A stretch of DNA of 64,000 bases from Candidatus Cloacimonadales bacterium. GTDB lineage: Bacteria > Cloacimonadota > Cloacimonadia > Cloacimonadales > JAFGVF01. The DNA lies in contig CAXXJV010000001.1 of assembly GCA_963663475.2 (NCBI GenBank), forward strand, positions 2,400,001-2,464,000, in the 5' to 3' direction. Position 1 is the stretch's first letter. The number at the start of each line of letters is the position of its first letter. Of this stretch, positions 1 through 64,000 are shown piece by piece. The translations under genes were made by a program, and so were the position numbers. Below the pieces are notes generated by a model. That model was not told the DNA's origin and did no database searches. It was given only the letters and a program-made list of their open reading frames with translations.

Positions 1-174
1 AAATTTATTAATTATTGAGACTTATTAGTTGATTTTTTATTAGAAGTCTAGTTATTAATTTTTTAAGTAGGCAAATAACACTTATTCTGACCTTATAAAT
101 TGTTAATTAAATGCACTAATTATAAGCATTTTTTATTAAGATTTGCTCTTTTCTCGCTTATACCATCATTTACC

Positions 175-231
175 CTTCCTTTACGGTCTTTCGATGAAAG
201 TCCGCTTTTCATCGAAAGACTGTAAAGGAAG
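175..231. repeat. Long palindrome family, copy 1 (25-bp arms with one G-T pair, 7-nt loop GTCCGCT)
   Basis: CTTCCTTTACGGTCTTTCGATGAAA-gtccgct-TTTCATCGAAAGACTGTAAAGGAAG; same core as 20268-20346 and 54369-54435. Confidence 0.9.
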
Positions 232-783
232 TATTAATCATCTAATAGTCTTTCTAACAATTGAAACTTTTAAATAGAGATATTGGGCAAGTAGCAATTG
301 GATTATTCTTCATGCTTCAATTTCTAGTGTTTAACTAAAAAAATAATCTAGAAGTTTTTGCACAGATAGGAGAAATAATCCAGGGAAAGCTAGTGAAGTA
401 TGAATAAGCTTTTGCTCAAGGCACTTTTTTAACATTTCTCCCTATATTATTATTTTTCAGTGTTTTAAAAACTTCTTTATTAGATCATATTGGCTATTTA
501 AAAGGGTAAATTTAAAAAATATATGGACAAAATAGTTAATAAAAGACATTTGAAAAGAAAGAAAAAACTTTGCTCTACCGAACCTAATTATTTTGAAATT
601 AATCTTATAGGCTGATATTTGAGATGAGATACTTTAAAGGTGTTACTCTATAAAGTGCTTTTTCTCTATATTAATGCCTATTTAGTCAATTGGACTGAAC
701 ATGAAGATTATGTAATTCCTTTTGATTTGTCTTAAGTTCAGCTGAGCATCTTCAAATATTGTTTAACTTTAAGGATATAAATT

Positions 784-1377
784 ATGATAGCAGAATTATT
801 AAAAGGGAAAAAAGTAGTTTTAGCTTCTGCTTCCCCACGCAGAAAAGAAATTTTTAAGAATATTGGGTTAAATCCACTTCACATTCCTTCTAATGTAGAA
901 GAAGAGATGCTTGACATTGCCCCCTACAAGTTAGTAATGCAGCATTCAGCTAGTAAGGCTAAAGAAGTTGCTAAGCATCTAGACCATAAATGTATAGTTA
1001 TTGGTGCTGATACAGTTGTCGCCCTAGATGGAAAAATCCTAGGAAAGCCATCTAGTAAGTATCAAGCTTATGATTATTTAGAAAAACTTTCAGGTAAACG
1101 TCATCAAGTTTATACAGGTGTGACTATCTGCTACAAGAAATTAGTTAAAACTTTTTATGAAAAAACTTCTGTTGATTTTGACGACTTATCTCATTTCGAT
1201 ATCGAAAATTATATAGAAACAGGTGAAAGCTTTGATAAAGCAGGGGCTTATGGCATTCAGGGATACGGGAGTCAATTTATTAAAAAAATAAGTGGCTGTT
1301 ATTTTAATGTAATGGGCTTTCCAGCTAATAGATTTTATCGTGAAATTAAGAAAATCATGCAAAAAGAGGTCAAATAA
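784..1377 (+). CDS. maf: Maf family nucleoside triphosphate pyrophosphatase
   Basis: LASASPRR, IGADTVV, GKP, DKAGAYGIQG motifs. Confidence 0.95.
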   Translation: MIAELLKGKKVVLASASPRRKEIFKNIGLNPLHIPSNVEEEMLDIAPYKLVMQHSASKAKEVAKHLDHKCIVIGADTVVALDGKILGKPSSKYQAYDYLEKLSGKRHQVYTGVTICYKKLVKTFYEKTSVDFDDLSHFDIENYIETGESFDKAGAYGIQGYGSQFIKKISGCYFNVMGFPANRFYREIKKIMQKEVK

Positions 1378-2852
1378 TGAAACTCTATTACAATGCTAAA
1401 TTTTATTCTATGGATTCTACTAAGCAAATTTATCAGGCTATCTTAGTTGAAGATGGACGGATAAAAGAATGTTTTGCTAGCAAACCTAAAATCTCTAGTC
1501 CGGAATATATTGATCTTAAGGGAGCTACAGTTTTTCCAGGTTTCACAGATTCTCATACCCATTCTTTTGAAGGTGGACTTTATAGCATGGGTGCTGATCT
1601 TCAAAAGGCAACTTCTCTAGCTGAAGTATTTGAACTTATTGATAACTCTCCGCTTATAGGTAATTATAAGTTTGCTTTTGGTTTAGATGAGAATCAACTC
1701 CAGGAAAAAAGATTTCCTAGTCTGCAAGAATTAGATAAAATAGTTCCTAATAACCCTCTTCTACTCAGAAGAATAGATGGGCATTCCTGTATAATAAATA
1801 GTCAAGCCTTATCTATTATCAAGTTTCCTCATGATTTACCTAGCAAATTTAATGGTTTACTGAAAAAAGAGGATAATGATATTGCAGCCCATACCTTTCA
1901 TAACACCCTAACAGATGATGCTATAATTGCAGCTTACCAAGCAGCTGATAAGTTAGCTATTAAAGCAGGTCTTACTTGTGTTCACACTATGATTGGAGAT
2001 GCTCAATATTCTTATAATCACTTTCCTCTAATTCAAGATAATCTGGCTAGATTTACAACTCAATTTATTTTATACCCTCAATTCTTTGATGTAGATAAAG
2101 CTTTAGATAGATCTTCTAAAAGAATAGGAGGCTGTATATTAGCTGATGGATCTTTCGGCTCTCATACCGCTGGTCTTACTAAAGCCTATCAAGACCAAAA
2201 TGACAATTATGGTTCATTGTACCAGACTGATGAATTTTGGGAAAGCTTTATTTGGGATGCACACAAGAAAGACCTGCAAGTTGGAGTTCATTGTATTGGT
2301 GATGCAGCAATAAGTCAAATTGTTAATGCATATGTCAAAGCCCAAAAAAGAGCTGAAAAAGACCTTAGACATCAAATAATCCATAATGAATTAATGAGTG
2401 ATGAGTCTTTACAACTTATGAAAGACTATAATATTTCAGCAGTAATGCAACCTATGTTTGATCATTTATGGGGCGGACCTGATAATTTTTATTCTCAAGT
2501 TTTAGGATTAGAAAGAAGTATGCAAACTAACAGATTCAAAACTATACTTGACAAAGGGGTTTTGTTAGCAGGTTCTTCTGACTGGTACATAACTAGTCTT
2601 AACATCTTAGACCAGTTACAAGCTGCTATATCTCATCATAATCCCCAAGAAAAACTTTCTCTTGAACAAGCAATCCAAATTTACACAAGAAATGCTAGCA
2701 GACTTGTAGGTAATGATTCTGAAGGATTTCTCAAAGTTGGTAATTTAGCCAATATGACTGTTTTAGAAAATGACCCCTTCACTAAAGGTAATTTCTTAGA
2801 CAATTCCATCTTAGCAGTCATCTCCCAAGGGGAGCTTATTCATGTTTATTAA
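1377..2852 (+). CDS. Amidohydrolase 3 family (YtcJ-like) metal-dependent hydrolase
   Basis: PGFTDSHTH, DGH, ADGSFGSHTA, HCIGD, SSDW motifs; start overlaps maf stop. Confidence 0.85.
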   Translation: MKLYYNAKFYSMDSTKQIYQAILVEDGRIKECFASKPKISSPEYIDLKGATVFPGFTDSHTHSFEGGLYSMGADLQKATSLAEVFELIDNSPLIGNYKFAFGLDENQLQEKRFPSLQELDKIVPNNPLLLRRIDGHSCIINSQALSIIKFPHDLPSKFNGLLKKEDNDIAAHTFHNTLTDDAIIAAYQAADKLAIKAGLTCVHTMIGDAQYSYNHFPLIQDNLARFTTQFILYPQFFDVDKALDRSSKRIGGCILADGSFGSHTAGLTKAYQDQNDNYGSLYQTDEFWESFIWDAHKKDLQVGVHCIGDAAISQIVNAYVKAQKRAEKDLRHQIIHNELMSDESLQLMKDYNISAVMQPMFDHLWGGPDNFYSQVLGLERSMQTNRFKTILDKGVLLAGSSDWYITSLNILDQLQAAISHHNPQEKLSLEQAIQIYTRNASRLVGNDSEGFLKVGNLANMTVLENDPFTKGNFLDNSILAVISQGELIHVY

Positions 2853-3339
2853 ACGAAGAGCAAAGTTCTTAATAGAGCAAGAGTTAGATCTTTTTCCTAA
2901 AGCTACTTTAACTGACTTTTATAAGCTCTTTTATCAAAACTGCTGCGGTAGTCAACATTATCTGCAAGATCTAAATTTTATAAAAAACAGAATTCTTTCA
3001 GAAATTCAGGATATTGAGGAAAAATGTTTTATCTATCCTACTTATGATATTTCTTATCGTTTGAAGGTTAGCAGAATTAGTCTATACTCTATTAAAGTTG
3101 GAAAATATGATATTAGTTTCATAGCTGATGCCTTTTATAAATTAGCAATTGACCCTAATAGATTGACATGTCAAGCTTGGTTAGCCGAATGGGAAAAAAT
3201 TCAAGAACTTATTTTCAATTTAAAACCAGCTATTTTTGATGATTTAACAAGCAAGGATATTTCGCAAGGTCAAGCTCTTCATCATAGTGATATTTATAGA
3301 CTGAATTATCATCCTCATTACAGAATTTGTTCAATTTAG
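2842..3339 (+). CDS. Hypothetical protein with conserved-looking YKLxYQ..G..H and HSxxYR.xY.PxYR motifs
   Basis: 165-aa ORF overlapping the upstream gene; motifs DFYKLFYQNCCGSQH and HHSDIYRLNYHPHYR. Confidence 0.6.
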   Translation: MFIKRRAKFLIEQELDLFPKATLTDFYKLFYQNCCGSQHYLQDLNFIKNRILSEIQDIEEKCFIYPTYDISYRLKVSRISLYSIKVGKYDISFIADAFYKLAIDPNRLTCQAWLAEWEKIQELIFNLKPAIFDDLTSKDISQGQALHHSDIYRLNYHPHYRICSI

Positions 3340-3343
3340 ATTT

Positions 3344-4243
3344 ATGAGATTAGAAGAACATATAAATTTACTATCTCAAAATTGGAAGAAAAAATACAGG
3401 TGTAAGGTGATGAAAGTTGGACTTAGTCTTGGACTTGTCTGCCCTAATCGGGCCAAGGGATCTTGCATATTCTGCCTACCATCTACCTTTACTGATGCAA
3501 TTAATGATGGCAAGGATATTTCTTTAGAAGAGCAGATAAACCATTTGATACCTAAAATTCAAGGTAATACTAAGGCTAAAAAATTTATAGCTTACCTACA
3601 AGATGAAACTTCTACAGCTTGTTCTCCATCTTTCTTAAAAGATTCACTTGTTAAAATTATAAAAAGCAATATATTTGAAGAAGTGATTATCTCTACCCGT
3701 CCAGATTATCTAAATCATGATATTTTAACAGCTATTAAGAGTGTTGATCTTCCTGTTACTATTGAACTAGGAATGCAAACAATTCATGATGAATCGCTTA
3801 AATGGTTAAATAGAAATCATGAGCACCAGGATAGTATTAAGGCTATTAAACTTTGTGAAGAGTATAATATTCCTCTGGGTATTCACCTAATTTTAGGAAT
3901 TCCTAGTGAAGACAAGTCTATGATTCTGGAAACTATCGATTTCATCAACAAGTATAAAATCATAAAAGATGTCAAATTTCATAACTTAGTAATTTTTGCT
4001 GGGACAAGATTAGCCCAAATTTACTCTGAAGATAAAATCATTAAGTACACAGATTACCTAAACTTACTTGCATTAGTACTTGGTAATCTTTCACCTGAGA
4101 AAACTGTTTCTCGCTTATTCACGTCTAACCTCAGAAGGGACTTAATAGCCATACACCCCTTCCCAGGTATTAAACAAATTTGGCTAAAAGATTTATGGCA
4201 CATTCTTAAGATGAAAAATATTTATCAAGGATCTTTGCTGTAA
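3344..4243 (+). CDS. Radical SAM protein, TIGR01212/YhcC-like
   Basis: CPNR..G.CIFC, STRPD, IELGMQT, LNRNH, HLILGIP motifs. Confidence 0.85.
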   Translation: MRLEEHINLLSQNWKKKYRCKVMKVGLSLGLVCPNRAKGSCIFCLPSTFTDAINDGKDISLEEQINHLIPKIQGNTKAKKFIAYLQDETSTACSPSFLKDSLVKIIKSNIFEEVIISTRPDYLNHDILTAIKSVDLPVTIELGMQTIHDESLKWLNRNHEHQDSIKAIKLCEEYNIPLGIHLILGIPSEDKSMILETIDFINKYKIIKDVKFHNLVIFAGTRLAQIYSEDKIIKYTDYLNLLALVLGNLSPEKTVSRLFTSNLRRDLIAIHPFPGIKQIWLKDLWHILKMKNIYQGSLL

Positions 4244-4375
4244 GAACTTTCGTAAAGTCTTAAATGATAGTTAACTGCAAGCCATATTAAAATATAGTAA
4301 ATAAAATTCTTTACAAATTTAAGAATATCTTATATAATGTTATATAAATATGAAAATAATATAATAGGGTACCAT

Positions 4376-7090
4376 ATGAAAAAAATATTGATCGTATTAT
4401 TAGTGATATTTGCTTGGTCGTTCGCACAAGCTCTTATCGATTTAAACACAGCGACACTGGAAGAATTAAAAACTCTTCCTATCACTGAAAAACAAGCTCA
4501 AGATATTTTTGAGTATCGTGAATTTGTTTCTTTCTTTGGGAGTATTTTTGATCTAAGAAAGATTGATTCTATTGATCAAAAAACTATGCTTAGAATCAGA
4601 GAGCAAGTAAAAATCTCACGCTATACTGATACTGACGAAGTTGATGAAAGAAGAGAAGAGATTGGCTATTTGCTTGAGCGACTAGGCGAAAGTGAAGGTT
4701 CTTCAGAAGGCATGAATGATGTTTGGCAAGACTATTTAATGTCTCCCCAAAATATCAATGATATGCTCTATGAAGACTTAATTTCTATTCCTAACGTATC
4801 AGCTGTTGATGCTGTTTCTATCCTTAAGAAACGCAAGAACGGCGATAGATTTGGTAATATTCGTGATATTAGAACCACCCAAGGCATGTCCTATTATGGC
4901 TACTCTAATCTTAGAAGATATGTTTTCTTTGATGATGCAAAAGCTTTAAACAGGGTTTATCTTGATTACCAGTTTAAAATGGAATCTCAAGACTTTGAAG
5001 AAGGTTCAACCGATATGTATAAAGAACCTCAGATCAGAGATACCTACAATGTAGATTATGATGATTTACCAGCAATCTATAACGAAATAAGAAAAAGAGA
5101 TAACTCTTATTATGGTTATTTCAACTTAGATAAATATAATCCAGCTGTTTCTCATAAATTCAGAGCCCGTTATGGTAATAAATATAAATTTGGCTTAATG
5201 GATTTCTCAGATAAAACAATCGACCCTACAATTGATAAGGGTTGGACAAATCTAAGAGATGATGCTAAGTACTACGCTGGTTATGAAGATAAATTCAAAG
5301 CTTATAATGGCTTTGGAGGATCTTACTTTGTAAAAGCTTATGCAGGACATTACAGAGTTACTTATGGTGAAGGCCTTACAATGGAAAATACAGACTACTA
5401 TTCACCACGTAAGACAGGCTTAGGCTTTTCAAAAAGAATCATGGGTATTACTCCAGACTTATCAAAAAGCCAATCAACCGCTCTCAGAGGTGGCGCTGTA
5501 GAAGTTAAAAATGACTACTTTACCTCTTCGTTCTTCTATTCAAAAGCTAAAAAAGATGCTCTTGTTTACATGGAAAAATATGTTGATCAAAATGGTAAAA
5601 CTTGGTCTGTACCTGTTAAAGATGAAAATGGTAATTATCAAGTTTTATCTTACATAAACTCTACCATAAGATTTGATAATGATGACCTAGCTGATGCTGA
5701 GGCCCACTTCAATGAAGAACTAGGTATTCAAGAAGAACAGCATACTGGTGATTTTGCAGGTTATGATGTTGATTATATGAGCTTAGCTCCAAGAAAGAAT
5801 ATCATTAATGAACAAATCATCGGTGGTCATGTTCAATACAATCCAATCATTGGTACCCGTTTAGGTTTTACTACCTATACCGCTACTTACGATAATGCCG
5901 AGTTTGTTGTTCCTGAAAGTGATGATTTAATGCGTCTTTTGATCCGTAATAACAATAACTACAATAAGTGGAAACAACCTAATTCTTCTTTAGCAGCTAT
6001 GTACTCAACTAAAACTGATAAATATGATCGTGACTATAGACGAGTTATCGGTTTCGATGGTGGTACTGTTATTAATAATGTATCAATCGATGGTGAATAT
6101 GCTGAACTTAGTGTTGATGGTGACGATATGAAACTAGGTGATGATCCTAAAGCTTATCTGATTAAAGCCCATACTCAATATAATAATTTCTATTTCTTAA
6201 CCCTTTATAGAAATTATGATTTGGACTTCGATAACCCATACTCTAATGCCTTTGCAGAACAACCTAAATACGATGATACAGTTCTTGATAAAAACATCTA
6301 TGCCCTTGTTAACCCTCTTGTTTCTGATGTTTATCAAAACTCATCTCAAGCTCAAGCTGAAAAAGGTGTTTATTTTGAAACACGTTATCAATTCCATAGA
6401 AACTTTATTCTTGGCAGAACTTACCTTGATATCTTTGAAAGAGTTGCTGATAGTAGAAACACTGTAAGATTCCAAAGTGAATTAGAATACAGAGCCTTCC
6501 ATCAACTTCGCTTTAAATTAAAATATAAGAATCAAGTTAACAGATATGCAGACGATGCTGAAAGAGGTGTTTCTAATACTCAAGAGTATACTCTAAATGC
6601 TCGTATGCTAATGTCTAACAGAAATTTCTTTGAGATTGAATATCGCTATAATACTGTTAAATCTCCCCCATACGTATCTTTAACAAACCCTGTTGAAGAA
6701 GGAGATAATTCTTACGCCCAATCTATGTCCTATATGAATGGAGATTATATTGCAGCAAACTATACCCACTATTTTAGTCCAAAACTTAAAGTCAAAGGTT
6801 CAGTTTGTTTCTGGAATGGTTATGACATCTCTCATTGGGATTGGGAAGATATCGAACTTGATTTCATGGGAGATAGAGGATTTAAGTACTGGTTCTCAGT
6901 CCAAAACAATATTTCCAAAAATATCTACCTAACTTTTAAATACAAAACTAAAATATATAGAACTCAAGAACTCTTCATCAGAAAGTACAATACAACTGAT
7001 GATCCAGGATTCCAAGAGATGCCAACCTACTATGATAGAGTTGAAAAGAAAGATAACACATTTAGATTACAAATTGATTATAGATTTTAA
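4376..7090 (+). CDS. Outer-membrane beta-barrel protein with two N-terminal ComEA-like helix-hairpin-helix domains
   Basis: Signal peptide MKKILIVLL..AQA (ATG 4376); IDLNTATLEELKTLP and NINDMLYEDLISIPNV HhH repeats; alternating aromatic strands; C-terminal beta-signal FRLQIDYRF. Confidence 0.8.
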   Translation: MKKILIVLLVIFAWSFAQALIDLNTATLEELKTLPITEKQAQDIFEYREFVSFFGSIFDLRKIDSIDQKTMLRIREQVKISRYTDTDEVDERREEIGYLLERLGESEGSSEGMNDVWQDYLMSPQNINDMLYEDLISIPNVSAVDAVSILKKRKNGDRFGNIRDIRTTQGMSYYGYSNLRRYVFFDDAKALNRVYLDYQFKMESQDFEEGSTDMYKEPQIRDTYNVDYDDLPAIYNEIRKRDNSYYGYFNLDKYNPAVSHKFRARYGNKYKFGLMDFSDKTIDPTIDKGWTNLRDDAKYYAGYEDKFKAYNGFGGSYFVKAYAGHYRVTYGEGLTMENTDYYSPRKTGLGFSKRIMGITPDLSKSQSTALRGGAVEVKNDYFTSSFFYSKAKKDALVYMEKYVDQNGKTWSVPVKDENGNYQVLSYINSTIRFDNDDLADAEAHFNEELGIQEEQHTGDFAGYDVDYMSLAPRKNIINEQIIGGHVQYNPIIGTRLGFTTYTATYDNAEFVVPESDDLMRLLIRNNNNYNKWKQPNSSLAAMYSTKTDKYDRDYRRVIGFDGGTVINNVSIDGEYAELSVDGDDMKLGDDPKAYLIKAHTQYNNFYFLTLYRNYDLDFDNPYSNAFAEQPKYDDTVLDKNIYALVNPLVSDVYQNSSQAQAEKGVYFETRYQFHRNFILGRTYLDIFERVADSRNTVRFQSELEYRAFHQLRFKLKYKNQVNRYADDAERGVSNTQEYTLNARMLMSNRNFFEIEYRYNTVKSPPYVSLTNPVEEGDNSYAQSMSYMNGDYIAANYTHYFSPKLKVKGSVCFWNGYDISHWDWEDIELDFMGDRGFKYWFSVQNNISKNIYLTFKYKTKIYRTQELFIRKYNTTDDPGFQEMPTYYDRVEKKDNTFRLQIDYRF

Positions 7091-7102
7091 TTGGAGGATT
7101 TA

Positions 7103-8521
7103 ATGTATAGAAAAATTATATTTTTATTACTAACAGTGATGGCTGTTGGAACTTTAAGTAGTTATTCGTTGAATGAGTTTCATTACGGATATAAATTAAA
7201 CACATATGATGCTACAGCTGTTAGTATGGGCAACACTGGAACTGCTGGTTCTTCAAACCCGTTTGGTATAACACTTAATGCCATTAACTCTCTTAATCAA
7301 GAGAATACTTTTGCTTTCGAGACTTCTATTAATGCTAGTAAAGTTGAAGACAAAAGATCTATACCAATGTATAATTCCTTCAACTCTTACATAAATGAAT
7401 CAACATATACTGCACAAGAAGAAATCTTCTATAATCTTGCCGCTGCTCTTACATTTAAACAGCAACTTAATAAAGCCAATAGTATTGGTTTTGGTCTATA
7501 CATGACTCCAAAATATAGCTTTGCTGGTGATTATAATGAAGAGGTTAGAAATAACGATAACTCCAATGATGATAATTTCCCTGCAAAAATCGCTATAAAC
7601 TCAATTGATAATGAAGGAAATCTCTATGCCTACGGTTTCTCTATGGCCTACAAATATTCTTTCGAAAACTTGACTTATTTAAAAAGTTTAGCTTTAGGAG
7701 CAAATATTGAAATGCTTACTGGTAATGCAAAATCAGATAAAACAATTAGATTTACTGATTGGGCTCATACTACTGCAGGTTATGGTAACCTACCTGATTA
7801 TCAAGAAAAATATGACAGAGACTTATCAGGTATAGCAAGTCAGTTGAGTATGAACTACCAACTTAACCATAGAGCAACCTTCTCTCTTGTATATTCACCA
7901 AAAACAACCATCGAAGTAGATGCTAGTTCTAGTATTAATAATTACCTTACTTTTGCAGATTCTACTAGCATGCTTGACTACACCTATACTGGTGCTGATT
8001 CACTTAAGCATGAAATGATGATGGCTGATTATGACCTACCATCTTCCTTCAAATTAGCTTTCCAGCTTAAGCCACGTAACGTGCTTAAAACTACTTTTAA
8101 TGTTGAGGCTGAATTGGTACGTTGGTCTGAAACAAACAAACTATTCGAAGATAAATTTAACTACTACTTAGGTGTCGAACATAAAATTATCGAAACTGTA
8201 CCTGTAAGATTAGGCTTTTCATCTACACAAAGTTATGACATTGCTTATGATAATGAGTATGCATATGCTGTTGAGTTAATGACTCCAAGCGTTGCCCTTG
8301 GTACTGGTTTTGAAATTTCAAAATCACTTAGAGCTGATCTAGGATTTACTTACGGTTTTAGAAAATTTGAAACTCTAGACCTATTCATGGATGAATATTA
8401 TGATTATTCATCACTCTGGCCTAATACTCATATTAATCTCCAAAATCGCGATTGGTCAAATCCTGATACTGTTAAAGAAAACATCTTTGACTTTATGTTC
8501 TCATTAACTTTGGATATTTAA
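7103..8521 (+). CDS. Outer-membrane beta-barrel, FadL/PorV-like
   Basis: GGAGG RBS before ATG 7103; signal peptide; DATAVSMGNTG..NP N-terminal motif typical of FadL/PorV-type barrels; beta-strand pattern to the C-terminus. Confidence 0.6.
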   Translation: MYRKIIFLLLTVMAVGTLSSYSLNEFHYGYKLNTYDATAVSMGNTGTAGSSNPFGITLNAINSLNQENTFAFETSINASKVEDKRSIPMYNSFNSYINESTYTAQEEIFYNLAAALTFKQQLNKANSIGFGLYMTPKYSFAGDYNEEVRNNDNSNDDNFPAKIAINSIDNEGNLYAYGFSMAYKYSFENLTYLKSLALGANIEMLTGNAKSDKTIRFTDWAHTTAGYGNLPDYQEKYDRDLSGIASQLSMNYQLNHRATFSLVYSPKTTIEVDASSSINNYLTFADSTSMLDYTYTGADSLKHEMMMADYDLPSSFKLAFQLKPRNVLKTTFNVEAELVRWSETNKLFEDKFNYYLGVEHKIIETVPVRLGFSSTQSYDIAYDNEYAYAVELMTPSVALGTGFEISKSLRADLGFTYGFRKFETLDLFMDEYYDYSSLWPNTHINLQNRDWSNPDTVKENIFDFMFSLTLDI

Positions 8522-8545
8522 CCTACTAAAACAATAAGGTAAATT

Positions 8546-10186
8546 ATGAAAAAATTAATTATAATTATATCCCTCCTAAGCTTCTTTGCTCTTAATGCTG
8601 AAGATCTTAGACTGGATATTATGTTTACTAATGATGTTCATGGAGGAATATCTCGTGACCAAGCAACCTTTATGAATCCAGAATTTCCACCCCGTTTAGG
8701 TGGTGGAGCTTCTCATGCCACATTAATTAAACATGTAAGAAGCCTGGCTAATGATAAAAGAGATAACTTGCTCCTTGATGCTGGTGACTTCTGGCAAGGA
8801 AAACCAATAGGTACTGTTACCAATGGTGAAGCAATCATAGAATACTATAATATGATAGGTTATGATGCTTTAACTATCGGTAACCATGAGTATGACATTA
8901 AAGAAAAGGAAATTGTAGAAACTCTCGAAATGGCTAATTTCCCTATTCTTTCTTGTAATATCGTAGATAAAAACACTGGAAAACTAGTTGATTATGTGCA
9001 ACCTTACGTCATCATTGAAAAAATGGGAGTTAAAATTGGTTTAATAGGTCTTACAACTATCGATACAAAACTAATGAGCTTCCCTGATAATATTGAAGGT
9101 ATTGACTTTTTAGATGAAATTGAATCGCTAAAAAAATATATTCCTATCGTTAAATCTGAAGGTGCAGATATTATAATTGTCCTTGGACATATGGGGCTTC
9201 CTTACGATCCTGCAGCTTCTTATGAAAAAAGATTTGTTAATGATTCTATGGAGAAAAAACAAAGATACTATGGTTGGGATTCTCAAGAAATCCTCCACTT
9301 TGTCCCTGGTATAGACCTTTTAGTAGGTGGTCATATGCACAAGGGTTTTTCTGAACCATGGGTTGACCCTGTAACTCAAGGTATGGCTGTTCAAGGTTAT
9401 GCTTTTGGATCAAATGTAGGTTGGATTACTTTAAAGATAGATGAAGAGACTAAAACTTTATCTGGTTATGAGCTTCCTTCACTATCAAATGGTCTTATGA
9501 TAACCATGTTTGAAGATGAATTCCCTCTTGATCCTGAGATCAATGCTGCTATTGAAAAGAATAGGAAACTAGCTGAAGCAGGAATGGATGATGTAATCGG
9601 TGTGGCTGAAGTACATCTTCATAGACAAAATGTGGAAGCTCAATCACCTATGGGAAATACTGTCGCTGATGCTATGAGACTGCAAACTAATGCTGACTTC
9701 TCTTTCCTAAATTTAGGTGGTATTAGAGCAGAAATTGGAGCTGGTCCTGTTACTTACAGAGATATCTTTGCAGTTATGCCATTTGATAATCAATTGATTA
9801 CTTTTGAATGTGATGGTAGATTCTTGAAGCAAGTTATTGAAACAAGAATTGAAGGTTCAAGAGCTGGTATGATTTGCTCTGGAGCAAAAGTTACTTTTAG
9901 TAGAGAGAGAGAAAACTTTGATAGAATTACTGAACTTATTATCGGTGGTGAAGAATGGGATCCTGATAAAATTTATACAGTCGCTACTACCGACTTCCTT
10001 ATGGAAGGTAATGCTGGGTTAACCCTCTTAACTAAAGTTCCTGAAGATAAAATTTCCAATAACTATCTGAATCTTCGAGATGCTATTGCTAATCACTTTA
10101 AGCAAAACTCTCCAATAAAGACTAGAATCGACGACCGCTGGATTAGAGATGATAACTCTACTCCTAAAGAATATTTAAGGAAATAA
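8546..10186 (+). CDS. Exported 5'-nucleotidase / metallophosphoesterase (UshA-like)
   Basis: Signal peptide; TNDVHG, DAGD, GNHEYD, GHMG, GGHMH, NLGGIR, MPFDN motifs. Confidence 0.92.
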   Translation: MKKLIIIISLLSFFALNAEDLRLDIMFTNDVHGGISRDQATFMNPEFPPRLGGGASHATLIKHVRSLANDKRDNLLLDAGDFWQGKPIGTVTNGEAIIEYYNMIGYDALTIGNHEYDIKEKEIVETLEMANFPILSCNIVDKNTGKLVDYVQPYVIIEKMGVKIGLIGLTTIDTKLMSFPDNIEGIDFLDEIESLKKYIPIVKSEGADIIIVLGHMGLPYDPAASYEKRFVNDSMEKKQRYYGWDSQEILHFVPGIDLLVGGHMHKGFSEPWVDPVTQGMAVQGYAFGSNVGWITLKIDEETKTLSGYELPSLSNGLMITMFEDEFPLDPEINAAIEKNRKLAEAGMDDVIGVAEVHLHRQNVEAQSPMGNTVADAMRLQTNADFSFLNLGGIRAEIGAGPVTYRDIFAVMPFDNQLITFECDGRFLKQVIETRIEGSRAGMICSGAKVTFSRERENFDRITELIIGGEEWDPDKIYTVATTDFLMEGNAGLTLLTKVPEDKISNNYLNLRDAIANHFKQNSPIKTRIDDRWIRDDNSTPKEYLRK

Positions 10187-10189
10187 GCA

Positions 10190-10870
10190 ATGATAATATT
10201 AGCTATTGATAGTTCAAATAGCTCTGGTAGCATTGCTATCATTAAGAAGAATGACCTAGTATTCAGCTCATTCTTCAATATAAAGATTACGCATTCAGAG
10301 ACTTTAATGCCCGAGATTCATCGGGCATTGAGTCTGTGTAACCTACTTACTTCTGATTTAGATGCCATTGCTATTGCCCAAGGACCAGGCTCTTTCACTG
10401 GTTTGAGAATTGGCTTAGCTACTGCTAAAGGCATTGCATTTGCTCATGAGATTCCTCTTATTCCAATCTCTTCTCTGAAAATTGTCGCTATGAATTACTA
10501 CGGGATAAGTAAAGATATTCTAGTTATGCAAGATGCAAAAATGAAAGAAGTCTATATTGCCCTCTATGATTCAAAATTAAATGAAATCATCCCCCCAACC
10601 TGTATTAAACCTTGTGATGTAGCTAATTTAATTAAAAATCCAACTATTGCTGTTGGTTCTGGTATTGATATCTATAAAGATACCTTACAGGATAACCCTT
10701 ATATTGAGATTAATAATATCTTAGAAAAAAACCTAGCAAAGGCAGAATCAATGTTTTCTATAATTCATATTGAAAATATTCATCCTTCTTTTGACTTCGA
10801 TTTTAATTCTAAACTTCAACCTTATTATATTAGAAAATCTCAAGCTGAAGTAAATCGAAATCAAGCTTAA
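10190..10870 (+). CDS. tsaB: tRNA threonylcarbamoyladenosine biosynthesis protein TsaB
   Basis: ILAIDSS, HSE.LMP, GPGSFTGLRIG, P.YIR motifs. Confidence 0.95.
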   Translation: MIILAIDSSNSSGSIAIIKKNDLVFSSFFNIKITHSETLMPEIHRALSLCNLLTSDLDAIAIAQGPGSFTGLRIGLATAKGIAFAHEIPLIPISSLKIVAMNYYGISKDILVMQDAKMKEVYIALYDSKLNEIIPPTCIKPCDVANLIKNPTIAVGSGIDIYKDTLQDNPYIEINNILEKNLAKAESMFSIIHIENIHPSFDFDFNSKLQPYYIRKSQAEVNRNQA

Positions 10871-10913
10871 TCAGATTATTAAAAATCTGACTAATTGAAA
10901 ATCTGGAGAAATT

Positions 10914-11951
10914 ATGTTATTACAAAGATTGTTTAGTAAAATATCAAATGATATAGCCATTGACTTAGGTACTGCAAATACCTTAGTATATAAAAAGAAT
11001 TCTGGTATTGTTATTAATGAGCCTTCTGTTGTATCTCTTGCAACTGACACTAAGAAAGTGCTCGCTATTGGCGCTGATGCTAAAGAAATGCTTGGCAGAA
11101 ATCCTAATGAAGTTACTGTTATTAAACCCCTAAAAGATGGAGTTATAGCAGACTTTCAGGTTACCGAAATTATGCTTAGAAATTTAATACTAAGGGCTCA
11201 GAAAAATAAGTTCCATATAAGACCTAGAGTTATTGTCTGTGTTCCTTCGGGAATTACGGAAGTTGAAAAAAGAGCTGTTAGAGACTCTGCTCTACATGCA
11301 GGATCACGTGAAGTTTATCTTGTATCTGAACCTATTGCTGCTGCTATTGGAGCTGACTTAATGATTCACAAACCCTATGGTAACTTAGTTATGGATATTG
11401 GGGGTGGTACTTCTGAAATAGCTGTTATATCTCTCTCACATATTGTTGTACATAACTCTATCAGAGTTGGTGGAGACTCTATAGATAGAGATATCATTAA
11501 TCATCTAAGAAAAAAGAATAACCTACATGTAGGTATTCAAACTGCCGAAGATATTAAAAAGAAAATTGGATCTTGTGTCCCACTCAAAGAAGAATTATCT
11601 ATGAATGTTGCAGGAAGAGATATTGTCAGCGGATATCCAGTAACTGTTCAAATCAATTCTGAAGAAATCAGAGAGGCAATAAGTGATACTGTCGATATAA
11701 TGATTGATGCTATAAAAAAACTTTTTGAGAAAACTGCACCAGAACTAGCCTCAGATATCGCTGAAAGAGGTGTTTTCTTAACAGGAGGAGGTGCTTTACT
11801 TAGAGGACTTGATACTAAAATTCAAACTACAGTTGACCTACCTGTTCATGTTGTTCCTGACCCCTTAACCTGTGTTGTAAAAGGTTCAGGTAAAATTTTA
11901 GATAACTTAGAAACTTACAGAGAAGTATTGATTAAAAAAATTGAAGACTAA
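10914..11951 (+). CDS. mreB: Rod shape-determining protein MreB
   Basis: IDLGTANT, EPSVV, DIGGGT, LTGGGALL. Confidence 0.97.
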   Translation: MLLQRLFSKISNDIAIDLGTANTLVYKKNSGIVINEPSVVSLATDTKKVLAIGADAKEMLGRNPNEVTVIKPLKDGVIADFQVTEIMLRNLILRAQKNKFHIRPRVIVCVPSGITEVEKRAVRDSALHAGSREVYLVSEPIAAAIGADLMIHKPYGNLVMDIGGGTSEIAVISLSHIVVHNSIRVGGDSIDRDIINHLRKKNNLHVGIQTAEDIKKKIGSCVPLKEELSMNVAGRDIVSGYPVTVQINSEEIREAISDTVDIMIDAIKKLFEKTAPELASDIAERGVFLTGGGALLRGLDTKIQTTVDLPVHVVPDPLTCVVKGSGKILDNLETYREVLIKKIED

Positions 11952-11956
11952 TCATA

Positions 11957-12739
11957 GTGAAAAATTTTTCCTTTATACGATTGATTCTTCTTGCAGTTTC
12001 AATTATTTTTCTTATAGGGAGTGAAGAGAATAAGTTTAAAAAAGCAAACTTCTTCTCTTCTTATATTCTATATCCTTATAGTGAAAGTATTAACTACTTT
12101 CAATCCCTAAAAGAAAAAGAAAAAGAACTTAAAGAAATTACTTACCAACTGTATAAGCAAAAAGTCTATTCAGGGCTTCTCAAAACAGAGTTGATTAAGA
12201 CTAAGTCTAAACTAGGGCTCAAAGATAGATGGTTTTCAGAAGCAGATTCTCTCTTCCTAAGCTTAGATATAATTTCTGCAGAAGTGATATCAAATACTTT
12301 TCCTGTTTATTCAAAAGTTCTCATGCTAAACAAAGGCAAAGACTATAATATTATGGTTAATGATGCCGTAATTTCACAATATGGAATAGTAGGTAAGATT
12401 ATCAGTGTTGGTCCTCAACATTCAATAGTCCTTCCAATTGTTAATTATAATGCTAAATTCTCAATTATGAATAATCGAAATGTTCAGGGAATTCTTAATG
12501 CTGATTATTTAGGTAGTCTTAAAATGAGTTTCATAGAAAAAAATTCAGATATTAATGTTGGTGATACTCTTTATACGTCAAATCTATCTGATATTTTTAC
12601 TAATTACTATGCCCCAGTTGGGAAAGTAGATTCGATTTTTATGGCAGAAAACGAGTTATATTTAGAAGCATATGTTTCTTCATTCACTCAAATTAATAAT
12701 CTCACAAATGTTTTTGTGATTAAAAGGAGTAAAAAATAA
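11957..12739 (+). CDS. mreC: Rod shape-determining protein MreC
   Basis: N-terminal TM, coiled coil, LNKG..GIVGKI..GDTLYTS..PVG; position after mreB. Confidence 0.88.
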   Translation: MKNFSFIRLILLAVSIIFLIGSEENKFKKANFFSSYILYPYSESINYFQSLKEKEKELKEITYQLYKQKVYSGLLKTELIKTKSKLGLKDRWFSEADSLFLSLDIISAEVISNTFPVYSKVLMLNKGKDYNIMVNDAVISQYGIVGKIISVGPQHSIVLPIVNYNAKFSIMNNRNVQGILNADYLGSLKMSFIEKNSDINVGDTLYTSNLSDIFTNYYAPVGKVDSIFMAENELYLEAYVSSFTQINNLTNVFVIKRSKK

Positions 12740-13416
12740 TGAAAGATTTTAAACCTGTTAAGGTTGTTAACAACATTAAATACAGAAGAATTCCAATAAA
12801 GACAAGAATATTATCTCCTAATGACGATATTATAGATTTAATCAAAGAATACGTCCTTCCCCTTTACCAGAAGGGTGATATCGTGGCAATGAGTGAGTCT
12901 CCTGTAGCTATTACGCAAGGACGAGCAATTCCTGTTAGTGAACTAAAAATTGGTTGGCTAGCTAATTTTATGTGGAGATTTGTTGCCAAAGTTCCCTATG
13001 GTGTTGGTTTAAGAGCTCCGGAGAGTATGCAATGTGCTATTGATGAAGTAGGCGGATTAAGAATTATATTAGCTGCTGCTATTGCTGCTATTACAAAACT
13101 TTTTGGTATTAAAGGTATGTTCTATAGAGTTGCTGGTATGCAAGCTGCGCTTATAGATGCAGCGACGACATCACCAGTTCCTCCCTACGATAAATGTGTC
13201 ATCAAAGGTCCCAAAAACCCTCAAAAAGTTACCCAAGAAATCTATGATGCTACAAATATTGATACTGTAATTATGGATATTAATGATATCGGTGGTTCAT
13301 GGGCAATTGGTGCAACAAAAAATGTTGATAAGAAATTAGTTGAACTTATTATGAAAGATAACCCGCAAGGGCAAGGAGATGAACTTACCCCCTTCTGTAT
13401 CATTAGGAAAGAATAA
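12739..13416 (+). CDS. CofE-like (F420-0:gamma-glutamyl ligase family) protein
   Basis: IPIKT..DDI..GDIVAMSESPVAITQGR and IMDINDIG..NPQGQG.E.TP motifs of the CofE family; TAATG overlaps on both sides. Confidence 0.75.
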   Translation: MKDFKPVKVVNNIKYRRIPIKTRILSPNDDIIDLIKEYVLPLYQKGDIVAMSESPVAITQGRAIPVSELKIGWLANFMWRFVAKVPYGVGLRAPESMQCAIDEVGGLRIILAAAIAAITKLFGIKGMFYRVAGMQAALIDAATTSPVPPYDKCVIKGPKNPQKVTQEIYDATNIDTVIMDINDIGGSWAIGATKNVDKKLVELIMKDNPQGQGDELTPFCIIRKE

Positions 13417-13907
13417 TGAAGGCCCTCTCTCTTACTATACTTTCTGTATTAAGTCTATATTACCAAACATTAGTATTAAATGAAGTTTCTTTCGTTTACT
13501 TCATTCCTAACATAATAGTATCCTTATTAATATTTAGTCACTTTTACCTACATATTAATTTTCATACATTTCTTTTCTTTTTAATTGGACTTGCTATGGA
13601 TTGCAACAACCCACCCTTGTTTGGGATATACACTTTTAGCTTTATGACATTATCATATCTAATAACACTTATCAAGAATCATATTGATTTAGATATTTTT
13701 GCCAATAAAATTGCTATGATTTCTCTTTCAAATGCTGCTTTTTATATTTTATTCAGTCTAATGTCAGCTATTGTCTATAAGCAAAGTTACCTAGAGATGG
13801 CAATCACTTTCATTGTTAGTAGTGCCCTAAACACTCTTCTTTCTTTTTTGGTTATTTCCTTGTTAGATTTTCTCAGAATGCTCAAATTTGACCCAACTAA
13901 TGAATAA
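13416..13907 (+). CDS. mreD: Rod shape-determining protein MreD
   Basis: 163-aa polytopic membrane protein with IPN, GLAMD, FG motifs, directly upstream of PBP2. Confidence 0.8.
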   Translation: MKALSLTILSVLSLYYQTLVLNEVSFVYFIPNIIVSLLIFSHFYLHINFHTFLFFLIGLAMDCNNPPLFGIYTFSFMTLSYLITLIKNHIDLDIFANKIAMISLSNAAFYILFSLMSAIVYKQSYLEMAITFIVSSALNTLLSFLVISLLDFLRMLKFDPTNE

Positions 13908-15690
13908 ATTTGCTATATCTCAGATTCTTACCCTATTCTTGATTGTAGGCTTTACTATCCTTACCCTAGCGTTAGCAAAACTACAATTAATTGACGGTGA
14001 GCAATATAGTGAATATGCCCATAATAACTATGTAAAAAAAAGTAGAATTGAAGCAAATCGAGGAGAAATTTATGATAGAAATGGACTCCCTATTGCCCAA
14101 AACTATCCAGCTATTCACTTAGCCATAATTCCTGGCTTTATTACAAATGAAGATTCTTTAAAAGCTTTTCTCTTTAGCAAACTGGATATCAACACTGAAG
14201 ATTATGATTCCTTCATTTATGATACCCGATATAGGAAATATCGTGAAAATATTTTTTATGAAAACCTGAATCAAGACCAAGTTGCTAAAATTGCCGAAGA
14301 TATAAATTATTTTCCAGAAATTAGATTCTCGATTAGTAATACTAGAAGATACCATTTACCCAATCATTTTACAGGTTATATTGGCAGAATAAATCAAGAA
14401 GAATATGAAGTACTAAAAGATAAAGACTACCATTATAATAGCTTTTTAGGAAAAACAGGTATTGAAAAAGAATATGAGAGTATTTTAAAAGGTAGCGATG
14501 GAGTACAATTAAATTTAGTTGATGCTAAGGGAAGAAACTTAAATCTCTTTAATTCCATATCTCAAGATAGAGATAATATCAACATCCAACCCAAAAATGG
14601 TATGGACTTATTCCTCACCATTGATCTAGATCTTCAAAAATACATTGATGATACATTCCCTCCTGACTTAAGAGGGGCTGTAGTGGTGATGAACTATGAG
14701 AGTGGTGAGGTCTTAGCCTATGTCTCTCGCCCTGAGTTTGATCAGAATATATTTATGTCTAGAATACCAACTACTATGTGGGATTCAATCAAGGCTGATA
14801 CGACTAAACCATTTTTAGATAGAGTCAGTAAAGCAGTTTATCCTCCTGGGTCAGTCTTTAAGATTGTTCCTGCAGCCCTAGGTTTAGAGAATAATATTGT
14901 TAGCAAATGGACTAAACTAGCCTATTGTGACGGAGGCATGCAAGTTGGTAATAAATATGTAAAGTGCTGGAATCACTATGGACATGGTAGCCTAAATGTC
15001 ATTGATGCCTTAAAAGTTTCCTGTGATGTTTACTTTTATGATCTTTCTTTTAGATTTGATTTAGACGATTTCTGCTACTTTGTTAAAGATTCAATGTTAA
15101 GTGAAAAAACTGGTATCGATATTCCAGATGAAGCAAAAGGCTTCTTCCCCACTAGTAAATGGTATAAGAATACTTATGGAATTTACACATCTATAACAGG
15201 CCATAAAGTTAATTTATCTATTGGCCAAGGAGAAATGTTTATGACTCCTTTGCAAATATGCGCTCTCTATGCTGGTGTTGCGAATAATGGTATTTGGAAG
15301 AAACCTCATCTCTTAAACAAAGCAGTAAGAGAGGATTCTATTTTAACTTTTAGTGATTTCAACGATAATACACAAGTTACTTTGCCTTACAGTCCTGAAA
15401 CTTTAGCAACAATTGAAGAAGGTCTAAGAAGAGTAATTATCAAAAGTGATGGAACAGCCCACTCTCTTAATAGAAAAGGAAGGCTTATATATGGTAAAAC
15501 TGGTTCTGCTGAGCATAAGATTGGAAGATTAACCCATGCTTGGTTTGCTGGTTATGAAAAAGATACAAAGCTTGCTATAACAGTTTTTGTTCAAGAAGCA
15601 GGTGGCGGAGGAAGTGTAGCAGCTCCTATAGCTGGAAAAGTCTTTGACTATTATTACAATAAAGAGGAAGCTAATAATGTTAAGAATTAA
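13900..15690 (+). CDS. mrdA: Penicillin-binding protein 2
   Basis: RGEIYDRNG, YPPGSVFK (SxxK), SCD, KTG motifs; ATG 13900 preferred over TTG 13888. Confidence 0.93.
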   Translation: MNKFAISQILTLFLIVGFTILTLALAKLQLIDGEQYSEYAHNNYVKKSRIEANRGEIYDRNGLPIAQNYPAIHLAIIPGFITNEDSLKAFLFSKLDINTEDYDSFIYDTRYRKYRENIFYENLNQDQVAKIAEDINYFPEIRFSISNTRRYHLPNHFTGYIGRINQEEYEVLKDKDYHYNSFLGKTGIEKEYESILKGSDGVQLNLVDAKGRNLNLFNSISQDRDNINIQPKNGMDLFLTIDLDLQKYIDDTFPPDLRGAVVVMNYESGEVLAYVSRPEFDQNIFMSRIPTTMWDSIKADTTKPFLDRVSKAVYPPGSVFKIVPAALGLENNIVSKWTKLAYCDGGMQVGNKYVKCWNHYGHGSLNVIDALKVSCDVYFYDLSFRFDLDDFCYFVKDSMLSEKTGIDIPDEAKGFFPTSKWYKNTYGIYTSITGHKVNLSIGQGEMFMTPLQICALYAGVANNGIWKKPHLLNKAVREDSILTFSDFNDNTQVTLPYSPETLATIEEGLRRVIIKSDGTAHSLNRKGRLIYGKTGSAEHKIGRLTHAWFAGYEKDTKLAITVFVQEAGGGGSVAAPIAGKVFDYYYNKEEANNVKN

Positions 15691-16888
15691 AAACTTTGAT
15701 TTCGGACTTTTCTTTGCTTGGTTTTTGTTAGTTTCTATTGGGATAATTACTATCTACACTGCCTCAATTTCAACTTATGGTGATTACACCCAAATTAATA
15801 ATTATTATATGAAACAGCTAGTCTTTTTCCTGATAATCATTCCAATCTTCTACTTAATACAGAAAATTCCTTATTTTGTTATTGATACACTAATAATACC
15901 AGGTTATATTCTTTCAATTATACTATTAGTTATTGTCTTGTTTACTCCTGAAATAAATGGATCGAATAGATGGATACAGCTGGGTTCTTTCCGCCTACAA
16001 CCTTCTGAAATTGCGAAGATAATGACAATCTTAACAATCAGTAAATTTCTAGCTAAGCCTCATCAAGGTGATGCTAAGAAAATTCTGATTGGTTTCTCTT
16101 TTTCTATCATTCCTATATTTTTAATCATGATTGAACCTGATTTTGGAACAACCTTAGTATTTTGGGTTGTCTTATTTGCTATGCTATTAGCTGCAAAAGT
16201 CCCAATCATTTACCTACTTATCTTAGTTTCTCCAATTGTTTCAATATCATTAGTAATATTTTCATTTTACTGGTCTTTATTTTATATATTAGTTATTGCT
16301 TTCTGCTTATTTAAGTTAAGATTCCATTGGGTTATTCAATCTCTTTCTTTGATTGCTAATGTCTTTGGCTCATTGATTTTTTGGCAGATACTCAAACCTT
16401 ATCAGATAAATAGGATTCTGACTTTCATGGATCCTACTAGAGACCCTCTAGGAGCAGGTTATCAAGTAATACAATCTAAGATTGCTATAGGTTCTGGAGG
16501 TATGTGGGGAAAGGGATTTTTACAAGGAACTCAGAAAAACTTAGATTTCTTACCTGAACACCATACCGACTTCATATTTTCGGTTTATGGAGAAGAGTTA
16601 GGCTTTATGTTATCACTTCTTTTACTAGCCTTATTTTTCTTCTTATTAATAAAAATAATAAAATCAATTGACAAAATATACGTTCTTGAGCGTAAGATAG
16701 CAACAGTTGGTATTTTTACTTTCATTTTCTTCCAACTCTTCGTAAATATTGGAATGAATATTGGAATAGTACCTACTACTGGAGTCCCCCTCCCCTTTAT
16801 TAGTTATGGTGGCTCTAATTTGTTAATTAATTCTGTATCAATTGCTTTGGTACAAAAGTTTCTTGTAGAAAAAGGATTTATGAAATGA
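15677..16888 (+). CDS. rodA: Rod shape-determining protein RodA (SEDS family)
   Basis: RW..QPSE, EPDFGT, HTDFIF, PFISYGGS; GAGG RBS before ATG 15677. Confidence 0.93.
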   Translation: MLRIKNFDFGLFFAWFLLVSIGIITIYTASISTYGDYTQINNYYMKQLVFFLIIIPIFYLIQKIPYFVIDTLIIPGYILSIILLVIVLFTPEINGSNRWIQLGSFRLQPSEIAKIMTILTISKFLAKPHQGDAKKILIGFSFSIIPIFLIMIEPDFGTTLVFWVVLFAMLLAAKVPIIYLLILVSPIVSISLVIFSFYWSLFYILVIAFCLFKLRFHWVIQSLSLIANVFGSLIFWQILKPYQINRILTFMDPTRDPLGAGYQVIQSKIAIGSGGMWGKGFLQGTQKNLDFLPEHHTDFIFSVYGEELGFMLSLLLLALFFFLLIKIIKSIDKIYVLERKIATVGIFTFIFFQLFVNIGMNIGIVPTTGVPLPFISYGGSNLLINSVSIALVQKFLVEKGFMK

Positions 16889-17466
16889 TTAAAAAAATTC
16901 TATTACTGATATTATTGGGATTCATTATGACATCCTGTGCTCGTTTTGCCAAACTTAGAGAAGAGAATTTCTCAAAACATTTATCAAGCAATCTCATTGA
17001 AAATAGTTCTTTTGAAATTTATCAAGACCCATTAGACGCTGACTATCCTGGCTGGATTATTGATAAATTATCTGTTAACAAAGTAGCTATTGATTCTACT
17101 AGAAGCTTCACAGGTAAGAACTGCCTTAAGATCTCTCAAGCGACTAGTGAGATGCAATTAGTAACAAAACCTTTTAGCACCCATTATAGAAATGTCTATG
17201 GAATTAAGTTCTCTGCAAAATCAGTCTTGAGAAAAATCCCTATAGCTATTCACTTTCTTACCTTTTCTGAAAATGGTAAAATTGTATCAAAATATTACAG
17301 AAATGTTACTATTGATACTAACTGGCAAACCTATAGTTTAACTTCTGATTATTTAAAAGTGAATTCAGAGTTTGGTAGAGTGTTTATCACTATTCCTGAA
17401 AATAACTCAGTTCTCTTAATTGATGATGTTACATGTCATATTATTGATTCATACCAGAAAAAATGA
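16885..17466 (+). CDS. Lipoprotein with probable carbohydrate-binding (CBM4/9-like jelly-roll) domain
   Basis: Lipobox-like MTSC; NLIENSSFE..W..G..W..IDDV pattern; overlaps rodA stop. Confidence 0.6.
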   Translation: MIKKILLLILLGFIMTSCARFAKLREENFSKHLSSNLIENSSFEIYQDPLDADYPGWIIDKLSVNKVAIDSTRSFTGKNCLKISQATSEMQLVTKPFSTHYRNVYGIKFSAKSVLRKIPIAIHFLTFSENGKIVSKYYRNVTIDTNWQTYSLTSDYLKVNSEFGRVFITIPENNSVLLIDDVTCHIIDSYQKK

Positions 17467-17519
17467 TGTAACCTGCATTTACTCCTACGTTATACAATAA
17501 AAAAAGATGGAGAAGAAAA

Positions 17520-18962
17520 ATGACAAAATCTTTTAAATATTCAATCGCCTTATTGTTAATGTTGCTTGTATCTACTAGTCTGTTAGCTAAAGCAAAGAGT
17601 CCTTTTGTTGATATAATCAAAGAAAGTAGAGATGCAGTTGTTCAGATAAAAGTAGAAGGAACTATTGCTAATCAGTATAGATCTCCTTTCCAAAATGATG
17701 ATTTTTTTAAATTCTTTTTCCCTCAACAACCACGTGTTAGACCTTATGTATCCTTAGGTAGTGGTTTTATTTTCGATTATGATAAAAATGAAAACATTGC
17801 TTATATACTTACTAACAATCATGTTGTAGAATTAGGTGAAAAAGGAACGATTACTGTTACCTTGGCTGATAAAAATAGTGCTGAGGCTGAAATCGTAGGC
17901 TTAGATCCAGCAACTGATCTAGGAGTAATTAAAATTCAAGTTCCAGAAAATGAGAAGATTACAGTCCTACCTTTTGGTGATTCTTCAGCTTTAGAAATTG
18001 GAGAATGGGCTATTGCAATAGGTAATCCCTTTGGTGATTCAGGACTTGATAGGACTGTAACTGTTGGCGTTATATCAGCCTTAGGTCGTGCAGGTTTGAA
18101 TTTTGGTAATAACTCTCCTGTTTTCCAAGATTACGTGCAGACTGATGCTGCTATTAATCCTGGCAATAGTGGTGGTCCTCTCCTAGATATTGAAGGAAAA
18201 GTAGTTGGAATTAATGCAGCTATTACGAGTACTTCTGGTGGAAATGTTGGTATCGGATTTGCAATACCTTCAAATTTAGCTCAAAAAGTGGCATCTGATA
18301 TTCGTGAATATGGCTATGTTAAAAGAGCTTATCTAGGAATCTTGCCACAGGAAATAAACGAAGATTTAAAAATAAACTTTGATTTAGAAGAATTAGCTGG
18401 TGTTTTAGTAGCTAATGTTGTAGAAGATACTCCTGCAGAAGAGGCTGGTTTGCAAAAAGGTGATATAATCAAAGCTCTTAATGGTACAAAAATACATAAT
18501 ATCCATAAATTCAGAACTGAAATTGCCCACAGCCCAATAAATTCACCTGTAGATATCTCAATTATAAGAGATAAAAAGCACAAGACCCTTCATGCTGTTT
18601 TAACAGAGCATCCAGATTTTAAAGGAGAAGGAGATTATAACTCAAATAAGAAGCAAGAGTCTGTTGGTATAGTAGTAACTGACAGAGATAGTGATTTTGC
18701 TCAAAAATTTACCAATGATTCAGATAAAGGTGTTGTTATTAAGTCTATCATTCCTTCCTCCCATGCAAGCACCACCAATCTACAAGTTGGCGATGTAATT
18801 TTAGAGGTAAATAATGTTCAAGTAGATTCAGTTGAAGAGTTTGAAGATGAAATTAAGAAATCTCTTGATACAGATGATGAGATTAAAAGAATCCTTCTTT
18901 TAGTGGCATCCAAGAACAGGAATAATATTATTTCCTATGTTGCCATAAATATCATGGAATAG
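17520..18962 (+). CDS. htrA: DegP/HtrA family serine protease with two PDZ domains
   Basis: LGSGF, TNNHVV, DLGV, QTDAAINPGNSGGPL. Confidence 0.95.
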   Translation: MTKSFKYSIALLLMLLVSTSLLAKAKSPFVDIIKESRDAVVQIKVEGTIANQYRSPFQNDDFFKFFFPQQPRVRPYVSLGSGFIFDYDKNENIAYILTNNHVVELGEKGTITVTLADKNSAEAEIVGLDPATDLGVIKIQVPENEKITVLPFGDSSALEIGEWAIAIGNPFGDSGLDRTVTVGVISALGRAGLNFGNNSPVFQDYVQTDAAINPGNSGGPLLDIEGKVVGINAAITSTSGGNVGIGFAIPSNLAQKVASDIREYGYVKRAYLGILPQEINEDLKINFDLEELAGVLVANVVEDTPAEEAGLQKGDIIKALNGTKIHNIHKFRTEIAHSPINSPVDISIIRDKKHKTLHAVLTEHPDFKGEGDYNSNKKQESVGIVVTDRDSDFAQKFTNDSDKGVVIKSIIPSSHASTTNLQVGDVILEVNNVQVDSVEEFEDEIKKSLDTDDEIKRILLLVASKNRNNIISYVAINIME

Positions 18963-18994
18963 GCTTGAAAGCTTTAAACTAAAGATTAATTTAT

Positions 18995-19020
18995 AAAAGA
19001 GCATGGTCACATGCTCTTTT
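18995..19020. terminator. Probable bidirectional intrinsic terminator after htrA
   Basis: AAAAGAGCATG-gtca-CATGCTCTTTT. Confidence 0.75.
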
Positions 19021-19097
19021 CTTATTAAAGTATTTGCATCTAAGTGCAATTAGATTATTATTTAGAAAAATTAAATATTAAAAAAAGGTGGAGACAG

Positions 19098-20024
19098 ATG
19101 AAATCTTATGACGTTATTATTGTTGGAGGTGGCCCAGCTGGACTTAGTGCTGCTATTTATGCTGCTAGAGGTAATCTTTCCACAGCAGTTTTTGAAAAGT
19201 CATTAATTGGTGGTCAAATCAATGTTACTTATGAAGTAGAGAACTATCCAGGTATTCCTGAAGTTTTAAGTGGTTTTGAGTTATCAGACAGAATTAAACA
19301 ACAAGCTGATAAGTTTGGACCAGAATTCATTGATGAAGAAATTATCAAGATTGATTTTGAAAGTAAAGATGGATATAAAAAGGTCTATACAGAGGATGGC
19401 GAATATTTAGCAAAGACTATAATTATTGCCAGCGGAGCTCAACCTCGTTACCTTGATTGTCCTGGTGAAAAAGAATATACTGGCAAAGGTGTTTCCTATT
19501 GTGCTACTTGTGATGGTGCTTTATATAGAGATAAGGTTGTAGCTGTTATAGGTGGTGGTGATTCAGCCGTTGAAGAAGGTATGTTCCTTACTAAATTTGC
19601 CAAAAAGGTCTATGTTATCCATCGTAGAGATGAATTAAGAGCTGTTAAATCTATTCAAGAAAGAGCTTTCAAAAATGATAAGATGGAATTTATATGGGAT
19701 TCAGTTGTAGAAGAAGTCCAAGGTGAAAATTTCGTAACTAATTTAATTTTAAAGAATAGGAAAACAGGAGAAAAGAGTGATCTTCCAGTAGATGGAATAT
19801 TCATTTACGTAGGAATTTTACCTAACAATGAACTATTAAAAGAAGATATAAAGTTAGATCAATCAGGATTTGTTATCACTAATGAAATTATGGAAACTAA
19901 TGTTAAAGGTGTTTATGCTGTTGGTGATTTAAGACAGACTCCCCTCAGACAGGTTATTACTGCTTGTAGTGATGGGGCTATTGCAGCCTTTTATGCTGAA
20001 AAATTTATTAGTGAAATGGAATAA
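19098..20024 (+). CDS. trxB: Thioredoxin-disulfide reductase
   Basis: GGGPAG, CATCDG, GGGDSA, HRRD; GGAG RBS before ATG 19098. Confidence 0.97.
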   Translation: MKSYDVIIVGGGPAGLSAAIYAARGNLSTAVFEKSLIGGQINVTYEVENYPGIPEVLSGFELSDRIKQQADKFGPEFIDEEIIKIDFESKDGYKKVYTEDGEYLAKTIIIASGAQPRYLDCPGEKEYTGKGVSYCATCDGALYRDKVVAVIGGGDSAVEEGMFLTKFAKKVYVIHRRDELRAVKSIQERAFKNDKMEFIWDSVVEEVQGENFVTNLILKNRKTGEKSDLPVDGIFIYVGILPNNELLKEDIKLDQSGFVITNEIMETNVKGVYAVGDLRQTPLRQVITACSDGAIAAFYAEKFISEME

Positions 20025-20051
20025 GTAATAGCACTAACCAACAAATATTCT

Positions 20052-20090
20052 AAGCTGTCTAATATTTTAGTGAATAGACAGCTTTTTTTT
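20052..20090 (+). terminator. Intrinsic terminator after trxB
   Basis: AAGCTGTCTA...TAGACAGCTT running into a T tract. Confidence 0.75.
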
Positions 20091-20267
20091 AGACATTTTT
20101 TTGGGCTAATTTTATAAGAAGTTACATGCAGGTATAGGGAATAAACAGCAATTTATCCCAATAGTCTCTTATACTTTTATAGACTTCTAGAGAATTTCCT
20201 ATTATCCCAGATAGTGTAGTAGGATTTAGGGAAAGTACTATTTGGAAAACCATCTTCTTTCTCATTC

Positions 20268-20346
20268 CATCCTTATTCCTTCCTTTACACTCTTTCGATG
20301 AAACCTGGACTTTCATCGAAAGAGTGTAAAGGAAGGAATAAGGATG
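20268..20346. repeat. Long palindrome family, copy 2 (perfect 36-bp arms, 7-nt loop CCTGGAC)
   Basis: CATCCTTATTCCTTCCTTTACACTCTTTCGATGAAA and its exact reverse complement. Confidence 0.95.
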
Positions 20347-20449
20347 CTACAAGTAAATTCACAAAGGTCTACTGCATTATTTGGGATTATATACTTAATA
20401 GTCTAATATTTTGCTTGACTATTGATTAACTTGCAAGAGAAATTGAAAA

Positions 20450-21952
20450 ATGAAAAAAATAATACTAATAATAGCAATGCTACAGTTTATAAATATTCTT
20501 CTATTTGCTTGTGATATGTTCATGTTACAAGCTATAGACCAGGCACCTTTCTTAACATATCCTAGTTTAAATGGGAATTTTAATGATCCCTATGATTACT
20601 TTGAAGATTTCAAGTCTCTAGCTGATGGTTCTTCAGGCAATAGAGATGGATATGGAATTGTAGCTTATACCATAGATAGTGAAATAGTAAGTAGAGATTA
20701 TATCTGGTATAAGACTGGTATGGGCAATCATTTTGATGCAAACAATCCAGATGAAGCTCTTTATCAAGCAATGAATATTCTTTATGATAATCCTAATATT
20801 GAAAGAGTTTTCGTCCATGCTAGATCTGGTACTGGCGGACAGGGCAGTCATCCATTCATCTTCAATCATAATAATAAGACTTATACTTTCATGCACAATG
20901 GCTATATTTTTAATAATGCCAAAAGAGAATTAATGAATTTCTTAGGTGAGGAGTGGTTCCAAGAATATCCATCTCAATGGTATGGTGAATATGGAGATAC
21001 TTATTCTTTTATTGATAGTGAATTAATTTTTCATTACCTTATAAAGTATATTATCCAATATCCTGAAGATATTTCAAAAGCTTTGAGTATGGCCTTTACT
21101 AACAAGCGAGTAGGTAATATTGATATGGAGTATATGTTCAAGTATAACAATTCTGCTATTCTTAATTTTGTTTTATCTGATGGAATAGATTCCTATGTAT
21201 ATCGCTCTTCTCGCCTATTAGGAACATCCTATAATCTATCCTATCAAGTTTATCCTAATAACTTTCTGGCGATAAAAACCAATACTAATCTAGAAAACAC
21301 AATAGCAAAAAATCAAATGCTTAAATTTTCAAGCTCAGGCCTAATTGATACCTTAAGTCTATCCCCTATCTTACAAACTAATTTTATAAGTAAATATGTG
21401 GAAAAATTAGATAATAATGAATTTAGGTTAAACTGGGAAATTCTTTCAAATCCTAACATTAATAGCTTCAATATCTATCGTTCCAGTAATCGTGATTTCT
21501 CTAATTCAGAGAAAATATCATCCCTAATACCCACTTCACCTAATCAATCTACATTTTCCATTACAGATACATATTCAGCAAGTCAAGACCACTATTACTG
21601 GATAGAGGTTGTCTTTTTAGACAGTTTTAGTGAACTTACATCAAACATTCCATCAGACCAACAAGCTGAACCACCAATTGTTGTTGAAACTTCTGAGATC
21701 ATCTCTTTGTATCCAAATCCCTTTAAAGAAAAATTAAATATTTCTATTGATAGTCAAAATGATTATAAAATTAAAATTTACAATTTAAAAGGTCAGTTAA
21801 TTGATAAGTTACTTTATGAAGGTGAAAAAAATAATCCTCTTATTTGGAACACAGAAAATATTAAGAACCATAAACTTCCTAATGGAATCTACATTCTCAA
21901 GCTTTCAAATGGAGGTAAAAATCAAAGCAGAAAAGTAATGAAAATTAATTAA
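20450..21952 (+). CDS. Secreted class II glutamine amidotransferase-like (Ntn hydrolase) protein with T9SS-like C-terminal domain
   Basis: Signal peptide then CDMF; NRDGYG, HAR, HPF, FMHNG, DSE motifs; C-terminal YPNPF..IYNLKGQ..GIYILK. Confidence 0.8.
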   Translation: MKKIILIIAMLQFINILLFACDMFMLQAIDQAPFLTYPSLNGNFNDPYDYFEDFKSLADGSSGNRDGYGIVAYTIDSEIVSRDYIWYKTGMGNHFDANNPDEALYQAMNILYDNPNIERVFVHARSGTGGQGSHPFIFNHNNKTYTFMHNGYIFNNAKRELMNFLGEEWFQEYPSQWYGEYGDTYSFIDSELIFHYLIKYIIQYPEDISKALSMAFTNKRVGNIDMEYMFKYNNSAILNFVLSDGIDSYVYRSSRLLGTSYNLSYQVYPNNFLAIKTNTNLENTIAKNQMLKFSSSGLIDTLSLSPILQTNFISKYVEKLDNNEFRLNWEILSNPNINSFNIYRSSNRDFSNSEKISSLIPTSPNQSTFSITDTYSASQDHYYWIEVVFLDSFSELTSNIPSDQQAEPPIVVETSEIISLYPNPFKEKLNISIDSQNDYKIKIYNLKGQLIDKLLYEGEKNNPLIWNTENIKNHKLPNGIYILKLSNGGKNQSRKVMKIN

Positions 21953-22100
21953 TATTAAAGTAAACTTGCTTTCCAATATTTTTGTAATCTTAGTCAATAG
22001 CTTTTGATATTAATTATTGATGTTAATATTATTAAAAATTATACTTGACATTAAATAACACATTTGAATATTATTTTTAAAAATATAGGAGGGCATAATA

Positions 22101-23372
22101 ATGACCTGTTCTAGAAAAGTATTCTTTTTGATTATACTTATTTTTATAAGTATATCTTTATCAGCCGTAAATGTTGGAACTAATCGAGATAATATCCTTT
22201 TAAATTACCAAATTTTTCTTCAAAATGAGACTTTCCCCAAAGAATATCTTCTATCACAAAGAGACAATTTATATCAACCAGATATGGATTCTTTTTATTA
22301 TAGGACAAGCGAACCTAATGAAGAGCCTGTTTTTGCCCCTATAGCTGTAATAGATTACTCCTACTCTGATGATGGTAAGTTGTTATCAACTTCAAATTAT
22401 AATCAACATGTAGGTGGCCAAATCATTCTTTATTCAATCTATAATTATGATTATGAAGATGATTTATTAAAAACTATTGCTCTTGAATCCTACGAAGAGT
22501 TTGAAATACTCATGAATACTACTTATCATAACTATTATTACGATGATAATAATCTTATTGACTTCATATCTAAAACTATGGAAGATGAAGTGGTCTTTGA
22601 GATAGAAGATTACACTTTCAATGATAATGATCTTATAGCAAGAATTGATTACTTTGATGGTAATAATGAGTATATTTCTACTAGTGTCATAGATTATATG
22701 CTTTTTGAGTATGATGACTACTCAAGATTAAGTTCTGTAAAATCATGTAAAATCTATCCTGATAATCAAATTTCTATCAGAAGTCAGTCATATTTTTCCT
22801 ATAATTCCCATGGAAATATTACATCTATTGTTATTGGAGATTCTACTTCTTATAATTATAATGTGCATGAATATTCTTATGATGAAAATAATCTTTTAAC
22901 TAAAATAGACCATTATAGTGTAGCTGGCCAAGAATATTCTTTGGTTTATTATCTAGAAATGATTAATGATGAAAATGGGAATAAATGTCGAGAAAATACT
23001 TACTCTTATGCTTCTGACTCTGATATTCCTTACTGTTCTTCCTATATTACTACAAGTTACTTAGCATTTGTAGCTAATAATAATGTAGAAATCAATCCTG
23101 ACACTAATCTCAGGAACTATCCAAATCCTTTTAATCCTGTTACAACAATTTCTTTCAACTTACAAGCTTTGAATAATCCCTCTTTAACAGTATATAACCT
23201 AAAAGGGCAGCTTGTTAAATCATTCAAAAGTCATAATTACCACTTAGGAGAAAATAAAGTTATCTGGGATGGCAAGGATAATAATGGTAAGAATGTTGCC
23301 TCTGGCCTATACTTCTACCATCTTAAAACAGACTCTTTTACAAAAACAAACAAGATGATATTAATGAAATAG
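22101..23372 (+). CDS. Secreted acidic Tyr/Asp-repeat protein with FlgD-Ig/T9SS-like C-terminal domain
   Basis: Repeated Y.YD..G/N.L motifs; NYPNPFNP..VYNLKGQLVK..WDGKD..SGLYFY; GGAGG RBS. Confidence 0.75.
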   Translation: MTCSRKVFFLIILIFISISLSAVNVGTNRDNILLNYQIFLQNETFPKEYLLSQRDNLYQPDMDSFYYRTSEPNEEPVFAPIAVIDYSYSDDGKLLSTSNYNQHVGGQIILYSIYNYDYEDDLLKTIALESYEEFEILMNTTYHNYYYDDNNLIDFISKTMEDEVVFEIEDYTFNDNDLIARIDYFDGNNEYISTSVIDYMLFEYDDYSRLSSVKSCKIYPDNQISIRSQSYFSYNSHGNITSIVIGDSTSYNYNVHEYSYDENNLLTKIDHYSVAGQEYSLVYYLEMINDENGNKCRENTYSYASDSDIPYCSSYITTSYLAFVANNNVEINPDTNLRNYPNPFNPVTTISFNLQALNNPSLTVYNLKGQLVKSFKSHNYHLGENKVIWDGKDNNGKNVASGLYFYHLKTDSFTKTNKMILMK

Positions 23373-23447
23373 AATAAAAAAAGCTTGTCTAAATCTCTCT
23401 CTAAAATTTCTCTACAACAAATGATTTTTTAGCGGAGAGATTTTTTT

Positions 23448-24380
23448 ATGTACACAAAAAACACACTAGTCCTTGATGAAATGCCTGATTATTTTTGGCA
23501 GCAAGTAAAAAATAATGGATATGAAGTTTTTTTCACAAGTGAAAAACTTCTTTTTTCTGAAGATATTGAGATAATTATTCTGAGAACTAAGTCTGTTATT
23601 ACAGAATCTCATTATAAAAGATTCCCAAATCTAAAATGCATCATACGAGCTGGTTCAGGCTATGATAATATTGATGTAATAAAGGCTAAAGACTATAATA
23701 TTCATGTTCAAAACACACCTCAAGCAAACGTTAATTCAGCCTTTGAACATACCCTAAGCTTAATTTTTTCTTTAATAAAACATCACAAACCCCATAACGA
23801 AAATGTCTTGAATAATCAATGGAGAAATGGAATAGATTCTAACCTAGAAATATCAGATTTACGAGTTCTTGTTGTTGGTTTTGGTCGAGTAGGTTCTTTA
23901 GTGGGTAAGTTCTTCAAAGGTATGGGAGGACAGGTTCGATTTGTTGATCCATATATTGATGCAAATAGTGTAGAAAAAGAAGGAATAAGTGCCACAAGCT
24001 ATGAAGAAGGTCTTTCTTGGGCTAATTTAATAACCTATCATTGTCCATTATATGCTAAAACTGAACACTATTTTGATAAAACAAGTCTTAACTTTATAAA
24101 TAAAGTCTTCATAATAAATGCTGCTCGAGGTGGTATTCTTGATATAGATGCCCTTAATCAAGGAATTAAGGAGGGAAAAGTTCTGGGAGCTGGAATTGAT
24201 GTTATGGAGAATGAACCATGGCAATGTGAAGGCTGGGAAGATAATCCTAAAATTCTTATGACACCTCATACTGGAGCCTTAACAGAAGATGCTAAAATTC
24301 GTTTATCTAAAGAAGCCTATGATGTTTGGGAGCAATTCAACTTTCACAAAAAGCTGATAGCTCCTATCAGGATCTGGTAG
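23448..24380 (+). CDS. D-isomer-specific 2-hydroxyacid dehydrogenase (SerA-like, no ACT domain)
   Basis: RAGSGYDNID, GFGRVG, INAARG, DV.ENEP, TPH. Confidence 0.88.
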   Translation: MYTKNTLVLDEMPDYFWQQVKNNGYEVFFTSEKLLFSEDIEIIILRTKSVITESHYKRFPNLKCIIRAGSGYDNIDVIKAKDYNIHVQNTPQANVNSAFEHTLSLIFSLIKHHKPHNENVLNNQWRNGIDSNLEISDLRVLVVGFGRVGSLVGKFFKGMGGQVRFVDPYIDANSVEKEGISATSYEEGLSWANLITYHCPLYAKTEHYFDKTSLNFINKVFIINAARGGILDIDALNQGIKEGKVLGAGIDVMENEPWQCEGWEDNPKILMTPHTGALTEDAKIRLSKEAYDVWEQFNFHKKLIAPIRIW

Positions 24381-24444
24381 ATTATTTTCTTGACTAAATT
24401 AAGAAAAATATAAATTTTAGTAGCAAACTCTTAAAGGAGACTAA

Positions 24445-25632
24445 ATGAAAAAATATTTGTTATCATCTTTTATGATAATTATGATATCTATAATAGGGGC
24501 TCAATCTCACTTTTTTGATATGCGGGTTGGAGATTTTGGTTGTATTACCAGACTTGTTTTTGAGTTCACAGGAAAGGTTGATTACACTAGCAGTGAAAAT
24601 GATAATAGGCTAGCTATAAAGATAAATTCTTTGAAAGAAAGTCGTATCATTTTACCAGTGGAGTCTTCAAATAATATTCAAGAAATCCAGCTTGTGGAAA
24701 GTAAGAACACAGCAGATATTAATATTGACTTTATTTATCCTATCGAAGTTAGTTCATATGCCTATTACAAGGAAAATAAGAACTATATAATTGTTTTTGA
24801 TATTTATGATAAAGCTTATCACGTTGATAAAGAAAAAGGACTAACCAGTCTTTTGTTTAAAGGACAAAAATTTTCACTTGAAAGCTATGATTCTACCATC
24901 AATGAGTTCTCTGCTAAATACCCAAATGACCCCCTAGTAAATTTCTATTTAGGCCGTTTATATGCAACTAATACCACAATGAAGGATAAGGCAATATCTT
25001 TCTTTTCCCAAGTTGATTCCACTTCAGAATTCTATTTTACTGCCCAAGCCTATATTGATAACTTACAAAAGAATAAATTTCCAAGTGGAGAAATAAAACC
25101 TGATTTTCTTATCCCAGCTGATAGTTTAAATTCTACTATTGCAGAGTCTAAGCTGATGGCGGATAGCATGAATACACCAATGAAAGATAATGATCTTGGA
25201 CAAGATGATAATTCATCTAACAAGGAAACAAGAAATAAACAAAGCATTAAAGAAAATACTTCAGATAATATTCAAAACAAGGAAAACACTAGAGAAGAAG
25301 CAGGACTTACCAGCGAAGAAGATATTCAAACTAATATTATTTTGCTAACTGCTTTTATTGTATCTTTAATTTTCAGTCTATTCCTCTTATTTAAAAATTT
25401 AAGAAAAAATATCCAATTAAAAGAATTACAGGCAAAACTAGAAAATAGTGAGTATGAACTTAAAGCGTTAGCAAATAAACTTGAAAAAGGCATTATTGAG
25501 AACAGTAAAACAAAAGATAGAATGATAATCAAGCTTTTTAATAGTGGCTGGAAAGCAGAAGATATTGCTAAAGAACTAAACACTCCTTTAGATATTATCA
25601 ATGCAACGATAAATAAGGAAGGACATCTCTAA
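24445..25632 (+). CDS. Single-pass membrane protein: periplasmic AMIN-like/TPR region, TM, coiled coil, C-terminal HTH-like motif
   Basis: Signal peptide; TRLVFEF AMIN-like strand; TM IILLTAFIVSLIFSLFLLF; GWKAEDIAKELN. Confidence 0.55.
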   Translation: MKKYLLSSFMIIMISIIGAQSHFFDMRVGDFGCITRLVFEFTGKVDYTSSENDNRLAIKINSLKESRIILPVESSNNIQEIQLVESKNTADINIDFIYPIEVSSYAYYKENKNYIIVFDIYDKAYHVDKEKGLTSLLFKGQKFSLESYDSTINEFSAKYPNDPLVNFYLGRLYATNTTMKDKAISFFSQVDSTSEFYFTAQAYIDNLQKNKFPSGEIKPDFLIPADSLNSTIAESKLMADSMNTPMKDNDLGQDDNSSNKETRNKQSIKENTSDNIQNKENTREEAGLTSEEDIQTNIILLTAFIVSLIFSLFLLFKNLRKNIQLKELQAKLENSEYELKALANKLEKGIIENSKTKDRMIIKLFNSGWKAEDIAKELNTPLDIINATINKEGHL

Positions 25633-27149
25633 TGATAAAAAAAATTCTTTGCATTAGCTTCATGCTTGTAATATTCTCCATTTGGGCATTTGATGACCTA
25701 ACTTCTAAAGGGGTATCAAGTCCTTATAATAAGGCATTTACTGGAGAAAACTATCAAACAAACTACAAGGTTACAAGTTCCTTAACTACTTATGATTTTC
25801 CATTACATAAACCTCTACTCTCTAATTTAGGAAGAACTTTAACTAACTATTTTATCGCAAAAGATAAAAAACAGTCCCTCTTACTTTACCAAGAAAATGG
25901 GAGACAAGTTGAAGGCCATGTTTTTGGAGGCTTAGAATACTATCAAAATAACGATTCTGATTATTACATTTTACCCTACTATGGTTTTGAAGTAAAAGCT
26001 AAGTATAAATCCCTCTCTTTGGCTGGTAAATGGTGGAAAGGTCATACTAATAAAAATAATGACTATGCTAATAGTAATTATCTCATAAACTCTTGGGTCC
26101 AAAGAGATGATAATATGATTTATATAGATAAAATCCAAGGTGAGATTAAGTATGACATAGCAGATTTTGGTTATCTAGCCTTAAAAAGAGGTAAATTAGA
26201 TATTGCCAGTAATATTGGTGGCTCAATAATCTTAAATGATGAAAAAACTAATGATTACACTTATCTAAACTACCATTACAAGTTTGGTGATTTTTCATTA
26301 GACTTTGCCCATGCCTCTCTTATTGCTGATAGTATTAATACTAGTGGACTTGGCTCAATATCCAAGACTGATGCTCCTGATAAATATCTTGCCTTACATA
26401 GATTTGGCTGGAGACCTTCTGATAATTTCTTCATTTTTGTAGGAGAAGAAATCTTTTATGGAAATAGAAATATTGATTATAATTACTTCCTTCCTGTAGG
26501 TTTTTGGAGAATTACTGAGCATAATCAAGCCGATCGCGATAATATCCTAATTTTCGCTGGAACAGATTATTCTCCTTTTAAAAACCTTTCCTTCTATACT
26601 AATATAATCTTTGATGAACTTTCCAAGAGTAAAATTTTCACTTCCTGGTGGGGTAATAAATATGCCCTACAAACAGGTCTAATGCAGAAAAATATCTACA
26701 CATCTCCCCTCTTTACCTGTAAACATGCTGGCCTAGAATTTACAGCTATCAGACCCTGGATATATACTCATAAATACTTATATACAAAGGCTTCTAATGA
26801 CAACAATCCCCTTGGCTTTGCTGATGGGTCAAATTTACTAAAATACACCTTGGATACTTCATTAGCTTTCTTTAATAATAATATAAATTGGAATATCAAT
26901 GCCTCATATATGCGACAAGGTAGTCAAGGCAACAACTTTTCATTGAATTATGAATATGAAATTGATGACACTGATAATGCAAAAGCTTCCTGGTTAGAAG
27001 GCGAAATTACTGATACTTATAGATTAAAACAAGAGTTAGATTTTTCCTTCCTCTACAGTCATAGAATTAAACTATCTTATGAGTTGAGTAAAATAAGAAA
27101 AAGCTCTTCAGAGTCTGAAATTGTTATAGGCTATCAAACTAGATTCTAA
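25632..27149 (+). CDS. Outer-membrane beta-barrel, capsule assembly Wzi-like
   Basis: Signal peptide; KYLALHR, DNIL, IRPWIYTH, PLG..G; terminal YQTRF. Confidence 0.6.
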   Translation: MIKKILCISFMLVIFSIWAFDDLTSKGVSSPYNKAFTGENYQTNYKVTSSLTTYDFPLHKPLLSNLGRTLTNYFIAKDKKQSLLLYQENGRQVEGHVFGGLEYYQNNDSDYYILPYYGFEVKAKYKSLSLAGKWWKGHTNKNNDYANSNYLINSWVQRDDNMIYIDKIQGEIKYDIADFGYLALKRGKLDIASNIGGSIILNDEKTNDYTYLNYHYKFGDFSLDFAHASLIADSINTSGLGSISKTDAPDKYLALHRFGWRPSDNFFIFVGEEIFYGNRNIDYNYFLPVGFWRITEHNQADRDNILIFAGTDYSPFKNLSFYTNIIFDELSKSKIFTSWWGNKYALQTGLMQKNIYTSPLFTCKHAGLEFTAIRPWIYTHKYLYTKASNDNNPLGFADGSNLLKYTLDTSLAFFNNNINWNINASYMRQGSQGNNFSLNYEYEIDDTDNAKASWLEGEITDTYRLKQELDFSFLYSHRIKLSYELSKIRKSSSESEIVIGYQTRF

Positions 27150-27154
27150 ACAAA

Positions 27155-28198
27155 ATGACCATAATCTTTTTAATTTTTCTGATCATAACCTTTGTTCATA
27201 TTATTCTAGGACTGGCTCTTTTCCGCCAATATCCCACAATTAATGATTATCTGCATAGCTTTTCAATAGTTGTAGTGGCTCATAATGAAGAACAAATGCT
27301 TAGCCCTCTTCTTGAATCTCTCTTAGCTATAGATTATCCTGTGGAAAAACTTGAAATAATCCTAGTTGATGATTTGTCAACAGACAGTACTTTTTCACTT
27401 ATTGCTGATTATGCTAGTAAATATCCATTTATCAAAGCTATCATAACTGATCAGAAGTATTCAGATTATAAGGGTAAAAAAGCTGGACTACAAACAGCTC
27501 TAGATCTAGCTCAGAATGAAATTGTAGTTTTTACTGATGCAGATGCTCTTGTTCCTAAACAATGGCTAAAAAGCCATAACTCCCTGTTCACCTCTCAAAC
27601 AGGAATGGTTATCGGCTATATTAGAGGAGAAAATATCAAAGGCTTAAAGCGCTACAAAAGAATCTTCTCATCTGGACTTTTTGCTTCCTTATGCAGTCTG
27701 GGATCAGCATTTTCCTGTTCTGGTGGAAATTTAGCTATTAGGAGACTTGCTCTCAAGCAAGTAGATGGTTATGCAAGTATAAAAGACTTCCCTTCTGGTG
27801 ATGACAAACAAATGCTAAATTTGATTAAAGCAAGTAAATACAAGATTGCTTATAATTCGCAAATAAAAGTTATCGAAAGACAAAGAAACCTAACTTCTGA
27901 ACAAGCTTATCAACAAGCTATCAGACACTATGGAAAAGTTGCAATTTCAAGTAAGACTTATCAAATTGGCTTTATTATAACAAGCCTTTTTTATCTATCT
28001 ATCCCTGTGATTGTCTTTTTTCAGCCTTCAATCTTATTTCTATTTTGGTTAGGAAATATATTCTTTTACTTTTGTGCCTCTTTGCTTCATAAAGAAAAGA
28101 TTTATCTGGAAGATATTTTTCTTACCATCATTTATCCATATTATATGTTATATTTTTCCTGTTTAGGAACATTCACTGAGGCAAAATGGAAAAAGTAA
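27155..28198 (+). CDS. Glycosyltransferase family 2, membrane-bound
   Basis: VVAHNEE, DDLSTD, TDAD, GDD motifs; N- and C-terminal TM helices. Confidence 0.9.
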   Translation: MTIIFLIFLIITFVHIILGLALFRQYPTINDYLHSFSIVVVAHNEEQMLSPLLESLLAIDYPVEKLEIILVDDLSTDSTFSLIADYASKYPFIKAIITDQKYSDYKGKKAGLQTALDLAQNEIVVFTDADALVPKQWLKSHNSLFTSQTGMVIGYIRGENIKGLKRYKRIFSSGLFASLCSLGSAFSCSGGNLAIRRLALKQVDGYASIKDFPSGDDKQMLNLIKASKYKIAYNSQIKVIERQRNLTSEQAYQQAIRHYGKVAISSKTYQIGFIITSLFYLSIPVIVFFQPSILFLFWLGNIFFYFCASLLHKEKIYLEDIFLTIIYPYYMLYFSCLGTFTEAKWKK

Positions 28199-29058
28199 AA
28201 AAAAGCATCGGATTCTTTTTGAAAATTTCGATTTCTCTAGTAATCTTAGTTTTTATTTACTCAAAAATTGATATTAATGCTTTTCTTAGCAATATCAAAC
28301 AACTATCATTCATTACTTTAACATTACTCATAATTACAGCCTTATTAAAACATATTACCCAAGGTTTGAACTGGTATTATGCACTAACTATTAATACTAA
28401 ATACAAACCTAGCCTCCATGAAATTATTAAATCCTACTTGATAGGTCTTTCATTAGGCTTTGTCTTACCTGGTGGTCACGCTACCTATGGTAAAATGTAT
28501 TTTATCCAAAATTCCAAAAAAGCTACTTTTGCTTCTGTCTTGATTGAGAAGTTTTTCCAAACTTGGGGAAATCTCTTTTATGCTTCTTTTGCAGTAATTT
28601 ACTTCTTTAAAGATCTAGCCTTTTGGTTAAAATTATTTATACCTCTAACTGTTACCATCTCTCCCCTTCTTTTACTAGCCTTTATCTATTTTATCCCAAA
28701 ATTTAGAATCCATCTACCTGTTCTTAAGAAAATCTTTCCTAAAATAATACTTTCTCAAATGATTTATATCCCACTTACCATTGTTCAGTATTGGTTAATT
28801 TTAATCTCATTTACAGATATATCCTTTTTCCACACCTGTATTTCAACAACATTAATCTTATCATCGAATGTTATTCCAATAACATTTTCAGGTTTAGGAC
28901 TCAGAGAATATTTTGCTATAAAAGTTCTTGCCCAATATGGTATTACTAATACTGCTGCAGTAACTGTTGCCCTGCTAATCTTCTTCATTAATATGCTATT
29001 ACCAGCTCTCATCGGAGTTATCTACATAATCAATCATAAAAAAAATGATAATCTTTAG
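28186..29058 (+). CDS. Lysylphosphatidylglycerol synthase TM / flippase-like membrane protein
   Basis: Polytopic; LPGG, IEK, IPITFSGLGLRE motifs. Confidence 0.8.
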   Translation: MEKVKKSIGFFLKISISLVILVFIYSKIDINAFLSNIKQLSFITLTLLIITALLKHITQGLNWYYALTINTKYKPSLHEIIKSYLIGLSLGFVLPGGHATYGKMYFIQNSKKATFASVLIEKFFQTWGNLFYASFAVIYFFKDLAFWLKLFIPLTVTISPLLLLAFIYFIPKFRIHLPVLKKIFPKIILSQMIYIPLTIVQYWLILISFTDISFFHTCISTTLILSSNVIPITFSGLGLREYFAIKVLAQYGITNTAAVTVALLIFFINMLLPALIGVIYIINHKKNDNL

Positions 29059-29462
29059 TAATTCGTCTATAACTCACTCCAACATGACTTTATAAACTAA
29101 CTATCCATTTACTGAAAATTCTTGTCCACTTTTTGGAGGGATACATTATTTCTTTATACTCTATTAGGCCTCTATTAAGGGTTCATTACTTCTCCATTAG
29201 CTTTATAACTAATAGCCCCCTGATAGATAAGATATATTGGAGTAATCTACATTACATGAACTTACATAGATAAAAGAGGTGTCTTAACCTTGCATAAGAT
29301 TTGCTTATAGGCAATTAAATTATACTGTCTGCTTTTCATTATCTTAGATTATCTAATGCTGTAATTAACTTACCGACTTCTCTCTGAATCAATTTAACTT
29401 GACAGATTAATACCTCTAAATTAATTAAATTACTTATGATTATTACGTAAATTGGAGATATA

Positions 29463-29927
29463 ATGTATAACACTATTCAAGGCGAACTTATAGTTCAAGA
29501 AACTGCATTCTGCATTGTTGTAAGTAGGTTCAATGAATTTATTAGCAGCAAGTTACTTTCTGGAGCAATAGACTGTTTGCTACGTCATGGAGCAAATGAA
29601 AAAGACATAACAGTTGTGTGGGTACCAGGAGCTTTTGAAATTCCTGTAACCGCTAAGAAAATTGCTAAGACAAACACTTATCAAGCTATTATTTGTTTAG
29701 GAGCTGTGATTCGTGGAGCTACACCTCATTTTGATTATGTAAGTAATGAAGTAGCTAAAGGCGTTGGAGCTGTTGGTTTAGAATTTGAAACACCAGTGAT
29801 ATTTGGTATTTTAACTACAGACTCAATTGAGCAAGCAATAGAAAGAGCAGGTACAAAAGCTGGTAACAAAGGCTGGGATAGTGCATTAACTGCAATTGAA
29901 ATGACAAATTTATTCCAAAGGATATAG
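29463..29927 (+). CDS. ribH: 6,7-dimethyl-8-ribityllumazine synthase
   Basis: [31 protein letters not shown]. Confidence 0.97.
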
Positions 29928-29934
29928 TATAAGA

Positions 29935-30390
29935 ATGGGTATGCGGAGAAAAGGAAGAGAAATCTCTTTACAGGTATTGTATGCATTAGACTTTCCAGAT
30001 AAAACAGAAAGTATTGATTCTTACACTGCCTTAAACAACTATGCCGATCAATTAGACAGTTTATGTTTAGAAGCTGATATTAAAAATTCATCTTCAGTCT
30101 ATGAATTTGCCTTAGATTTAGTAAAAAATACACTTCTTAATTTAGATGAGATTGATCAACTAATTAAAGAACAATCTGAAAATTGGGAATTTAGTAGAAT
30201 AGCTCTTGTAGATAAAAATATTCTCAGAATGGCCACTTACGAAATTGTCTATAAAAGGGTACATCCTGCTATTATCATTAATGAAGCAATTGAGATTTCA
30301 AAAAAATATAGCACCGAGAACTCTGGAAGATTTATTAATGGGATTCTAGATTCTATCTTTAAAAAGGTTAAAGAAACATTCAATGAATAA
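29935..30390 (+). CDS. nusB: Transcription antitermination factor NusB
   Basis: RRKGRE, W..SR...DKNILR, INEAIE..K.Y....S.RFINGILD. Confidence 0.95.
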   Translation: MGMRRKGREISLQVLYALDFPDKTESIDSYTALNNYADQLDSLCLEADIKNSSSVYEFALDLVKNTLLNLDEIDQLIKEQSENWEFSRIALVDKNILRMATYEIVYKRVHPAIIINEAIEISKKYSTENSGRFINGILDSIFKKVKETFNE

Positions 30391-31276
30391 ACTTAATTGC
30401 AGTATCGGTATTATTGTCTATAATGAAGCCAAAAATATTGGTAATCTCTTAGAAAGAGTAACATCAGAAGAATATCCTGATGTCCATATAGATGAAATAA
30501 TTGTAGTATCAAGTGGTTCTACAGATGGTACTGATGAACTTGTAGATTTTTATGTTAAGCATGATTCTAGGGTAAAACTATTTACTGAGTCTGAAAGAAG
30601 TGGAAAATCATCTGCCATCAACATCTTTTTGAAAAATGCTAAGAATGAGCTTGTAATTATTGAAAGTGGAGATACAATACCTGCTAAAGGAACAATAAGA
30701 AAGCTAATAATACCCTTCAGAGATGCTGAAATCGGAATGACTGGTGGACGTCCTGTTCCAATTAATACCAGTATAACATTCCCTGGTTATGCAGTTAATC
30801 TCTTATGGAAACTACACCATAAAATGGCCTTAAAATCTCCTAAATTAGGAGAAATGATTGCTTTTAGAAAAGTCTTTACTTCAATACCTCCTGAAAGTGC
30901 TGTTGATGAAGCTAGCATTGAAGCTCTCATAAACGAAAATAAGCTAAAAAAATTATATATCCCTGATGCAATAATTCATAATAAAGGACCTGAAGATATT
31001 AAAGGTTTTATTAAACAAAGAAAAAGAATTGAAACAGGTCATTTATGGTTAACCAAAAAACACAAATATCAGGTAGTATCCCAGAAAAAATCCATTCTGT
31101 TAGACCTAATGATAAGTGAAATTATTGAAAATCCCATCGATATACCTAAAATTTTTGCAGTAATGCTTGTAGAAATATATGCTAGATTACTAGGTAAGAT
31201 CGATTATTATATTAAAGGTAAGAATCCCACAACTTGGGAAATCATTGATTCAACCAAAAATCTTAGAAAAGGTTAA
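30383..31276 (+). CDS. Glycosyltransferase family 2
   Basis: YNEA, SGSTDGT, GKS.AIN, QRKR motifs. Confidence 0.85.
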   Translation: MNKLNCSIGIIVYNEAKNIGNLLERVTSEEYPDVHIDEIIVVSSGSTDGTDELVDFYVKHDSRVKLFTESERSGKSSAINIFLKNAKNELVIIESGDTIPAKGTIRKLIIPFRDAEIGMTGGRPVPINTSITFPGYAVNLLWKLHHKMALKSPKLGEMIAFRKVFTSIPPESAVDEASIEALINENKLKKLYIPDAIIHNKGPEDIKGFIKQRKRIETGHLWLTKKHKYQVVSQKKSILLDLMISEIIENPIDIPKIFAVMLVEIYARLLGKIDYYIKGKNPTTWEIIDSTKNLRKG

Positions 31277-31279
31277 GTA

Positions 31280-32362
31280 ATGCTATCTCTTATTCCCAAA
31301 ATAATTGCTTATAAAATGTTTAAAAATATAGGTATTCCACATATAATGCCTATGAACTATACTGTTTCTTTACTTTACGAATGTAATTCCCGTTGTTCGA
31401 CTTGTAATATCTGGAAAAAACGTAGCAAAAGACTCACTGCTCAAGAGTATCGTAAGATTTTTAAAAAAATTGGTCATTCTCCTTATTGGATAACTTTTAG
31501 TGGTGGTGAACCGTTTCTCAGAGATGATATCGCAGATGTTGTCACTAATATTTATGATGTTTCCAAACCAAAAATTATTAATATTCCTACAAATGGAATA
31601 CTAACAAAAAAGATTGTCGATAATGTTAAAATCATATCTAATCACTGCAAGAAAAGCCAGATTGTGATTAATCTATCAATTGATGGTATTGGTAAGGAAC
31701 ATGATGACATTAGAAGGGTTCCTGGAAATTATGAAAAGGTTATCAGAACCTTCAAAACATTAAAAAAACTAAACATAAAAAACGTATCCATTGGTATTCA
31801 TACAGTAATATCGAACTTCAATGTTAGTAATTTCTCTAATATTGCTCGTACTCTCATTGATATGAATCCAGATTCATATATAACCGAAATTGCTGAAGAA
31901 AGAAATGAATTAGATACTATTAATGCTAATATCACTCCTAATATGATTAAATATCGTTCAGCTATTGATTATTTGATTCATAAGATAAAGAACAGTAAGT
32001 TTTATGGATTTCAAAAAATCACTATGGCATTTAGGATTGAGTATTATGACTTAGTAAAGAAAATACTCAGAGATCAAACACAAGTGATTCCCTGCTATTC
32101 AGGTATAGCATCCTGTCAGATTGCTCCTAATGGCGATGTTTGGTCTTGTTGCATAAAAGCAAAATCATTAGGAAATTTAGTAGAAAATGATTATAACTTC
32201 AAGAAAATATGGAACTCTCCTGAAATGGCTCTCGAGCGAGTGTCAATTCATAAAAAAGAATGCCATTGTCCTCTCGCAAATGCATCTTATACTAATATGT
32301 TAATGGATATTCCCACACTTAAAAGAGTATTCTATAGATCCTTTATAAAATGGTGGAGATAA
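31280..32362 (+). CDS. Radical SAM protein with SPASM/twitch-like C-terminal domain
   Basis: CNSRCSTC (CxxxCxxC), SGGEP, C-terminal CYSG..I.PNGDV.SCC..C.C. Confidence 0.88.
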   Translation: MLSLIPKIIAYKMFKNIGIPHIMPMNYTVSLLYECNSRCSTCNIWKKRSKRLTAQEYRKIFKKIGHSPYWITFSGGEPFLRDDIADVVTNIYDVSKPKIINIPTNGILTKKIVDNVKIISNHCKKSQIVINLSIDGIGKEHDDIRRVPGNYEKVIRTFKTLKKLNIKNVSIGIHTVISNFNVSNFSNIARTLIDMNPDSYITEIAEERNELDTINANITPNMIKYRSAIDYLIHKIKNSKFYGFQKITMAFRIEYYDLVKKILRDQTQVIPCYSGIASCQIAPNGDVWSCCIKAKSLGNLVENDYNFKKIWNSPEMALERVSIHKKECHCPLANASYTNMLMDIPTLKRVFYRSFIKWWR

Positions 32363-32365
32363 TCT

Positions 32366-33001
32366 TTGATAAAACAAATCTCTATTTCTAATTCTTTTAG
32401 CAATAAAATTGCCTTTACTGATTATTATCCTAGCAGACAGGATTACTTCTCTCTTTTTATACATTATTTTGAAGACACTCCTATTGTCTATGATACTTTA
32501 GGGGAAATTATGGATTTAATCCTTACTTTTCTTGATCAGAATAAAGATGTTTCTAAAGATAAATTACTTAGCTTTATGAATGACTTAAATTGGATATCAG
32601 CAGGAAAGTTGCGCAATCTACCTCTTAATAATCAGGGAATTTCATTAGGACTTATCTTAATCAATGATAATCAAGTGCGAGCCTTAAGATACGGTAGAAT
32701 ATTGATGGCTAGAGTTATAAATTCAAAAATCGAATCCTTAGGACCGAAATGGGATAATTTTAGTATAAAATCGCTAGATAACCTTTCTCTACTTGGTCTG
32801 TTATCTGAAGATAAATACCCAGAACTCTTTGAATTTGAACTTAAAAACAATGAACAATTTATTGTTCTGGAGAGTGATGCAGTAGATAAATACCAGCAAA
32901 GTCTAAAGTTATCTGAAACTTTTAATCCTGATTATTTTATCTACCAAATCCTTGAATGTCATAGAAAAGAAAGCAAAAAAAAATTGCTTAGATTAATCTA
33001 A
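32366..33001 (+). CDS. Hypothetical protein, possible degenerate PP2C-type phosphatase fold
   Basis: GISL..I..N....RYGR..LLG..PE..FE.K....IVLESDA resembles PP2C motif spacing with the GD and DG motifs altered. Confidence 0.45.
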   Translation: MIKQISISNSFSNKIAFTDYYPSRQDYFSLFIHYFEDTPIVYDTLGEIMDLILTFLDQNKDVSKDKLLSFMNDLNWISAGKLRNLPLNNQGISLGLILINDNQVRALRYGRILMARVINSKIESLGPKWDNFSIKSLDNLSLLGLLSEDKYPELFEFELKNNEQFIVLESDAVDKYQQSLKLSETFNPDYFIYQILECHRKESKKKLLRLI

Positions 33002-33016
33002 TCTCTAAGCAATTTT
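32980..33016. terminator. Hairpin at the point where the + and - gene blocks converge
   Basis: AAAATTGCTTAGA...TCTAAGCAATTTT inverted repeat. Confidence 0.55.
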
Positions 33017-33115
33017 AAGTTCAACAAAACTTTTATCTTGAAAGCCAATTTCTACACTCTTCCCTAAAAATCTACTCCTCTATTTGGCTTTATATAAACA
33101 TATTTTGGCTATTAT

Positions 33116-33811
33116 TTAGATTCCTTTATAAATTAACTTTTCTTCCCATGGCTTATTAAGAAAGTATTTTAGAACAACTCTTTCCTTACCACCCAGACCT
33201 TGTGGAATTGACTCAGCAAATTTTTCCAATACTAGATATTTATGAAAAGGTAACTTCAATTCTTCTGCAAGCTCATTAACAACATTTATCCCTTCTTTGA
33301 CTACACTTTCATCAGTAAATTCCATTAAGTTAGAATTACAAATAAGCTCTGTAACTTTAAGAGTTGATAATGATTCTATCATCTCCATCATCTGTTTGAT
33401 TTCAGCAACATTGCTTGTGAAAGGTCTGTTTGTGTTGATAACAAAATGAAGTTCATAACCTCTTTTCTTTATCTCAGGAACAAAGCGTCCTAAAGTTCTT
33501 GCTCCTGCAGGATCACCACCAACATCAAGAACTACTGTTCTGTCAGTCTTCATTATCATACCTCTAATTCTAGGTGATATCATAGGTAGATCTGCATGCT
33601 TAAACTCACCTTCTGGAGCTACAACTTGAATACCAATTTCTTCAAATTGCTCTCTCACATCCCTACTACGAAAATATGGATTAACAACATCCATATCACA
33701 TAAAACTACATCATGGTCTTTATCATTAAAATCTTTGGCTAGATTAATTGAATACTCACTCTTACCAGAACCATAAGCACCAATTACTATTATTAATTTA
33801 TGATCAGTCAT
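33116..33811 (-). CDS. P-loop NTPase (CobQ/MinD/ParA-like)
   Basis: GAYGSGKS Walker A; DMDVVNPYFRSR; LDVGGD. Confidence 0.75.
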   Translation of the reverse strand: MTDHKLIIVIGAYGSGKSEYSINLAKDFNDKDHDVVLCDMDVVNPYFRSRDVREQFEEIGIQVVAPEGEFKHADLPMISPRIRGMIMKTDRTVVLDVGGDPAGARTLGRFVPEIKKRGYELHFVINTNRPFTSNVAEIKQMMEMIESLSTLKVTELICNSNLMEFTDESVVKEGINVVNELAEELKLPFHKYLVLEKFAESIPQGLGGKERVVLKYFLNKPWEEKLIYKGI

Positions 33812-33853
33812 TATAAAAAACTCCCTATTATCTTTTTATAAAGAATATAATAT

Positions 33854-34516
33854 TTAATTTTGAAAAAGCAAAGTATCTAACTCAGAATAGTTATTAACAA
33901 AGGCATGGGCCTTACTCTTAAGCCTATCACTATCCTTCTTAGAATAATCATTATAAATAGCAACAACCTTCATTCCTGCATTGATAGCAGCCTCAACACC
34001 ATGGATGGTATCTTCAACCACCAAACATTGATTAGGAGACACAGCGAGCTCATTAGCTACTTTTAAATAGATATCTGGAAATGGTTTGCCTCGATTAATC
34101 TTACAACCGGTAACAATACTAAGAAATCTATACGTAATATTGTTATTATCTAACACAGCTTGGGTCAAAACTTGAGAGTTACTTGTACCAATAGCTAATT
34201 TCTTACCAGATTTTTCAATTTTATCAAGCAAATCTAAAGCCCCAGGTATTAATTCAAGATTAGAATAAAAATCTAAAACCATTGAATTCCATTCTGCTAT
34301 TATATCTTGTATAGATTCAGATAGATTAAACCTTTCCTTGAAATAAACTGCTATAGCACGAAGTCCATCTCCTGAAGGTAAATGACTGAATAAGTCAGCT
34401 GGTACTTCTTTTCCTCTTTTTTTTAAGAAATCAATATCGACTTGATCCCAAACATGCATTGAATCTATCAAAGTACCATCTAAATCAAAAATTACAGCTT
34501 TAATATCTTCTAACAT
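33854..34516 (-). CDS. HAD family phosphatase
   Basis: FDLDGTL, KPFPD, EDT..G. Confidence 0.9.
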   Translation of the reverse strand: MLEDIKAVIFDLDGTLIDSMHVWDQVDIDFLKKRGKEVPADLFSHLPSGDGLRAIAVYFKERFNLSESIQDIIAEWNSMVLDFYSNLELIPGALDLLDKIEKSGKKLAIGTSNSQVLTQAVLDNNNITYRFLSIVTGCKINRGKPFPDIYLKVANELAVSPNQCLVVEDTIHGVEAAINAGMKVVAIYNDYSKKDSDRLKSKAHAFVNNYSELDTLLFQN

Positions 34517-34518
34517 AG

Positions 34519-35496
34519 TTATAATATACTCTGATTAAAAAATTTCTTAACCATCTCAGCACTCTGATACTTACCAAAGAGAGCCATTAGCTTAATTCTA
34601 GCTTTCGGACCCTGTAAATCACCACCTAAAATACAACCCATCTCTTGCAAACTCTTTCCTCCACCTTCATAACCATATTCTGCTAATACTCTACCAGTAA
34701 TTGTTCTAGAAACTATGATTATTAAGACACCTACATCAATTGCCTTCTGAATTGCAGGCAAGATACTAACAGGTAAATTTCCTCTTCCAAAAGCCTCGAT
34801 TACTATAGCTTTAACACCATTAGCAACTGATGCATTTATATAAGTCTCATCCAATCCAGCAACAGCTTTTATTAAATCTACTTTGGGTTCAATAACATTA
34901 GTCCAAACAGACTCTCGTAAGTAATTATTTCTGTGATAAATAACCATATCAGGATCAATAGTACCTATAGGACCATACTTAGGAGATCTAAAAGCATCTA
35001 CTGTGCCTGAATCAAACTTTAAAACATCTCTAGCTGTATGGATATCATCATTCATGACTACCAAAACACCTTTATCAACAGTTTCAGGATGACTAGCCAC
35101 TCTTACTGCATCAATAATATTTCTTGGCCCATCTAAACCTAATTCAGAACCAGATCTCATAGCTGCTGTTAGAACAATAGGCTTCCTGCTTGTAGTAACC
35201 AAGTCAAGAAAATATGCAGTTTCTTCCAAGGTGTCTGTACCATGAGTTATAACAATACCATCATAATCAAGAAGATAACTATCAACCTTTTGAGATAAAT
35301 CTAACATAATTTCAGGAGTCATATAAGGACTAGGTAAATTAGAATACTCGATAACTTCTATGTTTGAAATGTCAGTTAACTGAGGGAAAGAGTTAAGAAA
35401 TTCAATAAATTCAGTAGTTGGAACAACTCCTAAATTTTGAGTCCTTTTCATGCCAATAGTTCCACCAGTTGTTAAAATTAATATATCCTTTTTCAT
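34519..35496 (-). CDS. Asparaginase
   Basis: TTGGTI and THGTDTLEETA. Confidence 0.92.
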   Translation of the reverse strand: MKKDILILTTGGTIGMKRTQNLGVVPTTEFIEFLNSFPQLTDISNIEVIEYSNLPSPYMTPEIMLDLSQKVDSYLLDYDGIVITHGTDTLEETAYFLDLVTTSRKPIVLTAAMRSGSELGLDGPRNIIDAVRVASHPETVDKGVLVVMNDDIHTARDVLKFDSGTVDAFRSPKYGPIGTIDPDMVIYHRNNYLRESVWTNVIEPKVDLIKAVAGLDETYINASVANGVKAIVIEAFGRGNLPVSILPAIQKAIDVGVLIIIVSRTITGRVLAEYGYEGGGKSLQEMGCILGGDLQGPKARIKLMALFGKYQSAEMVKKFFNQSIL

Positions 35497-37250
35497 TAAT
35501 TATTTCCTTTATATAAATCTTGCATATTAAACCATTTCTTTACTTTAGCACTATCTATCTCTTGGTCTAACCAAGTTGTATAATAGTTGTTTAAAGCATC
35601 ATGACGATATTGGCCTTGGATAATATAATAATTTTTTTTAAAATATTCCTTATCTGCATCATTATGTTCTAATAAGACAGCTATATAAGCCATTTCATCG
35701 TCATGAAAACTTTTAGTATAATGACCTTTTGAAGATAATGAGAAGATATCACTAATTAGCTTATCATTATGGTCACTCATTAATGAAGAATCTTTATTAA
35801 CATCAAGAATAAGTTCATAGACAACATCATTAAGCTGATCTTTATCAATATTTTCATAATCATCTGCAAGATTTCTTAATCTATTTGTAGCTAAATTGAA
35901 TTGCTTTTCTTTTAAAATTTCTTCTTTGATTTGATTAAAAACAAGATCAAGCTCTTTCTTCTTGTTTAACCTATTTTGCTCTATCTGTACCATTACTAAA
36001 AAACGTTCAGTTTTATTGTAGATAGGTGGATAGATATAACCATCAGCTTTACCATAAGCATCTTTTATCAAATCTGATAAATCACCTAAATTATCAACAA
36101 AGGTGTTGTTTAGATTTAGACCTTGACTAGTGTAAACTTGCCAATTGAACTCAAAAGCAGCCTCTTCAATTCCTATTTGACGAATCATCTCTTCTACCTG
36201 CATGAATTCTTCTCGTCTTTGCAAAATTGTATTTTGGCTAATCTGAACAGGATGTTTTAATTCTTGTAACTTAACCATGCTCTTGGTCTTTTCTAATACC
36301 TTATAGATATACCAAACATTCTTCTTGGAGACAGGAGATATTACATCACCCACTTGGGCTGAAGCTACATAACTTCTGATAATCTCTGGAACATTTTCAA
36401 TCTTAATAAAGGGCATTTTACCCATAGGATACAAGCTTAGATTTGATGAGAATTCAAGAACTGCACTATCAAAATCACCACCTTGAGATAATTTAAAATA
36501 TAAAGAGTCTATACTGGCTCTTGTCTGGGCAATTTCTCTTTCTGTTGGTTCAATTTCTTGGATTAAATATTTAATATCTAAAGAAGGCTGATAATAATAC
36601 TTATTCTTGTCCTCAGCCCATCTAAGTTCAACTTCAGTATTAGTGACAGTAGGTTGAAAATTATTTAAATACATTTTGAGAAGTATTATATCTGAAGTTG
36701 AATAGTTTTTTTCATAATATTTTTCAACATCAGACTTTGAAATATCAGCATTTTTGATAAGTACTTCTTGTATTCTTCTAAAAGTTAAAAGCTGATTATA
36801 GTTATATTTAATAAATTCGGTATTTACAGGTTCATTGTTAATGATTGAAGACCTATATTTTTCTTCATCAAAACTACCCTTTGTTTTAAAATAGCTTGAT
36901 TCGACTAAGCTACTTGGTGGATTATTTAATAATGAATCAATTACTTCTCCCTGGCTAATTTCGATATTATGTTTTGAAACAAATTGACTAATAATAACAC
37001 TCTTAATAATCTCATTCCATGTCTCATCTTCAAGCCGATTTATTTCCTTAGTTGTTGGTTTATAGTTTTTGTTACCCTTTATTAAATCGTTATAATTATA
37101 CAAAAAATTTGTTGTGAAAATTGATCTTTCAATCAATTGCCCATTAATCTCTCCAGCATACTGCTCTTGTTTTTCATTATTTGTAGAACATGATATTAAA
37201 ATCACGCTAAAAACGAGCAATACTATAGCAGTCTTGAGAACTCTTTTCAT
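35496..37250 (-). CDS. SurA/PpiD-like periplasmic chaperone (lipoprotein)
   Basis: Lipobox LISC; GEING SurA N-domain; G.FD..KY; degenerate rotamase G.DF.....FS. Confidence 0.7.
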   Translation of the reverse strand: MKRVLKTAIVLLVFSVILISCSTNNEKQEQYAGEINGQLIERSIFTTNFLYNYNDLIKGNKNYKPTTKEINRLEDETWNEIIKSVIISQFVSKHNIEISQGEVIDSLLNNPPSSLVESSYFKTKGSFDEEKYRSSIINNEPVNTEFIKYNYNQLLTFRRIQEVLIKNADISKSDVEKYYEKNYSTSDIILLKMYLNNFQPTVTNTEVELRWAEDKNKYYYQPSLDIKYLIQEIEPTEREIAQTRASIDSLYFKLSQGGDFDSAVLEFSSNLSLYPMGKMPFIKIENVPEIIRSYVASAQVGDVISPVSKKNVWYIYKVLEKTKSMVKLQELKHPVQISQNTILQRREEFMQVEEMIRQIGIEEAAFEFNWQVYTSQGLNLNNTFVDNLGDLSDLIKDAYGKADGYIYPPIYNKTERFLVMVQIEQNRLNKKKELDLVFNQIKEEILKEKQFNLATNRLRNLADDYENIDKDQLNDVVYELILDVNKDSSLMSDHNDKLISDIFSLSSKGHYTKSFHDDEMAYIAVLLEHNDADKEYFKKNYYIIQGQYRHDALNNYYTTWLDQEIDSAKVKKWFNMQDLYKGNN

Positions 37251-37268
37251 ATGAACCCCTATTTATTC

Positions 37269-39899
37269 TTAATCTTTATTATCTATTTTATCTTGGATAT
37301 CTTTAAGCTTTTGCCATGCTTGCAAGGGAGATAGTTGGTTCAAGTCTATTTCACTTATCTCCTGTAAGAGATCTTGATTCTCTTGACTTTTATCTTCCAG
37401 TAAATCAAATATTGTAATTTGATCATCCATTGTAGATAATTGTTTTTTGATTTTTCCAACTAAACCTTGTGGAGATAATTCATGCTCTTCTAAGTTCTTT
37501 AGAATCTGTTTTGCTCTTTTAAGAACTGTCTTTGGCATTCCAGCTAAATGAGCTACTTGAATTCCATAACTTTGATCTGCTCCCCCTCTCTCTATTTTTC
37601 TGAGGAAAATCAAATCTTGTTTCCATGTCTTTACTACAATATTGTAGTTTTTTACAGAATCTAATACGTTTTCAAGTTCTGTCAATTCATGATAGTGAGT
37701 AGCAAAAAGAGTCTTTGCCCCCTTATGATTATGAATATATTCTACAATAGACCAAGCTAAACTAAGTCCATCAAAAGTAGATGTACCTCTACCAATTTCA
37801 TCTAAAAGGATTAAGGAACTAGCAGTAGCAGAGTTTAAGATATTTGCAGTTTCTATCATTTCAACAAGGAAAGTAGACTGTCCTTGGGCAAGGTTATCAG
37901 AAGCACCTACCCGAGTAAATACTTTATCAAAAATTGGTAACACAGCTTTTTTTGCAGGTATAAATGATCCTATTTGAGCCATAATGGCAATAAGGCCTAT
38001 TTGTCTTAAATATGTAGATTTACCAGCCATGTTTGGTCCAGTTATTATAGCTATCTTATTATTCTCGTTATCTAAAATTACATCATTAGGGATATATTGT
38101 TCATCAACTAAGAGCTGTTCGATAACTGGGTGCCTACATTCACTAATCTCCATACTACCATCAGTTGAGAAAGAAGGCCTTACATATCTATTCTTGTGGG
38201 CTGTGAAAGCAAAAGAGCAAAGAACATCTAATACAGAAATAACTTCTACAAATTGCTGTATAACTTCAATATACTCTTGAATTTTACTTCTTATTTGACT
38301 GTATATTTCGTATTCGAGTGATTTAATTCTCTCTTCAGCACCTAAAACTTTTGATTCATATTCTTTAAGTTGTGGAGAGATGTACCTTTCACTATTAACT
38401 AAAGTTTGTTTCCTTATGTAATGTTCTGGTATCTTGTCTTTATGAGTTTTAGTTACTTCTAAGTAATAACCAAAGACTCTATTATAGCCTATTTTAAGTG
38501 AGTTTATTCCAGTTTGTTCTCGTTCAGAATCTTCTAATTTGGCAATCCAAGCCTTACCATCCCGACTCAGATCTCTTAGATCATCAAGTTCAGAATTAAA
38601 ATTATCATTTATTATATTACCATCTTTGATGTTTTGGGGAGGATTATCCATGATAGAATTGTCTATAAGTGCAATCATTTCAGAATAATCAGCAATATTA
38701 GTTGAAAGCGAGGTCAATAGTTGAGAATCAAATTCTTGCAAATAATTAATAATTTTAGGAGAATAATTCAGATAATTTCTAAGAGCAATTAACTCTCGGG
38801 GATTAACTTTTAAAGTAGCTACTTTTGAGATTATTCTACTAATATCACCAATTTCACTTAAAATATCTCGAATCGCATTATTTACTTCAATTCTTTCTTT
38901 TAGTTGTTGAACTGACTTCTGTCTTAAATATATCTCTTCTTCATCTAATAAAGGATGAGTTAACCAATTATTTAACAATCTAGTACCCATCGGAGTTAAA
39001 GTATTATCTAAGATAGAAATCAGTGATCCATGTTTATTACCATAACGAATAGATTTTGTGAGCTCTAGGTTACGTCTACTTATATCATCGAGTAACATAT
39101 AATTTTCTATCGAGTAATATACTAGATGATTAATATGAACTAGATCATCATTCTTTAATTCTTTTAAATATGCTAGGGCTATACCTGCTGCACTAGCACC
39201 AACTTTCTTCCTGTTTGCACCTAAACTCTCAAGCGATTTAGTATGAAAATGATCTTTAAGAATATTCAAGGCTTCAGAAGTTTCATTCTGCCATGAATCA
39301 TAAATGGTTATCAGAGGAGTGTAATCAGGGATGAGCTCTACTACTTCTACTTTTGTTTTTTCATCTTTAACAATAATCTCAGCTGGGAGAATCCTTAATA
39401 TTTCACCTTTGAGATTAACTTTTTTTAGTTCTGTAAAAACAAAATCTCCTGTAGAAACATCAATGGAAGCGAGGCCAATTATATCCTTTTTACCAAAATG
39501 TATTGTAGAAAGAAAGTTATTGTCAGGTTTGCTTATCAAGTTACTATCAACAAGAGAACCAGGTGTTATGATATCAACAATATCTCTCTTTACAATACCC
39601 TTAGCTTCTTTAGGATTTTCAACTTGTTCACAGATAGCTACTTTCTGTCCTGCTGCTACCAACTTATTTAAATAATTATCTAAAGCATGATAAGGGAAAC
39701 CTGCCAATGGTACTGGGTCATCTTCACTCTTGTTTCTAGCTGTAAGTGTTATTCCTAAAACTTTTGAAGTAATTTTGGCATCTTCAAAAAAAGTTTCATA
39801 AAAATCACCCATTCTAAAGAGTAATATCTTATCTGGATGTAAATCTTTGAATTTCCAATATTGCTCCAACATTGGAGTCGTCTTTTTAGTCTTAGTCAT
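37269..39899 (-). CDS. mutS: DNA mismatch repair protein MutS
   Basis: TPMLEQY, FRMGDFYETF, GPNMAGKST, LDEIGRGTST, FATHYHEL; ATG 39899. Confidence 0.98.
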   Translation of the reverse strand: MTKTKKTTPMLEQYWKFKDLHPDKILLFRMGDFYETFFEDAKITSKVLGITLTARNKSEDDPVPLAGFPYHALDNYLNKLVAAGQKVAICEQVENPKEAKGIVKRDIVDIITPGSLVDSNLISKPDNNFLSTIHFGKKDIIGLASIDVSTGDFVFTELKKVNLKGEILRILPAEIIVKDEKTKVEVVELIPDYTPLITIYDSWQNETSEALNILKDHFHTKSLESLGANRKKVGASAAGIALAYLKELKNDDLVHINHLVYYSIENYMLLDDISRRNLELTKSIRYGNKHGSLISILDNTLTPMGTRLLNNWLTHPLLDEEEIYLRQKSVQQLKERIEVNNAIRDILSEIGDISRIISKVATLKVNPRELIALRNYLNYSPKIINYLQEFDSQLLTSLSTNIADYSEMIALIDNSIMDNPPQNIKDGNIINDNFNSELDDLRDLSRDGKAWIAKLEDSEREQTGINSLKIGYNRVFGYYLEVTKTHKDKIPEHYIRKQTLVNSERYISPQLKEYESKVLGAEERIKSLEYEIYSQIRSKIQEYIEVIQQFVEVISVLDVLCSFAFTAHKNRYVRPSFSTDGSMEISECRHPVIEQLLVDEQYIPNDVILDNENNKIAIITGPNMAGKSTYLRQIGLIAIMAQIGSFIPAKKAVLPIFDKVFTRVGASDNLAQGQSTFLVEMIETANILNSATASSLILLDEIGRGTSTFDGLSLAWSIVEYIHNHKGAKTLFATHYHELTELENVLDSVKNYNIVVKTWKQDLIFLRKIERGGADQSYGIQVAHLAGMPKTVLKRAKQILKNLEEHELSPQGLVGKIKKQLSTMDDQITIFDLLEDKSQENQDLLQEISEIDLNQLSPLQAWQKLKDIQDKIDNKD

Positions 39900-41280
39900 T
39901 AGCAATTAAAAAACAATCAACTTGTTTAGATTTGAAGTATGCAATATCTTGCTTTGCTAAATTAGCGTTATCGTAAGGCTGACTCCATATCACATAGGTA
40001 ATATCTTCACCCTTCACATCTCTAATAATATTCCAAGTCTTTTGCAAATAAAATAACTCTTTAACCCTATTTATTGCATATTCTTTTTTGGTAAATCTTC
40101 CGATTTGAATAAAATACTTTCCAAGCGGTTTATTCATTAGATAAATATAATCTTCAGTCTGAATATTCTTAGGGCGTTCTAATAAAGCTCCATCATCATT
40201 AACATTTTCTAAGATTACTTCTTGACGTCCTCTACTTTCCTGATCTTTATTATCTCCTATTTCACTATAAAGTGAAGTAGATTCAACTACTTCCCTATCC
40301 CTCTTATTAAGAATAGATGAGTCTTCATTACTCTTATTACCTTTTTGGGCAGGAGCTTTATAGTCTTCAATTTCAATAACTTCTTCCTCAGCATCTTGAT
40401 AATTATTAGCAAAAAACTTGCTTAATACAGAAGAAGTGTCACTTCTTACAAGTTCATTTACATTAAATATTTTCATATTAGATTCATGTGCTATCAAGTC
40501 AGACTTATCATCTGAAGCATAATTCTTTGTGTATAAAAAAGATATATCAAGGTTATTATCTACACTTTTTCTTAACTCGTATAATCTTTCTTCGATAATA
40601 GAAGCATATTGACCATATGGATTTTCTATAAATGATTTTCTATAATTCTCAACCGCTAGGTTTAAGTTATCAACTTTCTCATAACTATAACCTATTCTAT
40701 AATACAAATAAGCTTTGTTTATGCCATCTTTCTTATTCCTCAAAAGCTCTTCAGCAAGTACTATTCCTTTTTGATAGTTCCCTTGAGTTATACTATTTTC
40801 AATTAACATATAATAACTAAGTTCATATTTATGGTCTTCAATAGAGCATTTTTCAATGAACATTGAGGCATATTTTGAGCTTTGTTTATGTTCTTGTTTC
40901 ATAAAGTAGAGTCGAGATAACCAATAATAATACTCAGGAATCTTACTATCATCTTCAATCTTACTAAAGTAAAATTCAGATTGAGAATATTTTCTCTTAA
41001 AGAAATTTATTACACCCAATTTGAAATTTACTTGATCCTTATACTCCATTTCAGGAAAACCTTCTATCAGTTCTTGCAGAGTTTGGTCAAAATTTTTACT
41101 AGTCACTAAAGATTCATAATAAGCGGCTCTAGGTAACTCAGATTGATCAAAATGAGGTTTGGAAAATATCTCTTGTCTGAGTTGTGCAACTTGCCCTTTA
41201 CTGTATAAGTCTTCGTACTGATCAGCTATAATCAGTGAAAACTGAGCTATTATAACAAGAGTAATTAATAATCTTTTCAT
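39892..41280 (-). CDS. Exported TPR protein with C-terminal SPOR domain
   Basis: Signal peptide, TPR-like helices, YFIQIGRF SPOR-like start. Confidence 0.7.
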   Translation of the reverse strand: MKRLLITLVIIAQFSLIIADQYEDLYSKGQVAQLRQEIFSKPHFDQSELPRAAYYESLVTSKNFDQTLQELIEGFPEMEYKDQVNFKLGVINFFKRKYSQSEFYFSKIEDDSKIPEYYYWLSRLYFMKQEHKQSSKYASMFIEKCSIEDHKYELSYYMLIENSITQGNYQKGIVLAEELLRNKKDGINKAYLYYRIGYSYEKVDNLNLAVENYRKSFIENPYGQYASIIEERLYELRKSVDNNLDISFLYTKNYASDDKSDLIAHESNMKIFNVNELVRSDTSSVLSKFFANNYQDAEEEVIEIEDYKAPAQKGNKSNEDSSILNKRDREVVESTSLYSEIGDNKDQESRGRQEVILENVNDDGALLERPKNIQTEDYIYLMNKPLGKYFIQIGRFTKKEYAINRVKELFYLQKTWNIIRDVKGEDITYVIWSQPYDNANLAKQDIAYFKSKQVDCFLIAND

Positions 41281-42470
41281 TCTTTCTTCCTTACTAATCC
41301 ATGTTCAGGTAATGATCCATTATACTCTATATAAGCATTAGTGTTAGGTTTAGTGAAGGTAATCTTTTGTTTATCTTCACTATAGATATTATTAACTTTA
41401 ATTATTAGGTCGTCTTTTATATCAGGAAATATTATCTCAATTTCATCCCCTATTTCAAATTTATTTAAAATCTGAATTTTAACAAGATTTTCTTCTTGAT
41501 TAATTACTTTCCCAATAAATTTATAGTCTCGGATATAGGCTGAATTATCATAAAATTGTGTATCAGAATCATCAAAACCAGAATAAAAGGCTTCAGTATA
41601 TACACGATGAGAAATATTGTTTAGCTCCTGGTAATAACTTTCTGGTATTTCTTGCCCACTAGCTATTTTATTAAGAACATTTCTATAAACTCGAGTAACA
41701 TTACTGACATAGTGCAGACTCTTCATCCTTCCTTCAATTTTAATACTAGCAAGACCAGCTTCATAAATCTGTTGAAGTCTATAGATTAAATTTAAGTCTT
41801 TAGAATTCATAATATAGGTACCAAACTCATCTTCTGTGACAGGGAAAAATTCATTGGGTCTTGTTTCTTCCACTAAAGAATACTTCCATCTACATGGCTG
41901 TGTACACTGACCTAAGTTAGCAGATCTATTGTTGAAGAAAGCTGATAACAAGCAACGACCTGAATAAGCAATGCACATTGCTCCATGAACAAACATTTCT
42001 AATTCAAGACTAGGTAGTTGCTGGGATATTTCAGTAATTTCTTGAAAAGTAAGCTCCCTAGCAATAATAACTCTCTCAGCACCTAGCTTATGCCAGAATT
42101 CAGCCGACTTCCAAGAAACCACATTAGCTTGTGTACTTATATGTATTGCTAGCTTAGTATTTTCCTTAACAACAGCAAATACGCCTGGATCAGAAACTAT
42201 TACTGCATCAATACCAATTTCCTCCAGAGTTATTACGTATTCAGCTAAACCCTTATAATGTCTATTATGAGCAAATATATTTACTGTTACATATATTTTC
42301 TTATTGAGACTGTGACAGAATTCAGTAGCCTCTTTTAGTTCTTCTAAAGTAAGATTACCAGCTTTTGCCCTAAGTCCATATCTTGACGTTGCAGTATAAA
42401 CAGCGTCTGCCCCATAAAATATGGCATATTTTAATTTTTCAAGATTTCCTGCAGGAGCTAATATTTCCAT
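41277..42470 (-). CDS. Peptidase U32 family (TrhP/YegQ-like)
   Basis: EILAPAG, HISTQ, HGAMCIAYSGRC, C.QPCRW, KIEGR. Confidence 0.92.
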   Translation of the reverse strand: MEILAPAGNLEKLKYAIFYGADAVYTATSRYGLRAKAGNLTLEELKEATEFCHSLNKKIYVTVNIFAHNRHYKGLAEYVITLEEIGIDAVIVSDPGVFAVVKENTKLAIHISTQANVVSWKSAEFWHKLGAERVIIARELTFQEITEISQQLPSLELEMFVHGAMCIAYSGRCLLSAFFNNRSANLGQCTQPCRWKYSLVEETRPNEFFPVTEDEFGTYIMNSKDLNLIYRLQQIYEAGLASIKIEGRMKSLHYVSNVTRVYRNVLNKIASGQEIPESYYQELNNISHRVYTEAFYSGFDDSDTQFYDNSAYIRDYKFIGKVINQEENLVKIQILNKFEIGDEIEIIFPDIKDDLIIKVNNIYSEDKQKITFTKPNTNAYIEYNGSLPEHGLVRKKE

Positions 42471-43730
42471 TTAATTACTCATTGATTTTAAGAAGTCTTG
42501 GTTATTTTTTGTAGTTAACATTCTTTTTCTTAGGGTTTCAATACCTTGAGCAGGACTCATAGTTTTAAGGAAATTTCTTAAGATATACATTCTATTTCTT
42601 TCAATTTCTGTAAGCAAGAGCTCTTCTCTTCTAGTTCCTGATTTAACTAAATCAATAGCAGGATATAATCTCATATCACTGATTGACCTATCTAAAACAA
42701 GCTCCATATTACCTGTTCCTTTAAATTCCTCGAAAATAACTTGGTCCATACGAGAACCAGTATCAACTAAAGCAGTTGATATTATGGTTAAACTACCTGA
42801 TTCTATAGTATCACGAGCAGCACCAAAGAATTTCTTTGGCTTAGTAAGTCCATTAGCATCAATACCACCACTGAGAACTTTTCCTGAAGAAGGTTGAACA
42901 TTGTTGTAAGCACGAGCTAATCTAGTTATAGAATCTAAAACAATAATTACATCTCTTCCTAATTCACATAACCTTTTCGCTTTATTGAGTACCATCTCTG
43001 CTACAGCAATATGGTTTCTAGGGGATTCATCAAAAGTAGAACTTACAACTTCTTGATTTCCTTCTTTTAAGATTTTTTTCATATCAGTAACCTCTTCAGG
43101 TCTTTCATCAATGAGTAAAACTAAGAGATAGGCATCAGGATGGTTAGTAAGAATTGCATTGGCAATATTTTGTAATAAAACAGTTTTACCAGTTCTAGGA
43201 GAAGCAACTATTAGACCTCTCTGTCCCATACCAATTGGTGTAAAGAGATCTATAATTCTTGTGGAGATAATGTCTTTCTCAGTCTCAAGATTAATCTTCT
43301 TTGTTGGGTAATAAGGAGTTAAATTATCAAAATGTTTAGATTCAAATGCTTTTTGAGGAGATTCATCATTTACAGCATCAACTCTAAGAAGTGCATAGTA
43401 TTTTTCACCTTCTTTTGGAGAACGAACTGGGCCTGAAATCATATGACCATGTTTTAAATTGAACCTTTTAATTTGGGTTAATGAGACATATACATCATCT
43501 CTACCAGGTAAATAATTGTTATGTTGGAAGCGTAAAAAACCATAGCCATCTGGCATAAGCTCTAAACAACCAGTGATGAAAGCTAATCCTTCTTGAGAGG
43601 CATTAAACTCTAAGATAGAATAGATTATTTCTAATTTTTTCATTGTACTATAACCAGTTAGACCTAAATCTTTAGCTATTTGATGAAGTTCTGGAACGGT
43701 TAGTTCAAAGATGTTATCATAAGTATTCAT
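42471..43730 (-). CDS. rho: Transcription termination factor Rho
   Basis: DGYGFLR, PIGMGQR, PRTGKT, IDERPEEVTD, EFKGTGNME. Confidence 0.98.
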   Translation of the reverse strand: MNTYDNIFELTVPELHQIAKDLGLTGYSTMKKLEIIYSILEFNASQEGLAFITGCLELMPDGYGFLRFQHNNYLPGRDDVYVSLTQIKRFNLKHGHMISGPVRSPKEGEKYYALLRVDAVNDESPQKAFESKHFDNLTPYYPTKKINLETEKDIISTRIIDLFTPIGMGQRGLIVASPRTGKTVLLQNIANAILTNHPDAYLLVLLIDERPEEVTDMKKILKEGNQEVVSSTFDESPRNHIAVAEMVLNKAKRLCELGRDVIIVLDSITRLARAYNNVQPSSGKVLSGGIDANGLTKPKKFFGAARDTIESGSLTIISTALVDTGSRMDQVIFEEFKGTGNMELVLDRSISDMRLYPAIDLVKSGTRREELLLTEIERNRMYILRNFLKTMSPAQGIETLRKRMLTTKNNQDFLKSMSN

Positions 43731-43781
43731 GGAAACTCCTAAATGGAAAATTTGGTTGTTAGTTTGTAGAATTTAAAAAGG

Positions 43782-43857
<76 letters not shown>

Positions 43858-44065
43858 ACAACATATTTCTTAAAAATATTAACCCTGAAATTGTGTCAAC
43901 CATTTTCACCATATTATTAAATTTTTTTTTATTTTTTACAGATAAACAGATTTTAAAAATCTGGATAATCATGTATTTAAATTTCGATAATCTATTATTT
44001 ATCAGTAAATTATATTTTATGTATAAATTCATTATCTATAATAACTGGAAATCATAATATGTCAA

Positions 44066-44614
44066 TTATCTTTTGCTTTCTTTTAGCAAATTAACATAAA
44101 TTTCATAATCTTCTTCACTAAAACAAGTAAAAAAAACTTTATTAGGCATATTATTCTTATCTAAAAAATCCTTAACTGTAGCAATTGCTATCCTAGCTGC
44201 TTCAATTTTAGGGAATTTATAAACTCCTGTTGAAATGGCAGGAAAAGCTATAGTTTTTATATTAAATTCTTTAGCAAGAATTAATGAATTCTTATAACAA
44301 TTAGCTAATTCCTCTTCTTGTCCATGATGACCAACTTGATAAATCGGGCCAACTGTATGGATAATATATTTTGTAGGAAGTAAATATCCCTTTGTTATCT
44401 TAGCTTGTCCTACTCCGCAACCATTGAGTAATTTACATTCATCAAGCAGTTCTTCACCTGCAGCCTTGTGAATAGCACCATCTACTCCTCCCCCGCCAAG
44501 CAAAGAGGTATTTGCAGCATTGACTATTGCATCTACACCTAAAGCTGTTATATCTGCAACAATAGTTTCTATCCTCTCATCTATTTGCTTATTCCTGCCA
44601 GGAACTTGCAACAT
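44066..44614 (-). CDS. Macro domain O-acetyl-ADP-ribose deacetylase (YmdB-like)
   Basis: [35 protein letters not shown]; start uncertain (44614 or 44632). Confidence 0.92.
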
Positions 44615-45820
44615 CTTGTCCTCTCTTTTCATTTACTCTTTGTAGGAAGATTAAACCAAATAAGAAAAAAGGAATAACTGTTAATATAGAATACCTGATA
44701 TCACCAGTTATTTTACTGGCTAAGCCAAATAAAATTGGTCCTATCACAGCTGACATTCTTCCAGTTACTGTATAAAATCCAAAAAATTCTGCATTTTTGC
44801 TCTGGGGTGTTAGAGAAGCTATCATTGCTCTGCTATTTGCCTGAGTTGAACCTATTGCGAAACCTGCAAGTAATATTACAAAGTAATAATCTTTTTTTGC
44901 TGGAGATAAGAAAGCCCAAAAAATAACAGACAACCAAATTAAAAGGCAAACAGTTAAAGTTTTTTTATGACCAATTTTATCTGCTATAAATCCAAATACA
45001 AAAGCACCTAAAATTGAAGTTAACTGGGCTAAGATAAATATTTTAATTGATTCTTCGGAAGTCATGCCATAGCGTTCATGTCCATATATCATTGTAAAAC
45101 CTATAGCCGTAGATATAGCATCATTATAGAAAAAGAAACTTAAGAGAAAGTTCCCCAAATCTTTAAATGACTTAATTGATTTAAATGATGATTTAATTCG
45201 TGAATAAGCTATTCTAAAGTAATTTGAACGTTTAGAAGGTCTTTTAAATTCTTTCAACATAACAAATGTTATTATAGCAAATGATCCATAAAATAGTCCA
45301 ACCATTGGAAAGACATACCTTATTTTTTCTATGTTAACTAGCCATAAGGCTAAAACAAGCGAAAGCAAACCTCCAGCATATCCAAAGGCCCAGCCAAAAC
45401 CAGATACTCTCCCTAACTGCTTTTTTGAGGCTATCTCTGATAAAAAAGAATCATAAAAGACAATTGCTGAATGAAAACCAAAATTTGCTATTATAAAGAA
45501 TAACATGCCATAGAAAATAGATCCTGGCCCAATAAAACCGAGTAGCATTGTAAAAATTACTGATAGGTAAGTATTATAGAAGAGAAACTTCTTCTTAGCT
45601 CTAGAGTAATCAGCTACAGCACCGAAAATGGGAGCAGTTAAAGCTACTAAAAACATTGATATTGCTAAGGATAGACCCCATAAAAAACTGCCATCTGCCT
45701 ATCTCCTACTACGACATTTTTAAAATATACACTATACACTACCGTTACAATAATGGTAGTAAATGAAGAATTAGCGAAATCATAGGCCATCCAACCAAAG
45801 ATGCTTTTATTTATCTTCAT
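44589..45820 (-). pseudogene. MFS transporter (Atg22/UMF1-like) split by a 1-nt frameshift near 45699
   Basis: ATG 45820 gives MKINKSIFGWMAYDFANSSFTTII..FKNVVVGDR then stops; the adjacent frame continues ADGSFLWGLSLAISMFLVA into ORF 44589-45656. May be a sequencing error. Confidence 0.85.
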
Positions 45821-46883
45821 TGCGATTTCCTTCTGATAAGTTAATAATAGGAAATTGGAAGTTTAAATAATTATCAATATTAGGAGAAGCTATTAATATT
45901 TGATGATCATTTGTTAATAGCCCAAGTATTTTATCTACCCTATTTTTATCAAGTTCTGATAAAGCATCATCAAAAATAATTATTGGACATGTATTCAGAT
46001 TATCTTTAATCATTTGGATTTGCGCAAATCTCAAAGCAATAACAAGTGATCGTCTCTGTCCTTGTGAAGAATACCTCTTTACTGAATATCCATTTATATC
46101 AAAGTTATATTCATCTAGATGAGGTCCAAAGAGAGATCTTTTGTATTCAATTTCACTTTCTTCAATCTTTATCAGATAGTCATTCAACCATTCTTCTTCA
46201 TAGATAACATGATTATTACTTTCATACTTAATTTCAAGTGTTTCAAAAGATTCTGTTATGTTATTTAAAGTAGATTCTGCGTAATCTACAAAGTTATTTA
46301 AGTACTTATGTCTGTATTCTACAACTTCCATAGCTTTTGTAATAAACTGTTTATTCCATTGCTTTAGTTGAGAGTGAAATCGTGAGTCTTTGAGAATTGA
46401 ATTTCTTTGTTCTAAAATTCTATAATAATCTCGCAATATTTCACTGTAAAGGACTGATGATTGGGTTATAGCTTGATCAAAAAAACTTCTTCGTTTCTGC
46501 CTATTACCGTTAACTAACCAAATATCATCTGCAGAAAAGTAAACAATTTTCAAATAATTATAGAGATCACTAATTCTTGTAATAGGATTATTATTGAGTT
46601 TAATATTTTTCTTAGTTTTGTTATAAGTTACCTGAAAATTATATACTTTATTTTCATCAAGGTACTTACTCTTAATCAAGAATTCATCAGCATCAAAATT
46701 AACTAAATCAGAATCTGCATATTGTCTGATTGATTTTCCGAAAGCAGGATAGCAAATAGCCTCGAGCAGGTTAGTCTTACCAATACCATTTTTGCCTGTG
46801 ATAAGACTACCCTGATTCTCAAAACTAAAAGTCTGTTTAGTATAATTTCTAAAATTATAAAGAGAAATTTCTTTTATATACAC
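45807..46883 (-). CDS. recF: DNA replication and repair protein RecF
   Basis: NFRNY, GKNGIGKTNLLEAI, GPH.D, SQGQ, DD..SELD. Confidence 0.95.
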   Translation of the reverse strand: MYIKEISLYNFRNYTKQTFSFENQGSLITGKNGIGKTNLLEAICYPAFGKSIRQYADSDLVNFDADEFLIKSKYLDENKVYNFQVTYNKTKKNIKLNNNPITRISDLYNYLKIVYFSADDIWLVNGNRQKRRSFFDQAITQSSVLYSEILRDYYRILEQRNSILKDSRFHSQLKQWNKQFITKAMEVVEYRHKYLNNFVDYAESTLNNITESFETLEIKYESNNHVIYEEEWLNDYLIKIEESEIEYKRSLFGPHLDEYNFDINGYSVKRYSSQGQRRSLVIALRFAQIQMIKDNLNTCPIIIFDDALSELDKNRVDKILGLLTNDHQILIASPNIDNYLNFQFPIINLSEGNRNEDK

Positions 46884-46886
46884 TTA

Positions 46887-48032
46887 CTATCTAGCAACTC
46901 TCAAAGGCATTAAGAGGTATCTTAACAAGCTACCTTCTGGGTCTTTTTCATTATAGAAGAGAGCAGGATTCTTAGCTTGGCCCATACAAATTTTAACATT
47001 ATCAGTATCTATACTATCTAAAATTGTTGTTAAAAATTTGAAGTTAAATGCTATACTAATATCTTCGCCATTATATTTAATATCATTAATAAATTCCTTA
47101 GCTCCACCTTTTTCATCATTACTTGTAGCTAATTCAAGTTGACTTCCTTTAATATTAAACATTATTTTGAAGCTATCTTCAGGAGCAACTAAAGATATTC
47201 TTTTAACTGCAGCTTTTAACTGTTGCTTATCTAAAAGAAGCTCATTAGGTAATGTTTCTGGGAATACTTTATTGTAATCTGGAAATTTGGTTGTCATAAG
47301 ATGAGAAAATACAACGAAATTTCTATACTTGAATACAACTTTATTTTTGCTAATTTCAGCTTCTAATATATCAGATTCATCTGAGATAATTTTTTGTAAG
47401 AAACTTATACCGCCCGTAGGTAGGACTATTTTCATAATTTCTTCTTCTTCATCAATCGTATTTACAAAATTATCTGTTTTTGAATCAATAGCAATATGAG
47501 CAATCTTTTTGCTATCAGTAGCTACCATTGCTTGTTTATCAGCTGAAATTTCCCATAAAATTCCAGAGAAGATTGAATTATGTTGATCTTTCTGAACAGC
47601 CACAATGGTTTTATTAATCATTTTATCAAATTCAGAAGCTTTAAATTTGATTGAGTCTGCAAAAACTGCTTCTGGTATTAATGGAAAGTTTGAGTAATCG
47701 GATAGATTTAAATTAAAATCAATATTTTCGCAATGAATTTTTAAAAGTTCATCATCTTTAGTGAAAGTAATTTGAGAGTCTGGTAAGGCAGATATAATTT
47801 CATTGAAATCTTTTGCTGTTACTGCAATTGTACCAGATTCCATTACACTTGCATTAAAAGTAACAATAACAGTTATTTTTAAATCTGTTGTAGTAATTTT
47901 AATCAAATTATCTATTTCAATGGCTTCTATCAAGTAGTTAGTTAAAATTGGCATTGTATTTTTACTTGGAACAACTTGAGAAAGATGTTGAATATTATGT
48001 AACAAATCTCCCTTATCTATAAAAAATTTCAT
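46887..48032 (-). CDS. dnaN: DNA polymerase III beta sliding clamp
   Basis: PILT, TDL, VATDS, FPDY, AFN, C-terminal LLMPLR. Confidence 0.95.
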   Translation of the reverse strand: MKFFIDKGDLLHNIQHLSQVVPSKNTMPILTNYLIEAIEIDNLIKITTTDLKITVIVTFNASVMESGTIAVTAKDFNEIISALPDSQITFTKDDELLKIHCENIDFNLNLSDYSNFPLIPEAVFADSIKFKASEFDKMINKTIVAVQKDQHNSIFSGILWEISADKQAMVATDSKKIAHIAIDSKTDNFVNTIDEEEEIMKIVLPTGGISFLQKIISDESDILEAEISKNKVVFKYRNFVVFSHLMTTKFPDYNKVFPETLPNELLLDKQQLKAAVKRISLVAPEDSFKIMFNIKGSQLELATSNDEKGGAKEFINDIKYNGEDISIAFNFKFLTTILDSIDTDNVKICMGQAKNPALFYNEKDPEGSLLRYLLMPLRVAR

Positions 48033-48293
48033 ATCTACCCCTTAATTATCATTATATTTTAATTTTTAATTTTGATTCAATTTGAATTACTTATCACATA
48101 CGTCAAGAAAAATATCGAATAACTTTCATTAGCCAAATGAGTTGAACAATCCTTTTATTTTTTACTAGAAATAGTATCATTACCTGCAATAGTAAGTGTT
48201 ATGTGGATACTTAAAACTTCGATTAACTTATGTTAGGATTAAGAAGTTTCCATCTAAGTAATAAACTTGTATATTTTATGGACGTTCCCCTAT

Positions 48294-48376
48294 GGAGACC
48301 GGAGTTCCTCAGCCCTAGGCAAGGGACTTCGGGCCAAGAAACTTGTCGGAAGTCGCTACTTCGTGAGCAACTCCCG
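48294..48376. repeat. Inverted pair of related GC-rich hairpins (REP-doublet-like)
   Basis: CCGGAGTTCCT..AGGGACTTCGG on + and CGGGAGTTGCT..AGCGACTTCCG on -, each an 11-bp stem with two G-T pairs. Confidence 0.6.
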
Positions 48377-48388
48377 TCACTCTTCACT

Positions 48389-48444
48389 AAAAAAAGCAGG
48401 GGTCAAAGATGGCCAGCCTGAAGTAGTTCCATCTTTGTCCCCTG
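48389..48444 (-). terminator. rrn operon terminator built from the same 16-bp arm that flanks 5S
   Basis: Minus strand CAGGGGACAAAGATGG-16 nt-CCATCTTTGACCCCTG-C-TTTTTTT. Confidence 0.75.
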
Positions 48445-48467
48445 TTGAAATACAACAGGGGTCAAAG

Positions 48468-48581
<114 letters not shown>

Positions 48582-48748
48582 CTTTGACCCCTGTCAAAAA
48601 TGTTTATTTTACTTAGTTTATCGTGCCTGAATAATTAATTTTAAAATGATTCTTATTCTTTCATTTTTCATTTTTCATTATTAATTCTTCATTTCTCTTA
48701 CTGTTGTTAAACAGTAAGAGATAATAGAGTGTATATAAAAAATATTAA

Positions 48749-51859
<3,111 letters not shown>

Positions 51860-51953
51860 AAAAAATTAATTATACACACTCTATTGCACTCTATTTACTG
51901 TAAAATTTTATGTATCGGAATTTAGTCTGATTAGGTTATATATAAGTATAAGA

Positions 51954-52029
51954 TGGTGGAGAATAACGGGCTCGAACCGTTGACCCCCTGCTTGCAAAGC
52001 AGGTGCTCTCCCAACTGAGCTAATCCCCC
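51954..52029 (-). tRNA. tRNA-Ala(TGC)
   Basis: GGGGGATTAGCTCAG..CT-TGC-AA..GGTTCGAG..CCA in the 16S-23S spacer. Confidence 0.97.
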
Positions 52030-52048
52030 ACTAATTTAATATATTATA

Positions 52049-52125
<77 letters not shown>

Positions 52126-52199
52126 CCTTACTTAGAACTAAATCCTTTATTTGTTATAGAATGAAAAAGTAAACTTATCAAGAAACTATTTCTCCTTTA

Positions 52200-53736
<1,537 letters not shown>

Positions 53737-53810
53737 TATAATAAATCGTGTTCCTGTCTCTCGCAAGTTTACTTCATTCATTCACTCTATAACTTTTTAA
53801 CTTTCTAAAA

Positions 53811-53896
53811 TTATTCAAAGATCATTTCCTTTGCTTTGGAACTTTAATTCCCGTGCATTGGTTCCGTCAAACTACTGGAGAGGGTATTCTTGTCAA
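53811..53896 (-). promoter_or_regulatory. rrn promoter (TTGACA-16 bp-TAGTTT) and boxA-like leader site
   Basis: -35 TTGACA at 53896-53891, -10 TAGTTT at 53874-53869, A tracts upstream, GATCTTTGAATAA at 53823-53811. Confidence 0.7.
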
Positions 53897-54103
53897 TACC
53901 TTTTTTTATCTTTTTTAATTTTTCTTGATAAATGCATAGACATTTTGGTCTTTTTAGCTACTGAAAAATGGTCATATATGCTATGTTTTTTTATCTGATA
54001 TTTTTTTTGATATTAAAAGTTTTTCGTCTGCTTTTTTAAAAATGAGTGAGTGAAAAATGCTAATGCTGAGAGAAAAAACAGGAAAAAGAGTGAGGAAAAG
54101 AAA

Positions 54104-55199
54104 ATGCCTGCAGGAATGCTGGCGCTGCTAGTTTCGGTGGGCAGACTAGGATCCGTAACCACTTGCCACCAGCGTAAACGCGGGCTGGAATCCCGCGACC
54201 CAAAGGCGGGTAGGGCTTTAGCAAAGTAAAGATTTGCAGTTTGGGTGCCAGGTGAGAGAAGAAAATGCTAGAAGGAATGCTGGCGTTCCCAGTTTTTTCT
54301 TGCCCACCGTCCGATAAAGCTGTTCAACTGTTGAGAAAAATTTTAGTATTCTGTTACCCTTTCTTTCACTATCCTTCCTTTACACTCTTTCGATGAAAGT
54401 CGGTTTTTCATCGAAAGAGTGTAAAGGAAGGATAGATGATGGTAAGAGGATTTTTATATTTTCTATTATTAGGTATAATAGAAAATTATCTTGCTCAGAA
54501 GAGAGGGATTGAGCTCCTTTTTAGTTTGGCTGTCAGGCAGAAAGAAAATGCCAGCAGGGATGCTAGCGCTCCCAGTATTAGGAAGATGCCAGCAGGGATG
54601 CTGGCGCTCCTAGTTTTGGTGGGCAGACTAGGATCCGTAACCACTTGCCACCAGCGTAAACGCGGGCTGGAATCCCGCGACCCAAAGGCGGGTAGGGCTT
54701 TAGCAATGTAAAGATATGGCAGTTTGTATGTTGTCTGGCAGAAGAGAAAATGCCACCAAGGATGCTGGCGCTCCCAGTATTAGGAAGATGCCTGCAGGGA
54801 TGCTGGCGCTTCTAGTTTTGCTGGGCAGACTAGGATCCGTAACCACTTGCCACCAGCGTAAACGCGGGCTGGAATCCCGCGACCCAAAGGCGGGTAGGGC
54901 TTTAGCAAAGTAGGGATTTGCAGTTTTTGTGCCTGGTAAGAGAAGGAAATGCCAGCAGGGATGCTGGTGCTCCCAGTATAAGGAAAATGCCAGCAAGGAT
55001 GCTGGCGCTCCCAGTTTTGGTGGGCAGACTAGGATCCGTAACCACTTGCCACCAGCGTAAACGCGGGCTGGAATCCCGCGACCCAAAGGCGGGTAGGGCT
55101 TTAGCAATGTAAAGATATGGCAGTTTGTATGTTGTCTGGCAGAAGAGGAAATGCCAGCAGGGATGCTAGCGCTCCTAGTTTTGGCAGGTAGAGCTTTAG
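54104..55199. repeat. GC-rich REP/BIME-like mosaic array: four identical 86-nt cores plus nine short hairpins
   Basis: Cores at 54139, 54621, 54823 and 55022; GCCAGCAgggaTGCTGGCGCTCC variants; ~200-nt period. Confidence 0.9.
54369..54435. repeat. Long palindrome family, copy 3 (perfect 30-bp arms, 7-nt loop GTCGGTT)
   Basis: CTATCCTTCCTTTACACTCTTTCGATGAAA and its exact reverse complement. Confidence 0.95.
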
Positions 55200-55357
55200 T
55201 GAAGAGTTCAGATTATTCTAGCAAAATAGCTTACAGAATTTTGACGCACATAATTTATATAGTCGGAGAAATTATGGATCTTACCTTTGCAGTAGAAGAT
55301 TCTGCTCTTCGTCAAGGTCTCTTGCATTATTAGGGTTAAAATCTGTAAAGTATAAAT

Positions 55358-55396
55358 GCCCAAGATTATGATAACATTAGTATCTAAATCTTGGGC
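55358..55396. terminator. Hairpin downstream of purH (possible terminator)
   Basis: GCCCAAGATT...AATCTTGGGC 10-bp stem with a 19-nt loop; weak T tail. Confidence 0.35.
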
Positions 55397-55532
55397 TAAA
55401 CATTTTCACATTTAAGTGAGTTAATAGTCTTCCTCGCTAAGTCTACCTCGCTAAGTCTACCTCTTTTAGTAAAAATAATCACTAGATTAGCTGAAGATTC
55501 AAGACATTTACAAGTATCTGAGCATTTTATAT

Positions 55533-57056
55533 TTAGTGTCTGAAGTGTCTTGTCGAGGTCATTACCATAGCGATGTTATGTTCATTACAAGCATCAATAA
55601 CCTCAGGATCTCCTTTAGAACCACCTGGTTGAATGACAGCAGTAACTCCGTATTGAACAAGTTGATCAATAGAGTCTCTGAAAGGGAAGAAACCGTCAGA
55701 AGCACAGATTGAATTTTCTAAAGACAGGGAGAATTTTTTTGCTTTAGAGATTGCTATTTCAGTTGAATCTATTCGAGAAGTTTGTCCAATACCTAGTCCA
55801 AGAGTTTGATCATTGCTAGTAAAAGCTACAGCATTTGATTTAAGAGAAGCAACACAGTTCCAGCCAAATTTAAGAGCTTGCCATTCTTTTTCTGTAGGTT
55901 GTCTTTTAGTAGCTACCTGCCAGTTATCAGGATTATCTTTATCAATATCGTTGTCTTGGACTAAGAATCCATTCATACATGAGACAACATTAGAACGCTT
56001 TTTAAGCAAGTCTAGTTTATCTACATTAAAAGAAAGAAGTCTTCTATTTTTCTTTTTTTGTAGAAACTCAATAACACCTTGATCATATTCAGGAGCAATT
56101 ATTATTTCGGTAAAGATTTTATTAATTGCCTTAGCAGTGGTTAGGTCTAGACATCTATTAACAATAACAATACCTCCGAAAGGAGAGAGAGTATCAGTAG
56201 CAAAGGCCTTTTCGTAAGCATCTAGTAAGTTTAATCCAGAGGCAATGCCACAAGGGTTAGTATGTTTAAAAATAGCTACAGTAGGATATTCCTTAAACTT
56301 CATGATTGTTTTTAAGGCAGCGTCAATGTCAAGTAGGTTATTATAAGAAAGTTGCTTGCCGTGTAGAACTTCAATTATGTCTTCTTCTTGATAGAAGTGA
56401 GCTTTCTGATGAGGATTTTCTCCATAGCGAAGGGTATCATTTAGTTTCATAGAGATATTAAGTTGCGAAAAATCCTGATTAAGATTCATGAAGTAATTTG
56501 CAATAGCAGTGTCATAATCCGCAGTATGCATAAAAGCTTTCTGGGCCAAGTAGAGTCTATATTCCTTAGTATCTAGTTTATTTTCAATAACTTCAATTGT
56601 CTTATCATAATCTGCACTATCTGTAATAACATAAACAGAGTCATAGTTTTTAGCAGCAGACCTAATTAAGGTTGGTCCACCTATATCAATATTTTCAATG
56701 ATTTCAGCATGAGTGGAGTCTGGATTATCTAGAGTTTTCTTAAATGGGTAAAGATTAACGCATACTATATCGATTAAATGAATATCGAGTTGCTGAGCTT
56801 GTTCAAGGTGCTGAGGTATTTGGCGATTAGCAAGTATTCCACCATGAATTAAAGGATTTAAGGTTTTGACTCTTCCATCCATAATTTCAGGAAACTTGGT
56901 AATATCACTAACATAGAGGACTTCAATCCCATTATCATTAAGATATTTGGCTGTTCCACCACTAGAGATAATTTCATAATCTAATTTAATCAATTTTTGG
57001 GCAAAGGGTAAAATGTTTTTTTTGTCTGAAAGACTAATCAGAGCTCTCTTCTTCAT
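55533..57056 (-). CDS. purH: Bifunctional AICAR transformylase/IMP cyclohydrolase
   Basis: RALISLSDK, GRVKTL, IDIGGP, LRYGENPHQ, SDGFFPF, RHFRH; GGAG RBS before ATG 57056. Confidence 0.97.
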   Translation of the reverse strand: MKKRALISLSDKKNILPFAQKLIKLDYEIISSGGTAKYLNDNGIEVLYVSDITKFPEIMDGRVKTLNPLIHGGILANRQIPQHLEQAQQLDIHLIDIVCVNLYPFKKTLDNPDSTHAEIIENIDIGGPTLIRSAAKNYDSVYVITDSADYDKTIEVIENKLDTKEYRLYLAQKAFMHTADYDTAIANYFMNLNQDFSQLNISMKLNDTLRYGENPHQKAHFYQEEDIIEVLHGKQLSYNNLLDIDAALKTIMKFKEYPTVAIFKHTNPCGIASGLNLLDAYEKAFATDTLSPFGGIVIVNRCLDLTTAKAINKIFTEIIIAPEYDQGVIEFLQKKKNRRLLSFNVDKLDLLKKRSNVVSCMNGFLVQDNDIDKDNPDNWQVATKRQPTEKEWQALKFGWNCVASLKSNAVAFTSNDQTLGLGIGQTSRIDSTEIAISKAKKFSLSLENSICASDGFFPFRDSIDQLVQYGVTAVIQPGGSKGDPEVIDACNEHNIAMVMTSTRHFRH

Positions 57057-58047
57057 TAATTTCTCCATTCTTATCATTATTTATACTTTTATTAATTACA
57101 TCTAATATAGAAGAAAATTGATTTTCTTTTAGGTTATATTTTAGATTAGAATACTCTTTTGAATCGAGCAAGACTCTAATATCAAGTTGTAGTTTATGGA
57201 ATCTTTGGTTTTGAGAAAGCTGGAAAGACTCTCCAGAAGATGATTTTCTAAACATAGAGATGATTAGGATACCAAAGAGGATAAGTAGCCAATTAAGATA
57301 GAGCCACAGGACAGTAATAGGGATTGTAGCAAGGAGACCAAAATCAGAATTAAAGTTTATTGAGTTCCTAACATAGATATCAAAAGCAAACTTTGCTATA
57401 TACCATGCCAAGGTAGTAATTAATGTTCCTTTTATCAAATCATTTTTACTTATTCTAATACTCGGCATAAAGAGGTAAAGGATAGTAAGCAAGGTAAATT
57501 GCAGAATAATGGGTATGAAATAAGAGATGATTCTGGCAAATGTTGAAATAACAGGAATTTCTTGAATCACAGAAGCTGAAACAAGGGTAAATATAAGAAT
57601 CATTAGTAGGAATCCAAAAAATATTGAGCCTATAAACTTTGTTAGTTTAGCAAAAATATCTATCTGATGACTTTGGTGAATGTCAAGAATCTTATCAAAA
57701 GTTTTGTTAAGAATATTAAACATAGAGAATGAACTAAAGCCAACAAAGATAAAGGAATATATATTCAAGCTAAGCTTTTTATTGAGAGCTAATTCGATTA
57801 ATTCTTTAACCTTAGCAGCAGTTTCCGGAATAAAGTTATCTAATATTCTAGCAATATAGACACTTTTATCAACATTTAGAATATTTGGCAGGATTAAGAA
57901 GGCAAAGGATAGCATAGGGATAATGGCAACCATGGATATAAAGGTAAGATTAGCTGCTTCTTTCATTAGACCTAGTTCGAAAATTTTTAAGACAAATATC
58001 TTAGATGTTTTAAAACTCTTGCTAACTATCCTTTTTAAAGTAATCAT
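57034..58047 (-). CDS. YihY/virulence factor BrkB family membrane protein
   Basis: AANLTF...P, LY..MP, G......LWLYL.W..IL.G. Confidence 0.85.
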   Translation of the reverse strand: MITLKRIVSKSFKTSKIFVLKIFELGLMKEAANLTFISMVAIIPMLSFAFLILPNILNVDKSVYIARILDNFIPETAAKVKELIELALNKKLSLNIYSFIFVGFSSFSMFNILNKTFDKILDIHQSHQIDIFAKLTKFIGSIFFGFLLMILIFTLVSASVIQEIPVISTFARIISYFIPIILQFTLLTILYLFMPSIRISKNDLIKGTLITTLAWYIAKFAFDIYVRNSINFNSDFGLLATIPITVLWLYLNWLLILFGILIISMFRKSSSGESFQLSQNQRFHKLQLDIRVLLDSKEYSNLKYNLKENQFSSILDVINKSINNDKNGEINEEESSD

Positions 58048-59276
58048 TATTCAGTCCTTAGAGCCGTTACAGGATTAAGAGAGCAGGCTTTCCAGGAAGG
58101 TATAACACCAAAGATAAGTCCAACTCCTGAAGACATTAAGAGGGCAATAATAATTAATTGCGAGGTAACTGCAATACTAACATTAACATAACCTGCAACA
58201 ATATCTGCCAGGCCAATACCCACAAATATTCCAACTATTCCACCTAGGGTCGTAATAATAATAGTTTGGATTAAGAATTGGAGGAAAATATCTAATTTTG
58301 AACCACCTACTGACATTCTTACCCCTATTTCACGAGTTCTTTCTTTGATTGTAGCCAGCATGATATTCATAATCACAATTCCACCAACCAAAAGGGAAAT
58401 AGCTGATATGAAATAGAAAATTATATTAAATTTAGATGAATTTTCTAAAATCTCTTCTCTTCGCTCCAAGTTAGAACTGGTTTTATAAACTGGTTTATTA
58501 TTGAATTGAGCATTTAAAGTTTTTTCAACTTTGGCTTGAACTGACTCAGTCAAAGATTCATCTGTAGTAAGTATGGAAAAGTTGGTTATACTATTGTATC
58601 TAGGATTTAATTTTAGTGACGTAGTTATGGGTACTAGGATCATATCATTCTTCCATTCAAGCCAGTTTCCTTGACCTAGTTCAGATTGTCCCATAAATTC
58701 ACGATAATCTAAGATACCTATAACAGTTAAGAAATCTCCCCCAACATTTATTTTCTTACCTATAGGATTTATAGACCCAAACAGATTCATTCTTGCATTG
58801 GAACCTATTAAAGCAACATCATTGTTTGCTTTGTAGTCAAACTGATTAAACATTCGTCCTTCCTGCACACCCCAGTCTTCAACTTTAAAGAAATCATCAT
58901 CTACCGCCCTATACCAAGGAGCTACATCATTTTTCCCATATTTTATTGAGTTATTCCATACAGTTAAGTTTAAATCAAGACTTTCAATACCCTGGATAGG
59001 TCTGAGTAATTCTTTTAATTCATCATATTCAAATCTTTTTCTTCTATTTACCTGTTCATTAAACTCCCAGTTAACATAGACTTCTATTTTCTTGAAACCA
59101 CCAGTTTCTTCAATCCAGCTAGTAGTTTGTTTAATAGAACCTTGCACAATACTCATAACTATGATAATGGAAGCTGTACCCAGGATTATTCCCATAACAG
59201 TAACAATGGTTCTAATCTTCTTAGCCCAGAAGTCTTGCAGGCTTTGATTAACTACTTCTTTAAAGGAAATCGCCAT
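58047..59276 (-). CDS. ABC transporter permease (MacB/FtsX-like)
   Basis: RT..T.MGIILG, ISLLVGGIVIMNIML..IKERTREIG.R, P.WKA..LNPV.ALR. Confidence 0.92.
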   Translation of the reverse strand: MAISFKEVVNQSLQDFWAKKIRTIVTVMGIILGTASIIIVMSIVQGSIKQTTSWIEETGGFKKIEVYVNWEFNEQVNRRKRFEYDELKELLRPIQGIESLDLNLTVWNNSIKYGKNDVAPWYRAVDDDFFKVEDWGVQEGRMFNQFDYKANNDVALIGSNARMNLFGSINPIGKKINVGGDFLTVIGILDYREFMGQSELGQGNWLEWKNDMILVPITTSLKLNPRYNSITNFSILTTDESLTESVQAKVEKTLNAQFNNKPVYKTSSNLERREEILENSSKFNIIFYFISAISLLVGGIVIMNIMLATIKERTREIGVRMSVGGSKLDIFLQFLIQTIIITTLGGIVGIFVGIGLADIVAGYVNVSIAVTSQLIIIALLMSSGVGLIFGVIPSWKACSLNPVTALRTE

Positions 59277-59940
59277 TATGTATCTTCCCATCTACAATAG
59301 TGATTACTCTATCAGCTTTTTCAGCAATAGACTTATCATGTGTAACAACAATAACAGTATTCCCGAGAGAATGAAGTTGTTTGAAAATTGACATTATATC
59401 AGAACCAGAGCTTGTATCAAGATTGCCTGTAGGTTCATCAGCTAAGATGATAGAAGGACTATTCACAATTGCTCTTGCGATAGCAACTCTTTGTCTTTGC
59501 CCTCCCGAAAGCTCTGAAGGTTTATGTTTTAATCTATCTCCTAAGCCTACTGATGTAAGAACTTCAATAGCCTTTTTTTCCCTTTTAGACTTAGAAACGC
59601 CACCATATAAGAGTGGGAGTTCAACATTCTTTTGAATGTTTATATGAGGTAAAAGGTTAAAAGTCTGAAATACGAAACCAATCTTATTGTTCCGTATTTT
59701 AGCTAATTTGCCTTTACTTAATTTTTCTACATTGATGCCATCAAGTATATAAGAACCTTTTGAGGGGGAATCAAGACAGCCAAGTATATGCATTAGGGTT
59801 GATTTACCTGAACCTGAAGGTCCGATAATAGCGACAAATTCACCTTGTTTAATACTAATTTCAACACCTTGAAGAGCATTTACTTGAACTTTTCCCATGC
59901 TATAGGTTTTAACCAAATCTTCTGTACGAATTATTTCCAT
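59260..59940 (-). CDS. ABC transporter ATP-binding protein (LolD/MacB-like)
   Basis: [27 protein letters not shown]. Confidence 0.95.
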
Positions 59941-59952
59941 ATTTGCCTACAT

Positions 59953-61671
59953 TTATTTATTTTGATCTATCATTAATATCTGTCTAACTTTTGCTGCAAA
60001 GCTACTGTTAGGATATTGAGTTAAAAAGTTTCTAGCCATATCTTGAGCTAACTGTGATTTATCATCTTCTAAGTAAAGCAAGATTACTGCTGCATAGTCG
60101 CGAGCAAAATCTTCTTTAAAGTTAACAGAAAGTAATTTTCTTGCTCTCTGATAATTCATGTTATCAATATTCATTTGAGCATTTTTTATAAGAAAGTATT
60201 CATTGCCACTTGCATGATAGAGTTGGCTATATAATGAATCAGCTTGCTCAAGTAAGAATAGTTTTTCTTTACGATATGCGTCAAGAAAAAGATTCTTTTC
60301 ATTATCTTTTAAAGATTTTAGGATGTATTTTAAGTCAAGCATTTCAATAGTAAAATCTGATTCAGGAGCTTGGATAATTAGCTCAGTAGCTAAAGAGTCA
60401 GCAATAGAACCATTTTGAAAGATTTCAAACAAATAGTAATTAAAGAAGTAGTTAGAGTTTTTACCATAGTTTGCTAACTGATCTAAATATTTTTTTGCTT
60501 GTGAATAATCTTCCTGTAAGAGTTTGAAATAACTCAATCTTGACTTCAATGACATTTTCTGGTTATTGTTATAAGCGTATTTTTCTGCTTGATTTAACAG
60601 GTTTTCGTATTGATTTGATAATCCTTTATTTCTTGTTGATATATCTGCCTTGAGCAAATAAGCATCAAATAGTAGATTCCTTTTCAACCCATAATCAGAG
60701 TCAGCAATAACAATATTTAGAAGAGAATCTGCTTGGGCATAACTAGCGCTTTCAAAGAGCATTTGAGCATAGTTTAAAGTATATCTATAATAGAATCTTA
60801 AATCATCAATTTTAGCAATTGCCATTTGATATAAAAGCTGACTAATCTTATATTCTTTTAATCTTTTAAACTGCTCTGCTTTGGTATAAATCTGTTTAGC
60901 ATCATAATTTTCCAATATGCTTAAAGCTAAGGGAATACGGTCATTTGTTAAAAGAGCATGTATATAGATATCAATAATTGCTTGGTTATCTTTAGTTATC
61001 TCTATTTCTTCACTATCGTTACCGAAATGGTCAATTAATACAGAAATTGAGCTAGGATCATTTTTTAATATATTTCTAATTCTAGAGTTAATAAGATTTT
61101 TACTTGCCTTATCATGTTCAAGAGCTAGTAGGTAATAGTTAAGTGCTTGCGAGTAGTTTCTAGCGAAATAGTAAGAATCAGCAAGTTCAAAAGCAAACTT
61201 ATGGGGAAAAAGTTGGTCTCCTATGAGAAAGATATCAATAGACTCTTCATAAGCTCTATAGCGTTGGAATAGTTTTCCCATATTTATATAATCAGCTTGA
61301 GAAGAGGATGTTGTTAAGAAGCTATTTGCTTTTTCCAGGGCAAGTTCAAAATTCTTATCCATGAGCATAAAAGTAATCTCATATTTAATTTTATGATCAT
61401 TTGCTAGAAGATTAGTTTTTTTCTTAAGTAAGTTTAGTCCTTCTTGCCCTTTATTAGTTCTGATATAGAGTTCAAAAAGTGCTATAATTACGTCTTCATC
61501 TTGAGGAAATTTAGTAATTGCTTCCTGATATATTTCTTCTGCTAAGGAGTATTTTCTTACTTTTATCATATCGTTAGCATTATTTAGTAATATCTTTTTC
61601 TCATCATAGTTTGCAAAGAGGCCAATAGAGCAAATCAGAAAGAAGATAATGGTGATAAGTTTTCTATTCAT
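59953..61671 (-). CDS. Exported tetratricopeptide repeat protein
   Basis: Signal peptide; repeated TPR-like helices; C-terminal YPNS.FA..VR. Confidence 0.7.
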   Translation of the reverse strand: MNRKLITIIFFLICSIGLFANYDEKKILLNNANDMIKVRKYSLAEEIYQEAITKFPQDEDVIIALFELYIRTNKGQEGLNLLKKKTNLLANDHKIKYEITFMLMDKNFELALEKANSFLTTSSSQADYINMGKLFQRYRAYEESIDIFLIGDQLFPHKFAFELADSYYFARNYSQALNYYLLALEHDKASKNLINSRIRNILKNDPSSISVLIDHFGNDSEEIEITKDNQAIIDIYIHALLTNDRIPLALSILENYDAKQIYTKAEQFKRLKEYKISQLLYQMAIAKIDDLRFYYRYTLNYAQMLFESASYAQADSLLNIVIADSDYGLKRNLLFDAYLLKADISTRNKGLSNQYENLLNQAEKYAYNNNQKMSLKSRLSYFKLLQEDYSQAKKYLDQLANYGKNSNYFFNYYLFEIFQNGSIADSLATELIIQAPESDFTIEMLDLKYILKSLKDNEKNLFLDAYRKEKLFLLEQADSLYSQLYHASGNEYFLIKNAQMNIDNMNYQRARKLLSVNFKEDFARDYAAVILLYLEDDKSQLAQDMARNFLTQYPNSSFAAKVRQILMIDQNK

Positions 61672-61672
61672 T

Positions 61673-64000
61673 TTAATCCCTATTAATTCTTTTAAGGTAT
61701 TCTAGTATAATCTTTTGATATTCTTTTGAGTAAGCTCTGTACTCTTCTTCAAGCAGGGCATTTTTCTCTAGTTCTTTAAATCTCAGTTCAAGTTCTTCTG
61801 GACTATCCCATAATTTATCATCAGCTTCTTGTCCTTTTCTCTTCTTACTCTGATCTTTCTTATTAATTGATTTGGTAGCTTCAAGCATACGTGAAAGAAT
61901 ATTTTCTTGTTGTTTAAGTAGTTCTTGGTCCATTTTATTAAAACGTAACTTCTGAGAAACATCTTCCAGCTCTTCAATTAATCTATTTAGTCCTGCAGCT
62001 TGTTTTTGTGCTTGAGGGTTAGTTTGAATCATTCTTTTCAAGTTTTCAGCAAGCCTGTTTTCATCAGCTGACATTTGTCTCATCTGACCTCTCATTTCAT
62101 TAGATAATTGTGGCTTACCTTGTCCTAATTGTTGCATCATTTCTTGAGCTAACATGTTCATTGCCATTTGCTCTTGTCCCATTTGCTGCATTTCTTGCAT
62201 GAAATCTTGCATACCCCCTGAGCCTCCAGATTGCTGACTTCCCTCATCAGCAAGGAGAGCAAAAATCATCAGGTTTAAACCTGCTTGAATATCCTTCATA
62301 TGATTTTTGGCAGTATAAATCTTTTTGTCACTCACATCTGTAAAGAAAGCATTATAGGCAGACATTGTGTTTGAGAGGTCAAACATAAACTTAGGATTAA
62401 GTGATAGCATAACTTCAGGAACTGAAAAGAATTTTCTCATAGATTTATCAAGCATGTCATGTTGAACAATCATATTATCAAAAATTAAAAAAGGATCATT
62501 GTCCATTAGAAGGCTTAAATCTTTATGATCTTTTGTGTAATACAATAATTCTTTTATCAATTTATCTTTTGCTGCTTGGGCTTCTTTACTTTTAATACTA
62601 GACATCATAGATTGCATAGACATCATTGATTGTGACATCTTCTCCATCTGAGAAAGCATTTGTTCTTGAGAAGTTTGAGTGCTAGTCGCTTTATCCATTT
62701 TCATTTGCTCAGAGATAGCTTGCATTTGCTGAGACATCTGATTCATATCAACTTGACTTTTCATCTTACTTAATTCATCTTTGACTGGTTTATCAGAAGG
62801 AGAATTAAGCATTTGAGAGAGTTTTTCAGTTTCTTCTTGCAAGGCTTTTAGCTTGTCTTGAATATCATCTTGTTGCTTTGCTAAGTCTTGATTATCTCCA
62901 TTATTCTTAGTGTCTTCTAAGAGATTTTCCTGCATCTCCTGCATTTCTTGGGTTAAACCTAGCATTTTCTCTAAACTCTGATTCTTTTTAAGTTCCTCCA
63001 GCATCTTAAGTGTTTGCTCTAACTTCTCATTAAAATCTTCCATTGAAAACTTCATTTCTTCCAGAGCTTTCTTAAAGTCTTCTGAATCAAGTTCAGACAT
63101 TTTATCTTTCATCTTTTGCATTAGTTCTTGCATTTCTGCTGTATTTATCTCTTCCATTAACTCCTTAATCTTTTCCATCTTTTGTAATGTTTCCTGAGTT
63201 AAGGCTTCATTCTTACTAGCTTCTTGTATCATTTCTTGCATTTTTTCAATTGATTTTTCTACATTTTGAGAAAGTTCTTCTTGTTGAGAAAGCATATTTT
63301 CTATTTCTTCTTTATCTTTCCATTCAAGTTGGTCTTTCTTAAGTAGCTCTCGTCTTTTTTTCTCAAAGTCTTCTTGAAGTTGATCAGATTCTTTTAAAGT
63401 TTGATTCATGAGGGCCTTTTGTTGTTCTTCAGCCTCTTCTATATCTTGAAAAATTTCCTGTAAAGTAGGTATTCTGAGATTTATCTTATCAGACTCTACC
63501 CTATGTTTCTTACCCAAATTATCTTCTACAGAAGCCCAGAAGGTAACTTCATCTCCAGGAAACATCTTATATTCAGAAAGGTCTAATAACATAGAATAGT
63601 TATAAATTTTATTATTTATAGAAGCAAAAATAAGACTATCATATTTGACTGTATTTGATAATTCATAGGAAAGTTTTAAGTTTTGCAAGCCATAATCATC
63701 ACTTATTTTTATAGTTAAAGGAATAATTTGATTTTTAGCCATTTTACCATTTTGGGGATAATCACTGATTTCGATTTCAGGCTTAAGGTCTGGTATTACA
63801 CTAATCTTTTTAAAGGGAGAGATGTATTGGTCATCATATGTATTAATAATCTTTAATTGATAATCAGCATTTACACTAAGAGTTAAATCAAATAGAGCTA
63901 GATTTTCTCCTACTTTACTTCCTTTAATTGCCTGTCCATCTCGGTAAACCATCCAAGCATCTTTTATCTGGCTATTAGTAGTTACTAGAATCTTTACTTG
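61673..64000 (-). CDS. Large coiled-coil, Gln/Met-rich protein (DUF4175-like), truncated by the window edge
   Basis: Frame stays open from 63952 to 64000; D.KP.I..I.DDYGL Ig-like segment followed by Q/E/M-rich helices. Confidence 0.7.
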   Translation of the reverse strand, partial: QVKILVTTNSQIKDAWMVYRDGQAIKGSKVGENLALFDLTLSVNADYQLKIINTYDDQYISPFKKISVIPDLKPEIEISDYPQNGKMAKNQIIPLTIKISDDYGLQNLKLSYELSNTVKYDSLIFASINNKIYNYSMLLDLSEYKMFPGDEVTFWASVEDNLGKKHRVESDKINLRIPTLQEIFQDIEEAEEQQKALMNQTLKESDQLQEDFEKKRRELLKKDQLEWKDKEEIENMLSQQEELSQNVEKSIEKMQEMIQEASKNEALTQETLQKMEKIKELMEEINTAEMQELMQKMKDKMSELDSEDFKKALEEMKFSMEDFNEKLEQTLKMLEELKKNQSLEKMLGLTQEMQEMQENLLEDTKNNGDNQDLAKQQDDIQDKLKALQEETEKLSQMLNSPSDKPVKDELSKMKSQVDMNQMSQQMQAISEQMKMDKATSTQTSQEQMLSQMEKMSQSMMSMQSMMSSIKSKEAQAAKDKLIKELLYYTKDHKDLSLLMDNDPFLIFDNMIVQHDMLDKSMRKFFSVPEVMLSLNPKFMFDLSNTMSAYNAFFTDVSDKKIYTAKNHMKDIQAGLNLMIFALLADEGSQQSGGSGGMQDFMQEMQQMGQEQMAMNMLAQEMMQQLGQGKPQLSNEMRGQMRQMSADENRLAENLKRMIQTNPQAQKQAAGLNRLIEELEDVSQKLRFNKMDQELLKQQENILSRMLEATKSINKKDQSKKRKGQEADDKLWDSPEELELRFKELEKNALLEEEYRAYSKEYQKIILEYLKRINRD

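Follow-up and report, generated by a model that had tools for sequence, protein, structure and literature searches.

The ddbABCDEF DNA-utilisation loci of gut Bacteroidales, as outlined in PMC12478041, combine an OB-fold-like DNA-binding surface protein, an outer-membrane barrel and nucleic-acid enzymes. The transformation genes of Riemerella anatipestifer include, in the account of PMC8459023, a periplasmic helix-hairpin-helix (HhH) protein. Partnerships between barrels are outlined in PMC12578637, where BamG is the partner of BamA in the BAM of Bacteroidota and PorV is the partner of SprA. The locus described here is found in a window of 64,000 nucleotides (the whole stretch of DNA that was analysed) from a Candidatus Cloacimonadales bacterium and includes three genes, P1, P2 and P3, for which the Bacteroidales ddb locus can be considered the closest known analogue. 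We consider it somewhat probable that P1-P2-P3 belong, as the downstream core, to a conserved outer-membrane system of five to six genes that captures and salvages nucleic acid.

The three genes encode exported proteins and are neighbouring and co-oriented on the + strand (P1, 4376-7090; P2, 7103-8521; P3, 8546-10186), with intergenic gaps of 12 nt (7091-7102) and 24 nt (8522-8545), an arrangement that agrees with the preliminary description. The ORFs span 4337..7090, 7091..8521 (with a TTG start) and 8546..10186; with its start at 4376 (MKKILIV..., 904 aa) P1 has a normal signal peptide, and starting P2 at the ATG at 7103 gives 472 aa. The 132-nt gap before P1 (4244-4375) falls within a stretch of GC 0.30. 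The sigma-70-like site in this gap is to be taken as a consensus match only, because the 29 such sites in the region 3900-11000 are not in excess over the 32.6 +/- 5.5 found in shuffles. The features of the locus are the following:

4310..4338, + strand: sigma-70-like site TTTACA-17-TATAAT in the gap before P1, 11 of 12 positions, top match in 3900-11000
4376..7090, + strand: P1, exported 904-aa outer-membrane protein with a signal peptide, two ComEA-like HhH modules, a barrel and the C-terminal beta-signal ...IDYRF
4430..4615, + strand: HhH module 1 of P1, residues 19-80
4745..4945, + strand: HhH module 2 of P1 (divergent), residues 124-190; motifs of the family: NVSPxDAxAI and PGLSYYGYRNLR
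4955..7087, + strand: beta-barrel of P1, residues 194-904, with short turns on the periplasmic side and long loops outside (DSSP string of the model)
7103..8521, + strand: P2, exported 472-aa FadL/BamG-type barrel with an N-terminal hatch
8546..10186, + strand: P3, exported 546-aa protein, predicted to be a 5'-nucleotidase of the UshA/CD73 superfamily

The assignments originally made for the three proteins, an HhH barrel, a second barrel and a nucleotidase, are all upheld by domain matches and models. P1 had been described as joining two ComEA-like HhH modules to a large barrel that ends in YRF, and both the Pfam HHH_3 match and the structural model agree with this. HHH_3 matches residues 19-78 (E 1.2e-14, 54.5 bits, cut-off 27), and superposition of module 1 of the model on ComEA 8dss gives a Z of 12.0 and an rmsd of 1.1 A over 64 residues (33% identity). 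A second HHH_3 stretch is weak and emerges only with E up to 10; the model shows helices at residues 132-179, in module 2, and two stretches of the P1-family profile match the HhH pair of EEPD1 (9yi2). Module 1 thus shares the fold, and presumably the periplasmic location, of ComEA (HHH_3, TIGR01259; 8dss, 2duy). The P1 modules differ from ComEA in being fused to an outer-membrane barrel, while ComEA is free or anchored to the inner membrane, and P1 scores 45 bits against the full-length ComEA model, the cut-off of which is 152. Another difference is that the HhH region of P1 (residues 19-190) is acidic, with a net charge of -9 and 0 G-h-G hairpins; module 1 has a net charge of -2 and no such hairpin, module 2 a net charge of +2, and the family medians are -3 for module 1, -5 for the linker and +2 for module 2. 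The canonical stand-alone ComEA-like protein of the same genome has, in contrast, four G-h-G hairpins, and its modules carry net charges of +2 and +3. These properties argue against the built-in DNA ratchet that had been proposed, and it is doubtful that long DNA threads through P1 while held by the HhH modules.

The AlphaFold2 model of P1 (pLDDT 84.1, pTM 0.81) shows a barrel at the C-terminus, the absence of which had been named as grounds for abandoning the proposal. Counted from the DSSP string, the modelled barrel would have 24 membrane strands. Its top fold matches are the ushers FimD (Z 15.3) and PapC (Z 14.6), followed by MtrB (Z 12.7). The usher structures align over 367-369 residues with an rmsd of 5.1-5.3 A, but P1 is unrelated to them in sequence, lacks their plug and their N- and C-terminal domains, and is accompanied by neither chaperone nor pilin genes; the resemblance is one between large barrels. 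A Pfam scan of P1 gave neither a Plug nor a TonB_dep_Rec match, and a comparison of the family profile with the PDB revealed no sequence relative with a solved structure. Column conservation places the most conserved blocks of the family in the barrel loops 330-369 and 615-661. Our literature search found no experimental study of a P1-family member.

P2 has no Pfam match of its own; PF03349 (FadL/Toluene_X) was found in 6 of 29 homologues. Its model (pLDDT 83.3) has the FadL fold, a fold of 14 strands, as expected from the initial assignment to FadL/PorV-like barrels, and matches FadL (Z 33.4), BamG (Z 31-32) and PorV (Z 27). The best PDB match of the P2 profile is BamG (9hiv_F, E 1.3e-4). As in the SprA-PorV and BamA-BamG pairs, the genes of a FadL-type barrel and of a far larger barrel go together, and the smaller protein presumably binds the larger; P1 differs in that it has no sequence relation to either SprA or BamA.

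P3 carries an SPI-type signal with neither a lipobox cysteine nor a sorting tail. Metallophos (E 5e-15) and 5_nucleotid_C (E 1e-34) match above their cut-offs, the best solved relative is 3ivd (E 2.4e-53), and the alignment shows the metal-binding motifs NDVHG, GDFWQG, GNHEYD and GGHMH. UshA and other periplasmic 5'-nucleotidases are reportedly used by Vibrio cholerae for growth on extracellular DNA. P3 has the two-domain architecture and metal-site motifs of UshA; it is not, however, a UshA orthologue (198 bits against an equivalog cut-off of 600), and it differs in that its gene is a fixed member of an operon that also encodes two outer-membrane barrels. The P3 query turned up no other copy in this genome.

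Besides folds and domain content, the analysis shows a gene order that is conserved across phyla. P1 is a single-copy gene in 111 of 121 Cloacimonadota genomes, and P2 is found in the same 111. P2 lies directly 3' of P1 in 106 of these, P3 follows P2 at 12-981 nt (median 38) in 107, and 103 have the three genes side by side on the same strand; in seven of the other eight they are on different contigs, and the remaining one (G041) has a 3.2-kb insert. A distant set of 80 metagenome loci was retrieved with an Eisenbacteria-type P1 relative. Among loci with room, 70 of 73 had P2 after P1 and 43 of 51 had P3 downstream, counts that overstate independence because many loci are close relatives or duplicates (e.g. 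L045/46/47, L041/42 and L024/33). P3 was absent downstream in 8 of the 51: L054-L056 have neither P3 nor P2; L070, L073 and L077 have P2 and no P3 within about 6.5 kb; L019 and L020 end in a gene for a metallo-beta-lactamase (MBL) hydrolase, without P3. The loss of the nucleotidase linkage in homologous loci, which was also to have counted against the proposal, is therefore not what was found, either within the phylum or, largely, in distant relatives.

The wider neighbourhood adds three nucleic-acid-related parts, two proteins named A and B and, in some loci, the MBL hydrolase. Of the 56 loci of the distant set that have enough room upstream, 53 have a PorV/PorQ-like barrel (B) directly 5' of P1, and a large protein (A) precedes B in 41 of 41. 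A is a putative surface protein with a T9SS-like C-terminal tail; the tail match and the match of B to PorV/PorQ are both below the NCBIfam curated cut-offs. Among 28 A proteins scanned, 20 have a Lamin-tail domain (LTD), 12 an OB-fold (PF01336) and 1 a DUF5689, and there is a match between A and the N-terminal portion of the model for the extracellular nucleases ExeM/NucH (E 1.3e-15). The MBL hydrolase was found in seven distant loci, either flanked by P2 and P3 or, at a contig end, following P2 (an eighth match is weak); its best NCBIfam match is TIGR00361, the ComEC C-terminal domain (E 4.9e-17). In the other main Cloacimonadota lineage (L103, L104) the five genes A-B-P1-P2-P3 form one uninterrupted row, and the 12 genomes of family f13 all have B at 0.3-1.7 kb upstream of P1. 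In the genome under study the A-B pair is 1.17 Mb from P1-P2-P3:

G000:C1:1236017-1237429: A
C1:1237442-1238287: B, orthologue of the barrel gene above, present as one copy in 109 of 121 genomes

Since the P1-P2-P3 linkage is conserved and relatives add A, B and sometimes the ComEC-like MBL hydrolase, a role in nucleic-acid capture and salvage is well supported by gene context. The logic is that of the ddb and Riemerella systems, a surface DNA-binding protein with a barrel and periplasmic or secreted nucleic-acid enzymes, and the one A protein that matches DUF5689 shares the DdbD family. The differences from ddb are that the P1 barrel is not a TonB-dependent transporter, structures of which score below the ushers, that the HhH modules form one protein with the barrel, that there are two extra FadL/PorV-type barrels, that A has a T9SS-like tail instead of a lipid anchor, and that the constant enzyme is a 5'-nucleotidase, nucleases being found in the locus only sometimes (none is present in the window).

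We infer the substrate, the topology and every binding and transport step as follows. A, with its Lamin-tail and OB-fold domains and its T9SS-type tail, would bind nucleic acid outside the cell and be kept at the surface by the small barrel B. P1 would be the pore, its conserved loops probably lining or constricting it and its two HhH modules hanging into the periplasm, with P2 as a fixed partner as PorV is for SprA and BamG for BamA. The system probably, though by no means certainly, imports nucleic acid or fragments thereof; the polymer or oligomers would be cut in the periplasm, in some lineages by the ComEC-like MBL hydrolase of the operon, P3 would convert nucleotides to nucleosides and phosphate, and the nucleosides could enter through the Bmp-type ABC systems of the genome.

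P1 and P2 could instead be partners, in structure or biogenesis, of a T9SS-type module that attaches surface proteins, in which PorV/FadL-type barrels on either side of a large one keep a cargo protein at the surface, with no nucleic acid passing through P1, the HhH modules binding protein or dimerising, and P3 acting on nucleotides that enter by other porins. This would fit the acidic, hairpin-free HhH region, the resemblance of P2 to BamG as well as to FadL, the three loci L054-L056 that keep A-B-P1 without P2 and P3, and the FadL-type barrels of this superphylum, which as far as PMC12578637 describes them are partners of larger barrels and not transporters. We regard it as unlikely in view of four independent nucleic-acid homologies around P1 across distant lineages (HhH, the OB-fold/ExeM-NucH-like A, the ComEC-like MBL and the 5'-nucleotidase) and of the short distance between P2 and P3 in 107 of 111 genomes, which is hard to explain for an unrelated enzyme.

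Natural transformation, with this system as its outer-membrane stage, is a quite improbable alternative, in which P1 would admit DNA for ComEC and recombination, with nutrition secondary, on the model of the DdbC/DdbD-like pair and periplasmic HhH protein of R. anatipestifer. That organism needs an outer-membrane barrel, a DUF5689/DUF5017 surface protein and the HhH protein, according to PMC8459023, and PMC12478041, on ddb, ties these genes to DNA-utilisation loci. ComEC is present in our genome (C1:847190) and a ComEC-like MBL domain protein in some loci, but ComEC itself was linked to the cassette in none of the loci examined. A tightly linked 5'-nucleotidase destroys nucleotides and does not preserve DNA, and the genome already has a secretin (C1:532714, within a row of genes that resembles pilMNOPQ as far as ORF sizes tell) and the canonical membrane-anchored ComEA-like gene (C1:2279002-2279427); all three genes are outside the window and could serve a conventional route for DNA. 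That uptake through P1 would be independent of pilus and TonB, as originally proposed, is conjectural. It is highly improbable that P1 works outward, releasing DNA or exporting A or P3, for example for a DNA-containing matrix. Its best fold matches are indeed secretion pores, and A is encoded beside it in most lineages, but the usher match covers the bare barrel only, with neither plug nor periplasmic domains. The T9SS-like tail of A, together with the SprA translocon encoded in the genome, gives A an export route of its own, and P3 has a plain SPI signal.

About 40 places in the genome match the T9SS-like tail. ComEC is the only match to the MBL hydrolase in this genome, which has no stand-alone homologue. 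Near-identical pieces of P1, P2 and P3 were found in contigs from three metatranscriptome runs of one study, weak evidence because such libraries can contain DNA. The genome makes purines de novo (PurH, window 55743-56657), and salvage is therefore not forced. It also encodes two Bmp nucleoside-binding proteins, and genes for thymidine kinase and nucleoside phosphorylase are located 3-5 kb upstream of the A-B pair.

The three co-oriented genes for exported proteins that the preliminary description placed in this part of the window were confirmed, with intergenic gaps of 12 nt (P1/P2) and 24 nt (P2/P3). They are named P1, P2 and P3.

4376-7090, + strand: P1, HhH-barrel protein, 904 aa
7103-8521, + strand: P2, FadL/BamG-type barrel, 472 aa
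8546-10186, + strand: P3, 5'-nucleotidase, 546 aa

All three products carry SPI-type signal peptides and, when the sequences were read by eye, a lipobox cysteine was found in none of them. No terminator-like site was seen between P1, P2 and P3, and tsaB starts 4 nt past the end of P3. The AT-rich, promoter-like gap described in front of P1 measures 132 nt and holds the best sigma-70-like site of the region (4310-4338, 11/12 positions matched), but the number of sigma-70-like matches in the region is no higher than chance. A family scan found no nuclease gene in the three-gene unit or its flanks, where the neighbors are a radical SAM enzyme, a 165-aa protein and TsaB. The 165-aa protein is encoded at window 2842-3339, on the upstream side of the radical SAM gene, and matches no Pfam family.

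Near-identical homologues carry source names that place the window's organism in Cloacimonadota. The conservation of this unit was followed in a survey of 121 Cloacimonadota genomes, adjacency being taken from printed coordinates. P1 and P2 are each present in the same 111 genomes, and P3-like genes were found in 114. The linkage of the nucleotidase to the two barrels proved to be conserved: P1, P2 and P3 are adjacent in 103 of the 111 genomes, P1 and P2 in 106 and P2 and P3 in 107, with median gaps of 33 nt (P1-P2) and 38 nt (P2-P3). Seven of the eight failures of adjacency correspond to genes on different contigs, and the remaining one (genome G041) to a 3.2-kb insert between P2 and P3. The ten genomes from which P1 and P2 are absent are six members of family f12, with sizes of 1.5-1.6 Mb, and G043, G069, G097 and G101.

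A search with P1 against 1.84 billion representative proteins produced 620 hits at E up to 1e-3, of which 86 pass at E up to 1e-30; full-length relatives with 23-38% identity are numerous among them. The source labels of these relatives include Eisenbacteria and Krumholzibacteriia; the Saccharimonadales and Dependentiae labels are doubtful, and the presence of Fidelibacterota/SAR406 among the carriers, taken from the protein Atlas, is a lead only. An alignment of 51 distant relatives was too diverse to serve as a locus-search query; 80 metagenome loci (numbered with the prefix L) were fetched with an 8-row alignment built on an Eisenbacteria homologue, and their ORFs were profile-scanned. The linkage extends to these loci, several of which are near-duplicates so that the counts are not independent: P2 follows P1 in 70 of the 73 loci with room for it (at least 600 nt), and P3 is present in 43 of the 51 with at least 2.2 kb available. 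The eight loci that miss P3 comprise three without P2 and P3 (L054-L056), three with P2 only (L070, L073, L077) and two that end inside an extra gene (L019, L020). The first three indicate that the P1 barrel can exist without its usual downstream partners.

The distant loci include further genes around the three-gene unit. A ~290-aa barrel protein, named B, is encoded immediately 5' of P1 in 53 of the 56 loci with room. Its best NCBIfam match is the PorV/PorQ family NF033709 (cut-off 90), with 76.3 bits (E 3e-21) for the L070 copy and 58.9 bits (E 6e-16) for the copy in the genome of the window's organism. A large surface protein, named A, is encoded 5' of B in 41 of 41 loci. Among 28 A proteins scanned, a Lamin tail domain was found in 20, the OB-fold PF01336 in 12, a FlgD_ig-type C-terminal domain in 9 and DUF5689 (PF18942) in one (E 3.3e-6); the A protein of the window's organism matches neither PF18942 nor PF01336. 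Within the ExeM/NucH extracellular-nuclease model, it is the N-terminal part that A matches; no nuclease catalytic domain was detected in A. Loci L054-L056 keep A, B and P1, followed by genes for succinyl-CoA ligase, KsgA, RecO and a class II tRNA synthetase. A metallo-beta-lactamase-fold (MBL) hydrolase is encoded between P2 and P3, or past P2 at the contig end, in 7 of the 80 loci (L016-L021 and L057), L058 being a weak eighth case. Two examples are as follows.

L016:5537-6946: MBL hydrolase
L018:6286-7632: MBL hydrolase

Its best NCBIfam match is the ComEC C-terminal domain (E 4.9e-17), and the enzyme is a candidate for the periplasmic nuclease of the cassette. When a stand-alone hydrolase of this ComEC-like kind was sought in the genome of the window's organism, ComEC itself was the sole match.

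In that genome, which has 3.3 Mb and is rated 99% complete, the A and B genes are located outside the window (C1 is the contig that contains it).

C1:1236017-1238287 (L098:10018-12291): A-B pair, 1.17 Mb from P1-P3

The only good B homologue (C1:1237442-1238287, 282 aa) is 35% identical to its L070 counterpart (E 1e-47). The gene before it encodes A, 471 aa long, which can be aligned with the A protein of L044 over the OB-fold and C-terminal part of the latter (E 2e-12); A also matches the ExeM/NucH N-terminal region and, weakly, T9SS sorting-domain models. In f13, the other main lineage of the phylum, B precedes P1 by 0.3-1.7 kb in all 12 genomes, and A-B-P1-P2-P3 are contiguous in both f13 loci that have the whole cassette inside the fetched stretch; a third, L105, has the tail end of A at the contig start, then B-P1-P2-P3 with a 3.2-kb insert before P3. 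This contiguity in f13, together with the distance that separates A-B from P1-P3 here, indicates that an ancestral five-gene cassette was split in the window's organism. Of the 121 genomes, 109 have a single copy of the B orthologue. Among the ten genomes without P1 it was detected in G043 and not in the other nine; G015, G074 and G110 have P1, and no B orthologue was found in them. The f12 genomes (G002, G005, G008, G017, G023 and G064) are reduced, and these queries did not detect P1, P2 or B in any of them; in two of the six the sole P3-like gene is a distant one (33% identity). Genes for thymidine kinase and a PNP/UDP-type nucleoside phosphorylase are located 3-5 kb upstream of A-B (L098:6813-7370 and L098:8217-9026, within C1:1232812-1235025), separated from the pair by DivIVA, DksA-like and LspA genes, and their proximity may be due to chance.

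About 40 ORFs of the same genome end in a FlgD_ig/Por_Secre_tail-like segment of ~80 aa, as does the tail of A, and a 2133-aa SprA homologue is encoded (C1:1092671-1093936); the organism has a T9SS with a large cargo set. Parts of ExeM/NucH are matched at C1:2743687-2744286, C1:2748715-2749059, C1:230259-235562 and C1:967542-968264. The ORFs concerned have 310 aa, matching the catalytic region, and 906, 2783 and 241 aa, matching the N-terminal OB-like part, the 2783-aa ORF also having several Lamin tail domains; they are possible secreted nucleases or DNA binders.

An AlphaFold2 model of P1 was built from 59 sequences (pLDDT 84.1, pTM 0.81). Residues 194-903 are modelled as a beta-barrel, in agreement with the large C-terminal barrel proposed earlier, and 24 membrane strands were counted by eye on the DSSP string of the model. 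The periplasmic turns of the modelled barrel have 2-7 residues and the outer loops are long; because of this topology we infer that both termini, and hence the HhH modules, would be periplasmic. The most conserved blocks of the P1 family are found in the loops 330-369 (GNYR..GQGL.MENTD....R..G.G..KR..GI.GDLS) and 615-661 (YR.YD..FDNPY.R.FSE...P.PQAE), which are candidates for a constriction, and residues G324, G357, G372, E479, R612 and E662 are invariant. The best fold matches of the barrel are the ushers FimD (Z 15.3) and PapC (Z 14.6) and MtrB (Z 12.7), which are likenesses between large barrels without sequence relation. Foldseek found generic large barrels (TM about 0.25), and when the P1 sequence was compared to solved structures the HhH part alone was matched and the barrel was not. 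Readings of P1 as LptD, BamA/TamA, a SlpA/OmpM-type tether or MtrB were dropped for want of a family match and because the fold scores are typical of generic barrels; POTRA, SLH and jellyroll domains are absent from P1. Neither a TBDT nor a Plug family match was found in P1, and TBDT structures reach Z 10-12, under the ushers.

The N-terminal part of P1 includes residues 19-78, which match Pfam HHH_3 (PF12836; E 1.2e-14, 54.5 bits, passing the gathering cut-off of 27). The NCBIfam ComEA models TIGR01259 (45 bits, cut-off 152.35) and TIGR00426 (36.8 bits, cut-off 53.1) both remain below their cut-offs. Residues 1-180 of the model are helical, with two HhH modules and a helical linker, and module 1 superposes on ComEA 8dss with Z 12.0, an rmsd of 1.1 Å and 33% identity. 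DNA-binding HhH modules are marked by G-h-G hairpins and a basic surface. Residues 1-190 of P1 include no G[LIVM]G, versus four in the organism's own ComEA-like protein, a membrane-anchored protein of 206 aa with four G-h-G hairpins, encoded on the minus strand (L099 485-1105, with HHH_3 matches at C1:2279002-2279427); the net charge of P1 residues 19-190 is -9, versus +2 and +3 for the modules of the ComEA-like protein. In the 59-sequence alignment of the P1 family module 1 has a median net charge of -3, the linker one of -5 and module 2 one of +2; instead of G-h-G, the hairpin positions of module 1 read I-[ST]-x and [GS]-I-[TD] and those of module 2 N-V-S-P and G-L-S. Since the HhH region is acidic and lacks these hairpins, the homology argument for DNA binding falls away, and the "built-in DNA ratchet" of the preliminary description is unsupported. 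Judged by their sequences, the P1 modules appear unlike those of a working ComEA, and they might still bind DNA.

No Pfam match, including PF03349 (FadL/OMPP1/TodX), was found in P2 even at E up to 10; PF03349 is present in 6 of 29 P2 homologues. The P2 model (pLDDT 83.3) has a FadL-type barrel with helices 37-64 N-terminal to the barrel (hatch), consistent with the FadL/PorV-like nature ascribed to this protein. It aligns with FadL over 336 residues (Z 33.4, rmsd 4.0 Å, Foldseek E 3e-15), with three BamG structures at Z 31.1-32.3 and the lowest rmsd values (3.0-3.7 Å), and with PorV at Z 27, and the best PDB match of the P2 family profile is BamG (E 1.3e-4). The fold matches to BamG and FadL tie. 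The alignment starts at model residue 17-18 for BamG versus 25 for FadL, so that any N-terminal extension of P2 must be short. BamG has a long conserved N-terminal extension that passes through a lateral opening, and associates with BamA. P3 includes Metallophos (56.8 bits) and 5_nucleotid_C (120.1 bits) domains, both over their cut-offs; among solved structures its nearest relative is 3ivd, a nucleotidase (E 2.4e-53), with metal-site motifs readable in the alignment. The presence of both UshA-type domains and of these motifs argues for the UshA-like nucleotidase proposed before; the UshA equivalog NF007109 is not reached (198 bits, cut-off 600). A complex prediction for P2 and P3 gave a score of 0.00 versus a mark of 0.32, which has no bearing either way on their association.

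The explanation of the system with the best support is that it captures and salvages extracellular nucleic acid, and we consider this somewhat more probable than not; it is strengthened by the neighbors that were beyond the view of the preliminary description. The independence from pilus and TonB that was claimed at the same time is unsupported. The own genome includes a secretin in a pilMNOPQ-like gene row (recognized by ORF sizes only), ComEC and the ComEA-like protein, and therefore the organism is not without a conventional DNA route. It also includes two Bmp nucleoside-binding proteins, and a NupC-type nucleoside transporter was not found with PF07662. Purine auxotrophy as the rationale of the system was ruled out by the presence of PurH (AICARFT/IMPCHase; window 55743-56657, - strand): de novo purine synthesis is likely present, and purine salvage is thus not forced.

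The closest functional analogue of the cassette is ddbABCDEF of Bacteroides thetaiotaomicron, a locus needed for exogenous DNA to be depleted; it encodes a TonB-dependent transporter (DdbC), a DNA-binding surface protein with DUF5689 (DdbD) and nucleases (PMC12478041). The two would share their logic, but the barrel of the cassette is of a non-TonB type and has fused HhH modules, and the cassette differs further in its two FadL/PorV-type satellite barrels, its T9SS-type surface protein and its constant 5'-nucleotidase. While nucleases are encoded within the ddb locus, the cassette has the MBL hydrolase in the minority of distant loci already described and none in the three-gene unit and flanks of the window. 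The P1-P2 pair recalls SprA-PorV and BamA-BamG, FadL-type barrels paired with a larger barrel (PMC12578637), and would be a further case of such a partnership. No description of the HhH-barrel family, the fusion or the cassette was found in the literature, the supplementary datasets of the ddb and BAM papers being outside the search.

Sediments and anoxic systems contain a large pool of phosphorus, nitrogen and carbon in the form of extracellular DNA. To our knowledge, the bacterial outer membrane is crossed by DNA through the pilus with secretin or, as known since 2025, through a TonB-dependent transporter of Bacteroidales. We regard the cassette as a kind of DNA-utilisation locus around an uncharacterised protein family; it is single-copy in nearly all sampled Cloacimonadota and has relatives in other uncultivated phyla. 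A bolder and rather doubtful proposal is that P1, B, P2 and A form a new class of outer-membrane nucleic-acid translocon, working without type IV pilus/secretin or TonB, driven by periplasmic capture and degradation, and constituting the main route of feeding on extracellular DNA in several uncultivated phyla of sediments, digesters and the deep ocean. Source labels gave Cloacimonadota, Eisenbacteria and Krumholzibacteriia as the phyla considered, and the Atlas lead added Fidelibacterota/SAR406. If the DNA reading of the cassette holds, it would be a third design for the passage of DNA through the outer membrane, made from parts without a characterised member; if that reading fails, a conserved set of three barrels still wants a function.

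In a single study, three metatranscriptome runs yielded short, low-depth contigs that correspond to parts of P1, P2 and P3 with 0-2 differences, which indicates presence in RNA libraries only, DNA carry-over being possible and an operon transcript not deducible. RNA-library contigs of two runs (X1 and X3) omit 99-100 nt of the stretch that separates P1 from the radical SAM gene (window 4198-4299), an omission that probably reflects strain variation in this intergenic region.

Follow-up and report, generated by a model that had tools for sequence, protein, structure and literature searches.

A CofE-fold protein encoded in the Rod operon of Cloacimonadota is a candidate cell-wall-decorating amide ligase

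Within a stretch of 64,000 nucleotides from a Candidatus Cloacimonadales bacterium (hereafter the window), the gene row mreB-mreC-mreD-mrdA-rodA is interrupted between mreC and mreD by a gene whose product, here called X, resembles CofE, the F420-0:gamma-glutamyl ligase (Table 1). What does a protein resembling a coenzyme-biosynthesis ligase do in the operon of the Rod system? The original prediction took X for an amide ligase outside the Mur family that modifies a precursor of peptidoglycan or some other envelope component linked to the elongasome. Here we weigh that proposal against the arrangement of the operon across the phylum, the fold and conserved residues of X, and the gene contexts of its relatives.

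Table 1. Genes and signals of the mre operon, in window coordinates
Feature	Coordinates	Strand	Remarks
tsaB-like gene (context)	10190..10870	+	directly 5' of mreB; PF00814 TsaD family, 99.7 bits
mreB	10914..11951	+	PF06723 MreB_Mbl, 445 bits
mreC	11957..12739	+	PF04085, 104.6 bits; N-terminal hydrophobic anchor
GGAG, Shine-Dalgarno-like	12726..12729	+	within mreC, 9 nt 5' of the X ATG; read from sequence
X	12739..13416	+	225-aa CofE-fold protein
mreD	13416..13907	+	163 aa, polytopic, several hydrophobic segments; PF04093 and TIGR03426 weak; conserved position
mrdA (PBP2)	13888..15690	+	PF00905 Transpeptidase, 179 bits; PF03717 PBP_dimer, 122.4 bits
rodA	15644..16888	+	PF01098, 295.1 bits
193-aa ORF	16885..17466	+	overlaps rodA stop; N-terminal hydrophobic segment then Cys, lipoprotein-like; no Pfam match

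Direct reading confirmed the predicted open reading frame of X and its TAATG overlaps with both neighbours: at the mreC/X junction one base is common to the TAA at 12737-12739 and the ATG at 12739-12741, and at the X/mreD junction the TAA at 13414-13416 overlaps the ATG at 13416-13418 by 1 base. The protein had also been called soluble, which fits the lack of an N-terminal signal or anchor but not the presence of a hydrophobic helix at residues ~104-125 (Kyte-Doolittle 19-residue maximum 1.88). Downstream, the scores of mreD for PF04093 (18.2 bits, cut-off 24) and TIGR03426 (21.4, cut-off 34.85) are both below cut-off, and the call of this gene therefore rests on weak matches together with size, hydrophobicity and position. 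The 193-aa reading frame that follows rodA may close the operon.

The placement of X is not peculiar to one genome. It recurs in 42/42 Cloacimonadota loci examined, each with mreD and/or pbp2 directly 3' of X, and mreC lies 5' in 41 of them, the remaining contig beginning inside X. A reading frame of MreD size starts at -25 to +16 nt from the X stop in 37 of the 41 other loci, and a possible X start lies at -38 to +4 nt from the mreC stop in 40 of the 41 loci that hold mreC, a count biased toward small gaps because the codon nearest the mreC stop was picked; since this proximity of starts and stops recurs in other loci, the tight coupling is not a matter of chance. Translation of X is coupled to that of mreC and mreD, this arrangement is conserved across the phylum, and by conserved position and co-translation X is a member of the Rod operon. 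Outside the genus, identity is 56-67% for X, 26-36% for MreC, 23-36% for MreD and 34-47% for PBP2; against another order of the class, X (56-62%) and MreB (60-64%) are equally conserved. Presence is not universal: 167 of the 201 sampled Cloacimonadota genomes carry X and 34 are without it. Of these 34, the five examined all keep an intact mreB-mreC-mreD-pbp2 row, and X is thus dispensable for the Rod system.

As to its domains, X matches PF01996 (F420_ligase) with 31.5 bits (cut-off 25), over profile positions 2-133 of 218 only; this is the sole domain found, and the central and C-terminal domains of Mur ligases are missing from X. No family was matched in a search of NCBIfam at E <= 0.01, and the TIGR01916 / NF009809 equivalog was not passed. 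The AlphaFold model of X (pLDDT 93.8) has the CofE fold: its sole Foldseek matches were chains of A. fulgidus CofE (E 2.8e-8 to 1.1e-6), with the next at E 0.73. Comparison of the X family with 26 actinobacterial CofE/FbiB domains by hhalign gave a probability of 97-98% (E 3e-11 to 4e-12); it set D140 of X opposite the aspartate of the CofE 'G(I/V)DA' motif and also aligned two further motifs, 'QGR' and 'P..(I/V)R', the latter C-terminal. A single-sequence search of PDB sequences with X returned nothing (best E 0.57); CofE was reached only with the profile of the family (E 5e-6). The ESM Atlas yielded same-family clusters only.

Ten residues of X are invariant in an 87-row clade (T22, D47, G105, G126, D140, P158, D180, N208, P209 and G211), and N182 and D183 are nearly so. 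With three aspartates and one asparagine among them, the ten form a pattern such as would be expected of an active site. The invariant D140 corresponds to CofE D109, and CofE D150-T151-N152 lies opposite D180-I-N182-D183 of X, where the HMMER and hhalign registers differ by 2 or 3 positions; the CofE acidic residues aligned here we take to be metal-binding. The two proteins differ in several respects. Identity between X and A. fulgidus-type CofE is 15-18%, CofE E47 and K45 are replaced by Q60 and I58, and X has a ~50-residue helical insert (~70-137) that includes the hydrophobic helix. X is also without the ~30-residue hairpin covering F420, the ~30-column CofE segment 'D.RG..D..GR.L..T' being represented by gaps in the global and low-threshold hhalign profile alignments, and it appears to end before the region of CofE R234. 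According to the structural account (PMC10861534), the domain-swapped hairpin and C-terminal residues of CofE (G153-C155, R234) hold the F420 head group, and this segment has no counterpart in X. Given the changes at E47 and K45, the discordant registers of D-x-N-D and the missing hairpin, nucleotide and metal binding may differ in X.

Relatives of X, whose loci were gathered with a narrower alignment and with single proteins, place it in company unlike that of CofE. In a FastTree phylogeny of all 196 rows X falls in a 109-row clade (support 96), and in a quick IQ-TREE analysis (LG+G4) of 83 rows chosen by hand from the 196 it falls in a 45-row clade (SH-aLRT 99). It shares its clade with sequences from Negativicutes, from Bacillota of the Pelotomaculum/Desulfotomaculum type, and with forms in which X is fused to a partner protein, Y, or to TPR repeats. 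X is present in 120 of 121 Negativicutes genomes. By neighbour counts that, here and below, overstate the number of independent events because related genomes are not independent, X in this class adjoins the membrane-anchored Y in 78 of 80 loci (the two are fused in other phyla) and has murI no farther than 1.5 kb away in 30/72; in four of the five genomes checked this murI is the only glutamate racemase above the cut-off. Among 80 loci of Pelotomaculum/Desulfotomaculum-type Bacillota, 67 have a MurNAc-L-Ala amidase (Amidase_3) fused to X or no more than 300 nt away, 12 have the lipid II flippase Amj at up to the same distance, and 11 have an L,D-transpeptidase no farther off than 2.5 kb. A decarboxylase, either the pyruvoyl arginine or the Orn/Lys/Arg type, is found within 1.5 kb of X in 44 of these 80 loci, and at most 300 nt downstream in 33/78. 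These decarboxylases belong to two unrelated enzyme families. The contexts of X, as distinct from CofE, are those of the cell wall. In Negativicutes and Bacillota the Rod genes are not among the neighbours: tblastn placed mreB, mreC or pbp2 within 6 kb of X in 0/80 loci of each.

Elsewhere in the family the surroundings are more varied. Some outgroup relatives (10 representative clusters) are fused to AsnB-type amidotransferases, and clostridial relatives have variable, uninformative contexts. More distant members occur in unrelated settings (PRPP synthase-CTP synthase-GtrA, HD domains, two-component systems) or are fused to adenylate kinase or GNAT domains. The cyanobacterial Y-X forms have as neighbours an epimerase, a 444-aa protein with a weak GNAT match and ruvX, and among these neighbours no decarboxylase and, apart from one SpoIID, no peptidoglycan or polyamine gene was seen.

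We propose that X is a nucleotide-dependent amide ligase that, in side-wall synthesis, would form an amide between a carboxylate of a peptidoglycan precursor and an amine, a reading for which we judge the chances to be about even. The comparative context lends support to the original prediction in this respect: the amidase, L,D-transpeptidase, Amj, glutamate racemase and decarboxylases found beside the relatives point the same way as the operon. In the mechanism that we envisage, X would be a cytoplasmic enzyme that combines the CofE fold with CofE-like chemistry. The conserved aspartates (D140, D180-x-N182-D183) would hold a nucleotide triphosphate and metal, the carboxylate would be activated as an acyl phosphate, and attack by the amine would give the amide. 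The carboxylate would be on the stem peptide of lipid II or of a UDP-MurNAc-peptide, with the free alpha-carboxylate of D-iso-glutamate as the most plausible site, and the amine used by the relatives is suggested to be a polyamine or agmatine. Translational coupling to mreC and mreD would tie the production of X to that of the Rod complex, and in Cloacimonadota the precursors that X decorates would be those destined for the side wall. Catalysis, the nucleotide and the peptidoglycan substrate are what we infer from these comparisons, as is physical contact of X with MreC, MreD or MreB.

Enzymes with comparable tasks are known. MurT/GatD amidates the alpha-carboxylate of D-iso-glutamate in lipid II, and AsnB-type enzymes are mDAP amidotransferases. 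The proposed task of X is like theirs in that a carboxylate of the stem peptide would be converted to an amide, at the expense of a nucleotide and at the cytoplasmic face; it differs in the nucleophile: in place of ammonia derived from glutamine, X would use another amine. The folds of MurT and X are unrelated, MurT being of the Mur-ligase family and X having the PF01996 domain only, and no MurT_C domain was found in the genome that carries the window, which counts in favour of the proposal. A 'lipid intermediate:diamine transferase' activity is known from Selenomonas. In Negativicutes, published accounts describe a polyamine of the peptidoglycan, cadaverine or putrescine, that is carried by the alpha-carboxyl of D-Glu and conserved in the class, and an SLH domain of OmpM/Mep45 that reads this mark (PMC5020339, PMC10628300, bioRxiv 10.1101/2021.05.31.446380). 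The X-Y pair is near-universal in that same class, it lies by a housekeeping murI, and X of the window belongs to the same clade. Since the searchable literature names no gene for the peptidoglycan-polyamine ligase of Negativicutes, we infer the link between X and polyamination ourselves.

Cloacimonadota differ from Negativicutes in several of these features. They have no known wall polyamine, no SLH-domain protein able to read a polyamine mark was found in them, and a search of the present genome for Y, run without a positive control, gave nothing at E <= 1. The window holds no decarboxylase or other gene of amine supply beside X, which has neither the decarboxylase neighbour nor the membrane anchor Y that mark its clade elsewhere, and neither a pyruvoyl arginine decarboxylase (PvlArgDC) nor an OKR_DC-type enzyme was found in the genome. 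A 386-aa decarboxylase of alanine-racemase fold was considered as a dedicated amine supplier and rejected for want of co-variation with X, being present in 95/201 genomes, several of them X-negative, and absent from two families (f5 and f14) whose members are all X-positive. A second decarboxylase of this genome (450 aa, contig 2) adjoins an ATP-grasp gene.

More tentatively, and with the chances rather against it, the proposal may be extended to the family as a whole: its members would join polyamines or other amines to the alpha-carboxylate of lipid II D-glutamate, serving in Negativicutes as the ligase of the polyaminated peptidoglycan to which the outer membrane is tethered and, integrated into the Rod complex between MreC and MreD in Cloacimonadota, marking only the side wall made by the elongasome, so that a CofE-fold, non-Mur route to diversified peptidoglycan would extend over at least four phyla. 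If the peptidoglycan reading is true, it gives a function to a large family that is mislabelled 'coenzyme F420-0:L-glutamate ligase' in F420-free bacteria, gives the Rod/elongasome operon of a whole phylum a new member that is an enzyme, and names a specific candidate gene for the polyamination of peptidoglycan in Negativicutes. Since the outer membrane of diderm Firmicutes is anchored through the polyamine mark, such an enzyme would bear on the evolution of the envelope, and inhibitors of narrow spectrum may find a target in it. Its place in the Rod operon, and the cell-wall and polyamine genes beside its relatives, make X a strong candidate for a wall-decorating enzyme of a new kind.

Could X be a CofE-type ligase that acts not on peptidoglycan but on, for instance, a small metabolite, a membrane lipid or an envelope polymer (teichoic-acid-like or other), and that is placed among the mre genes for growth co-expression only? 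The peptidoglycan model leaves one recurrent context unexplained, that of a 4HBT thioesterase, which in Negativicutes is the most constant neighbour after Y (64/80 loci). GtrA-like and MurJ/Polysacc_synt-type neighbours occur as well, and the absence of X from part of the phylum would suit such a role. A precedent may be QimC of S. pyogenes, described as CofE-like by HHpred against 2PHN and encoded in the Rgg2/3-regulated qim operon (PMC12803152); by that description it resembles X in having the CofE fold, in a non-F420 bacterium and in an operon tied to cell-wall modification, and differs in that the qim operon is a sugar or teichoic-acid-like pathway and not a Rod system. Fusions to PlsY and to CDP-alcohol phosphatidyltransferase would fit a lipid target, but they occur in single representative clusters, outside the X clade or at its edge, and may be artefacts of gene calling, whereas the recurrent partners within the clade are peptidoglycan enzymes (Amidase_3 above all, with Amj, Ldt and murI) and the Rod operon. 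We consider this alternative unlikely, though deserving of attention.

That X has merely kept the CofE fold and serves the Rod complex as a subunit without catalysis, or as a regulator that senses nucleotides, seems to us improbable. Loss of the F420-contacting hairpin and the replacements at E47 and K45 could be read in this way, as could coupling to the structural proteins MreC and MreD, conservation on a par with MreB, and the TPR repeats, which are protein-interaction modules, fused to some relatives. Against this stand the invariant or nearly invariant D47, D140, D180, N182 and N208, residues that would be expected of a metal or nucleotide site, and the alignment of D140 with a conserved CofE aspartate. 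Fusion or adjacency to enzymes that make substrates (decarboxylases, glutamate racemase) is typical of enzymes, and the family is widespread without any mre neighbour.

That X is a genuine F420 ligase, as many database names have it and as its fold and its above-threshold PF01996 score might suggest, has next to no chance and is rejected, for the genome lacks the pathway, the equivalog match is missing, the hairpin is absent and X is a separate paralogue. The original prediction had noted no further F420 biosynthesis gene in the window, which is correct, and the same holds for the whole genome (99.24% complete), where CofD had 0 matches, the best match to CofC reached 21.5 bits (cut-off 22), CofH gave generic radical-SAM matches only, of 41 bits at most (cut-off 374), and PF01996 has one copy. 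Its further suggestion that X is kin to CofE homologues of F420-free bacteria was right as to the link, with the amendment that X lies outside CofE proper, in what sequence comparison shows to be a separate and widespread paralogue family. In two actinobacterial genomes a full-length CofE (158 and 113 bits) occurs alongside X-type paralogues (21-30 bits, profile positions 3-142). Across 61 actinobacterial genomes the scores are bimodal, with 36 matches at 152-250 bits and six X-type matches at 24.6-34.6 bits, in addition to one 42-bit fragment of a true CofE. The X family comprises 930 representative clusters at E <= 0.001.

The gene for X, a 225-aa CofE-fold protein, lies within a rod-shape operon, sharing one base with the mreC stop (TAATG at 12737-12741) and one base with the mreD start (13414-13418), and is preceded by a GGAG 9 nt 5' of its ATG. 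The original prediction of a CofE-like gene between mreC and mreD with TAATG on both sides is confirmed; its description of the protein as soluble holds in that there is no N-terminal signal or anchor, but residues ~104-125 are hydrophobic. With sub-threshold profile scores (18.2 and 21.4 bits), the mreD call is weak on that count; size, several hydrophobic segments and conserved position support it. The ATG of the lipoprotein-like ORF overlaps the rodA stop, and this ORF may be a further operon member.

Features of the window and of compared loci (window coordinates unless stated)
Feature	Coordinates	Strand	Remarks
tsaB	10190-10870	+	
mreB	10914-11951	+	
mreC	11957-12739	+	
X	12739-13416	+	PF01996 match
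mreD	13416-13907	+	
mrdA/PBP2	13888-15690	+	
rodA	15644-16888	+	
Lipoprotein-like 193-aa ORF	16885-17466	+	N-terminal hydrophobic segment, then Cys; no Pfam family
Two Por_Secre_tail proteins	20450-23369	+	Type IX secretion C-terminal sorting domain
Glycosyltransferase and PF03706 protein	27155-29055	+	Family 2; lysyl-phosphatidylglycerol synthase transmembrane region
recF	45810-46883		
dnaN	46890-48032		
Complete rRNA operon	48466-53736	-	
5S	48466-48582	-	
23S	48745-51861	-	
Two tRNAs	51957-52125	-	
16S	52200-53736	-	
450-aa decarboxylase locus (L267)	108737-112471		Contig 2 of the same genome
SLH-domain protein	L210:4614-5084		Pelotomaculum terephthalicicum

Named X homologues belong to Cloacimonadota, in which X is present in 167 of 201 sampled genomes (124 of 151 of high quality) and in 51 of 61 genera. 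Among 42 loci (30 from a search of the phylum and 12 from other families and another order), mreD and/or pbp2 lie immediately 3' of X in all 42 and mreC lies 5' in 41, the remaining contig starting within X; the placement recurs, and is not unique to the source genome. Outside the genus, identities are 56-67% for X, 60-81% for MreB, 26-36% for MreC, 23-36% for MreD where detected and 34-47% for PBP2, so that in the most distant order X is under roughly the same constraint as MreB. All five genomes examined among the 34 lacking X keep a plain mreB-mreC-mreD-pbp2 row, and X is therefore an accessory, losable part.

A search of 1.84 billion representatives gave 930 matches at E <= 0.001, 143 of them at E <= 1e-30. 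In trees computed without bootstraps and rooted on a distant CofE outgroup, the Cloacimonadota clade joins the TPR-X, Y-X (Y being a membrane-anchored partner protein), Bacillota and Negativicutes forms: FastTree (196 X domains, six outgroup CofE) recovers one 109-row clade with support 96, and a quick IQ-TREE run (LG+G4; 83 rows hand-chosen to represent each group) recovers the same clade (45 rows, SH-aLRT 99), with Cloacimonadota X sister to the rest (98). AsnB-fused forms and clostridial forms in unrelated gene contexts fall outside it. Pfam annotation of the 73 longest of 150 matches listed (from the 930) revealed fusions of X, counted in representative clusters among those listed, to Amidase_3 (MurNAc-L-Ala amidase; 6), GATase_7/Asn_synthase (10) and TPR repeats (12), and in one cluster each to GNAT, M20 peptidase, adenylate kinase, HD_4, CDP-alcohol phosphatidyltransferase, PlsY and polysaccharide deacetylase. 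About 23 further listed clusters (~400-aa proteins) carry an unassigned N-terminal domain of ~190 aa in which basic residues come after a transmembrane helix; blastp (E down to 1e-13) shows this domain to be homologous to Y, a separate 180-aa gene beside X in Negativicutes.

In Pelotomaculum/Desulfotomaculum-type Bacillota, 80 loci were collected with an Amidase_3-X fusion as query and named from record titles (a few contigs carry titles of other phyla); seven were annotated with Pfam, and neighbours were counted by tblastn over all 80. Two Pelotomaculum loci have the row Amidase_3 / X / Orn/Lys/Arg decarboxylase; Desulfofundulus and Desulfotomaculum have Amidase_3 - L,D-transpeptidase - Amj - X - pyruvoyl arginine decarboxylase (PvlArgDC); a Thermoanaerobacterales MAG has X - Amidase_3 - PvlArgDC, and Ammonifex has Amidase_3 - X - PvlArgDC; in another annotated locus the gene after an Amidase_3-X fusion is MurJ-like. 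Amidase_3 is fused to X or within 300 nt in 67/80 loci, Amj within 300 nt in 12/80 and L,D-transpeptidase within 2.5 kb in 11/80. A decarboxylase of either family lies within 1.5 kb in 44/80, and within 300 nt downstream in 33/78; with the queries used, none was found within 1.5 kb in the other 36. That two unrelated diamine- or agmatine-making enzymes fill the same place beside X argues for a functional link between X and an amine.

Of 121 Negativicutes genomes sampled, 120 have X. In 80 loci (one, titled Bacteroidaceae, is probably mis-binned), none has mreB, mreC or pbp2 within 6 kb of X; Y adjoins X in 78, and a 4HBT/YbgC-like thioesterase adjoins the (murI)-Y-X block in 64, the order in Phascolarctobacterium being thioesterase-X-Y. 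Among the 72 loci whose sequence extends far enough, 30 have a glutamate racemase gene (TIGR00067, 192-214 bits, cut-off 146.65) no more than 1.5 kb upstream, and in four of five genomes checked it is the sole racemase above cut-off. According to the parts of the sources consulted, a polyamine bound to peptidoglycan at the D-Glu alpha-carboxyl is a conserved feature of Negativicutes, and it is to this polyaminated peptidoglycan that the OmpM/Mep45 SLH domain binds (PMC5020339, PMC10628300, bioRxiv 10.1101/2021.05.31.446380); among open-access papers, as far as consulted, none was found that names a gene for the polyamination enzyme. Since SLH domains read this modification in Negativicutes, the P. 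terephthalicicum SLH gene, which precedes the Amidase_3 / X / decarboxylase row by ~0.9 kb, is of interest.

Independent gene context in three lineages supports the role originally proposed for X, a non-Mur amide ligase for a peptidoglycan precursor or elongasome-linked envelope component. The reading we favour, at about an even chance, makes X a nucleotide-dependent amide ligase of CofE type that modifies a carboxylate in the stem peptide of a peptidoglycan precursor and is made in step with the Rod complex. Several observations count against an amine-linked form of this role in Cloacimonadota: the source genome has no pyruvoyl arginine or Orn/Lys/Arg-type decarboxylase, no SLH protein and no MurT; Y was not found there, in a search run without a positive control; a 386-aa alanine-racemase-fold decarboxylase shows no co-variation with X; cyanobacterial Y-X loci have, apart from one SpoIID, no peptidoglycan- or amine-type neighbours such as relatives have; and the thioesterase partner in Negativicutes falls outside what the role explains. 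Action of X on another envelope or metabolic substrate is the lesser, rather doubtful possibility.

The AlphaFold2 model of X (55 homologues as input; mean pLDDT 93.8, pTM 0.90) matched only A. fulgidus CofE chains in the PDB by Foldseek (E 2.8e-8 to 1.1e-6, TM 0.54-0.61), the best non-CofE match having E 0.73. Searching with the family profile picks up CofE sequences at E 5e-6, and hhalign gives 97-98% probability against 26 actinobacterial CofE/FbiB domains (from 30 loci, omitting three of unpublished genomes and one short locus). With CofE numbered through actinobacterial CofE aligned to 2G9I, D140 of X aligns with D109, and D180-I-N182-D183 lies opposite D150-T151-N152, in a register on which HMMER and hhalign disagree; D109 and D150 we take to be metal-binding. 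Q60-G-R lies opposite E47-G-R, I58 opposite K45, and the C-terminal G211-Q...T217-P218...R223 opposite G207...P214...R219. By profile alignment X lacks a ~30-residue CofE segment, 'D.RG..D..GR.L..T', and has in its place a helical insert at ~residues 70-137; we equate the segment with the domain-swapped hairpin that covers F420 in CofE, as described in the part of PMC10861534 consulted. Across 87 sequences of the X clade T22, D47, G105, G126, D140, P158, D180, N208, P209 and G211 are invariant and N182 (85/87) and D183 (83/87) nearly so, a pattern that fits an enzyme; beside it, and despite I58 and Q60, a non-catalytic X appears improbable.

That X is a true CofE is scarcely credible, and an F420 role was rejected: X matches PF01996 (F420_ligase) at 31.5 bits (cut-off 25) over profile positions 2-133 of 218 only and no NCBIfam model, the CofE equivalog included, and the 99.24%-complete genome, in which X is the single PF01996 gene, lacks CofD (the same search was positive in 11 of 14 reference genomes) and has only a sub-threshold CofC match and generic radical-SAM matches to CofH (<=41 bits vs 374), extending genome-wide the earlier remark that the window holds no other F420 gene. 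In the actinobacterial phylum, 40 of 61 genomes (three, flagged unpublished, counted in these tallies only) have a PF01996 match, with bimodal scores: 36 matches at 152-250 bits and six X-type at 24.6-34.6 bits, besides a single true-CofE fragment at 42 bits. Two actinobacterial genomes carry full-length CofE (158 and 113 bits, profile 4-218) beside X-type paralogues (21-30 bits, profile 3-142).

Elsewhere in the window, the rRNA operon adjoins dnaN and recF, and short ORFs within it are probably not genes. In one of the two Por_Secre_tail proteins there is, in addition, a class-II glutamine amidotransferase-like domain, and the glycosyltransferase and PF03706 protein may form a membrane-lipid or envelope modification pair. 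The 450-aa alanine-racemase-fold decarboxylase on contig 2, whose best matches, FslC-like and LysA-like, are below cut-offs, adjoins an ATP-grasp 'carbamoyl-phosphate-synthase-like' gene and a urea-transporter-like gene. Downstream of the cyanobacterial Y-X fusion (L268-L294) comes, in five of six annotated loci, a gene for a conserved ~444-aa protein (a weak GNAT match in two of the five, no Pfam family in the other three); ruvX follows in three loci, and a DUF3727/DUF1292 gene follows in four.
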